Below the pieces are notes generated by a model that did not search any database, had not been told where the DNA came from, and saw only the letters and a list, made by a program, of their open reading frames with translations. From Octopus vulgaris (lineage: Eukaryota), in assembly GCA_951406725.2 (NCBI GenBank), contig OX597826.1:25234001-25298000 (forward strand): a stretch of 64,000 nt of DNA, in the 5' to 3' direction. A program made the position numbers and the translations under genes. Below are positions 1 through 64,000 of this stretch, piece after piece. Each line of letters starts with the position of its first letter. Position 1 is the stretch's first letter.

Positions 1-407
1 AAAAAGCCAATATGGGAGTTTCTCTCATGGTAACTACCACAGTATAGTTTGTTCTAATGGAACATCCAAGTTTAAGTGGACATAAATATTATTTCTTGGT
101 ATTAATACTGTTTCTATGGCTAATAAATATTTTATAATGATGAGAGTTTTCAAGAGTGACAAAGAGGATGAAAAATGCTTAGGTCTATTTTACAATAATT
201 GACAAAAATATCATTGAAATATTCTATGTTGTGTATAAGTTATACAATTACAACATGGAAAATGCATATTGATCATTTAATCCATTTGTAATAACTTGGT
301 TTCAAATTTTGGCACAAGGCCAGCAATTTCAGGGAAGTGAGTAAGCCAATTACATCACCCCCCCCCCCCCCCCCACTACTCAGCTGATATTTATTTTATA
401 TATTTTA

Positions 408-628
408 AAGGCGGCAAGCTGGCAGAAACGTTAGCATGCTTAGTGGTATTTCGTCTGCTGCTACGTTCTGAGTTCAAATTCTGCCGAGATCAACTTTACC
501 TTTCATCCTTTCGGGGTCGATAAATTAAGTACCAGTTATGCACTGGGGTCGATGTAATTGACTTAATCCCTTTATCTATCCTTGTTTGTCCCCTCTGTGC
601 TTAGCCCCTTGTGGGCAATAAAGAAATA
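408..628 (+). mobile_element. SINE family B (tRNA-like head, Meta/Sauria-like central domain), B1 tail, nested in an older minus-strand family B copy
   Basis: Head aaggcggcaagctggcagaaacgttagc, B-box-like gagttcaaattc, core cctttcatcctttcggggtcgataaattaagtaccag, tail gccccttgtgggcaataaagaaata. More than 20 related copies in the window. Confidence 0.85.
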
Positions 629-1079
629 TGGTACTTATTTTATAGACCCTGAAAGGATGAAAGGCAAAGTGGACCTTGGTGTAAAGACACTCAACATACC
701 AGATAGTGGTGGTGGTGGTGATGCTGTTAAACCAAATGATGGATTAAGTCCAACTTCTTGATGGGATTTGAGCTCAGGACACCAAAGAGGTGGAACAGAT
801 ATAGCCTAAGACATCTGGTCTGATGTGTTTAGTTTTGCTAATCTGTTGCCCTGCATTTGTATTTCTTTTTATTTTTACTTTTATTGACCTGTAAGGATGA
901 AAGATAAAGTTGGCCTTGGCAGAATTTGAACCTGGATATTACATTGCAGAGTTCTGCCCAATTATATGTAGTGTACATGTGATGTATATGTGTGTGTGTA
1001 GTGCATGTGTGTATGTGTGAGTGGTGTGTGTGTAGTGTGTGGGAACGGTGTGTGTGTGATGTGTGAGAGTGATATTGTG

Positions 1080-1116
<37 letters not shown>

Positions 1117-2244
1117 ATGTGGTGGAGTGGGTTGCTGTTTAGTCTCATCTGAGCAGACCTATGATCAAAGTAGTCCCAGCTGTGACCATCCTGTCCTTTC
1201 TTTCCTAACAGGGACTACAACACGTATTTTAAATGAAGATACATATCCCATATACAACCTTCTTCATTTAAACCAGTAAGGTATCATTTGAGACAGATTT
1301 GACAGCCATTTCTAGCAGACTGTGAGACTGCACATACAGCATCCCTCATTGACTCAAGGGTCCACTGTTGTTGCAGCGGATACCACTGAACGCAGCCAAG
1401 AAAGATGCTGAGACGGGCAGCGTGCCAACAACTCTGACGCAATGCATGCATCAAACACAAATACCAAAACAACTGCAAATATTATACATTTGAAAACTTC
1501 TGACGTGTTTGCTAACCACGTAGTGAGGAAGTAAATGGGATTATGCAATCAAATTGGTGAGTTTGGAGTGTATGCCATAAAGATGAGAAGATTTTGTTAT
1601 TTTGGACATGGGCAAAAAGAAAAAAAAGGAAAAGTTCTTTCTAATTTTCCACACTTTCTTTACCATATTTCTGTTGAAATAAATTATGTTTGTTTCCGAT
1701 TGATTTTGAAAATAATCTTTTATCTTTTATTTATCTTATCTTTTGCAGACATTGGACTGCAGCCACACTGGAGCACTGCCTTAAAGGTTTCAATCAAATT
1801 AATCGACTCCGGTACTTATTTCCAAGCCTGCTACATATTCTATCAGTTTCTTTTGCCGAACCACTAAGTTACGGAAGCATAAAACAAATCAACACTGGTT
1901 GTCAAGTGTTGGTGGTGGTGGTGGTGGAAAAACACCAAGACACACACACACACACAAATGATTGTTTTATGTTCAATTATAACCCTTTCTATTAAAGGCA
2001 CAAGGCCTGAAATTTTGGGGGAAGGGGACAAGTCAATTACATCTGGGGTGTTTTATTAGTGCTTATTTTATCAACTCTGATAAGATGAAAGGCAAAGTCG
2101 ACCTTGGTGGAATTTGAACTCAGAATGTAGTGATTGACAAAATCCTGCTTAGCATCTTGCCTGGCATGTTAATGATTCTAATTTTACATCAATCTGATAG
2201 GTTACTCAACGCTTTTGTAGAGTACAAATTTATAATTCTTAAAC

Positions 2245-3345
2245 AGTGTAGCTGCTAGAATAAGAATAGCCTGGGCAAAGGTCAGAGAGCTCCTACATCT
2301 GTTGGTGACAAAGAGCCTCTCACTCAGAGTAAAAGGTAGACTGTATGACGCATATGTACAAACATCCATGCTACATGGCAGTGAAACATGGGTCGTGACT
2401 GCTGAGGACATGTGTAAGCTTGCAAGGAATGAAGCTAGCATGCTTTGCTGGATGTGTAATGTCCGTGTGCATACACGACAGAGTGTAAGCGCCCTGAGAG
2501 AGAAGTTGGACCTAAGAAGCATCAGATGTGGTGTGCAAGAGAGACTGTGCTGGTATGGTCATGTGTTACTTATGGATGAAGACAGCTATGTGAAAAAGTG
2601 TCGTCTCACACACTAGCAGTAGAGGGAACCTGTGGAAGAGGTAGACTCAGGAAGACCTGGGATGAGGTGTTGAAGCATGACCTTCGAACTTTGGGCCTCA
2701 CTGAGGTGATGAGAAGTGACCAAGACCTTTGGAGATATGGTGTGCTTGAGGAGATCTGGCAAGCCAAGTGAGACTGTAACTGTGGCCTATGCCAATGCAG
2801 CATAACCAGCTCATTTAATAGTACCCTTCAATCATTGGGCAATAAACTGTGCTTGCAAAGACCTGTTCAGGCAAGTGAAGTCATTGTCATAGCCGATGAC
2901 AGTACCACCTGATGGGCACCCATTCCGGTAGCATGTAAGAAGTACCATTTGAGTATGGTCAATGCCAGTGCTGCCGGCACATAAAAAGCACCATTTGAGC
3001 GTGATAGTTGCCAGTACCTGCTTGACTGGCTCCTGTATCAGTGACATATAAAAAACACCATTCGAGCGTGATCATTGCCAGTGCCGGCTGACTGGTTCCC
3101 ATGCCAATGGAATGTAAAAAGCATGGCCGATACAATACTGTCTGACTGGCCCTCGTGCCGGTGACACATAAAAAGCACCCACTACACTCTCAGAGTGGTT
3201 GGCATTAGGAAGGGCATCCAGCTGTAGAAACATTGCCAGATCAAATTGGAGCCTGGTGCAGCCTCCTGGCTCACCAGCCCTCAGTCAAACTGTCCAACCC
3301 ATGCTAGCATGAAAAGCAGATGTTAAATAATGATGATGATGATAA
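2245..3345 (+). mobile_element. RTE-clade LINE, 5'-truncated (ORF C-terminus, 3' UTR with tandem repeats, (GAT)n tail)
   Basis: Translation KGRLYDAYVQTSMLHGSETW...RLCWYGHVLLMDEDSYVKKC...GRGRLRKTWDEVLKHDL with a frameshift, typical of the RTE C-terminus. Ends in tgatgatgatgat. Confidence 0.88.
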
Positions 3346-3519
3346 GACAAGAATATTATTGACAGTGACTTTGAAGTTTCAACCAACTAAGCCATGTGCT
3401 TTCAAACCACATGGTTCTGGGTTCAGTTCCATTGTGTGGTACCTTTGGTAAGTGACTTCTGTTATAACCATAGGCTGACCAAAGTCTTGTGAGTGTGTAT
3501 ATGTTTGTATTTATGTATG

Positions 3520-3680
3520 ATTACCAAGAACAAGACTGCCCTGCCTGCCGAAGCTGTACCATAAGCTGTGCAAGTCCAGTGCCAATTCCTCACCTTCAGT
3601 CCCAGCACACCATCAATGCCTGACCCACAACAGACTTCCAAACCTGTATTGGACTAATTGGCCACAACTGGACATACTGA
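3520..3680 (+). mobile_element. Degenerate LINE (RTE-like) C-terminal remnant
   Basis: ...TDFQTCIGLIGHNWTY* resembles the RIGLIGHLRTH zinc-finger end of some RTE elements. Confidence 0.4.
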
Positions 3681-4853
3681 ACCGTTTTCTTCTCACATGT
3701 GGTATCCTTGGTCACTGTTGACAATGTCGGATGAAGTAATGATTTATGTGTGTATTTATCTTCATGTTTGTCTCCTCGTCTTGACATAGTCGTAAATGAG
3801 TGTCACTGTCATAAAAGCGGTGTTGGTCATTTCCAGTATTCTGTGAGATTGAGTCTGGTCACAGGGAAATATTACTTTATTTGGAAACAGGTGAAGGTTG
3901 GTGGCAGGAAAGGCATCTGGTTATAGAAAGCCTGCCTCGACAGCATGGGAAAGTGAATGCTAAAATAATGATGGTGATGACGATGATGAAGCACTTGAAC
4001 ATTTCTGCACACAGGTTGTAAAATATGTACATCATATGCACAAGTACACACAGCACAGAGAGAGAGAGAGAGAGAGAAAGAAAGGAAGTGGGGGAGTAGT
4101 GGGGCTGTCATTTCATTTGAGAGAGAGAGAGAGAGAGAGGGAGGGAGAGAGAGAGAAAAGGTAACATTTTTCTGAACATTTTTTTTGAGGTGAAGTGAGG
4201 GGGAGGGCTCTTCCTTTGTCTGAGAGATTGCAAAAATAAAATAAAATAAAATAAAATAAAATAAAATTCTAAAAAGTAATAAAAATATATTTTCAAGAGT
4301 TGCAAAAAAAAATAAATAAATAAAGACAAGTTGCAAAATGTCAGATTCTTTTTCTTCTACCTCATAACGAACTTATCCAAATTTATAAGCTCCAATGTTC
4401 AATTTTTGTTGAAGCAGACCAATACTAGTCAGTTTCCTTGGACAAGCTACTTCTTTCTTCTTCTCCAGTCTTTCCTTTTCTTCTTCAGACTTCCTCTTCT
4501 CCTTTTCTTCTTCAACCAATAAACTATATTAGTATACTTACTGATTTAACTATTCTCTTCAGGCTCTAGGTCAAACTGTTTGCTAAACTCCATCACCATG
4601 TTTATTACGCCTCAGCATTATCTGCAGCATAACTTGGGGTTTTTCCATTTGCAAATAACTAACTCGTTTAGTTCTTCCTAGTAATTTACAGGATTTGAAA
4701 TTTATTTCAGGAATTCTCATAAATGGACAACCACTTCTAATGGCAACCACTCAATAGTAGCAGGAACCACAGCAGAAATAGTAGCAGTAGTAGTAATTTT
4801 TTACCTATGTTTGAAGAATGGAGTCGATAGAGGAAGAAAACAATAATATAATA

Positions 4854-5576
4854 TTGGGTTGTCCGGAAAGTTTGTGCCGATTTTTAAAGGAAAGAAAAAG
4901 GTCAATAAATTCAACTCAATTCAATTTTTATTGGCTCAAAAAGCAAAAGCAAGGCCAAGTAGGGGGACAGGGAGTTATGTACAGGGAGGGTGGTCATACA
5001 AAGAGTTTAGGCCATTTCTGGTCAAGAGAGACTTTGAACTGAGTGGTTGTCGGCATCTTCACTATCTCGTCCGGCCATTACATTTTTAATCAACCAAATA
5101 TGAACCGTTTTGTTGCACAATGCATCTCCATCTTTCCTTTAACTTGAAAATACCCTCTTCCCAGAATTGAGATGGTTTCATGGCAAATAATTCATCAAGG
5201 TATCTTTTTATGTCATCCAAGGAACTCAAATTTTTACCATTAAGACTATTCTGCAGAGACCTGAATAAGTGGAAATCCGAAGGAGCAATATCTAGTGAAT
5301 ATGGAGAGCGGGGTAACACATCCCAGCAAAAGCTGCAGCAATTTTTGTCTGGTTCCCAAAGCATCAAGTGCCGAAAAGGAACTTTCTTATCCATTTTAAA
5401 GGGTTACAGAATTAACACAGGTTTTAGGAATATAAACCTTCTTCCACGAAAACATAGCTTAAACTGTGTTCTAAATGGAGGTGTAGTCAAATCCTATTTT
5501 ATGGACTCAACTATGTTCTAAAATAAGCCGAAAGGTAAGCTACTATAAATCGGCACAAACTTTCTGGACAACCCAA
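4854..5576 (-). mobile_element. Internally deleted mariner transposon
   Basis: 30-bp TIRs ttgggttgtcc(g/a)gaaagtttgtgccgattt with 1 mismatch, and TA on both sides. The ORF at 5086-5394 fuses the N-terminus MDKKVPFRHLMLWE to the C-terminal WDVLPRSPYSLDIAPSDFHLFRSLQ (mariner YSPDLAPSD motif). Confidence 0.92.
4908..5076 (-). mobile_element. CR1-like LINE 3' end inside the mariner element
   Basis: Encodes PDEIVKMPTTTQFKVSLDQKWPKLFV* (stop 4994-4996), followed by a short UTR, AATAAA and an (AATTG)n-like tail. Confidence 0.7.
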
Positions 5577-6049
5577 TACCAGTGACTAGCATGAATTTGA
5601 ACTCACAACCATAAGCCAATAAAGGAGACCTCTCCTGTAGCCATTTGCCTTACTAGAAATAGCAACCAAATCTCTTTCAAATAGTACTTCTGTCTAGCAA
5701 GGGTATGCATGTTTGTGGATTGCTCAGCCACTTGCCTGTTCTGTTGTCCAGATCAACAGGAACCCTTGTCATAGTAACCAACAGAGTGCTAGTTATTCTG
5801 TTGGTCTCTTTTGCTAAATGGTTAAGATACAAGGATGTAAATGTACCAACACCAGTTGCCAAAAGTCACGAAGTATAAAACTACAGTTGGTGTAATAGCT
5901 GAAGACACCAGATTATACCCACAACCACCACATAGATTTTGTGACTTTTGTTAAACATACAAACATACCTACACATATTTATATACACACATGCATACAT
6001 ATAGATATTTAAGTATATACATATATATGCATACATGCACACACATATA

Positions 6050-6425
6050 CTTTTACTCTTTCCTCTCTTTTACTTGTTTCAGTCATGTAACTGTGGCCAT
6101 GCTGGAGCACCGCCTTTAGTCGAGCAAATCGACCCCAGGTCTTATTCTTTGTAAGCCTAGTACTTATTCTATTGGTCTCTTTTGCTGAACCACTAAGTTA
6201 CGGGGACGTAAACACACCAGCATCGGTTGTCAAGCAATGTTGGGGGGACAAACATGTATAAGACGGGCTTCTTTCAGTTTCCGTCTACCAAATCCACTCA
6301 CAAGGCTTTGGTCAGCCCGAGGCTATAGTAGAAAGGCACTTGCCCAAGGTGCCACGCAATGGTACTGAACCCGGAACCATGTGGTTGGTATGCAAGCTAC
6401 TTACCACACGGCCACTCCTATGCCT
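6050..6425 (-). mobile_element. SINE family A (tRNA-derived, CORE-like; resembles octopus OR-type SINEs)
   Basis: Head with A/B boxes, CORE-like gcaccttgggcaagtg, tail ggcggtgctccagcatggcc...gactgaaacaagtaaaagag. Confidence 0.85.
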
Positions 6426-7068
6426 ATTTACACACATACATACATATATACATGCACTATGTCTAAGTAATCGGGTTATGAGCACCCTGTCCAAGGCTAG
6501 ATCTTCTTTGATCATAAGTTTGCTTCATCAGACCTAGCCTAGGGTTAAACAACATCATTATCCCATTCAGTAAATTGCTGTGTTGGTTGGGACTTTGTAG
6601 TATATTTTTTCATTAGTGTATGTGTGTTTGTGTTTAATTATATAATTTTGGCAATCAACAAACTTTTTACTTCAGGCAGGAATTAAATATTGAAAAAAAA
6701 AAGAAAGAAAACTCCAGAAAATACTAAAAAAGACTACAAAAACAACATCAACAATTCATACCAAAATGCCCCCCACTCCCGTTGCCACCACTACCACCAC
6801 TAGACAAAAGGTGACGACAATTCAAACGAAACAGAACACTGTGTAAAACAATACAAAACCACATACACATGTATTTTTGTTGTGTAAAATCAATCAATGC
6901 GTCTCATTTGCCAAACAATATAAAAATTGAGCTAAACTTGGCAAGGGCACTGCACTGCTATAAACCAGAGAGAAACTGATGCACCAAATGGGTTGCACTA
7001 GTATCCCTGTACAATTAATGTTACTATGTATGCATCTGTTTATATGTGAATGTATATGTGTGTATGTA

Positions 7069-7147
<79 letters not shown>

Positions 7148-7944
7148 GTGTGTGAATTGTGTATATATGTGTGATTGAATGTGTGTATTTGTGCATGCAT
7201 ATATTTATGTGTGATTATGTAGGTGTGTACGTAATTAACTTAAGTATGTATAATAACATGGACATATATTTAAATATGTATGTATAATGTGTGTATATAT
7301 GTGTTAGTATGTTCAATTGAAGTGCAAGCACACAGAAAAACAAATGCAAAAAGAAAAAGATGTTCACCATTTCTCTCCTAATCTTCATTAAGTACACACA
7401 CACACGCACACACACATGCACAAACACAGATATTTATACAGATAGATATACACAAATTTGTGTGTGTGCATGTGTATGCTGCCACTATCATCATCATCAT
7501 CTTTGTCTTCATTATTGATGTATTCTTTCATTCTTTTACCTGTTTTAAGCATTACAGGTGGCCATGCTGGGGCACTGCCTTGAAGAAATTTAGTTCAATG
7601 AATCAAACCCAGTACTTTTTTTTAAAGCCGGGTACTTATTCTATCGTTCTCTTTTGCTGAACTGCTAAGTTACAGGGACATAAACACATCAACACTGGTT
7701 GGCAAGTGGTGGTCATGTATTTTTTATTGGGATCCTCTCTGGTAATGAGTTTTACCATTTCTTACAGTCTTTGGTCATTGTCTACATTAAACATCACAGA
7801 AGCTTGCTTCCCAGCCACCTGGTTTTGGGTTCAGTCCTGCAGCGTGGCACCTTGTTTTCTATTGTAGCCTTTGGCCAACCAAAGCCGTGTCACTGGATTT
7901 GGTAGACAGAAACTGAAAGAATGTATATATATATATATATATAT

Positions 7945-8262
7945 AGGAGCACTCCATCAGTTACGACGACGAGGGTCCCAGCTGATACGATCAACAGAAC
8001 GGCCTTCTCGTGAAATTAACATGCAAGTGGCTGAGCATTCCACAGACATGTGTACCCTTAACATAGTTTGCAAGGAGATTCAGCATGACACAGGGTGTGA
8101 CAAGGCTAGCCCTTTTTCAAATACAGGTACTACTCATTTTTGCCAGCTGGAGCAACATAAAATAAAGTGTCTTGCTCAAGGACACAACGTGTCGCCGGGA
8201 ATCAAACTCACAACCTTATGATCATGAGCCGATTGCCCTAACCACTAAGCCATGTGCCCTCA
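7945..8262 (-). mobile_element. SINE family C (tRNA-derived, with gtccttgagcaagacacttt core)
   Basis: Homologous to 9730-9802 plus 10213-10435 (split copy) and to 56810-57128. Confidence 0.75.
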
Positions 8263-8862
8263 CATGTGTGTGTGTGTGCATATATCTATGTATGTGTGTC
8301 TTTGTGTCTGTGTTTGTACCCCCATCACTGCTTGACAACCCACTGCATGGCACCTCGGGCAGGTGTCTTCTACTATAGCCTCGGGTCGACCAAAGCCTTG
8401 TGAGTGGATTTGGTAGACAGAAACTGAAAGAAGCCCATCGTATATATGTATATATATATATGTGTATGTGTGTGTGTATGTGTTTGTCCCCCAACATTGC
8501 TTGACAACCGATGCTGGTGTGTTTACGTCCCTGTAATTTAGCGGTCCAGCAAAGAGACCGATAGAATAAGTCCTGGGGTCGATTTGCTCGACTAAAGGTG
8601 GTGCTCCAGCATGGCCACAGTCAAATGACTGAAACAAGTAAAAGAGTAACTATTTTTTAATACAATTCTTAATAATATTTATTTCTAAAAACATAAAAGG
8701 ATTTTTTAAACATCAAATGGCTATGAGGGTCCAACCGAATACAGAGGGAATCAAAGGGGTCCGCAGATAAAACATGGCTGAGGAACACTGTTCTAGAGTT
8801 ACAAAGTGAAGACATGTGGCTCAGGATGTTACACTCATGATTGTAATATTGTGGTTTCAATA

Positions 8863-9290
8863 AGGCGGCGAGCTGGCAGAAATGTTAGCATGCCGGGCGA
8901 AATGCTTAGTGGTATTTCGTCTGCCATTACATTTTGAGTTCAAATTCCACTGAGGTTGACTTTGCTTTTCATCCTTTCGGGGTCGATAAATTAAGTACCA
9001 GTTACGCACTGGGATCAATGTAATCGACTTAATCCATTTGTCTGTCCTTGTTTGTCCCCTCTATGTTTAGCTCCTTGTGGACAATAAAGAAATAAGAAAT
9101 GCTGGGTGAAATGTTTAGTGGTATGTCATCTGTCTTTACATTCTGAGTTCAAATTCCACCAAGGTTGACTTTGCCTTTCATCCTTTTGGGGTCAATAAAT
9201 TAAGCACCAGTTGTTTTCTGGGGTCGATCTAATCAACTGGCCCCCTCCCCAAAAATTTCAGGCCTTGTGCCTAGAGTAGAAAAGAATATT
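8863..9290 (+). mobile_element. Tandem pair of SINE family B copies (B1 tail, then B2 tail)
   Basis: Two consecutive bodies with different 3' ends: ...ccttgtggacaataaagaaata and ...ggccttgtgcctagagtagaaaagaatatt. Confidence 0.8.
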
Positions 9291-9802
9291 GTGGTTTCAA
9301 TTCTCTGACTCATCAGTATGTTGTGTTCTTGAGCAAGACACTTTATTTCATATTGCTCCGGTTCACTCAGTTGTAAATGAGTAATTGTGTGACGAATTGG
9401 CATCCTGTTCAGGGGGAATGTGATGACCTTGGTCACATATATACCCAGAGAAATTGGGTGACTGACCTTATGAGTCCTAAGACTTGAGAGGTTAATGTCC
9501 AGGGAGTTGATGATGACGATGGCGGTTACAGAAGTGTTTTGCTTCTAAGAAGCTTTCTGGGCATTTGAAAGATATCATTTGAGTTTTCTTAAAGATAACT
9601 ACTATTGAGTATTTGTGACATACTAAAACCTTGTTCTGTCAGTCTGTGATCCCACGACATCTCGTATACACTCACAATTTGCACAGAGCACACAACAGCC
9701 TGGCTCTCTATTGGCTTTGATGCTGAGCATTCCAGTTGATTCAACCAACGGAACAGCCTGCTCGTGAAATAAACGTACATGTGGCTGAGCACTCCAGAGA
9801 CA

Positions 9803-10212
9803 TACTCTTTTACTCTTTTACTTGTTTCAGTCATTTGACTGTGGCCATGCTAGAGCACCGCCTTTAATCGAGCAACTCGACCCCGGGACTTATTCTTTTG
9901 TAAGCCCAGTAATTATTCTATCGGTCTCTTCTGCTGAACCGCTAAGTAACGAGGACGTAAACACACCAGCATCGGTTGTCAAGCAATGCTAGGGAGACAA
10001 ACACAGACACACAAACATATACGCACACACATATATATATACATATATACGACGGGCTTCTTTCAGTTTCCGTCTACCAAATCCACTCACAAGGCATTGG
10101 TCGGCCCGGGGCTATAGCAGAAGACACTTGCCCAAGGTGCCACGCAGTGGAACTGAACCCGGAACCATGTGGTTGGTTAGCAAGCTACTTACCACACAGT
10201 CACTCCTGCGCC
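9803..10212 (-). mobile_element. SINE family A, full length, inserted into a family C SINE
   Basis: Complete head-to-tail copy; the family C sequence resumes on both sides. Confidence 0.88.
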
Positions 10213-10446
10213 ATGTGTACACTTAACGTAGTTCTCAAGGAGATTCGGTGTAATACAGCGTGTGACAAGGCTGGCCCTTTGAAATACAGGTGCTACTCAT
10301 TTTTGCCAGATGAATGGATTGGAGTAATGTGAAGTAAAGAATCTTGCTCAAGGACACAATGCATTGCCAGGAATTAACTCACAACCTTACAATTGCAAGC
10401 TGAATACCCTAGCCACTTAGCCATGCACCGTCACAGGCATACAACA

Positions 10447-11255
10447 CAGGCATACCTTGGACTTAAGTCATTTCAATTATACGTCGGTTTACAAAAGTAA
10501 TATATGGAAAATTAAAAATCAAGTTAAGTCATTTTACTCAACTTTACGTTTGTCTGCTACAAATATTGGAATCATAAAATCTCTGGAAAACCATTAAAAG
10601 TACATAAAATCATGTTAATGTATAATAAATAAGAATAAAAGCATATAAAATCAAATTAAACTGTGAGCAGTAAATGTTAAGATACACACCATAAAGTAGT
10701 GTAGCTTAGTGAACGAAATCATAAAATCAGCTGTGTTATCTTATTTATCAGTCTTTTGGAGCTCATAATGCACTGTAGTTCCAATATCTACCATTAGGCA
10801 TTGTTGTCACTCATGATTCCTGCGATTGTTTTGAATTCAGATTTTCTAACATGTGCTTATTGGCTACTTTCTCATTCTCATTCATTTGTGACTTTATTTT
10901 TTACCCCCATGGATCCTAAGAAAATTCATAGTGAAAGTGCTAAGCGCCATGCAGTAATGGTGGAAGATAAACTGGCAATGTTAAAATGCTATGAAAAAGG
11001 TGAGAAAGTGATAGCAATTGCACAATCTTTTGAGATGAGTTGGACAACTGTATCAACAATTGTACATAATAAGGACAAGATTTTAGCACACATGGCTTAT
11101 ATTAACCATGTGTTAACCATGTATTATTGAAAATGCATCCATAAATAAAGTACAGAACTGGGAATGGCTATTATCAGTTTAGCCTAGAGACAAGTTAATT
11201 TGACTTAAGTCAAGTCTCTTGAAACCAATTAATGACATAGGGTGAAGTATGCCTC
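10447..11255 (+). mobile_element. Tigger/pogo-type deleted DNA transposon
   Basis: Imperfect TIRs caggcatac.../...gtatgcctc followed by TA. Internal remnant MDPKKIHSESAKRHAVMVEDKLAMLKCYEKGEKVIAIAQSFEMSWTTVSTIVHNKDKI is a CENP-B/Tigger N-terminal HTH. Confidence 0.8.
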
Positions 11256-11259
11256 TATA

Positions 11260-11455
11260 CTGTATTTGATGGCATATAAGACACACTTTATTTTCCAAAA
11301 AACTGCCTCAAAAATCACCCTGGGCCCTATGTGTGAAGCTGGGCCTATATTACATGCTTTAGAGTGCTAATAATGTTTTTTTTTCTTTGAATATGTGCTG
11401 CTGAAATTAAGATGCATCTAATATGGCCATACATCTTTTACACCATCAAATATGG
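11260..11455. mobile_element. Tc1/mariner-superfamily (pogo/Tc2-like) MITE
   Basis: TA-ctgtatttgatggcatataagac ... catcttttacaccatcaaatatgg-TA imperfect inverted termini. Confidence 0.65.
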
Positions 11456-14400
11456 TAATCCAAAGAACAGAGAGGTAGAACATAAAGCATAAGGAATTCC
11501 ATTTGGCAATTCTACCAATTTGCTGCCAAACAGAATGGGGGACAGAGTTCCTAACTCATAAGTGCTCAGTGGTGTTTCGGGGGAAAACAATCCTTTGATA
11601 TAGGTGTTAATGGTAAATATTGCAATAAGCTATCCTGGACCAAACATGGGCTGCCCTTTTGGTAGTTACCCAGCCCAGGGATACAGGTGAAACCAATAGC
11701 AGCAGTATGGTGGTTGTTTCAGTCTTGGCAAAAGAGTTAGCCACTGACCAATGGTGATGCTAACATGATGCTGCATACAGAAACCTTATACGGTCAGATA
11801 TATAATATGAAACTTTGTTTAACTTCGGTCCTTAGTTACTTCAAAAACATTCAAACTGAAATCATAAAGCATACACCCCTCTAACTTCCAAAAATATTAC
11901 AAGCTTGGTGCCAAAATTTCTAACCATTATTATTACTATTATATTAATACAATATATTATGGTCTTATTATCCACTCTGTAAGGTTGGTGCAGATAGAAA
12001 CACACTGAGCAATAATTAATTTTGTTGATTAATGACCAACTTTAAATCCTGACTGTCTGTTTTAGTATTGTATTCTATCCCACTGTTGGCTTACACTTCA
12101 ACAGACCACACCTGCTCCAACACATCAATTGTGTTTGGGTGTGCATGAGCAGGTACAAATTACAATACTTTTTACTCTTTGCTTCTTTCAGTTATTATAC
12201 TGTGGCCATGCTGGGGCACCACCTTGAATGTTAGCTGAACGAATTGACCCTAGTTGCGTTTGGCAAACCACTAAGTTATGGAGACGTAAACACGCCAACA
12301 CTGGCTGTCGAGTAGTGGTTCTCAACAGATATAAAGGACTTTGTGAAAACTTGAACTGTATGGTAAGAAGTTTGCTTCCCAACCATAAAGGTTCCAGGTT
12401 CAATCCTACTGTGTGGTACTTTGGCAAGTGTCTTCTACTATAGCTGCAGGCTGACCAAAGCCTCGTGAGTGGATTTGGTAGAAGGAAATTGAAAGAAGCT
12501 CATCGTGTATATATATGTGTGTGTGTGTACGCATGCATGCATGTATCTGTTTCTGGCCCCACCACTTCACAACTGGTGTTGGTGTGTTTACATCCTTGTA
12601 ACTTAGTAGTTTCGCAAAAGAGACCAATAGAATAAGTACCAGGCTTTAAAAACAAAACAAAACAAAAAAAAAATGTTAAGTCTTTGGGTTGGTTCATTTA
12701 GCTAAACTTTTTCAAGGCAGTGCTCCAGCATGGCTGCAGTCAAATGGCTAAAAACAGATAAAATATTAAAGCTAAAATGAGATCCATAATGGAAAATGGA
12801 AGTGGAACAGGGGGTTAAACCTAACTCAGAGACAAACAATGAGGTGGTGTGGTCTGATCTGGTCTGGCTCTAGTATAACGGCATTCTGCCACCGCTGCAT
12901 TAATAGTGTACCAATTAATCAGGAATGATACCATCTACACTACAGATAAGCGGAAAACCGGACTGTAGCATATTACACAGACTAGTTTGTTTACTGAAGA
13001 CTTTCTGATGAGTGGTAAGATAACAACCTGTACTCACATACACACGTGTACAAATAAACACACATGTACACATGAACACACACACACACAAACATTTACA
13101 TGCACACAAAGAAAAATATATCTCTAGATATTCATGTATTAAGTGTCTGCATGTGCGTACATTCTTTTATGCTTTTACTTGTTTCAGCCATTTGATTGCG
13201 GCCATGCTGGAGCACCGCCTTTAGTTGAGCAGATCAACCCCCAGGACTTATTCTTTGTCTAACATGTATACATACATTTCTATACACATATGCATATAAA
13301 CATACACTGATGTATACACACTAATATGCAAATCTATATGCACAGACAGACATTCACTGTCTGCCGTTCCCTCTCTTACAGACATAGACACATACATGCA
13401 AATGTTTATGCACCCATATATACGTATATATATATATATATTTAAATTTACATACACACACGTGTACATATACAAATGATGACACTATATATTTTATGCT
13501 CTACAAGTGCCTCTTATAAATGCAAAATCTTTTATTTATATACACATGTATTCTAAATATACATACATACATACATACTTATACACCAGTCTATGAAACA
13601 GGCATAACTGTTAGTGTGTGCATGTGGGTATTAGAAGCCTGACTGTATGTGTGATTGGAGAGGTGACAGTGTGAGGGTACACACAAATACGACAGTATGG
13701 GTATGGCATACCAGCAGGGTGGGGGTATATGACAGCTTTGTGGGTAAGGGTATACCTGTGAAAGTACAGGCATGGCTGTGTGATTAATAAATATGTTTCG
13801 CAGTCACATGGTTCCTGGCTTGCTTCCACTGCAAGCAAACTTAGGCAAGTGTCCTTTGCAATATCTTGGGTGGAGAGTGTGTGTGCCTTTATCCAGCTAG
13901 TGCCAACACACACACAAGTGAGTGAATAAACAAGAGAAAAAAAGCAGTTAATACATTTTGTAGGAGTTACACATATTATTGGCGAGCTGGCAGAATTGTT
14001 AGCATGCCAGGCGAAACTGAAGTCGACTTTGGCTTTCATCCTTTCGGGGGTCGATTAAATAAGTACCAGTTACACACTGGGGTCAATGTGATCAACTTAC
14101 CCTCCCAAATTTCAGGCTTGTGCCTTTAATAAATAGGACTATTATTTAAAACAGTTTGATGTGACTTTGCAAGTTTCTTACAGACACCTACAGCATGAAA
14201 GTATCAGCCCTTGAGTCATTCCATACCTTTGACCATTTAATACACGCTCGTGAAAAAAACATTTATGTGCAGGTGGCACATAAAAAGCACCATCTAACTG
14301 GCCCTCGTGCCGGTGACATGTAACAGCACCCACTACACTCTCGGAGTGGTTGGCATTAGGAAGGGCATCCAGTTGTAGAAACTCTGCTAGATCAGATTGG

Positions 14401-14729
14401 AGTCTGGTGCAGCCATCTGGTTCGCCAGGCCTCAATCAAATCGTCCAACCCATGCTAGCATGGAAAGTGGACGTTAAACGATGATGATGATGACACACAC
14501 ACACACACACATAAATATTTCAAATAGGCATAGCAATACTAAGAATCTGGTGTAGAACTCAATACACATATGCTTCAAAATGAAGCATAATTTGAGTATG
14601 GAGCAGTAATAAGAAGATGACAAAGGAATTAATAATTATAAACTAACAGAGTTCAGAAGATAATCGTTTATTCTTTTGTCATTTCATTTTCTTATATATA
14701 CATGCATACATAAATATATATATATATAT

Positions 14730-15020
14730 GTTTGTTCCTTCTTGAGCCACGCCTGTCTCATAAGGGCCTGTTTCCTGGATCCTTTGGCATAAAGGTTCCC
14801 TACCTGGATGGGACGCTGGTCCGTCGCAGGTGAGCTGCAAGATGCAGGAGGAAAGAGTGAGAGAACGTTGTGGTGAAAGAGTCAGCAGAAGTTCACTATA
14901 ACCTTCTGCCGGAGCCGCGTGGAGCTTAGGTATTTCGCTCATAAATGCACACATCGCCCAGTCTGAGATTCGAACCCACGATTCCTCGACTGCGGGTCCG
15001 CTGCTCCAACCACTAGGCCA
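14730..15020 (-). mobile_element. SINE family D/E (tRNA head tggcctagtggttggagcagcggac...gggttcgaatctc)
   Basis: A/B boxes present; related to 40083-40392, 42451-42760 and 63530-63700. Confidence 0.75.
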
Positions 15021-15670
<650 letters not shown>

Positions 15671-15686
15671 TATGTATGTATATATG

Positions 15687-15723
<37 letters not shown>

Positions 15724-15742
15724 GTATATATATATATGTATA

Positions 15743-15879
<137 letters not shown>

Positions 15880-16031
15880 GTATTTGATTTTATAAATATA
15901 ATTATAAAATTATAATAATTTTATAATTATATATATAAAATTAAATACTTTGATTTAATTTTTACTTAAATTGGTTTTGAAATGCTAGCTACTTGATAAT
16001 ATCCTATATAGACTTTATCCTTGATTATAAT

Positions 16032-16105
<74 letters not shown>

Positions 16106-16687
16106 TAACAGAAAAGTAGGAATTTCAATAATCCCCACATTGTGAGTTGTAATATATATAAGAAATTAAATATATTGTTATATTTCGGAATGGTCATTTT
16201 GCCAGTTTAGCCAATAAATACACAAGCACTATATATTTGGTGTTATTTTGCTTCAGTGTTATTTATTTTTTACATTAATCTTAATCTTATTTCGACCAGA
16301 GTTCTTTCATCATCATCATCCAGTGTTTTAAATCCAGGTTTTGTCCCTGTAAACAGGGGTGGCTGGATCTACCTCAATGTCATAGCAACTGAAGTAGGCA
16401 GGTGCAGCCCACCCCTACCTTTAGGCTGGCTGGTGCCCATTCTCTTTTGCTATCATGAGGCTCTTTTGGAGTTGGATTTTGAATGGGGAGCATGCCCTTG
16501 CTTACCCCCAACCTCAGTTTCTAGACATGAATGATCCCAAGACCTCTACCATGATTTTTTAAAGAAATGTGGTGGGAAACTAGCTCAAGAAGGCAGGGAC
16601 GCTACTCCCTGAGACCACTTCTGGAGCCCCCCCCCCCACCTAATACATATATATACACACATATACATACAAAAAGACATATATATG

Positions 16688-16744
<57 letters not shown>

Positions 16745-17615
16745 CCAAGGAAAAAGAGTCATGATCTCTTAACAAACCAATGTGACATAGTATTTGTTCC
16801 ACTGGGGAGGGTTACGTGGTTTGCACATCATAGATTGCATATATATTTTTTTTCACACTTGTATCAGTCCTTAAACTGTGGCCATGCAATCGAATGAACT
16901 GACCTCAGCACTCTTTGCTTTTTTCAGGCCTGGTACTTATTCTATCGATCTCTTTTGCCAAATCGTTAAGTGGTGGGGACATAAACACACCAACACCAGT
17001 TGTCAAGTGGTGGCCGAGGACAAACACAGACACACATAAATATACATGACAAACTTCTTTCACTTCCTGTCAGTCAAATCCACTCACAAGTCTTTGGTCA
17101 ACCTAAGGGTACAGTAGAATTCATTTGCTTGATGTGTTACACAGTGGGGCTGAACCCAGAACCATGTGGTTGCAAAGCAAACGTCTTACCACAGCATTTA
17201 ACTGTGGCCATGCTGAAGCACCACCTTTAGTTGAGCAAATCGACCCCAGGACTTATTCTTTGTAAGCCTACTACTTATTCTATCGGTCTCTTTGCCAAAC
17301 CGCTAAGTTACGGGGACGTAAACAAGCATGTTGGGGGCACAAACACAGACACACAAACATATATATATATATACATATATACGATGGGCTTCTTTCAGCT
17401 TCCATCTACCAAATCCACTCACAAGTCTGTGGTTGGCCCGGGGCTATAGTAGAAGACACTTGCCCAAGGTGCAACGCAGTGGGAATGAACCTGGAACCAT
17501 GTGGTTGGTAAGCAAACTACTTACCACACAGCCACTCCTATATATATATATTATACTTTATATTAGTACCAATGTAGTGTTGCGTACTCATTCTCACTGT
17601 TCAATATTAGCATGT

Positions 17616-17663
<48 letters not shown>

Positions 17664-17664
<1 letters not shown>

Positions 17665-20606
17665 TAGCATTAAAGACCCGTCGTTGCCGGGTCATAGTGC
17701 TAGTGCATGTATATATGTGTATATATATGTGTACATATTACATGTACACATAAAATGCAAAATACAAAGTTATATCTTGATATCGCTAGTGATAACAATA
17801 CTCAAAATATATAACAGACTGGAATTGTTTTATTATTAACCACAAGGGGCGAACATCGAGGGGACAATACAATCTGATGTGGGGTCAGATAGACGAATGG
17901 GGTTACACAAAGATGAGTTTTAAAAATTCAAAAAAATATAAATCTAAAAATTAAATGAAGAACAGACCGGAAGACATTACGGATAGAGTGGGAGCGGGTT
18001 TAGCTCGGACCCCACGAGCCCCGCTTCCCCACTGATACTTTGGTTTCGTCTAGTTTTACATTTATGTGGTATCATCCACTCGCAACTTTCGTGATACATC
18101 CTTCCATCGTTCTTCATACACTCTCTTAGTCAGGCATTTTCTCTCCAGCCCTGTCTTCCTTTTTAGGTGAAAGATGAAGTAATTCATCAATCCAGGGCCG
18201 GAGATGAACTTGCCTGACCGTAAACCTTTCATCCTAGTCTTCCAAATCACCTCTTTCGCATTTGCTACTACAACGAGAAAACAATTCTTACCTTCTTTCA
18301 CGAGGAAATCTGGTGGGTCAATTTTTGTAATAGACTCAGTCGACAGCTGTACTCTTCGTGTGCTTGACAACAGCTGTTCGGCATAAACCCACACCTGTGA
18401 CACGACCGAACAATGGACAATAGCGTGCGGGATGGTTTCCCTATCCCGCTCGCATCTTGGACATATCGGACTGTCTTGGCCACCGTTCCTTGCGAGTTTA
18501 TCCCGAACAGGTAGAGCTCCTCTGTAACATTGCCATGCCAGAGACTTCTGGAAGTTGTCCAGGGTCTTCAGCCCGAACGTATGTCAGAACAGACTGGCCA
18601 GCTGATTATCGTCGAGACCTAGGGCTTCCCCTAAGGTATCTTCACATTCCGCCTCTACCAACCCTCTATAGAAGAATGTGGTGGAACCCCCACCGCAGGC
18701 GTTGACTGAGCGACGGAATAGCAGGAGAGCCTTGCGACACTCCGTGTACCATGTGCCCAGTTTCGATCTACGATTCAGCCAGGTTTCCCATCCACCGAAA
18801 CTAGTGAACTTGGGAAACATCAGTTTTGCTAGCGGAGACCACACCTGTTCACCATCCATGTAGAGCCACAGATATCTTAACCTCAGCGCATGTCTGCGCA
18901 TCATCAGCCAAGGCATCCCTAGCCCACCCTTTAACGGTTGTTGATAGCAAGTAGAGCGTTTCACAAGTGGTTTCCCGCCCTGCCACAAGAAGTAGAAGAG
19001 CTGTCTTTCCAACTTGTTCAACCACGAATCAGGGCAAGGAACGACGGAAAGGCGGTAGGTGATAACCGATGCGATAAACACATTGGCTACTTCCGCCCTT
19101 CCTTTCAGGGATAGCCACTGCCAAGACCAGGTCTTGGCTACTGCAGCCAACCTGCTCGATACCTCGCCCCAGTTCTTCTCTATTTGGAGGTCTGGTCCGA
19201 ACCAAACCCCTAGCAACTTAATCGGACCCTCCGTCCAACATCCCACGACGCTGTCAGGAGGCATCGACTTGCCTCTCCTGGTGCCGAGTTGCAAGCCGAC
19301 TGACTTTTCACGATTAACCTTTGCTCCTGTCACCGTCTCGTAAACCTCTATGGCCTTGCCTACCCTCTGTAGGTGATCCATTTTGGTTACGATAATGGTG
19401 ATGTCATCCACGTAAGCTGACACCGATTTTCCACAACCTGGCTGTCTCGGGATGCCACTCAGTTTTCGCAGTAATGGCTCAAGAGCCACCACGTACAAAA
19501 GCGGGGAGAGCGGACACCCTTGACGAACCGAGCGCTTGATGTTGAACGACCTCGAAAAGAAGCCGTTCACCCGAACTGTGCCAGGGCAGACACCAGGTAG
19601 CGATGGTCGACCCTATCGAATGCTTTAGATTGGTCTAAATGGACCAGTGCCCCACCCTTGCCAGAATCACTATTAAACCCCTCTATAGTGTACCGCATAA
19701 GATGGAGATTATCCTGAATAGATCTGCCAGGAACGGCACATGTCTGTGCCTCCCCGATCAGACCATTCGCGACACGCGCCAATCTTTTCGATAACACTTT
19801 GGCCAAAATCTTCAACTCTGTGTTTAGCAGAGTGATGGGCCTGAAATTATCAATGCACTCCCCCTTGCTCGGGTCCTTTCTGACAAATGTCACTACTCCC
19901 CGGCGCACAGATCTGGGTATGAACCCGTTCTGCTGCCAGTTTGCATAGACCTCCGCCAGTAGGTGCCCGAACAAGTCTGGCATACTCTTATATAACTCAT
20001 AGGGTAGACCCTCCAAACCCGGCGCCTTGCCCGTGCCGCAGTCCGCCATCGTCTCAACCACCTCCCCAGGCGTGATTGGCCCTTCACAGCCCATATAACA
20101 GACTGGAATTGTTAGCTCTTCTTTTTTCTCTACATTGTATACTTTATAGACAATAATCTTTTCTTTAATTTAATTTTTTATTATCCATCTGGACTATTCC
20201 ATTTCTGCACGCTAATTTTATTTTTAACTTATTCCCATTCATATGAAACCACTTCTTCAAGTTCAAGTCATTGATACAATTTTATACCAATTGCTATTTT
20301 TACTTTTGTTATGTTATGATTATATTATACTTTAGTTTGATTTTAATTATTACTTACTACATATAATTCAATTGTTATTATTATTTTTATTGTTAAAGTG
20401 AAAGCATCTGACATAAAATAGAGAAATAGTTTTGTTTCACTTTAACACGTAATACTGAAATAGTGGAGAAGATATGATATTGCTATGGGCTCGCTCTAGG
20501 CAAGTAGGACATATGTAAAATTCGAATGAAATTGGTTGTGTAGTTCTCAAGTTTTAGGGAAACACAGACAGACAGACACACATTCTCAGTTTTATATATA
20601 CAAAGA
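17664..20606 (-). mobile_element. Non-autonomous Helitron, interrupted by a Tx1 LINE
   Basis: Minus strand: 5' A|TC at 20606 followed by (GTCT)n; 3' hairpin GACCCG-7nt-CGGGTC (17675-17693), then CTAG|T at 17664-17667. Both ends sit in (TA)n. Confidence 0.72.
17830..20092 (-). mobile_element. L1/Tx1-clade non-LTR retrotransposon, 5'-truncated (RT plus zf-RVT)
   Basis: RT motifs GKAPGLEG, NFRPITLLNTELKILAK, LDQSKAFDRVDH, VRQGCPLSPLLY, AYVDDIT, and the CPRC-x8-H-x4-C knuckle; ORF stop at 18062. Perfect 21-bp TSD atataacagactggaattgtt at 17809-17829 and 20093-20113. Confidence 0.95.
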
Positions 20607-20652
20607 TATATATATGTATGTATGTATGTATATATATATATACTCGTATATG

Positions 20653-20699
<47 letters not shown>

Positions 20700-20705
<6 letters not shown>

Positions 20706-21022
20706 TCATCATCATCATCGTTTAACGTTCGTTTTCCGCGCTTGCACGGGTTGGATGGTTCAGCCGGGGTCTGGGAAGCCAGGGGCTGCACCAGGCTCCA
20801 GTCTGATCTGGCAGTGTTTCTACAGCTGGATACCCTTCCTAACGCCAACCACTCCGTGTGTGTAGTGGGTGCTTTTTACGTGCCACCTGCACAGGTGCCA
20901 GGGGGGGTCTGGCATCGGCCACGATCGGTTGGTGCTTTTAACGTGCCACCGGCACGGAAGCCAGCCAAGGCGGTGCTGGCATCGGCCACGTTCGGATGGT
21001 GCTTTTTATGTGCCACCGGCAC
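20700..21022 (-). mobile_element. Short RTE-tail element (3' UTR-only copy or RTE-dependent SINE)
   Basis: Homologous to the 2930-3345 RTE 3' UTR including the (GAT)n tail. Similar copies at 14270-14492, 30043-30355, 36100-36312 and 49020-49403. Confidence 0.8.
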
Positions 21023-21771
21023 AGATGTATGTATACATATATATATGTATGTATGCATGTATGTAAATGAATATGTGTGTGTGTGTGTGTGCATATGTGT
21101 CTATGCATGTGTATAAACTATGCAACATAGACACACACACACACCTAATACTCGATATGTGCATGAGGACAGCATATCAATTACTAAGTTGACAGGTTTA
21201 TCAGGGGACATCACATCCCAAAGTGCTCATTACTGAAATGACTCAGGTAGCATTAGATCCGGCTGAGTTAATGCGATTCCCCTCCCACACACACAACTCC
21301 AAACTGAACAGATGTGCGGAATTTCCATGTTGACAATTTTGGCTTTGGATTATGTAGAATCTTTATTGTTTCTTTCTTCTTTATTTTCTTTTTTTTTTGC
21401 ATTTTTGTTTTGATCACAGCACCACTCGTGCATGAAGAAACATTTTTTGTTTTGAAGTATTCATAGATTTTGAGATGTTGGTAATCGCTATATGCACTAA
21501 CAGAATTCAAATTTAGAAAGCAGTTAATGGCAACAAGTTGTTCTGGATGATTAGGTCTCTGCTATGATGAGGTCAGCCATAGTGAATATAACTCTTTCCT
21601 CCTTTATCGCTTATCTGTTACAGTCATTAGACTGTGGCTATGCTGGAGTACTAACTTGTAGAATCTTAGTCAAATAAATCAACCCCAGTATGTAACTTTT
21701 TTAAAACCTGGTATTTATTCTATCGAATTCTTTTGCTGAAGCACAAATACAGCCAGACACACACATGTATA

Positions 21772-23053
21772 CACAGACATGCAGGAAATAAATAGACACC
21801 TTTAATTTTCAAAATCTTTTATTTAATATGCAAAGCAAACAATTGAAATGTAGTTGATAGGTAGGACTACATACTTTAGTATTTAGTTGACATTCCCTTT
21901 GCAGTTTTTAATTCAGAAACTCTTTTTGGCATTTAACTGATGAGCTTTGCGATTGTCTCTTGTGGAATTTCTGCCCACTTTTCACACAACAATTGAAACA
22001 ATTCATCTTTAGATTTAGGTTTCTGTCGAGTTTTTCGTATAGCTCTCTATCTAGTATGCTCCAAAGATTTTCAATTGGGTTCATGTCAGGGGATTTGCTC
22101 GACCAAGGAAGCTTTATGATCCCATTTTCAGTCAGCCATTGTTGATTCCTTTTCGCTGTGTAGCACGGAGCCCTATCTTCCACGATGAATAAAAACTAAT
22201 TTTTCATTATATTATCCTGTGAATACATCAGACACAGTCCTTGCTTAAGTATTTTGATGTATTTTTCAGAGTTTATGGTTCCAACACATTCGATCAGCTC
22301 AGAACGACTATTACTGGTGACAGCCACTCATACCATTACAGAGATACCACCATGTTTCACAATTGGTTGAGTCGTTTCAAATCTAATTCTTGATTGGGAA
22401 GCCTCCAGACCCAAACACGTCCACTGTCTGAAAATAATGCAAATCTGGATTCATCTGAGACACTCACTCTATCCCAAAATGAACTGGATTTTTCTGACAT
22501 CTCCTTAGCCCATTTCTTTCTTTTCCTGATATTAATTGGTTGAAGGGGAGGTTTTCTTCTAGCTGTTCGTCCATAACACTCAAGCTTATGCAGATATGTA
22601 ACACACGTTCTTGGACTAACTTCTAGCTGTTTTGCAATGTCAGAAGCCTTTGAATAGGGTTTGTTTTCCACAATTCTCTTCTAACAGCGAAGCTTTCTTT
22701 CTGAGGGACTAGGTCGGCCGGGACGAGAATCTGTTGATTCTTTTCCTTGGCTTTTGAATTGCACTATAATTCTATTAACAGTAGCAAGAGGAATTTGAAG
22801 ATTTTCAGCAATTTTTTGCTGGCTAAGGACCAGCCTCAGATTGTCCAACAATACACCCTCTTTGAAAATCTGACAGTTCTACTGAATTTTTTGTGCGTGG
22901 CATGGTTACTCTTTGCAAATGTTTAATATAATGGCACCTGGAATGAAAACGAATAGTTACATTGTAAATTCTACACCGCTGAAAACATATTAAGACACTT
23001 AGATCAGAAATTTTGAAAATTAAGGGTGTCTATTTACTTCCTGCATGTCTGTG
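21772..23053 (-). mobile_element. Full-length Tc1 (DD34E) transposon with disrupted transposase
   Basis: About 44-bp TIRs cacagacatgcaggaa(a/g)taaatagacacc(t/c)ttaattttcaaaat with TA TSD. Transposase runs from ATG 22903 (MPRTKNSVELSDFQRG) to stop 21876 (...KGMSTKY*). Motifs SDESRF, EDRAPCY and SPDMNPIENLW give D-34-E spacing; several frameshifts and stops. Confidence 0.95.
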
Positions 23054-23064
23054 TATATATAAAA

Positions 23065-23368
23065 GGGTATAGAAAGTTCCCCTCTGAGGCACAAGTCCAG
23101 GCAAAGTTGTTTATGGAAGACCAGCAGTCACCCATTCATACCAGTCTCCCCTCTCCACACCACCGATGTTATCCAAGGGAAAGGCAAAGGCCAATACAGC
23201 TTGGCACCAGTGACATCGCAACTCATTTCTACAGCTGAGTGAACTGGAGCCACGTGAAATAAAGTACCTTGCTCAAGAATACAACACACACAGCCAGGTC
23301 CGGGTATCAAACTCACTACCTCATAATTGTGAGCCTGACGCTTTAATCACTGAGCCATGTGCCTTCAC
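23065..23368 (-). mobile_element. tRNA-derived SINE, family C head with an alternative 3' body
   Basis: Shares its head and core with family C; homologous to 39190-39525. Confidence 0.7.
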
Positions 23369-24591
23369 ACACACATGATGAGCTTCTTACAGTTTCTTAT
23401 TTCTTTATTGCACACAAGGGGCTAAACATAGAGGGGACAAACAAGGACAGACAAAGGGATTAAGTTGATTACATCGACCCCAGTGCGTAACTGGTACTTA
23501 ATTTATCGACCCTAAAAGGATGAAAGGCAAAGTCAACCTTGGCGGAATTTGAACTCAGAACATAACGGCAGACGAAATCCCGCTAAGCATCTTGCCCAGT
23601 GCGCCAACGCTTCTGCCAGCTCGCCACCTCTACAGTTCTTACAGTTTCTACCTACCAAATTCACCCGCAAAGGTTTGATCGGCCTGAGGCTATAAAAGAT
23701 TCTTACTCAAGGTGCCATGCAATGGGACTGAACCTTTATTTATGTAGTTGGGAAGCATACTTCTTACCACACAGCCACATCTGTGTCTATACAACACACC
23801 CATGCCTTCTGTTGTTGTTGTTGTTAATATTGTTGTTATTTATACTTTATTACTGGAATTTGTAATCCCTCACTGACTCTAATCATTTTCCAATTCGTTT
23901 GACTCAGCCAACCAGTATCCTTTAAGCTTAGAAACGGATATGGCTGAAGCTTGCTAGAGAGCAAATAAACCAACACCTCTCTCCCTCTCTTTCTACACAT
24001 CCAAGTATGTGTGTGTGGGGGGAGGGTATGTATAAATTGTTGTTTATTACTTGTATAATAATGAGGTAGGACACATAAAATTATCGAATTTTCTCTCTTT
24101 CTCTTTCAACACAAGAGATAGAGGAACAGCAGGAGATATATATAAAGATATATAGAGAGAGGAACAGAATATACAGATATATATAGAGAGATGATAAGAA
24201 TATGCATGTAAATGTTGTAGAAATGTATGAGTGTGTATAGGTGTGTGTGTGTATGGATGCATGTATGTATTCTTGCTAGATTGTTTTATATATAGTTATG
24301 TATATAGATATATACATGCATGTATAGATATATAGATATGTGTGAGTGTATACATATGTATTGTTTCATTTGCTTTACACACACACACACACATTAATAT
24401 CGAAGAATGAGAACAAGTGATCAAGATCACACTGATGGATAAATATCATTTGTTGCTAACAAATTATCCAAGATGGAGATGAGTACCAATGTCCCATGAG
24501 GTAGGCTTGATAACTGCTGAGAATTTTTGGCAAGAAACCCTTGGTAAATTTCTTAACCAACAAATAACAAATACAGTATATATATATATAA

Positions 24592-24633
<42 letters not shown>

Positions 24634-24634
<1 letters not shown>

Positions 24635-25045
24635 GGCGCAGGAGTGGCTGTGTGGTAAGTAGCTTGTTTACCAACCACATGGTTCCGGGTTCAGTCCCAC
24701 TGCGTGGCACCTTGGGCAAGTGTCTTCTACTATAGCGTCGGGCCGACCAAAGCCTTGTGAGTGAATTTGGTAGACGGAAACTGAAAGAAGCCCGTCGTAT
24801 ATATATATATATATATATGTGTGTGCGTGTGTGTGTTTGTATGTCTGTGTTTGTCCCCCTAGCATTGCTTGACAACCGATGCTGGTGTGCTTATGTCCCC
24901 GTTACTTAGCGGTTCAGCAAAAGAGACCGATAGAATAAGTACTGGGCTTACAAAAGAATAAGTCCCGGGGTCGAGTTGCTCGATTAAAGGCGGTGCTCCA
25001 GCATGGCCGCAGTCAAATGACTGAAACAAGTAAAAGAGTAAAAGA

Positions 25046-25048
<3 letters not shown>
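24634..25048 (+). mobile_element. SINE family A, full-length young copy
   Basis: aggcgcaggagtggctgtgtggtaag...gggttcagtccc...internal (TA)n(TG)n...gcagtcaaatgactgaaacaagtaaaagagtaaaagag. Confidence 0.9.
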
Positions 25049-25089
<41 letters not shown>

Positions 25090-26195
25090 GTATGTATGTA
25101 TCACATATGTAAATGTATGTATATACATATACACACACCCAGACTCATCTAGATTCATAAATGAACATGCAACTGAAAATAAACATCTACATATCTATGA
25201 ATAGATGCACACACACACACACACACACACACAATCTTCAAGGCGCCAAGAAGTATATGTACACAACTCCCCGAGACAGAAGGGGGCTAAAGATCAAACC
25301 AGTACAGCACAAACTCTATTGTTAACCACAAACAGTGATAAGGCCTGAAAGATTTCATTTTATTTTATTTTATTTTCTCTTATACTGGGTTGTTATTAGT
25401 TCATTTTTCTTTTTCTTTTCTTGCAAACTGTAATGCGATGTCTATTTAAATAAAAACACTTTCTTTAATCTTTTCGTGACTATAATTCTAATGAGGAGGA
25501 CGTTTACATATTTCATTTTAATTTTGAATACTAAGGAGATAGTCAGGAACCTTATGACTTCATAGCTGTGATGCTGTAAAAAGATTTTTACTAAAGCATG
25601 AATGTTTAACTAGGAGGAGCAGCAGCAGTAGTAGTAGTAGTAGTAATGATAATGACTGACTCGCCTCTCCGCCCCCTTGACGATGCATGAGCATTCAGCT
25701 TTTACCCAGCGACCTGCAGAAATGATCTGTTTATAGTGAACGAATTTAGGGGCTGTAGGGGCTGACGTTGCCTGAACAGGTGCACGGTGTGCCATGCATC
25801 AGGTGTTGAACAGGTGCAAAGTGTACCACATGTCAAGGGTCAAAGAGCAGAGGAATGTGAGATGAAGTGTTTTGCTCAAGAACACAACACACCACCTGGT
25901 CTAGGAATTGAAACCACGATCTAGTGAGTGCAACACCCTACCACTAGACCATGCATCCTCACATGGCTTAATAAGAACAACAACAATAATAATAATAATA
26001 ATAATCCTTTCTACTATAGACAAGGCTTCGAATTTGTGGGGAAGGAGTAAGTCGATCACATCGGTTCCAGTACTTGACTGGTACTTAATTTATCAACCCC
26101 GAAAGAATGAAAGGCAAAGTTGACCTCGGCAAAATTTGAATTCAGAATGTGAAGACGGATGAAATACCACTAAGAATTTTGCTCTGCATGCTAAC

Positions 26196-26265
<70 letters not shown>

Positions 26266-26519
26266 TCCTTTTTATTATAGGCACAAGGCCTGAAATTTTT
26301 AGGGGTGGGGTCAAGTCACCAATATCGATTCCAATTTGCAACTTGTACGTTATTTTATTGACCCTCCAAAAGAATGAAAGGTAAAGTAGACTTTGGTGGA
26401 ACTTGAATTCAGGATGTAAAGGTAGACAAAATATTGCTAAACATTTTGTCTAGTGCAGTAACGATTCAGCCAGCTTGCCGCCTTAATAGTAATAATAATA
26501 ATAATAATAATGATAATAA

Positions 26520-27164
26520 GAGCACTCAGAGAGCACAAACCTCTGCAAAGGCAACATCAACATCATCTCAATGATTAGCCGGAGATGATTTTTAAAATGA
26601 GAATATCTGAAATAAACTCGAATGCTCTCACAAATGAGAATTCTAAAAATGAACCGGACCACTCTCAAAAATTAGGTTAAAAAAACAAAAAAAAAAGGAA
26701 AAATAAGCCAGAATCCTTGTTTGGTACCAGATTGATCCAAAAATCTAATCAGTTTGTGCCAATCATGAGGCCAAACATCCCTGAAAGTTTCATCCGAATC
26801 CATCCAGTGGTTCTTGAGATATCTTGTCCAGGGACAAACAAATAAACACGACTGAAAACAATACATATTTCTTTATTACCCACAAGGGGCTACTTACAGA
26901 TATATATTTCTTTACTACCCACAAGGGGCTAAACATAGAGGGGACAAACAAGGTCAGACAAAGGGATTGAGTCGGTTACATCGACCCCAGTGCGAAACTG
27001 GTACTTAATTTATCGACCCTGAAAGGATGAAAGGCAAAGTCGACCTCAGCGGAATTTGAACTCGGATCGTAACGACAGACGAAATACGGCTACGCATTTT
27101 GCCCAGCGTGCTAACGTTTCTGCCAGCTGGCCACCTTCAACTGAAAACAATACCTCTGCCTTCC
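26520..27164. mobile_element. Helentron/HINE-like non-autonomous element interrupted by SINE B
   Basis: Starts gagcactcagagagcacaaacctctgc and ends aaacaatacctctgccttc. SINE B (26865-27139, minus) is flanked by the 14-bp TSD actgaaaacaatac (26851-26864 and 27140-27153). Confidence 0.6.
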
Positions 27165-29945
27165 AGTTATTGGAAAATATCACCTTGCCTGCAAACAAGT
27201 GGCTATCTATTGCTTACTCTTCACTACTTTCACTTCAACATATATTTATCATCAACCACCATTCAAAGCCTTATCCTTCATTCATTATGTCCCCACCCTT
27301 CACTTTTTCTCCATCCCTAACTATTCCTCACCCACCCCATATACTCTTGCAGCCCCACTCACTCACACACACTATTCTTTTTTCTCCATTCACTACAGTT
27401 CCCCTTGAAAGTCCAGCCTGACACCTCAACACCACCATTTTATCTCTCTTTTAAGCTCAACTCTGGTTACTTCCATCTACACAATGAGTAACCATGTAGC
27501 TCCTCTGCAGCAAAAACCTAGTCTGCTCTGGTCCCTTCTTACATAGTTTAAACCCCCTCATCTCCTAGGACAAAGCCACTTCACTCTTTATTGTGGCCCT
27601 ACCCATTTGAAAAGGATCTTAGTTTTGCATGTGGCATAGCAACCTCATTAGGGCCGATGTCATGCAAAAACAAAAAAAAGCTCACAGTGCACACTGTACA
27701 GTGATTGGAGTTAGGAAGGGCACCCAGCTGTAGAAACCACACCAAAGATGACTTTGGATCACAATAGATTCTTTAGAACTGTCAGATTTTGTCAAATCAT
27801 CCAACCTATGCTAGCATGGAGGAAAATGGATAACAAATGCCGATGAGGATGATGATGGTGGTGATGATGATGATGATGATTGTGGTGATGATGACTGGTG
27901 ATGATGATGATTGTGGTGATGATGATGAGTTATATAAAAGCTTGCAATCGTGTTTACTAGTTCTTGCTACATGTGAATTTTGAGCATTTAAAAGCTAGCA
28001 AATTTTAACAAAGGAACCAACATGTGTGATAGATTAATCATTGGTTTCTTTGTAAATGGTCATCACATGATCCATGATTCAATTGTAAAGCAGTTGTGAG
28101 GATTTCTTAAACAACAGGAAAGTAAAAAGGCAAGATTAATTAATGGTCCATGCATGAAATTCATTTCCTCCTGTGTTTCCCAGTAAAACACTGCCAAAAG
28201 TTTCTGCCTCATAATTTTACAAACACACACACACACACACACACACAGAAGTGATGATTACTTAAAGTGGATGAAACTTGTGGAAGAAGGAGACCCAGGA
28301 AAAAAAGTATTGAAGGCCAATCTCAAGACCCTGACCCTTACAAAGAAGATGACATAGAAGCGAGGTATCTGGGGCTTTGCTGTACTCAAGAAAACCCATT
28401 CATCATAGCAGAATTGAAACTGGTGCTGGCGCCATGTTAAAAGCACCCAGAACACTGTGTTGTTGTTGTTGTTAGGAAGAGCATCAAGCTGTAGAAACCA
28501 TGTCAAAGCAGACAACTGGAGTCTGGGGAGGCATTACCAGCCCTTAAGAAACTGCCCAGCTCATGCCAATATGAAAAACATGTTAAATGATAATGATGAC
28601 ACACACACACACGCACACCATATATAAACATAGACATCATCACCATTTAATGTTCTCTGGCCATGCTGGCAACGGTTGAATGATTTGAGGGGGGGATGGG
28701 ATGACAGAAGACTGGGTTAAGCTCCATCTGCTTTGGCACAGTTTCTCTAGCTGGATGCTCTTCATACAAATACATACATACATTTCTGCTTTTTTTTTCA
28801 TTCTTTCTCCATTTTCCCCCCTCCTTTCTGTCGAAGAGCTTACACTTGAAACATCAAAGACATATTCATTCTTCCCAAGTGTCAAACTAATACTTCTGCT
28901 TATTCCCTCACCTGTCTTCATCTTTTGTTTTCTGTAAATTTGAACCAACACACACACACACACATGTATATGTGTTGTGATTGCTTCATTTTGCTGTCTT
29001 GGTGAAATCATGCAGCACCCACACCACCACACACAAACACATGTGCATGTGCATATATAACCATTTCTGGAAAAAGCTTAATGTCAATGACACAAAAACC
29101 TATTGAATGTAATACCGTCAAAATTTGTCACGTTGCTTATCTTATACAATCAAATCAATATCATAAAAAAAAAGAAGAAAAACCCATCACGAGAGAAAAC
29201 ACCAGAAAGACAAATAACTAGCAAGTAAAACTATCTTACCCTGGGTAGATTTCTGACTGGATACACATCTTTTATCTGTTGCTCGTTCCAGACATTTGAC
29301 TGCAGCCATGCTGGGGCACTGCCTTGAAACTTTTGTTGAATGTATTAACCTCAGCACTAATTATTTTTTAAAGCCTGCTTACTTACTGTATCAGTCACTT
29401 TTGCCAAACTGATAGGTTATGGTGACATAAACACACCAACACCAGTTGTCAAGTCGTGATGGGGGATAAACACAGACACAAAGACATGCACACACACACA
29501 CACACACACACATGATGGGCTTCTTCCAGTTTTTAATTTCTTTATTCCTCTCAAGGCGCTACACACAGAGGGGACAAACAAAGACAGGCAAACGAAGTAA
29601 GTCGATTATATTCGACCCCAGTGCATAACTGGTACTTAATTTATCAACCCCGAAAGGATGAAAGGCAAAGTCAACCTCGGCGGAATTTGAACTCAGAACG
29701 TAGCAGCCAATGAAATACCACTTAGCATTTCATCCGGCATGCTAACGTTTCTGTCAGCTAGCCACCTTTCAGTTTCTGTCTACTAAATCCACTCACAAGG
29801 CTATAGGAGAAGACACTTGCCCAAGGTGCCACACAGTGGGACTGTACCCTGAACCATTTGGTTGGTAAGCAAGCTTCTTACCACACAGTCATGCCTGCAT
29901 CTTATCTCTGTGTGTATGTGGTGTGTATATATATATATGTCTATA

Positions 29946-29987
<42 letters not shown>

Positions 29988-29988
<1 letters not shown>

Positions 29989-31030
29989 TAGCTTAAGGTG
30001 ACCTGCTCTACGCGCGGGTAAGAGTGTGGTTGTTACTTTCTTTCAGCACGTAAAAAGCACCATCTGAAGGTGGCCGATTGCAGCACCGCCTTGACTGGCT
30101 TCCGTGCTGGTGGCATGTAAAAAGCACCAACCGATCGTGGCCGCTACCAGCCCCCCTGGCACCTGTGCCAGCAGCACGAAAAAAGCACCCACTACACTCA
30201 CAGAGTGGTTGGCGTTAGGATGGGGATCCACCTGTAGAAACACTGCCAGATCAGACTGGAGCCTGTTGCAGCCACCTGGCTTCCCAGACCCCGGTCAAAC
30301 TGTTCAATCCGTGCTAGCACAGAAAACGGATGATAAACGATGATGATGATGATGATTCTCCCTCTTTGTTTCTCTCTCCCTTTCCCACTCTCTTACTTTT
30401 CTTTTCTCTCGGACTCTCCCTTGCTTTCTCTTACTCTCTATCTTTATCTATCTCTCTTCCATTTATAAACAACAAAAGATCTTGAGTAAGTTGAGAAATA
30501 AAATATTGGAAACCAAAGTTTGAAGGGATAGAATCTGAGGATAGTAGAGTCACCATGGCTGGCATTTCTTAACGACGGACAGCAACGTATTGACAGTTTA
30601 ACAGCTGGCGTAAAATTTTGAACTTGATGTAAAAGAAAATTCCTAAACACCAAGTTTTGAAGTGATTCTTTCTCACGACAGTAGACTCACCATGGCAAGC
30701 ATTCAAAACTTTTTCATTATGGACGGCAACACATTGACGATTAAAAGGCTGGCGCAAATTTTTTAGCTTGATGTAACAGAGAATTCCTAAACACCTGCTC
30801 CTTTAAATTTTAATCCCCTTCCAGCCCCATTTAGACCCTTTTTCACATTTTGGTTAATATAACCCAATTTCATTCGGGTCTACTGGAGCCACATTTTATA
30901 AGATGAGGAATTTTGTCCTAGAGGTGACGCCTTTCATTTGAGGAAAAAAATAGTTGTCATGCAAACTTGCCAGCACTTTTAACGTAGGTGTGCATATTTT
31001 CAGCTCAACCGACCACATAATGCACACATC

Positions 31031-31085
<55 letters not shown>

Positions 31086-31568
31086 CACGCATTACATATA
31101 CAAATGTATACAAGTTATATATATATATATATGAATAAATAAAATTAGAGATAAAACCACTAATAGGCAAATCAAACAGTGAAAAACAAAAAACAAAAAC
31201 ATAATAATAAAAATATAATATACAAAATATATAAAATATAAAATTTAAAAATTTAAATTATTAATTTATATTTATAATTTTAAAAAAAATATATATAACT
31301 ATCAAAAAGGATTAAAAAGTTTAATATACATAAATACAGATATATACACTTTGTATATATACATTATATATACATACACACACATATATAAATGAACCCA
31401 ATAAATATCTGATTCATAATATTTGTTCTCATGATTGTGTGGTGGTGGTGGCGATGATAATTCTCTCTATGAATGCAGACAGACATAGAGAGAGAGAGAG
31501 TGTGAAAGAGAGAGTTTGTTCCAGACAAACAAACAAACAAACAAACTTTTCGCATTTCAGTTTTATAA

Positions 31569-31571
<3 letters not shown>
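29988..31571 (-). mobile_element. Non-autonomous Helitron with nested insertions
   Basis: Minus strand: A|TC at 31571 followed by (GTTT)n; degenerate hairpin acctgctc-tac-gcgcgggt (30001-30019); CTAG|T at 29988-29991. Two internal tandem units of about 140 bp at roughly 30510-30795. That the two ends belong to one element is inferred. Confidence 0.6.
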
Positions 31572-31617
<46 letters not shown>

Positions 31618-31880
31618 TACATATATACACACATACATATATACACACATACATATATACATACATAAATATATGCTGACACACACACACACGTGCATAC
31701 ACACATGTATGCACATCACAATGTGTGTGTGTGCATGCATGCATCTATGTGTGAGTGGCTGTAGGTTGAGGGGGATGTCATTACCATTTCAGAAATTGCT
31801 TTTCAGATACAAATTCTGAAATCTCCTATGAGGCCCTGTATAGTCTGCTTGGCTGTCAGATGATACGTGTGCTTATGTGT

Positions 31881-31938
<58 letters not shown>

Positions 31939-32015
31939 GTATATATATATATAGAGAGAGAGATAAATATATATGTATATTTACATGTACATGTGTGTGT
32001 GAGTATGTATATATA

Positions 32016-32072
<57 letters not shown>

Positions 32073-32828
32073 CAGCATAGAAAAATAGGCATAATGCTGA
32101 TGGTGGTGATGATGATATCAACTATCGCAGACACTGACATTCCTGACTTAAAAAAGAAAGAAAATACAAAAAAAAAACAAAAGGAAAGAAATTACTACAG
32201 CTATGTGTTGACTGAACTTTACAAGAAATTAAAGGAATGTAATGTTAGAGAGATAAAATAAGTCACTTTCTCAGTTAATGAATAAATGATTAAGCACACT
32301 GACTAATATATACACACATCACTCGACACTACAAGGAACAAAATTAATGTCACTCACACTCAAATAAAATCTATGACACATGATAAGTATGAAATGTGTT
32401 TCATACTCTAATGAAGAAAGAGGTCATACGTAATCTGTTAAGTATATTAAGTAAAATGACTGATTTACCACTTCAGTGTTTTATGGTTTATATAGGAGCA
32501 GGCATGGCTGTGTGGCTAGTAAACTAGCTTAGCAGTCATGTGGTATCAGGTTCAGTCCCACTGCGTGGAATCTTGGGCAAGTATCTTCTACTGTGGCCCA
32601 AGGATGACCAATGTCTTGTTAATGAATTTGGTAGAGGGAAACTGTATGGCAGACCATTGTGTGTGTGTGTGGGTGTGTGTGTGTGTGTGTGTGTGCTGAA
32701 AAGTTACTGGCTTTAAGGATATCGTGAAAGGCTTGGTTGGAGGCCCAACCTTCAGAGTTCCTTTATAGAGCTTAAAAACACCTGAAGGACCACTGTAATG
32801 AGCATGTGAATCTAAGAGGGGAATATAT

Positions 32829-33035
32829 TACTCTTTTACTTGTTTCAGCCATTTGACTGCGGCCATGCTGGACCACTGCCTTTAGCCGAGCAAATCAACC
32901 CCAGGACTTATTCTTTGTAAGCTTAGTACTTATTCTATCGGTCTCTTTTGCTGAACCTCTAAGTTACAGGGATGTAAACACACTGGCATCGGTTGTCAAG
33001 CAACGTTGGAGGGACAAACACAGACACAAACATAT

Positions 33036-33100
<65 letters not shown>

Positions 33101-33266
33101 TATGACGGGATTCTTTCAATTTCTGTCTACCAAATTCACTCACAAGGCTTTGGTCGGCCCGAGGCTATAGTAGAAGACACTTGCCCAAGGTGCCACGCAG
33201 TGGGACTGAACCCGGAACCATGTGGTTGGTAAGCAAGCTACTTACCACACACCCACTCCTACGCCT
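32829..33266 (-). mobile_element. SINE family A, full length
   Basis: Complete head, CORE-like segment and tail. Confidence 0.88.
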
Positions 33267-34041
33267 GTGAATATAATCATAATTAACTGATCCTCCTGTA
33301 TTTTCTTTTACCCAAAGCTAGGAACTTTTCAGCACCCACTTGTGTATATGTGTGTGTGTGTGTGTGTGTCTGTGTGGGGTCTAGTGGTTAGGGTGTGGTA
33401 TTCATGATTACTAAATTGTGGTTTTGCTTCTTGGATTGGGTGGTGTGTTGTATCCTTGAGCAAAACACGTCATTTCATGTTGCTCTGTGATCATTTCGTC
33501 ATCTTTCATGTGGCACACCACGCACCTGTACAGGTAATGTTGATTTGATGGAGGTAGTAAGCTTCTGTACAGCACCTACGTCTAATCATGATAAACAAAT
33601 CATTTGTGCATATTGTTCAATAAAATCTGAATGGGAGATTCCACCAAATGTGTGTGTGTGCTTGCCTTTTCCCATTATATGACAACCTGTGTTGCTTTAT
33701 GTACATCACTGTCACTTAGCAGTTCAACCAAAGAGAGTGAATAAATAGCAGATTTAAAACATGAAAAAAATTAGTACTGGGATCAATTTGCTTGACTAAA
33801 CCCTCAAGGCAGTGCCCCAGCATGGTCATAGTCCAATGACAGAAACAAGTAATATGAAAGTAAAAGGCAAATGGAAGAGGAGCAGCATCATCCAACTGGC
33901 TAGAAATAGCAGCTAAGCCTCCATCAAATCACACCCTAAGTTAAGGACACATTAAATAATATAGTCATATATAGAAATAAGGTAGAGTATTTGCAGAGTC
34001 GTTTGGGTGTTGGATATAAATGCCTTGTAGTATTTGTTTTC

Positions 34042-34438
34042 AGGCATAGGAGTGGCTGTGTGGTAAGTGACTTGCTTACCAACCAAATGGTTCCAGGATC
34101 AGTCCCACTGCGTGGCACCTTGGGCAAGTGTCTTCTACTCTAGCCTCGGGCTGACCAATGCCTTGTGAGTGGATTTGGTAGACGGAAACTGAAAGAAGCC
34201 CGTCATATATATGTATGTGTGTGTGTATATGTTTGTGTGTCTGTGCTTGTCCCTCCCAACATCGCTTGACAACCGTGTGTTTACGTCCCCGTAACTTAGC
34301 GGTTCGGCAAAAAAAGAAACCGATAGAATAAGTACTAGGCTTACAAAGAATAAGTCCTGGGGTCAATTTGCTCGACTAAAGGCGGTGCTCCAGCATGGCC
34401 GCAGTCAAATGACTGAAACAAGGAAAAGAGAGTAAAAG
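34042..34438 (+). mobile_element. SINE family A, full length
   Basis: Complete copy, inverted relative to 32829-33266. Confidence 0.88.
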
Positions 34439-34901
34439 ACTCTTTATATTCTGAGTTCAAATTGTACCATGGTCGACTTTGTCATTCAACATTTCAGAGA
34501 AGGAGGTGAGGAGGGGGGGGGCAATAAAACGGTTTCAATCCAGGGAAGCAGAATAGCAGAACTATTGCAGTGGTTCACATCTGAGGCCCATGTGGCCCCT
34601 GAGGGTCCATATAAGATTTTATTGTTGGTTACACTTTTACAATACACAAAATGTCTTAACAATTTTTTCATACTATTTCGAATAATATTTAATTATAAAA
34701 ATACAGTAAGATCTTTTTACATCCAGTGGATAGCTATGGAGGTCCAGTGAAATAAAATAGGTATCAAAGGGGTCCATAGGAAAAAAAAATGGTTAAAGGA
34801 TCAGGTGAGATGTCTTGCAGTATCTACTCCAGCTCATTTTGTGTTTTGATAGCAATGAAGTCAATGGCACTGGTGCTAAAATGTATTGGCCCAAGATGTA
34901 T

Positions 34902-35318
34902 AAGACGGCGAGCTGGCAGAAACGTTAGCACGCCGGGCGAAATGCGTAGCTGTATTTTGTCTGCCGTTACGTTCCGAGTTCAAATTCCGCTGAGGTCGAC
35001 TTTGCCTTTCATCCTTTCGGGCTCGATAAATTAAGTACCAGCTACGCACTGGGGTCGATATAATCGACTTAATCCGTCTGTCTGTCCTTGTTTGTCTCAT
35101 CTGTGTTTACCCCTTGTGGGTAGTAAAGAAATAGGTATTTCGTCTGCCGCTATGTTCTGAGTTCAAATTCCGCCGAGGTCGACTTTGCCTTTCATCCTTT
35201 CAGGGTTGTTTAAATAAATACCAGTCACGCACTGGGGTCAATATAATCGACTTAATCCATTCGTCTGTCCTTGTTTGTCACCTCTGTGTGTAACCCCTTG
35301 TAGGCAGTAAAGAAATAA
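34902..35318 (+). mobile_element. SINE family B with tandemly duplicated body and B1 tail
   Basis: A full copy followed directly by a 5'-truncated second copy starting ggtatttcgtctgccgc. Confidence 0.85.
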
Positions 35319-35420
35319 GATGTATTGGCCCAAGGTGACAGCCTTTCCCATACATATACATTAGTGGTGTAAAGCAAAGAAACTTACAGTTAGGCAACTA
35401 CCCATCTGTTTGAGTTTCGC

Positions 35421-36424
35421 TAATCCCTTAGCATATAAACCATCCATATCCGGTTCAGATATTTTTACCTGTTTTATGTTTAAACTGTAAAGAGGCGTAT
35501 GAGTGGCTGTCTTGGTAAGCAGCTTACTTACAGACCATATGGTTCCGGGTTCAGTCCCACTGCGTGGCACCTTGGGCAAATGTCTTCCACTATAGCCTCA
35601 GGCCGACAAAAGCCTTGTAAGTGGATTTGGTAGACAGAAACTGAAAGAAGCCTGTCGTATATATGTATGTGTGTGTGTATGTTTATGTGTCTGTGTTTGT
35701 CCCCTGAACATCGCTTGACAACCGATGCTTGTGTGTTTACGTCCCCGTAACTTAGAGGTTCAGCAAAACAGACTGATAGAATAAGTACTAGGCTTATAAA
35801 GAATAAGTCCTGGGGTTGATTTGCTTGACTAAAGGCGGTGCTCCAGCATGGCCACAGTCAAATGACTGAAATAGGTAAAAGAGTAAACTAGCCCCTTACA
35901 CCTACCCTACAATGCCATTCTAAAATTATGGTGTCTTGCAGTACTCATGAAGACTTGACAAAGGACCGAGATGCCTAATATCTTGTACTTAAGATCTGTA
36001 CTCCACAGCAGAAGCATTAAGGTCACAACCTGCCCCCCACCTCCGAGTAAAGAGGACCGACTTGCAAGAATCCTGTACTGATTCCACAGAGAAAGCACTC
36101 ATGCTGGTGCCATGTTTGAGTGCACGTGCAGTGCCACATAAAATCACCCAGCCCACTCTGTAAAGTGGTTGGTGTTAGGAAGGGCATCCAACCATAGAAA
36201 CGAAGGACAAACTGACTGGAGCCTGGTGCAGCTCTCCAGCCTTGCCAACCCTTGTCAAACCATCCAACCCATGCCAGCATGAACAACAGAAGTTAAATGC
36301 TGATGATGATGATAAAATTACATCACGGCAATCTCAAAGCTATGAAATAATGCACGATTAATTCAGAACAATGTGAATAAATAAGCATTACATTGACTGA
36401 GTAATCTGAATGCTTAAGGGTTAA
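35421..36424. mobile_element. piggyBac-like MITE interrupted by SINE A (35492-35887) and an RTE-tail element (about 35930-36312)
   Basis: Termini taatcccttagcat ... atgcttaagggttaa. An uninterrupted homologue lies at 53697-53921. Confidence 0.6.
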
Positions 36425-36774
36425 AATCCATGACTCCAGTATGGCCACGATCCATATGTAATAGAATGAAAGCAGAATAAAAGAACAGAATTACATAAAA
36501 CTGTAAGCATTTTGGTAAAATACAAGTTGGCTACAGCAAGTGAGGTTATTATTTATTAAATTAAATTCTTCGTTAACTCACAGCAAGTTCTATTAAAGCA
36601 TTTGTTGCTATTGATAATCCCAAGAAATCAATTTTAGTTTTTGAAAAATTAAGTGAAAACTGGGAATTCTACAGAACAATCACGTTACATGGGTTTCCTA
36701 GCAACGGCTAATTAGACATTGATAGGATCTTGCAGCAGTAGTGGAAATGATAATAATGATAACAATAACAACGT

Positions 36775-36965
36775 AGAGACAAATAAATTTCCAAAACACC
36801 AGGATTTATGAATATATATAACATACAGAAAATGGCACTACTAGGCACTGCATACATCCTACGTAAAGCTCTTTCAATACAGTGAAAATAACAATACCGA
36901 AACAAACCAAGGCACACAGAGCTACACTTGGTGAAAGCACGTAATAAAAATAAAACTACTGAATA
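36775..36965 (+). mobile_element. 3' end of an RLE-type (R4/Dong/NeSL-like) non-LTR element
   Basis: Encodes PGFMNIYNIQKMALLGTAYILRKALSIQ*; the 3' UTR is homologous to 56440-56560. Confidence 0.7.
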
Positions 36966-37208
36966 ACGATGATGATGATGATGATGATGATTTCAAATTT
37001 TGCCTCAAGGGCAGCAATTTTGGGGAAAGGGATGAGTTGATTACATTGACCCCAGTGTTCAACTGGTATTTATTTCATCGACCCCCGAAAGGATGAAATG
37101 CAAAGTCGACCTTGTTGGAATTTGAACTCAGAACATAATGATGGGTGAAATACCGCTAAGCATTTCGTCCAATATGCTAACAATAGTAGTAGTAGTAGTA
37201 GTAGTAAC

Positions 37209-37755
37209 AACCCTGATGCAATACCAAGCAATAGCTTTCAAGGCTTTGGATCTTAACTGATTGGAAGCATTATCATGTACATTGTTTTGTCTTGGTATAA
37301 AAGATGGGTTACAGTAAATATTCTGCTCAATACCACAGATTTGCTTGTCAGTTGCTTGACCTTAACCAGTTGAGCATGTCCCTTAGCATCTGATCAATAA
37401 GTGCATCTCTGATCATGAGTAGAAGTAGTTGAGGAGCATCATGGTCATGTGTTGAGAGGAATTCGTCTCTAGAAACATAGGTGTTTTGTTCCTCATCCTT
37501 AAACAACCCTTATTCAGGGACCTTTTAAGCAGAATGGGCTACTTGAACTGAAAAAAATTCTAACTGGGCCCCACCTGCAAGGTCATGCACTGTTTATCTT
37601 GATATGAGGTCTCCCTGTCACACACATATGGTTGTGATGCATGTGCCTGGTGTACCCTTATCAGATGGGCGGTCATGATGGGTATATTGGGCTTCATTTA
37701 TTTAAACCACAGTATCACTCTGATGGCACGTGCTACTCTCTCAATTAATAATAAT
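37209..37755. mobile_element. Unclassified ~540-bp non-coding interspersed repeat (family F)
   Basis: Colinear with 41175-41712; both copies abut (AAT)n or (AGT)n microsatellites. Confidence 0.8.
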
Positions 37756-38102
37756 ATTGTGGTTGATGAAATATGTACCAGTCAAATACTGGGGTTGATA
37801 TAATTAACATGCCCCTGGCATTCAAAATTGCTGGCCTTGTGTTGAAATTATAAAGGATTATTATCATTATTAACTTCTTTTGAATTCTTCATCTTTCCCT
37901 TATCATACCAAGTAGTACCCTGATGCTTAAAGAAAAATTTGGCAATACATACATTTAACAATGTATAACTATCATCATAAGGGCATAAATAAAACAGTAT
38001 ATGTCTTTGCAAGGTTTTTAAATTGATAATGCCCTTCTCAAGAAATGAACAATGCCAGTTATTATTACAAATACTATTATTATTGAGAAAAAGAGTAGCT
38101 GG

Positions 38103-38142
<40 letters not shown>

Positions 38143-38774
38143 CATCATCATTATTATTATGGGGCTACAGAATGCTAAGCTAAATACTAAAGTGGATGGG
38201 AAGAAAAGTCCCCACATGGTCAACAACCGAAATAAAAAAAAACATAAATGTATGAGTGTACTATGGGAATCTAATCTTAAAGGTGATTGGGGTCAACTCT
38301 ATAGACATTTTTACTGTGTGTGTGTGTGTGTGCAGACTTGCACATAAAGAAATAGCGTGTATACATTAATGGATTTAATAGTTTTGATGTTTCAATGCTT
38401 GTCAGAGGAATTCCTTGTAAACTTTTGTTACTTTTGGCCAACCTCCATTTGAGATTCATCAATATGCACTGATTTGCAATTAATTAAAAAACAAACAAAC
38501 AAATACTCTGATGGATTATCAGTTTTAAAATACATTACCATAAACAAATCCTATTATACCGACAAGGCTCCTAAGCAGTTTGCACTTAGAGAATGAAGAA
38601 GCAGCCAATTTTTTTATGTCAGTCTGATTGTTATTCGAACGAATTTTAAGTGCCGCAGTTGACTTAAAGTTATATTATAATTGTTCCAGTTGTTGTTGTG
38701 TTGCTGCTGTTGCTTTTGTTGTGTCGGTTTCTCCACCCAACCTACTCATCTTGCGCATCTTTATTTTTCAGTTT

Positions 38775-39010
38775 CACTTCCTCCTGTACTCTTGAGCACA
38801 TTGGGCAGAAAATTGACACCACTGGTTTCTGTTGGCAGCAGTTTTCTTTGTATCTAGCCATGTAATATTAGCCTCATTCATATCAGTTTATGAATGTCCT
38901 GCACCATGTAGGTTTCGGTATCCCTTTCTTTCTTTTCTTCTCCAGTGGTGCCCATCTGAAAGTTGTTTTAATGTAGTGTTCTAGTAGCCAGTGTGCGTGA
39001 CCTGTTAGTT
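38775..39010 (-). mobile_element. Degenerate RTE LINE C-terminal remnant
   Basis: ...FRWAPLEKKRKKGIPKPTWCRT...EANITWLDTKKTAANRNQWCQFSAQCAQEYRRK*. Confidence 0.7.
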
Positions 39011-39539
39011 TTAATTTTTGTATTCCAAGAATCAAATGGCATCCAAAAGCACACTGGGGTGGACAGGAGGAAAGAAACAACATAAACAGAATGTAGCACA
39101 CGTTACAACAACATGTTGTATGCCAGAACATACGCTGCACAGCATTAAGTGTACACTACATGGTATGTTTCTTTACAAAGTGAAGGAAGGAAGACCCCCT
39201 TTAGTCATGGATGACTATGAGATTGCACCTAGAAAGTTTCCCTCAAAGGCACAAGTCTGGGTACGGTTGTTTATGGAAACCAGCAGTTACCCATGCATAC
39301 CAGCCTCCCTCTCCACGCCAATGATGTTATCCAAGGGTGAGGCTAAGGCTGATACAGCTTGGCACCAGTAATGTCGCAACTTGTTTCTACAGATGAGTGA
39401 ACTGGAACAACATGAAAATAAAGTGTCTTGCTCAAGAACACAGCACACAGACCAGTCTGGCAATCGAACTCACTGCCCCATGATTGTGAGCCTGAAACTC
39501 AAACCAAAGACTCATGAGCTTCACAAAATATCAATGTCC

Positions 39540-39698
39540 CGGGTGTGGCTGTGTGATAAGTAGATTGCTTACCAACTACATGGTTCCAGGTTCAGTCCCA
39601 CTGCGTGGCATCTTGGACACGTGTCTTCTACTATAGCCTTGGGCCAACCAAAGTCTTGTGAGTGGATTTGTAAGGCGGAAACTGAAAGAAGCTTGTTG

Positions 39699-39744
<46 letters not shown>

Positions 39745-39975
39745 CATGTATGTGTGTGTATATGTTTGTGTGTCTGTGTTTGTCCCACCAACATCGCTTG
39801 ACGACTGATGCTGGTGTGTTTACATCTCCGTAACTTAGCAGTTCGGCAAAAGAGACCGATAGAATAAGTACTAGGCTTACAAAGAATAAGTCTTGGGGGT
39901 CGATTTGCTCGACTAAAGGCGGTGCTCCAGCATGGCCACAGTCAAATGACTGAAACAAGTAAATGAGTAAAAGAG
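39540..39975 (+). mobile_element. SINE family A
   Basis: Near-complete copy. Confidence 0.85.
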
Positions 39976-40082
39976 AGAGTATCTAAAACAATGGTTCTCA
40001 ACCAGGATTCATATATCCTTTGGGGAGGCCCATATAAGATTTTGCTGTTAAAATTTATATGCAATATATTGGTTGTACTTCT

Positions 40083-40631
40083 CTTCTTCTTTGCCCTTTT
40101 CAAGCCTAGCCAGGTTCATAGGCCCAGTTTCCCGGTTTCTGTGGCGTATGTGTTCCCCCCCAGCTGGACGGGATGCCAGTTCATTGCAGCATTACTCAAG
40201 AAACAGGAAGAGAGAGTGAGAGAAAGTTGTGGTGAAAGAGTACAACAGGGGTCGCCACCCCCTGCTGGAGCCTCATGGAGCTTTTAGGTGTTTGCACTCA
40301 GTAAATACACACAATGCCTGGTCTGGGGATTGAAACCGCAATCCTCCGACCGCGAGTCCGCTGCCCTAACCACTGGGCCAATGTGCCTCCACAAATAAAT
40401 GTGCCCTTTTAAAGCCTAGCCAGGCTCATGGGCCTGGTTTCTATGGCGTATGTGTTCCCCAGCTGGACAGGATGCCAGTCCATTGCAGCGTTACTCATTC
40501 TTGCCAGCTGAGTGGACTGGAGCAACGTGAAATGAAGTGTTTTGCTCAAGAACACGATGTGTCGCCCGGTCCAGGAATTGAAACCACAATTTTACGATCA
40601 TGACCCTAACCGCTAAACCACGTGCCTCCAC
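40083..40631 (-). mobile_element. Two different tRNA-SINEs head-to-tail, inserted into a hAT/Charlie-like MITE
   Basis: Heads at 40631 and 40392; a single 12-bp TSD ggttgtacttct at 40071-40082 and 40632-40643. The host MITE starts caatggttctcaacc near 39989, with relatives at about 8660-8790, 34570-34800 and 58120-58320. Confidence 0.8.
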
Positions 40632-41105
40632 GGTTGTACTTCTACAATGCACAAAATTTAATAATTATTTTTATACAATTCCTAATAATATTTAATTACA
40701 AAAATAGTTTTTTTTTTTCTTCATTTAAAAGTAGCCAGAGCAATTTAACTACAGCAATAACAACATCAACAACAACCATTGCTATGCATACACACACACA
40801 TTACATTCTCTTTCTCTCTCTTTTTTACATGTTATCTTATTGTAATAGTCATTTCGAAACGAAACACCTAACTTGGCTCACTACCAAGTGTTTTGTCAAC
40901 AACTGTAACTAATGACAATAATAATAACAACAACAACAACAATAATAATAATAATGGTTTCAAATTTTGGCTTAAGGCCAGCGATTTTGGTGGGGATAGG
41001 GTAAGTTGACTACATTGACCCTAAAAGAGTGAAAGGCAAAGTTGGCCTTGACGTGGAAGGATGAAATGGTGCTATGCATTTTGCCTGATGTACCAGCTCA
41101 CTGTT

Positions 41106-41162
<57 letters not shown>

Positions 41163-41174
41163 GTAATAATAATA

Positions 41175-41709
41175 AGTGACTCTCATGGCTTCTGAGCTTA
41201 ACTGATTGGAAGTGTTATCATGTACATTGTTTTGTCTTGGTATAAAAGATGGGCTACAACAAATATTCTGCTCAATACCAAAGATTTGCCTGTCAGTTGC
41301 TTGACCTTAACCAGCTGAGCATGTCCCTTAGTGGCTGATGATATGTGCGTCTCTGATCCCGAGCAGAAGTAGTGAGGGAGTATCATAGCCATGTGTTGAA
41401 AGGAATTCTTGGAGGTTTGGATAATTCACTTTTGGAAACATGGGTGGTTCGTTCAACATCCTTAAACAACCCTTATTCAGGGACCTTTTGAGTGGGATGG
41501 GCTACTCGACCAGAAGAAAATTCTAACTGGGCCCTACCTGCAAGGTCATGTGCTGTTTATCTTGATATGAGATCACCATGTTGTGCACATTTAGTTGTGA
41601 TGCATGTGCCTGGTGTACCCTTATCCGACGGGTAGTCATGATGGGTAAACTGGGCTTCGTATATTTGTACCCCAGAATCACTTTGATGGCATGCACTGCT
41701 CTCTTACTC

Positions 41710-41712
<3 letters not shown>
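41175..41712. mobile_element. Family F repeat, second copy, embedded in (AAT)n
   Basis: Homologous to 37209-37755; (AAT)n on both sides. Confidence 0.8.
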
Positions 41713-41759
<47 letters not shown>

Positions 41760-43197
41760 CAACAATAGTAATAGTAATAATAGTAAGAACAAGAATAGCA
41801 ATGGTGGTAGTAGTAGTAGAAATTGATGATGATGATGATGATGAACACAATAAGAAGCAACATAAGAGAAATATGGAAAACAATGGTAACAATAAGAATA
41901 AAAGATAGAAAAAGGGTATTTCTTTTTTTAAAAAAAAAGCATATTAATGGGAAAAAAGAAAGAGCCAAAACGAGCGAAAGTAACAATGAAAATATATCAA
42001 TGGAAAGAACAACAACAACAATAACAAGAAGAAGAACAACAACAACAGAATCTGCACTTATAAATAGAACGAAAGAAAAGAATCCTAAGTCAACAACAAC
42101 AACAACGACAATGATAACAAACCGCATTACGATGAAAACAAAGTTAATAATATTAGCAACAACATCAACAATGGCAAAATTAATAATTACCTTAAACAAT
42201 AGTGGGGTTGGGATGGGGTGGGGAAGAAATATATAAAAAGGAACCAATTCTGGGTGGGGGTGGGGAGGAGTTGAGACAAGAAAATAATAGAAATGATAAC
42301 AACAATAACAACAACAGTCACACTAGCAACAACAACAATGCTTTCAAATTTTGGCACAAGGCCAGCAAGTTTGGGGTAGAGGCTAAGTTGATTATATTGA
42401 TTCCCAGTGTTCAACTGGTACTTATTTTATCGACCCTAAAAGGATGAAAGGTGGAGGTGCAATGGCCCAGTGGTTAGGGCAGCAGACTCGCGGTCGAAGG
42501 ATCATGGTTTTGATTCCCAAGCCGGGCGCTGTGTGTGTTTATTGAGCAAAAACACCTAAAGCTCCACGAGGCTCGGGCAGGGGGTGGTGACAACCCCTGT
42601 TGTACTCTTTCGCCCAAACTTTCTCTCATTCTTTCTTCCTGTTTCTCGAGTAACACTGTGATGGACTGGCGTCCCGTCCAGCTGGGGGGAACATATACAC
42701 CATAGAAACCGGGCCCATGAGCCTATCTAGACTTGAAAAGGGCGAAGAAAAGAAAAAGAAAGGATGAAAGACAAAGTGGCCTTGGTGGAATTTGAACTCA
42801 GAATGTTACTGATGGATGAAATGCTGCTAAGCATTTTGTCTTGTGTGCTAATGAGTCTAGCAGCTCACCACCTTAGCAACAACAATACCGATTTCAAATT
42901 TTGGCACAAGGCCAGCAATTTGGGGGGAGGAGGTAAGTTGATTACATTGACCCCAGTGCTCAACTGGTACTTATTTTACTGACCCCGAAAGGATGAAAGG
43001 TAAAGTCAACCTTGGTGGGATTTGAACTCAGAACATGAAGGTGGACAAAATGCTGCAAAGCATTTTGCCTGGCGTGCTAGCGATCATGCCAGCTCCCTGC
43101 CTTTACAACAACAACAATAATAATGATGATGACTACTCCCATCAATTCTGATGTATGAGTGTTTAAATAAAAATAAAAAATAATAACAAACACTTAC

Positions 43198-43269
43198 TTT
43201 GTCTCCAGATTTAATAGTCCTCTGAGGAATTTTGGCGATTGTCTTTTTAGCAGCATTTGCAAGACGTTT
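43198..43269 (-). CDS. RNF150: Next coding exon (juxtamembrane linker before the RING-H2 domain) of the same Goliath/RNF130/RNF150-family gene
   Basis: Acceptor ttcttccttccag| and donor AAA|gtaagt; 72 nt, phase 0-0. Encodes KRLANAAKKTIAKIPQRTIKSGDK, equivalent to the vertebrate RRLGDAAKKAISKL..RT.KKGDK exon, and joins in frame to the 51240 donor across a 7970-bp intron. Confidence 0.93.
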
Positions 43270-44118
43270 CTGGAAGGAAGAACAATTGGAAGTGTTTAGA
43301 TAGAAATGGTGACTGGTTTTTTTTATAGTACAACCTATATTATATAAAGAGAAGATAGTGTTAGCATAGTATAAGCATAGAACATTGATGGTAGCATGTG
43401 ATGAATATTCCTGTGGGAATGTGATGAAAAATTAGGGGTTGGGGAGAAAAGAGGAAAAAAGGAAAGAACATTGACAAATAACAACAGATGATTGTGATTA
43501 CAGGTTTCAATGATAAGACTCTACCAAAATATAACCAGAATGGATGCTGCTCATGAAATTAAAATGGTTCACCTTTGATTCTTTCATATAAGACCCATCT
43601 TCCATTGTAATTTTATGCAAGAATCTTTTGTTAACTCAGTCTTCTGTACAACACACAAATGCACAAAGGGGTATTGGTCAGCTAAATTTGAAACATCTGA
43701 TATCACAAGAGCTGTACTAACCTTGTTAACATTCATTTTGATCTTTCCCCTCTATAATTTATTCTGTTCTGTAATGGAATCATTACAGGACTGGACTTTT
43801 GGCTTAGAAAATTTTCCAAGAGGTTTTTAAGAAATAATATATATTTCTAATACTAGTTTAAAGTTTAATAGCATAAAATTTAGCACATGTATGCCTGTGT
43901 ATATTTTAGCGACAACGCCATGTTGCATTGGGAGGTAGCACCTTAATGACATTCTTGGGGAGCTGCTGATCACAGGTGAGGTCTTCCACAGAAATGACAT
44001 AATTGACATGTATGTATAAATGTACGTATATCTGTATATATGTATGCCTGTTCTGCATGTGTGTGTGCAAACATGCATGTATATATGTATGTATGTATGT
44101 TTTGTATGTAAGTATGTA

Positions 44119-44505
44119 TACTCTTTTACTTGTTTCAGTCATTTGACTGTAGCCATGCTGGAGCACCACCTTTAGTCAAACAAATCAACCCCAGGACTTA
44201 TTCTTTGTAAGCCTAGTACTTATTCTATCAGTCTCTTTTGCCGAACCGCTAAGTTACAGCATCGGTTGTCAAATGATATTGGGTAGACAAACACAGACAC
44301 AGAAACATACACACACACACATATATATACATACATATATACGACAGGCTTCTTTCAGTTTCCGTCTACCAAATCCACTCACAAGGCTTTGGTCAGCCCG
44401 AGGTTATAGTAGAAGACATTTGCCCAAGGTGCCATGCAGTGGGACTGAACCCGGAACTATGTGGTTCGTAAGCAAGCTACTTACCACACAGCCACTCCTA
44501 CGCCT
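44119..44505 (-). mobile_element. SINE family A
   Basis: Complete copy with a small internal deletion. Confidence 0.87.
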
Positions 44506-45879
44506 ATGTATGTATGCATGTATGTACATATATGATTGTGTATGTATGTTCTAAATGAAGGACCACAGTTTTGCATTTCAGTAGCTGAAATTTTGTAAAA
44601 TGTCACAGCTACTTCTTTTCAAGCTGAAGGTCATAAACTATGTGGTAACATTTTCTGAATCTTTTAAATTTCTTTTTACCTCTAGGCAGAAAAACCAAGA
44701 ATATTGTATACCCAGAAGCATTGTAATAGAAATTACAAATAGAAAAATAATTAATTCACAATTAGAATAATAATGTGAATTAGAGTAGTACTTCAAAAAA
44801 AAAAAAAGCATGTTTAATTGGAAAATAAAAGCATATAAGAGTAAAATTATATTTTATATTTAACATTAGATTTTCCTTTTTTTTGCTTTTCTCACATTAT
44901 TATGAAGTTGAACTTGACTCATCATTTGTAACAATTCTGAGAGAATCAATATTTCCAAAGCATGTGAAGAATGTTATCAGCATCTTTCTAAAACAATTTA
45001 TCCAAAACTTCAGTGAATTCCAATGATTATGTTTATTTTAGGTATTAAACTTTTTGCTACCAACCTGCATGAGATCACCCCCTTGTTCTAAGATACAAAC
45101 TTCCTGTTTTAAATTGATCTAAATTAAAACTTTCCAATCACAATTCCATCACAATTTCATATTAATTTATGTTCCAAATGCCAGCTTAATAATGACAAAA
45201 GCTATTTTATTAAAATCATAATTTTCAAAATTAACTGAAACAAAGGCAGTGTTTTTCAATAAAAATATGGTAACAAAAGGTTAATAATATCAAATTTATT
45301 TTAACAAATTCTTCATCATTTTCGAAATAAACTGACACAAAGACAGAGAATTTCAATAGAAATATGGAAACAAAAGCATCTCTAAACCAAGGCAAGATTA
45401 AATATGATAACTAGTAAACCAATACATGGCTAAATTATTTCACTCAATATCTCCAAATTTCTTCACTATTCTGAATATTATAACCTGAAATACAGAGTAA
45501 TTCTTTAGGAATAGAGCCACAAAAACATCAGCTTCTTCATGACTAAATTTCTCTAATAAAAATAGACTGCTTATGTATCTTAACTAATTATTAAATGATC
45601 AAGAAATAGGTGAGGTTTAGGAAAACAAATTTTTTATTTTATTAATAGGCACAAGTATGGCTCTGTGGTAAGAAGTTTGCGTCCCAATCACATGGTTCCA
45701 GATTCAGTCCCACTGCATGGCACCACGGACAGATGTGTTCTACTATAACCTCGGGACAACCAAAGCCCTTATGAGTGGATTTGGTAGATGCCAACTGAAA
45801 GAAGCCTTTCATACACATACGTATGTACATATATGTCTCTCTTTCTCACTATATATATATATCGTTAGACACTACACAC

Positions 45880-46225
45880 ATTTTTTTCTCTCCTTGTTTC
45901 TTTCTATCTTCCTTTCTGTGGAAGAGCGTAGGCTTGAAACGTTAAAGACTTTTTCAATTCCCGAGCGTTATACTAATATATCTGTTTGTTTTCTACACCA
46001 CCTGTCTTCGTCTTTTGTTTTTTTTGTGAATTCTCTCCCTATATATATATATATATAGCTGAAAATTACAGAAAAACAAAAGATGAAGACAGGTGGTGTA
46101 GAAAACAAACAGATGTATTAGTTTGATGCTTGGGAAAGTGAGAAAGTCTTTTACGTTCTGATCCTAGGCTCTTCAACAGAAAGGAATATGAAGAAATAAA
46201 CAGTGAGAGAATAAAAAGAAAGAGA
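45880..46225. mobile_element. Inverted pair of Penelope-like terminal repeats around a (TA)n spacer
   Basis: 45880-46040 and 46061-46225 are reverse complements (e.g. gtttgttttctacaccacctgtcttc / gaagacaggtggtgtagaaaacaaac). Each carries a hammerhead-like motif. A single related copy lies at 28790-28945. Confidence 0.65.
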
Positions 46226-49200
46226 ATATATATATATATGAAAGTGTGTGGCCTAGTGATAAGGTAGTGTGCACTCACAATCGCTAGATTGTGGGTTCAA
46301 TTCCCTGATTGGGTGTTGTGTCGTATTCTTGAGCAAATCAATTTGTTCCACATTGCTCCCGTTCCCTTTCAATCAGTTGTAAAATAAATGTCACACGACT
46401 GTCATATTCATATCTGGTTATGGGGGAAATATTTCCTTACTTGGATACAAGTGAAGGTAGGTGACAGGAAAGGCATCTGTCTGTAGAAAATCTGCCTCAT
46501 CAAATTCCATCTGAGCCATGCAAGCATGGAAGCCTTGTGAGTGGATTTGGTAGACAGAAACTGAAAGAATCCCATCTTATATATATATATGTGTGTATAT
46601 ATATTTATGTGTGTCTGAACTCACCCCTCAATCGCTTGACAACTAATGTTGGTGTGTTTATGTCCCCATAACTAAGCAGTTTGGCAAAAGAGGCTGATAG
46701 AATAAGTACTAGGCTTACAAAGTGTAAGTCCTGGGGTTGTTTCTTCGACTAAAACCCTTTAAGGTGGTGCTCCAGCATGGCACAGTCAAATGACTGAAAC
46801 GTGTAAAAGAATAAAACAATGATGATGATAACGATGGTTTGGTTAGAACAAGGCAGCGAGCTGGCAGAAACATTGGCAAGCCGGGCAAAATGCTTAGTGG
46901 TATTTCGTCTGCCATTACATTCTGAGTTCAAATTCCGCCGAGGTTGACTTTGCCTTTCATCCTTTCAGGGTTGATAAATTAAGTACCAGTTACACACTGG
47001 AGTCAATGTAATCGACTTAATCCCTTTGTCCTTGTTTGTCCCCTCTATGTTTAGCCCCTTGTGGACAATAAAGAAATAAGAATAAGTGTTTTACAGAAAA
47101 GAAACTATTATGGAATTTTTCATTCCTGAAATTTCAGTTTAATATATGTGTAATACAATGATTTAGTTTGATGTTTCAATTTCGAGACCAATATTCTGAT
47201 ACCAGCAGATTTTGAATATCTCAAATGATGAGATGATCTCTGTCAGAATGCTTTCGGTTGTAGGACGGTTGATCAGGGTTGAACATCAACAAAGACCGAT
47301 CAATACTGACAGTGCTGTATTATTATTCAACCAGAGGTTTCATTTGATCAGGCTTTAGTGAAATGACATAAAAAAAAAATACCACTTTCTTGGCCTTTTC
47401 CACACTCCACCTCCTCCACAACACCACTAATGCCATCAATGCCAACGCTACTGCTGTCAACGATACCTATTTCTTTACTACCCACAAGGGGCTAAACACA
47501 GAGGGGACAAACATGGACAAATGGATTAAATCGATTACATCGACCCCAGTGCATAACTGGTACTTAATTTATCGACCCTGAAAGGATGAAAGGCAAAGTC
47601 GACCTCAACGGAATTTGAACTCAGAATGTAACGGCAGATGAAATACGGCTACGCATTTCGCCCGGCATGCTAACATTTCTGCCAGCTCGCCGCCCTTTGA
47701 CTGCTGTCAATGACACCACCGGCAGAAGGAACCCCCTAGCCAATGTGGAAGTGTCTATGATGTTTGATTTGCTAGAAATAGCAACCAGGTCACTGTCGAT
47801 ATCACACCGCATCACTGTCTTAAAAAGAGAGAACTCATTAGCAAATGTAGACCTAGATATCTTTTGAAAATTATGAGATGGTCAGAGTTGGAATGTCTTC
47901 AGTCACAAGACTGCTCGACAATCAGAGTTGAACGTAAACAACAGCAAGCAACACCAAATGCACAATGTCATTGTTCAGTCAACTATATACAATAGGTTTC
48001 ATTCTATCGGGTTTTACGGGAGCAACATAACAAATCTACCGACCGCACCACTTATTCTCAACCACCCTCACCAGATTATTCTCAATTGCTATTCGAGAAT
48101 TATAATGCATAACAAATAATAAACAAAACAAAATCAGAACAATGCTTTTGTAATCAATTTGTAATTATTACAGGTGACCAGTCAAACTGGTTTCAACAGA
48201 TGTTAATCGATAACTGATGAGGGAAACAGGGATAATGGAATCCCTGATGATAAAAGATGAGAGGAAACAATAGATTCCCTGATGATGAAAGATAAGAGGC
48301 GACAATGGAGCCCCTGATGATGATGGAGGAGGGCATGAAATTTGGTCAAACCTATTATTATTATTATTATTATTAATAATACAGTTATTGGAATTATTTT
48401 GGCTTCTACTTTGAAAAGAAACAGTGCAATGCAACATAGTTACTATAACAGCTGTAATTTTTTTTTTAATGTAGATAATGTTATTATAATGTTTTTCTTT
48501 GTGGCATATATTTGGCATAGCTAACTGGCCATCAAAGTAAGGAGGTACAGGTGTAGATGATAGAAGGAGGGGATCAAACACAATTGACTATACTAGTCGT
48601 TAAAGCTTCACACCCAGGTAAGATATGATAATAAAAGTAATAACAACATCAATAATAGTGATGATGATGATGATAATTATGGTGGTGTTGGTGATGATGA
48701 CTTCTAAATTTGGCACAAAGCTGCAAATTTTGTTGGTAAAGGCAACAAGTATAAAGGTGTAACTGATTTTTCATTGACTGGCTCCTCTCCTTCATCCATT
48801 GCTGCTCACTTTGCAAGTACTTCGATTGGTGCATATTTTAATTAACTGCAGTAATATGAAGACACAAAATAACCCCAACCCTCCCACTCCACCCATTTGC
48901 GTCAGCGATCTCAACTTGAGGCCAAAATGTCAAGAAACATTATATACCACAAAATATGTTATCTTACATCACAACCTTTTCCTGTAATTATCTTAGCAGC
49001 GATGACGACAACAACAACATCATCATCATCATTGTTTAACGTCCACTTTCCATACTAGCATGGGTTGGGCAATTTGACTGAGAACTGGCGAACCAGATGG
49101 CTGCACCAGGCTCCAATCTGATCTGGCAGAGTTTCTACAGCTGGATGTCCTTCCTAACGCCAACCACTCCAAGAGTGTAGTGGGTGCTTTTATGTGCCAC

Positions 49201-49399
49201 TGGCACGACGGCTAGTCAGGCAGTACTGGCAACAGCCACGCTCAAATGGAGTTTTTTACGTGCCACCTGCACAGGAGTCAGTCCAGCGGCACTGGCAATG
49301 ATCTCGTTCAAATGTTTTTTCATGTGCCACCGGCACAAGTGCCAATGAGGCGACGCTGGTAACAATCATACTCGAATGGTGCTTTTTACATGCCACCAG

Positions 49400-49403
49400 C
49401 ACA

Positions 49404-49461
<58 letters not shown>

Positions 49462-49856
49462 CCTTTCTACTAAAGGCACAAAGCTTGAAATGTGGGGGTA
49501 AGGTGGGGGTAAAGGATAAAAGGCGAAGCTGACCTCAGTGGAATTTGAACTCAGAACATAGTGGAAGATGAAATACCGCTAAGCATTTTGCCCGGTTTTC
49601 GGATGATTAACCCAGCTTGCTACCTTAATAATAATAATGGTTTCAAATTTTGGTACAAGGCCAGCAAGGGGGTAAATTGATCACATTGACTCCAGTGTTC
49701 AACTGGTACTTATTTTATTCACTCCGAAAGGATCAAAGGCAAAGTTGACCTCAGCAGAATTTGAACTCAGAATATAAAGAGGGACAAAATGCTGCTAAGC
49801 ATTTTGTACAGTGTGCTAACAACTCTGCCAGCTCACTGGCTTTAATATTAATGATG

Positions 49857-49906
<50 letters not shown>

Positions 49907-50661
49907 TATAATTATAATAATATAACTATCATAAGTTGTGGCAATAAGATGAGGTAGTGAAAATGCTACATTGGAAACTATGCGAAAAGTGGAATCTGGA
50001 GAAAGGCAAGATGTGGTATGAGCCCTCAGAGAGTGGCAGATTTGAAGACATGCAAAATCCTGTGGGGTTTTCCAATCCAAACAGATCAAGTGCTAGAGCA
50101 TAAAAAGCTGCACCTAGTGGTGGTAGACAAGGTGAACTACATGTGCTATGTAATTGATGTGGTGTGCCCCTTTGACCCATGAATAGTCAAGAAAGAAGGC
50201 AGAAAAATAGACATATACAATCTTTTTAAGTATGAAACAGCCTGGCTATGAAAAATGAAGAAGGTGAAGATCAGAATAGAGTGCCCAGTAGATCTGTTAC
50301 AATTGATTTGCTTCTTTGGTATGGCCAGAATATTCTGGAAAGTATTAGTTGAAAAGAACAGATAACATGGTACGGTAGGCTGCAGGTAACCAGCTTATTA
50401 TGCATGCAAAAGGAGTTAAAAGGAATAGTAATAACAATAACCCTTTCTACTAAAGGCACAAGGCCTGAAATTTTTTGGGGGGGGGGGCAAGTTGATTACA
50501 TTGACCCCAGTGCATAACTGGTACTTATTTCATTGACCCTGAAAAGATGAAAGGCAAAGTTGACCTTGGCAGAATTTGAACTCAGAATGTAGTGATAGAT
50601 GAAATACTGCAAAGCATTTCATTCAGTGTGCTAACGATTCTGCCAGTTTGCCACCTTGACG

Positions 50662-50729
<68 letters not shown>

Positions 50730-50971
50730 TATTATTATTATTATTATTATTATTATTTCTACTCTAGGCATAAGGCCTTGAAAATTTTGTGGGGAAGGGA
50801 GTCTAGTTGATAACATCGTCCCCAGTGCATAATTGGTACTTATTTCATCGACCCGGAAAGCATGAAAGACAAAGTTGACTTTGGCAGAATTTGAACTCAG
50901 AACGAAGTGGCAGATGAAATACTGCTAAGCATTTCACCCAGCATGCTAACGATTCTGCCAGCTCACAACCC

Positions 50972-51022
<51 letters not shown>
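49400..51022 (-). repeat. Array of (AAT)n tracts interleaved with at least four same-orientation SINE B copies
   Basis: SINE B at about 49460-49626, 49638-49842, 50440-50658 and 50755-50972, each bounded by AAT repeats. Confidence 0.85.
49940..50270 (+). mobile_element. Degenerate RLE endonuclease region of an R4/Dong-like non-LTR element
   Basis: DEVVKMLHWKLCEKWNLEKGKMWYEP...KILWGFPIQTDQVLEH...LVVVDKVNYMCYVIDVVCPFD, corresponding to the RHD and PD..D motifs of RLE elements. Confidence 0.75.
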
Positions 51023-51023
<1 letters not shown>

Positions 51024-51239
51024 CCCTTTACTAGTTTCAGTCACTGGATTGTGGTCATGCTGGAGCACTACCAATAATAATAAAGTATATTTAGCTTTGT
51101 ATATTTGTGTACTAAGATTGATTTGTTAGACTAAATCCTCCAATGTGTTGCCCCAACATGGCTGCTGTCCAATGATTGAAACAAGTAAAAGAAGAAAAAA
51201 TGAAATAAAGACAACAAAGTCCGCATGAGTCACACTTAC

Positions 51240-51487
51240 CGTGAGTCTTTCCTTGGCATGAGCATAGCGAAAACGTTGGATGTAGTAGAAGATTAGCCAC
51301 GTAAGGGAGATAATCATCAGAACTATGAATGATATGGATACGAACAATATGGATGTACGGCTGATGTTGAGGGTGGATGGTGGCTGTAGGCGTGAAATGT
51401 GCATCTGTACCTTGGTCCCATTGTCGAGAAGGGTTGCAATCTTGTCCCCATCTTTTCTGCTTATAAGTACTGTCACTTTGGTGCCAA
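51240..51487 (-). CDS. RNF150: Internal coding exon (end of PA domain plus transmembrane helix) of a Goliath/RNF130/RNF150-family PA-TM-RING E3 ubiquitin ligase
   Basis: Acceptor tgtttctgtctttcag| and donor ACG|gtaagt; 248 nt, phase 1 to phase 0. Encodes GTKVTVLISRKDGDKIATLLDNGTKVQMHISRLQPPSTLNISRTSILFVSISFIVLMIISLTWLIFYYIQRFRYAHAKERLT, matching the family motif FVSISFIVLMIISxxWLIFYxIQ. The exact paralogue (RNF130/RNF150/goliath) cannot be resolved. Confidence 0.93.
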
Positions 51488-53616
51488 CTGAAAGACAGAA
51501 ACAATGGAATAATTAAGAAATGATTTGGGATATTTTAATCTCTCAAAGTCATATGTATGTTTATGGAAGGGTAGAAATGGTCAGCTGGATACCCACTACC
51601 CTCAGGGTAGCTAGCAGAACTGGTAGAGCATCAGACAAAATGTTTAGTGGTATTTCGCCCAGCTCTTTATGCCCTGAGTTCTACTGTCCCTGTGGTTGAC
51701 TTAACCATTCATCCTTTGGGGGAAGGGGAGACTAAGATTAAATAGCAGTCAAGTACTGGAACTGACGAAATAAACTTGCCCCACCCCTCAAAATTGTTAA
51801 CCTTGAACCCTGCGATGAACTGACATCCCATTCAGGGTGAATATTGTGATCTCAAGTCACCTATAAGCCATGAAAAATGGGTAACGGGCCTTATGAGTCC
51901 TGGGATTAGAAGAAAAAAAAAATACCCAAAAACTACCTCCAGGTATTTGACTGGTACTTTACTAAACCTGTAAAAAGATGAAAAGTAACAAACTGGGTGG
52001 GATTTGAACATAAAACATGAAAGAAATAAGGCATGGCTGTGTGGTAAGAAGTTTGTTTCCCAAGCTCAGACCCATTGCATGGCACCTTGGCCAAGTGTCT
52101 TCTACTGCAGCCTTGGGCTGACCAAAGCTTTGTGATGGAAAGAAGCCAGTCGTATATATGTATGTGTGTGTATGTGTCTCTGTAACTTAGTAGTTCAGCA
52201 AAAGAGACCGATGGAGTAATTAACAGGTTAAAAAAAATAAGTATTGTTCAGCTAAAATTTTTCAAGGTGATGTTCCAGCGTGGCTGCAGTCTACTGACTG
52301 AAACAAGACAAAAGATAAAGGATAAATATTGGCAAAAGAAATTTCAGAGGAGGGGGAGGGTAAGTCGATGACATCAACCCCAGTGTTCAGCTGGTACTTA
52401 CTTTATTGACCCCAAAATGATGAAAAGCAAAGTCAACCCTGGCAGAATTTGAACTCAGAACGTAAAAAACAGATGAAATGTCACTAAGCATTCTGCCCAG
52501 CTCACTGCCTCATAGAAGATAAATATTCTTTTCTACTCTAGGCACAAGGCCCGAAATTTGGAGAGGGGGGTCAGTTGATTAGATCAATCCCAATAGGCAA
52601 CTGGTACTTAATATATCGAACCGCAAAAGGATGGAAGGCAAAGTCAACCTCGGCGGAATTTGAACTCAGAACGTCAAGACAGATGAAGTACCGCTATGCA
52701 TTTCTCCTGGCATGCTAATGATTCTGCCAGCTTGCTGCCTTATAGAAGATATTGTTGTGCATTTTTTTTTATTTCCCATCAATCCAGCAAGCCAATGGTG
52801 AAGACAAGCAGCCCACTGGTTTGGGTGTTTTACTCATAACCTTAAAGTTGTGGTTTTGACTGAAAGCCTATCTTATATGTGTGTTGAGTGTTTATGTCCC
52901 TGTAATGTAGTGGTTCAGCAAAAGAGACTGATGAAGTAAGTAGCAGCTTATGAAAAAAAGGGTACTGGGGTTGAACTGTTCAACTAAAATTCTTCAAGGT
53001 GGTATGTTGTGTTCTTGAGCAAAACTCCTAATTTCATGTTGCTCCACTCAGCTGCAAATGAGTTCCAACGATAGGTGGGAAGTAAACCCTGCAAAGGACT
53101 GGTATCCCACCTATTGGGTGTTGTAATCTTAGTTATATATACACCATGGAAACCAGGTTAAACTTTGGCCCAATGAATCAGGATCATGACAAATCTCAGT
53201 CGAAGTCAACTAACCAATAAAAAAAAAGAGAAGAAATCGAAACTGGGAAAGTGAGATGGATAGACAGATCGGTCATTGGAGAACTATTATAAAAACCACA
53301 AAAATATCCAGAAAAAAAATCCTTTCAACTATAGGCACAAGGACTGAAATTTGGAGGGAGGGGGGCAGTTGATTAGATTGAATCCAGTATGCAACTGGTA
53401 CCTAATTTATCAACCCGAAAAGGATGAAAGGGAAAGTTGACCACGGCGGAATTTGAACTCAGAATGTAACAACGAGCGAAATACCGCTAAGTATTTTGTC
53501 CAGTGTGCTAACAATTCTGCCAGCTCACCACCTTTATAAAAAAGAAAAAATAATAATGTAAAATTAATACAAATAGCTTCTAAATATGAGTAAAACCAAA
53601 TAAAATGTTTTCTATC

Positions 53617-54420
53617 TTAACCTCTTTTGTGCAAGACTGTTCCTGCTTCTTTGATACAAACTTTCTATGCAAAGTGATCTAAATTCAAATTTCCCATTAA
53701 CCCTTTAGTAACTAAACTGACCATATCCAGCCAAAATATTCTACCTGTTTTATGTTCAAACTGGCCAGATCTAGCCTATCATACATACCCTGCAATGTCA
53801 TTCTAAAAATATACAATCACATTATCAAAACATCAAAGTTTCAAGATAATACATGATCAATTCAAAATAAAATGAGTAAATAAGTATTACATTTGACTAA
53901 GTTATCTGAAAGTTAGAGTTAAAATTTCATGTTAATTCAAGTTTTAATTAATAGTTTGGTAAATTCTTCATTATTTTCAAACTTAATTGAAATAAAAAGA
54001 GTGTAGTTCAATAGAAATGTGGTAACAAAAAGGTTTAAACCTTTCAATACCAACCCACTTCAGGCCACCCCTGGATACTAGCTTCATGTTTTAAAGTGAA
54101 TTAAATTAAAACTTTCCATCAAAATTCCAGTTTGATTTATGTTCAAAACATCAGCTTAATAATAAAGTTTTTTTGAAATAAATTTTTTATTCTTTTCAAC
54201 TTTTATTGAAACAAAGGCTGCATATCTCAACGGAAATATGATAACCAATGAGTTAAACTGTTCTAAATTAAAACTTTCCATCAAAATTTTGTGTTGATTT
54301 ATGTTCCAAACACCAGCTTAATAATGACAAAGTTATTTTTATTAAATTCTTTATTATTTTAAAATTAATTGGAACACAGAGAGAGTGTCTCAACAAGAAA
54401 TATGGAGGCAAAAGACTTTA
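53617..54420. mobile_element. Tandem and nested piggyBac-like MITE array
   Basis: Repeated ~200-bp units ending gaaatatggtaacaaaaggttaa and joined at TTAA, with a second MITE type nested at 53697-53921. A homologue lies at 45045-45375. Confidence 0.6.
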
Positions 54421-54789
54421 AGTAGACCAATACAAAACAGAAGCTGAAAAGAAATATAGTTTTGAATAAAATAGAGAAATGATTTCCTTTACAAAATTCC
54501 AGATAACTATGGACTGTCTGAGAACTGAACTTCACATGGTGGGGTGGCTGTTGTCGCAAGTGTCACCGGCCATTCTCTTTGGTAAGGCCTTTGCATTTGT
54601 GTCCATGAGGCACAGCTAAACATGCCATTTGTTCTGGGGTATACAATCTGTTATTCCCTCCCCTTTTTTTTATATTTTTCTTTGTTTCCTTGGTGAGGCA
54701 GTAATGGGTCTTTTTAAGTTTTTCTACTTTTTCTATTTTTAATAAAGATATTGTTTTTTTTAAAAAAAAAACAAGAAACTGTAAGGAAT

Positions 54790-56560
54790 AAAATTTAAGC
54801 TAAAAGACGGGCTTAGAGATGGCAAGAAAAACTCCTACCTGGCTAATACCTGAAAAAGTGAAACAGGATAGAAGAAAACCAGATAAAATTGCAACACTGG
54901 TTGGAAAGTATTGGGACACTAAGCTGAGACTGAAGGGCTCTTGATTACAGTATAATCCAGAATCCTGCAATGCCATCCCACCAGAAACCATCAGATAATG
55001 AAAGAGAATACAGTAAAGGGTTGCAGAATATGTGGAGATAAGGAAGAAACAATTAACTACATCATATCTGGCTGCTAAGAAACAGTGCTTGTGAAATTAA
55101 GCAAAATAAGCAAGTACTCTGGGCATCCAGGGAAGGAGGGGGCACCACAGAAATGGTAAATGGTTTACTACACAAAATGAATCATTTTAAACCTGCTAAA
55201 ATAATATTTGGAATGCCTTTATCTCAACTAAGTAACGAAGCAGATATGTTATGCAAGATTAATTTTGAGGATCTGATCAAAGACTGCTATTAAAAAAGTC
55301 AGAGAAAACTTCTCAAATAAAGTGGAATTTTATACAAAAATAAACATTATTTTCCATCTTACTGTTAGTTTTGTTTTATTTTGAAAACTGAAAATCTATT
55401 TCATAGTTTATTATTGTTTATATTTTGAATTCCATATATATGGGTTACCAAAATCTTTGAAGTGCTTAGGGCCCGGTATGGGTCTTAATCCGACCCTGCA
55501 AGAAGGAATACATCTGCAGATATGATTGAGCTGGAACTTACATAGGAAGTTATACCATGATAATGATATACAAAGAAGAAAGAAATACTATAAGCATACA
55601 CCAGGAAAGATCTCAGGGAATGAAAAAATGTGAGCATCCATTGCAATAAGACAATTCACACAGTCAGAAAGATTAAACCTAATTGACCAGATATTGTTAT
55701 TGGGAAGCCAAGGAAAGAATGCATCAGACCTAAAAAAATGATAATGCATCTCTCAAAGAGATAGGGTAACTACTCAAATATAAAGATCTGGAAATAGAGA
55801 TAACAAGAATGTGGAGCCTGTAAAAAGAAACAATTCTTGTAATAATAGTGATAAAATATTTAGACAAATATATGACAACCTAAGGATTTGGAAATATGCG
55901 CAACATTTAGAAAATAGCATTGCAAGCATGATGTACCGTAAATCCTTGAGTATAATCCGCATTTTTCCCCCCAAATTTAAAGGTAAAAATCCCTAGCACG
56001 TACTATATACGAGGTTAAAAATGAAAATTATTTTCTAAGCAATGTCCAAGTCTCGATTTGCTGTCCGGCAATGTTTATTCAAACGCATTTTGTGATGTCG
56101 GGCATGAAAATACCTCAAGCTAAGCCTGAAAGCAATGAAGTCATAAAAGAACCATCCATAACTTGCAGTTAACAACATTTATTAAACGTTATTACCGTTA
56201 TTTCTTCATTTTCTGCAAACAAAATGCAAAAAAAGCTACACATTTACATTATGTTACATATACAATAATAATAAAGGACATTACCATATACATTTTTACA
56301 AACCAAGGACATTATATAGACTTCCTCGACTCAAGTTAGAGAAGGGGTGCGTATTTAGGTTTTTCAGAGGTACAGCCCCCTAAAAATCTCCTGCGTATTA
56401 TACTCAAGGGCGGACTATACTCGAGGATTTATGGTAGATATTCTGTAGAATGCTTTCAATACAACAACAAAACCAAAACAAAATACTGCACATACCTAAG
56501 ACACAGAGAACTGCACTTGATAGTGCAGCAAAAGCATGCAAGGAAAATAAGATTACTGCT
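54790..56560 (+). mobile_element. Old RLE-type (R4/Dong/NeSL-like) LINE 3' portion with nested insertions
   Basis: CRICGDKEETINYIISGC zinc knuckle at about 55022-55075, resuming at about 55500 (KKEYI.R.D). The C-terminus and 3' UTR match 36775-36965. Confidence 0.7.
55936..56434. mobile_element. Tc1/mariner-superfamily (pogo/Tc2-like) MITE
   Basis: TA TSD; 25-bp TIRs ccgtaaatccttgagtataatccgc / reverse complement ccataaatcctcgagtatagtccgc. Confidence 0.85.
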
Positions 56561-56809
56561 TAGTAATAAAAATACAGTAAACAATCTATTCTCATTTACT
56601 CAAATAACCAGAATAGTCAAGTAAACAACAGCTAGAAAAAAAAAAAGAGAATATGTTAGGGTCAAGTGGCTGTGTACTTATTTTTGGTAATTAATTAATT
56701 GTCATAGTTTGTACTGCATCTAAAATGGATCATTTCTTCTCATGGTGCATAAAATATAGTATTTTATTTTACTGCATTTATATGACCTGTATTTTATTAG
56801 GTTATATAG

Positions 56810-57128
56810 CCATGTGGTTTAGTGGTTAGGGTGTTCAGGTCACAATTGTATGGTCAGGTGTTCAATTCCCAGTGGTATGTTGTGTCCTTGAGCAAGACAC
56901 TTTATTTCACATTGCTTCAGTCCATTCAGCTAGCAAAAATGAGTTGTACCTGTAATTCAAAGGGCCGGCCATGTCACATTCTGTGCCACACTGAATCTAT
57001 GTTAAAAACTATGTTAAGGGTACACATGTATGTGGAATATTCAGCCACTTGCACATTAATTTCACAAGCAGGCTGTTCCATTGATTGGATCACCTGGAAA
57101 CCTTGTCATTGCAATTGATGGAGTGCCA
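56810..57128 (+). mobile_element. SINE family C
   Basis: tRNA-like head and gtgtccttgagcaagacactttatttcac core; homologous to 7945-8262. Confidence 0.75.
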
Positions 57129-57502
57129 GATTTTAGTATATTAGTAAAGCTGGTTCTTCACTTAAATTATATTGTTATTCCTTCTTTGTTTCTCTCATTT
57201 TTACTATTTCCAAAATATTTATTTCTTTATTGCCCACAGGGGGGCTAAACAAGAAAGGGCAAACAAGGGCAGACAAAGGAATTAAGTTGATTGCATCAAC
57301 CCCAGTGCATAACTGGTACTTATTTAATTGACCTTGAAAGGATGAAAGGTAAAGTTGACCTCGTTGGAATTTGAACTCAGAACATAACAGCAGATGAAAC
57401 ACCGCTAAGCATTTTACCCAGCGTGCTGACGATTCTGCCAGTTTACCACCCTATATTCTAATGCTGGTGTTTAAATACTTGTATTTAAATAATATTCTAA
57501 TA

Positions 57503-57802
57503 CAGTGGTTCCCAAAGTAGGCAGTATTGTCCCTTACCCCACCCCCTGGGGCCAGTGGAATGTTCCAAGGGAATGTTGAAGAAAAGTGTGTGTGTGTGGA
57601 GGGGGCGATAATGGGGTAGCAATTCACATAAAAACAACAAAATAATGGATTCATTAGGTTAAGTTTTAATTGTGAAATACAGTTGCTTTGAATTTGCTTC
57701 AGAAAGAGGTCTATGTTTGTGATGGTTAGTTGGGGTGGGGGCGCTAGGAATGTAGCTTGGGTGTCAAGTGGGTGACAGCCTGAAAAAGTTTGGGAACCAC
57801 TG
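57503..57802. mobile_element. hAT/Charlie-like MITE
   Basis: TIRs cagtggttcccaaa / tttgggaaccactg; 8-bp TSD ttctaata / tcctaata. Confidence 0.88.
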
Positions 57803-59220
57803 TCCTAATACTTGTGCTTGAAAAGAGTTTTCATGAATTTTGTGAGGTGCTATGGTCATTTATTTATGTAAGATGCTATGATGATCAGCTATCAGGGAGA
57901 TCAGTTATCTGGCAACCCTGTGGTTCCAATGGGACAAGATAGGGTAGGAGGGTGGGGCACAAGTTACTGTAACTGTTTCTAGCATAGAGGCATAAGACCA
58001 CTAATTTAGGGGAAGGGAGCAATAATATTTAATTGTCCTCAGTACCCGACTGATTTTATTGAGTGAGAGAGGATGAAGGGTAAAATTTGGGGACTTGAAC
58101 TCAAAGTATAAATCAGAAATTCTCAACCATTTATTATCTTTGGACCCTTTGAACTGATTAAAATGTTTAGAGAAAGAAACCTAGATGTTTCTTGCAATAC
58201 ATACATCTAAAGCAAAAGTTTTTCATGGACCCTTAATAAATTACTGTGGGTCCTATGTTTGCTATTTTGTTTCTGTGGAGCCACAAAAATCTTATATGGA
58301 CTCTGGTTGAAAATCACTAGTGGAAAAGAGTGGAACAAATACCACAAGGCATTTGGTCGAATGCTCTAACATTTCTGCCAATATTGCAAACAACAATTAT
58401 GACAATAATAATGATGATGATGATGATGGTAATAATTATCAAAATAATGATGATGATGATAATTTACTACCAGAATAAATGGCGCTGTGTGTTCTGTAAT
58501 TCCTATCTAATGCTTTACTGTCAATTTCTACATAAACTATTGATCTTAAATGGTTGATCTTCAAGACTGCTACTGAGTGCGGCGCCTTAAACATTGAACT
58601 AGATTGACACTCGAAACAAGAAAACTGACAGAAACATAACATTTATCACAAGGAAACATTTGGTGAAGAAGAAGCACTTACATACACTTTCTAACATTTT
58701 CAGGTTCGGAAATTCTCTTAATTGGCAACCTAATTATAACCAGAGATCAAATACACATAGACTAATACAACACTCACACACACTCATACAAAGAAAAAAA
58801 AAAGAGGAACTGAAATTACATCAATGTCAAACACAAGAATAAATAAATATTAGAAACAAGGCGTCAAATAAATAAAATAAAGGAGAGAAAGTATAGACTC
58901 TTTAGCCATGGCGTTGGTGACTAATCTTGTTAGTTCTACCAATAATATTCATATCCTTACAACTGTTCGGTTTCTTTTTGTTTGTTCTCTTCTTTTATTG
59001 CAGAAAATTCTTTCCCTGTCGTACTATATCTTTTATCTTTTACTTGTTTCAGTCATTGGACTACAGACATGCTGGGGCACCACCCTTGAAAAATTTTTTT
59101 AGTTGAATCAATCGACTATTGGTTGCTTTTTGCTGAACCACTAAGTTATGGTGAAGTAAAGGCGCCGACATCAGTTGTCAAGTGGTGGTGGGGTGGGCAA
59201 ACACAGACACAACCCCCCCC

Positions 59221-59266
<46 letters not shown>

Positions 59267-59896
59267 CTGGCATGTAAAAAGTACTATTCGAGTGTGGCCA
59301 GTGCCAGTGCCGACTGACTGGCTCCCATGCTGGTGGAACATAAAAAGCACCATTCAAGTGAGACTGAATGTGTGTTTGTATACATATGTAAATTGATTAC
59401 AAATTAAATATTTATATAAGGGTTTCCTCTTTTATGCTTTATTCTTTTTGTGCTTATATACATTATTAGACTGTGTTCCTTAGTCATTGCACGGTGATCA
59501 CCAGAAGCTTTAAGCTTATATAAAATACCATTATTATTATTATTTACAGGATTGTTAAATATGGCACCGTATAACAAAACCACCGAAAACACACATATAC
59601 ACAAGTAATATAAATATCCATACTCGAATACAAACATAAAAATGTACATGCATACATACAAGTGCATAGGTTTTCATCAGTTGCATAACTGGTTACCTAC
59701 ATAATAAAAATAATAATAAGTGCACCCTTTTAAAGTCTAGCCAGGCTCATGGGCTACCTCATGATTGTGAGCCTGATGTTCTAACCACTGAGCCATGTGC
59801 CTTCACTGATATATATATATATATATATGTGATCCATTCTGAAGGAGCACTTATAACTACTACAACCACCCAACCACCAAACAATAAGTTACTAAC

Positions 59897-59947
<51 letters not shown>

Positions 59948-61484
59948 ATTGTACACTCACACATGCACATGCAAAAGTTGCCAGCTTCAAGTAGGACATT
60001 GAAAGGGATGTGACTACTTCATCACAAATCTTTAAAACATGAAACGCTTGTCGGGTTTTCACAGATCAGTTTCTCAATAAAGAGTTTAACATGTCCTCCT
60101 CTGTGTGTGTGAAATATGTGTAGCTTCACACGCATGTACAAGTTTATATGAACATGTCTTACATACATTATTATAAATGAATATTCCACCATGTTATTAC
60201 TAATATATGTGTGCATGTGTTATTTACTGTTCCAGTGTTGGTGGGATCAACGAAAAAAATGTACTCCATCCAGTGAGAGATAAATATCATTTAATGAACA
60301 CAGGTTTTAAATCTAAGCTACTATTGGTTTCATGCTGTGGAAAACATGAAAGTCAGACAAGCTTGTATAGCATGCCATGTGTTTCCAAACCATCGTTAAG
60401 ACTCAAATATACAATACACACATGTATAAATTTGTTCATTTTGTTTTTACTTTCATTTCCCAATGCTAGCATAGGTTAGATGCATATACATATTCTTTTC
60501 TACTCTAGGCACAAGGCCCGAAATTTTAGGGGAGGGGAGCAGTCGATTAGATCAACCCCAGTATGCAACTGGTACTTAATTTATCGACCCCAAAAGAATG
60601 AAAGGCAAAATCGATGAGTTAATGTCTTACAGATAGATGCCCTTCCTGTTGCTCACCTTTTCTTATTTTTCCAGTGAGGGATCTCTTATTGTAAACATAT
60701 TTAAAAATGTAGAGGCAGCAGATGATTTGTTGATGGGGAAATGGCAACAAACTTCAGTGTCTATAACTCAACAGTTTTACATACCACATATGCAGGATGT
60801 AGAAGTTCTTAATCTCCATATATGCACAAGCACACAAACATACATACATACAATCTAGTCTTGTCTAGTCTAGATGTGGTCTGGCCTTGGGTATGTCCTG
60901 TGTAAGTGAACATTCTCCAGCACTCTCTATATGACCTGGGAGGGCACTTAACCCCCCACGCCACCCTGTCTCTGTTAAGTAGATTACTGGAACTCTGGCA
61001 ACAATGACCAGACCTAGGTTGAATACTGGAGTGGTTTCCCTTTGCCTTCTCCGGTTATGTGGGATTTGAACTCAGAAGTTAGAGAACCAGGAGATTATTG
61101 TCTCTACTGACAAAATAACAACTCTGCAACTCTCTTACCGACAGAGCAATGTGAAATGAAGTGTTTTTGCTCATGAACAAAATGTGCCCCTCCCCTACCC
61201 CAGTCTGGGAACTGAACCCACAATCTCATGATCTCGAGTGCAATACCCTAACCGTGCTTTCACATGCATAATATTCTATGTATACATTCACACACTCACA
61301 TGGGCTTCACACAGTTTCTATCCACCAAATCTACTAAAAAGACATTGGTTGGCTTGATGCTACAATAGAAGACATATGCTTCAGCAATGTGCTGTGCAGC
61401 AGGACTGAACCTGAAACTATGTGGTTGGGAAGCCAACATTTTAATCACACAGCCATGCCTGCTCCCATGTTTACATATATGTAA

Positions 61485-61550
<66 letters not shown>

Positions 61551-61657
61551 TTTTTTCATTTGCCCTTATTTATAAGTTGTTTATAAATTTAACCTTTAAA
61601 GGTATTTTTTAATATGCTGGCCATTGATAAAATTTTGAAAAAAATTTTGTCCTATAT

Positions 61658-61696
<39 letters not shown>

Positions 61697-62096
61697 GGAC
61701 AACTGATGTTCTTTATGTTGCATGTCTTGGTTCTCTCTTTGCTTTTTTTTGTTGTTGTTCAAAAAAAAGTTCGTTTTCCATGTTTTTGTTTTTATGTTTT
61801 CGTTTCTCATTGTGTCTACCTTTTTTTTGATGTCCTGTACCCATATATGCATGTATATATACATATATTCATATATATATATATATATGTATGTGTTATA
61901 TTTTCATTTGACGCTGCAATGCATCCCTACATATGAGTGTACTGGAGTATCGCAAAATAAAGTATCTTGCTCAAGAACACAACACACAGTCCGGTCTGGG
62001 AATCGAACTCACTATCTCTTGATTATGAGCTCAATGCTCTAACCACTGAACCATGCGACTTCACATGTAGAGTTATACATAGAGCGGTTTATCTTT

Positions 62097-62138
62097 AATC
62101 TGAAGAGGGCCAACCAACAGCAAAACTTCGAAGTCACT
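62097..62138 (+). ncRNA. Degenerate Penelope-type minimal hammerhead ribozyme motif
   Basis: CTGAAGA (62100-62106)...c[A]AAA, palindromic stem III ACTTCGAAGT, and a GTC site. The GAAA box appears mutated to AAAA. Confidence 0.4.
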
Positions 62139-62392
62139 GTCAGCTCTTTTTCCTTGTACCAGAGTTCTAATACAATGATTAAAAATATATGAACACACAG
62201 TCATATCATATGTATTGTAGTATGGCTGTGAAATTGTGTCTCGTGGTTAGACATATAAATACAGCATACATACAGAACTGTAGAGAAATGCATATAAATA
62301 AAGGCATATATAGATATATAATACACACACACATAACACACAGTTAAATATACATACAAAACATATGGCCAAATACACAGACCAACATACAT

Positions 62393-62427
<35 letters not shown>

Positions 62428-62556
62428 CATGCACACACATACATACATGTATTAATACATACAAATATGAATTATAAATTCAATTCACTATACTGTCCCT
62501 GCTATAGACTAATCAAATAAAAGTATTATCATCAATATGAGTGATAATAATGATGA

Positions 62557-62590
<34 letters not shown>

Positions 62591-62964
62591 GGTGGTGATG
62601 ATGATTTCTTTTATTTGCCACAAGGGAGTTGGATGAAGGAGATATTACAAAGACTTCCCATCATTTCATCTGCCCAGGATTGCAATAAATAATTGCTTTG
62701 CAAAGAAAATAAGCAACATGGCAGACAGAGCATATATCAGCTGAGCATCAGATTTTAAAATGCCTTGTGGTATGCACTCAATTATGACTCCTCATTATGC
62801 TCCGAGTTCAAATTTGCCTCTTAACCTTCTGGGGTCAATAAAACAAAATCGTACCAGTCAAGTACCAGAGTGTTAGGTCAAAACCAATTCTATCAAAGAC
62901 CGATGGAAACATGCTACTGGTAACCATATAATCCAGTAATACCACAAGTGGAGCACTTAATCAC

Positions 62965-63135
62965 CTAAGCCCCTTTGTTTCCTATGGAGCATAGGCCACC
63001 AACAACCTATCTCCACTCTTCTCGACTATGGGTTGTCATTTCTACTTGGTTCCAGTTGGAGTCCTGCTTTTTCAACCCTTTTTCAGTATTTCTCCTCAAG
63101 ATATTTTTAGGGCATTCTCTCTTTCACCTCCCTTG
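62965..63135 (-). mobile_element. Degenerate RTE LINE C-terminal remnant
   Basis: ...PKNILRRNTEKGLKKQDSNWNQVEMTTHSREEWR*VVGGLCSIG... Confidence 0.65.
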
Positions 63136-63409
63136 CTGTCAATAAATAAATACTATAGGGATCAGTGTGCATTGGCTTGTTCAGGGTCTTTACAGGTCTA
63201 GGGGCCCAATTCTGATCTGTTTATGCAGTGGCTTGCTGTCAATAAATAAATAACATAGGGTCCAGAGTATTAATTTGCCAGGGGTCTTCACTGATGTTGG
63301 AGCCCAACTCTGATCTATGTATGTTGTGGCTTGCTATCAATTATTAAATACTACAGGGCCCAGTGCACTGATTTGCTTGAGGGCTTAGAATGTTGTTAAA
63401 ATGGTCCTG
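63132..63409. repeat. Tandem repeat of about 99 bp, about 2.8 copies
   Basis: Units start cttgct(g/a)tcaat at 63132, 63232 and 63330. Confidence 0.8.
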
Positions 63410-63820
63410 TAACCATCCCCTAAATTTGAGATTTTGTAATCAATGACTCAAAGAAAAGAATGAACATTACATTTTTTTTCATCTAGTTTCAGCTCACGAG
63501 CTGTGGCCATGCTGGAGCACTGCCATTAAGAGAAAGTTGTGGCGAAAGAGTCAGCAGAAGTTCGCCATTACCTTCTGCCGGAACCGCGTGGAGAGTAGGT
63601 GTTTCGCTTATAAACACACACACATCGCCCAGTCTGAGATTCGAACCCGCAATCCCTAGACCGCAAGTCGACTGCTCTAACCACTAGGCCATGTGGCTCT
63701 ACATCTTTCAATATTCTTCATTACCTCCATCAATGCAAGAAGGAACTCTTTGTTATCTTTAGAGCAAAACAAACACGTTAAGATAACTTGAAGTTTTCAT
63801 TCCATATACACACACTCAAA

Positions 63821-63866
<46 letters not shown>

Positions 63867-64000
63867 AACACATGCAGCTATACATGTATTATGTTTGGAT
63901 ATATAGGCATGTGCATACCTGCAGTATTTAAGTGCATATGAAATGCATTGCACTTGAGCAGAATAAATGAATTCTTGATAAGAAAATTGAATAAACAATG

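Follow-up and report, generated by a model that had tools for sequence, protein, structure and literature searches.

A 3' tail shared between an abundant SINE and a radiation of L1-group LINEs in Octopus vulgaris

Results

We analyzed a 64,000-nucleotide stretch of the Octopus vulgaris genome (assembly GCA_951406725.2, contig OX597826.1, positions 25,234,001 to 25,298,000 of the forward strand), hereafter the window, whose positions are numbered from its first letter. On its minus strand lies a 2,263-bp LINE of the L1 group, likely of the Tx1 clade (17830–20092; family A), between 21-bp target site duplications (TSDs) at 17809–17829 on the 3' side and 20093–20113 on the 5' side. Its ORF2 remnant (18062–20092) comprises reverse transcriptase (RT) pieces (RVT_1, E = 1.8e-12 and 5.7e-14) and a C-terminal zf-RVT domain (E = 6.5e-11), and the element carries a frameshift, a stop codon and an internal deletion relative to an open copy. 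The spread of these remnants over three frames, together with the deletion, indicates that the window LINE is a dead, 5'-truncated copy. The 3' UTR occupies 17830–18061, and its terminal part (17830–17872) is a tail common to this LINE, the SINE B1, ORF1-only elements and sister LINE families. A terminal hairpin with a 4-bp stem and a 5-nt loop is predicted at 17838–17850, with a change in the 3' arm that is private to the window copy. The first-pass annotation of this DNA had quoted the 3' end of the LINE, its 21-bp TSDs and a 14-bp TSD for a SINE; all were located, the LINE end reading from 17872 to 17830 on the minus strand and the SINE duplications lying at 26851–26864 and 27140–27153.

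The window LINE interrupts a non-autonomous repeat on the same strand (17663–20607), which begins with TC, contains GTCT repeats, ends in a hairpin (17693–17675) and CTAG, and lies between A and T. We class this host as Helitron-like by features that we take to be those of such elements. Family A and ORF1-only elements stack head to tail at one base of the repeat, both in the window and at other loci (L034, L041, L042, L044, L047, L050, L052–L054, L059, L063). Two further abundant repeat families of the window (5975–6430, with many copies; 2965–3345; 20705–21024) lack the shared tail, with background-level scores against the LINE tails, and one of them is inserted in the Helitron-like hosts of L052.

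The SINE B1, a unit of ~233 nt, is represented in the window by nine near-full copies and one extra unit. Forward-strand copies are found at 408–628 (tail 586–623), 8862–9094 (followed by a B2-type 3' part, a 17-bp TSD enclosing both), 46850–47078 and 34902–35317, the last being a dimer with one TSD around it, in which a full copy runs at 35133/35134 into SINE position 50, where LINE family K also inserts. Those on the minus strand are at 23398–23629 (14-bp TSD), 26865–27137 (duplicated tail end, within the 14-bp TSD given above), 29536–29768, 47468–47694 (14-bp TSD) and 57220–57441 (an older copy). The SINE tails quoted by the first-pass annotation correspond to 586–623, about 9051–9093 and 35255–35317. 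Its description of the SINE as very abundant agrees with the genome-wide count of an exact 29-nt tail pattern, which occurs at least 83,868 times. The SINE head has A- and B-like boxes and complementary ends, recognized by eye only and with a box consensus that we presume to be the appropriate one; for a tRNA match of the head, ARAGORN reported no genes and Rfam no real match. TSDs of the SINE are mostly 10–19 bp and those of the LINEs mostly 14–25 bp, calls distant from element ends or within simple repeats being disregarded. Divergence of the SINE from its majority sequence ranges from 2.1 to 17.3% (median about 5.8%, n = 26, not chosen by similarity), overlapping that of the LINEs (family A 2.8%, K 4.8%, C 4–6%), whose values come from similarity-ranked samples and are biased towards young copies.

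A sister SINE, B2, has the head and body of B1 followed by a different tail, which forms a small hairpin with a loop similar to that of B1. Scores of the B2 tail against the LINE tails were at background, and no partner LINE was identified for B2 among them. B2 often adjoins ATT repeats in the window (42934–43103, 49655–49842, 50489–50964, 52361–53534). Swapped tail modules of this kind are described as usual among SINEs (PMC4824008, PMC5786205). Two peculiarities of SINE ends were also seen. On the minus strand, the B1 copy at 26865–27137 has a second, partial tail ahead of its TSD (26865–26904), likely the product of re-priming in reverse transcription. At window position 47468 and at L035, L136 and L160, the SINE stops after the initial letters of the head site and unrelated flank follows, which suggests read-through from masters that lie inside the head of another SINE.

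The tail is a property of family A and not of the window copy. In a search of the 2.8-Gb genome, 40 of 1,927 candidates were scored, these being 91–96% identical with the exception of the window copy, and the tail ends 30/30 family A loci (the window copy and 29 others). As that figure is biased by a query that included the tail, a second set of loci was chosen by the zf-RVT domain alone, 150 of 25,803 candidates being scored and only zf-RVT-bearing LINEs thereby sampled. The end motif was present in 65 of 70 such loci (a set in which two copies are present twice), with two more recognized by eye and three interrupted. The majority tails of family A and the SINE are identical at 39 of 46 nt (score 58; shuffled controls mean 18, maximum 38), a score that none of 2000 doublet shuffles reached. 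When the LINE end is aligned locally to the rest of the window, SINE B1 tails take the first nine places (scores 34–54.5; next match 33). Other copies of the LINE therefore do not end differently, and the similarity is significant, the two points on which the first-pass annotation had made its SINE–LINE match depend. The core of that match is borne out, whereas the extra upstream similarity it had included ('ccattcgtct') is weak: it consists of variant letters of the window LINE and of the SINE copy at 35255, and the majority sequences of family A and the SINE differ there.

Open ORF2 copies exist for families A, B, D, F, G and H. Most copies of family A have an ending that differs from that of the SINE, and one copy of subfamily A2, L167, has exactly the SINE's ending. 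Copies L036, L039 and L046 lie in or adjoin an element with an ORF that we take to be Penelope-like from its RT and GIY-YIG-type motifs, L039 and L046 having one site in common. At the 5' junctions of full-length elements (L038, L041, L050, L054, L057, L065–L068) there are target-like letters with recurrent differences from the 3' TSD, as if the RNA brings its own copy of the target.

Open copies of these LINEs encode ORF1 followed by an ORF2 of ~1,130 aa with endonuclease, RT and zf-RVT domains, an example being L056, whose ORF2 of 1134 aa (Exo_endo_phos, RVT_1, zf-RVT) has ORF1 upstream. The best solved relative of ORF2 is human L1 ORF2p (E = 5e-65 over residues 4–870), R2 proteins matching at E = 3e-25 or weaker. 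ORF1 has a visible CCHC-like motif, and its Pfam matches are below the cut-off (E about 0.06). Among homologs with a species label the closest is from Argonauta (64% in RT), and the nearest of those with a functional name carry automatic 'Transposon TX1' labels; searches with the endonuclease region found no clade-named relatives. In a quick RT tree of 57 rows, built with no curated Tx1 references and with family C having no row, the sampled genome families and the Argonauta protein form one clade (support 99), within which K, B and A form an RT clade of their own (support 100). That clade groups with two coral proteins automatically named 'Transposon TX1' (38–39% identity), at a support of only 80. 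With an APE-type ORF2, an ORF1 and human L1 ORF2p as closest solved relative, the LINE belongs to the L1 group, and membership of the Tx1 clade, as named in the first-pass annotation, is likely. Preference for a target sequence, which PMC4494074 describes for Tx1 elements, fits families A, K and H.

Comparison of 121 distinct 3' ends placed the LINEs in 16 families or subfamilies, and 17 when family K was added later, elements with no end motif (5 of the 70 domain-selected loci) having been dropped from the set. In family C, 12 of 30 loci were without the motif or had too little ORF2, and misplaced anchors at L152 and L179 were left out. Apart from A2, the families have ORF2 ends 51–74% identical to that of family A. 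The score of the SINE tail against the family tail was reached by none of 2000 shuffles in 12 of 17 families, and a hairpin of at least three Watson–Crick pairs ends within 3 nt of the end motif in 17/17 families (shuffles mean 7.2, maximum 13), although shuffle counts overstate independence as the families are related. Windows of the UTR upstream of the tail scored at background against the SINE tail (16–22.5). The two arms of the stems change in step, C-rich with G-rich, ACC with GGT and GATT with AATC. A three-helix model of a 33-sequence alignment had 82.4% of cells paired, versus 46–53% in slid controls, and 17 two-sided changes versus 6.2 in shuffles; the tally of pairs showing two-sided change fell short of significance (98/500), and slid controls likewise hold many two-sided cells. 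Single-sequence folds of six tails were no better than shuffles (z −1.28 to +1.02). Folding of the tails, which the first-pass annotation had proposed, is thus favorable to the hairpin as regards covariation and position but not as regards single-sequence folding energy.

Nearly all families end in AATAAA or a one-letter variant of it, and copies stop about 5 nt past this hexamer with no poly(A). Because of the AATAAA-like word, part of the conservation of the tail in the LINEs could reflect 3'-end processing. The tail was found in none of five distant relatives (35 metagenome loci, five of which reached the ORF2 end; 27–31% identity; scores 14.5–18.5), and it therefore looks lineage-limited. 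The tail has the appearance of a specific cis signal, as had been proposed, and would be recognized as such. Elsewhere in the radiation, family H elements lie inside ATT microsatellites at all three loci seen (L174, L188, L191), and four zf-RVT matches ~5.4 kb apart at G000:C2:73046133-73062761 represent a tandem array of near-full LINEs.

The ORF1-only units stacked beside family A copies are 1.8–1.9 kb long. All six have no ORF2 match and an ORF1 that is 33–47% identical in part, and their DNA matches family A over the last 46–50 nt only (87–98%, 6/6), making that segment the sharpest natural mapping of the signal. ORF1-only-like elements also join at the SINE head base used by family K, and three elements at this site (L251, L276, L301) have no ORF2 match and their own tail variant.

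Targets differ between the families. Of 34 family A copies, 14 are at one base of the Helitron-like repeat and seven at a second site (21/34 in all). A reading of these copies as cargo of the Helitron-like repeat was rejected, since their 5' ends differ and each has its own TSDs. The second site (3' flanks of L065 and L067) is within a ~260-bp element that is itself at the Helitron-like site, an instance of nested targeting. A genome search for the SINE tail followed by the main family A target gave no matches, with a pattern that needed an intact SINE end and would miss junctions trimmed by microhomology, and no family A copy (0/34) is at the SINE head site. Family K, searched with its 3' end and no flank, has 27 of 30 copies at one base of the SINE head, or 23 of 26 when the four first found by their flank are set aside; two of the three misses are the SINE head site with small deletions. 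That base lies between the A- and B-like boxes. SINE, K and ORF1-only insertions all join there, and each kind of element keeps a final letter of its own. Among 126 SINE ends from pools assembled without regard to the site, 37 are followed by SINE position 50, about 70% being elsewhere and many of those followed by AT repeats. Downstream of the SINE end in an enriched pool of 126 junctions, the half is B1 in 92, B2 in 21 and other sequence in 13; the hosts of K are B1 (14), B2 (8) and other (5) among 27. Near-identical units were present in only 3 of 92 B1 dimers, indicating that most are not simple self-duplications.

Family K has the same ending as the SINE and the same hairpin type, and no open ORF2 was found among 20 long loci of this family. 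For the 5' part of its tail, the SINE has its closest match in family C (C1–C3 score 59–70.5, with up to 32 nt identical; K scores 50). No LINE with the whole SINE tail was present among those sampled, pattern searches giving SINE-type ends only; none of the 30 loci inspected from one full-SINE-tail search had ORF2. The donor of the tail was probably an older or unsampled member of the radiation.

Discussion

Tail sharing of a major SINE with an animal radiation of L1-group LINEs is, in our assessment, real and well supported. The first-pass annotation had tied the SINE by its tail to a Tx1-like LINE, and this holds for the radiation as a whole but not for family A. The reading that we consider likely is that the B1 tail is the tail of an L1-group, probably Tx1, radiation whose ORF2 protein likely reads the predicted stem-loop and copies the SINE in trans, with the K lineage as its probable main driver and the window LINE as a dead copy of a sister family. 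K is the better partner candidate because it sits at the very base that follows 37 of 126 SINE ends. We infer stringent recognition and trans-mobilization, which could operate as follows. ORF2 would bind the stem-loop of the tail RNA and nick the preferred site of its family, reverse transcription would start at the end of the tail, and SINE and ORF1-only RNAs would be copied by the same ORF2 in trans. The SINE may have acquired its tail when an older element of the radiation served as donor in a template switch, an origin suggested by B2 having the head and body of B1 with another tail. Insertion into a SINE head, joined by homology at the 5' end, would yield head-to-tail dimers such as that at 34902–35317.

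A wider version of this proposal is that the animal Tx1 radiation reads a two-part RNA stem-loop as stringent LINEs do, and that K both copies the SINE through its tail and lands in the SINE head. The two would then form a closed loop in which the passenger multiplies safe landing pads for its driver, while sister families bearing this tail shifted to Helitron-like repeats and microsatellites. We regard this wider version as plausible but tentative.

The dimers at the head site could instead have arisen by recombination or slippage, so that the target sharing of K would be only apparent and the driver would be family C or an unsampled family. We consider this unlikely, despite several observations in its favor: family C matches the SINE tail over the longest identical stretch and is comparably spread in divergence (4–6%), units within a dimer are closer to one another (7.6%) than random pairs are (9.8%) and 3/92 dimers are near-identical, the window dimer moved as one unit, and a SINE with a separate upstream head fragment was not found. 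Recombination or slippage does not readily account for 21 of 126 downstream halves being B2, or for a junction that coincides to the base with insertions of K and of ORF1-only elements, each of which has a final letter of its own. The hairpin of family C is of a different type.

Family A itself, which the first-pass annotation had proposed as the SINE's partner, is quite an improbable driver. Although its tail is as good a match to the SINE as those of most families (39/46), its A2 copy L167 ends exactly as the SINE does and open ORF2 copies exist, its main target is found after an intact SINE tail in no case against 83,868 exact SINE tails, most of its endings are unlike that of the SINE, and none of its 34 copies is at the SINE head site. 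The absence of the SINE from the main A target and the differing endings make it a poor candidate, and the tail is in any case common to many sister families. In the comparison of TSDs that had also been proposed, the lengths of SINE and LINE duplications overlap, but no SINE with an intact end is at that main site.

It is very unlikely that the tail is simply a signal for Pol II 3'-end processing (AATAAA preceded by TGTA-like words) that was once captured by the SINE and is copied in a relaxed manner by any LINE. Copies stop about 5 nt past the hexamer with no poly(A), such a signal would be needless for a SINE with Pol III-type boxes, the stems covary, and the SINE and family K use one target base; the near-universal AATAAA-like ends and the weak single-sequence folding count in its favor. 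Chance, or capture of a SINE end by the window LINE copy alone, has a negligible probability and is ruled out by the family-wide tail (30/30 loci; 65/70 domain-selected loci), whose match to the SINE exceeds that of shuffles.

Among known systems, the closest are L1-tailed SINEs of plants and algae: a survey of 58 SINE/LINE pairs has three, from maize/sorghum and Chlamydomonas, with no Tx1 and no animal case in its accessible text (PMC3747384, PMC3472496). These are ZmSINE2 and ZmSINE3 with LINE1-1_ZM and SINEX-3_CR with L1-1_CR, which resemble the octopus pair in that an L1-clade LINE shares its last ~45–80 nt with a SINE, and in having a conserved terminal stem-loop with compensatory changes, read there as stringent recognition (PMC3747384, PMC3472496). 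The octopus case differs from them in being from an animal, in a target-preferring Tx1-like radiation with no poly(A) or poly(T) end, and in its at least 83,868 copies. In crocodilians, SINEU is tied to Tx1-Mar by a target inside another repeat, with tandem insertions as in octopus (PMC4494074). Its evidence, as given in the available text, is a shared target, age and 5' heads (from U1/U2, with a Mariner target) and not a shared 3' tail, whereas in octopus the tail is shared and one LINE family targets the SINE itself. Tx1L inserted in Tx1D of Xenopus and Kibi/Koshi in microsatellites (PMC4494074) are comparable to family A in a non-autonomous DNA-transposon-like repeat and to family H in ATT repeats, but the host in octopus is Helitron-like and the available text describes no SINE partner for them.

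The mechanism is modeled on zebrafish ZfL2-1/ZfL2-2 and eel UnaL2, in which ORF2 binds the 3' stem-loop, the stem generally and the loop specifically (PMC4176376). Those elements are of the L2 clade and the binding was shown by assay, whereas in octopus it is deduced from sequence. HAL1-type LINEs (PMC5786205) resemble the ORF1-only units in having an ORF1-like gene, no ORF2 and an L1-group context, whereas the octopus units have only the terminal 46–50 nt in common with family A and are stacked at its target. The tRNA-derived CORE-SINEs OR1 and OR2 of octopus (PMC4758252, PMC4824008) may be B1 and B2, which have one body, different tails and a head that looks tRNA-like by eye; no partner LINE is named in the accessible descriptions of OR1 and OR2. 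CR1 and L2 partners are given for SINEs of other molluscs (PMC4758252), recently active L1-Tx1 families are listed in an octopus but are not paired with SINEs in the available text (PMC13282606), and Tx1 is not mentioned in the accessible part of PMC12988792. We found no report of an octopus Tx1–SINE tail pair in the literature outside Repbase, Dfam, SINEBase, subscription papers and supplements. Within the literature found, SINEs with L1-type tails were known from plants and algae, and their occurrence with an animal radiation would be new.

Conclusions

The available text of PMC3747384 and PMC3472496 does not decide whether L1 was ancestrally specific for a tail sequence or required no more than poly(A). 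An ancestor with stringent recognition would gain support from an animal radiation of the L1 group whose tail hairpin covaries, together with a SINE present in at least 83,868 copies and ORF1-only passengers that have no more than the last 46–50 nt in common with the LINE. In this radiation, the recognition of RNA, which is shared, would be separable from the choice of target, which is specific to each family, and the tails of the families would represent natural variants for tail-swap assays. The finding would in addition supply a candidate driver for a major SINE of the octopus.
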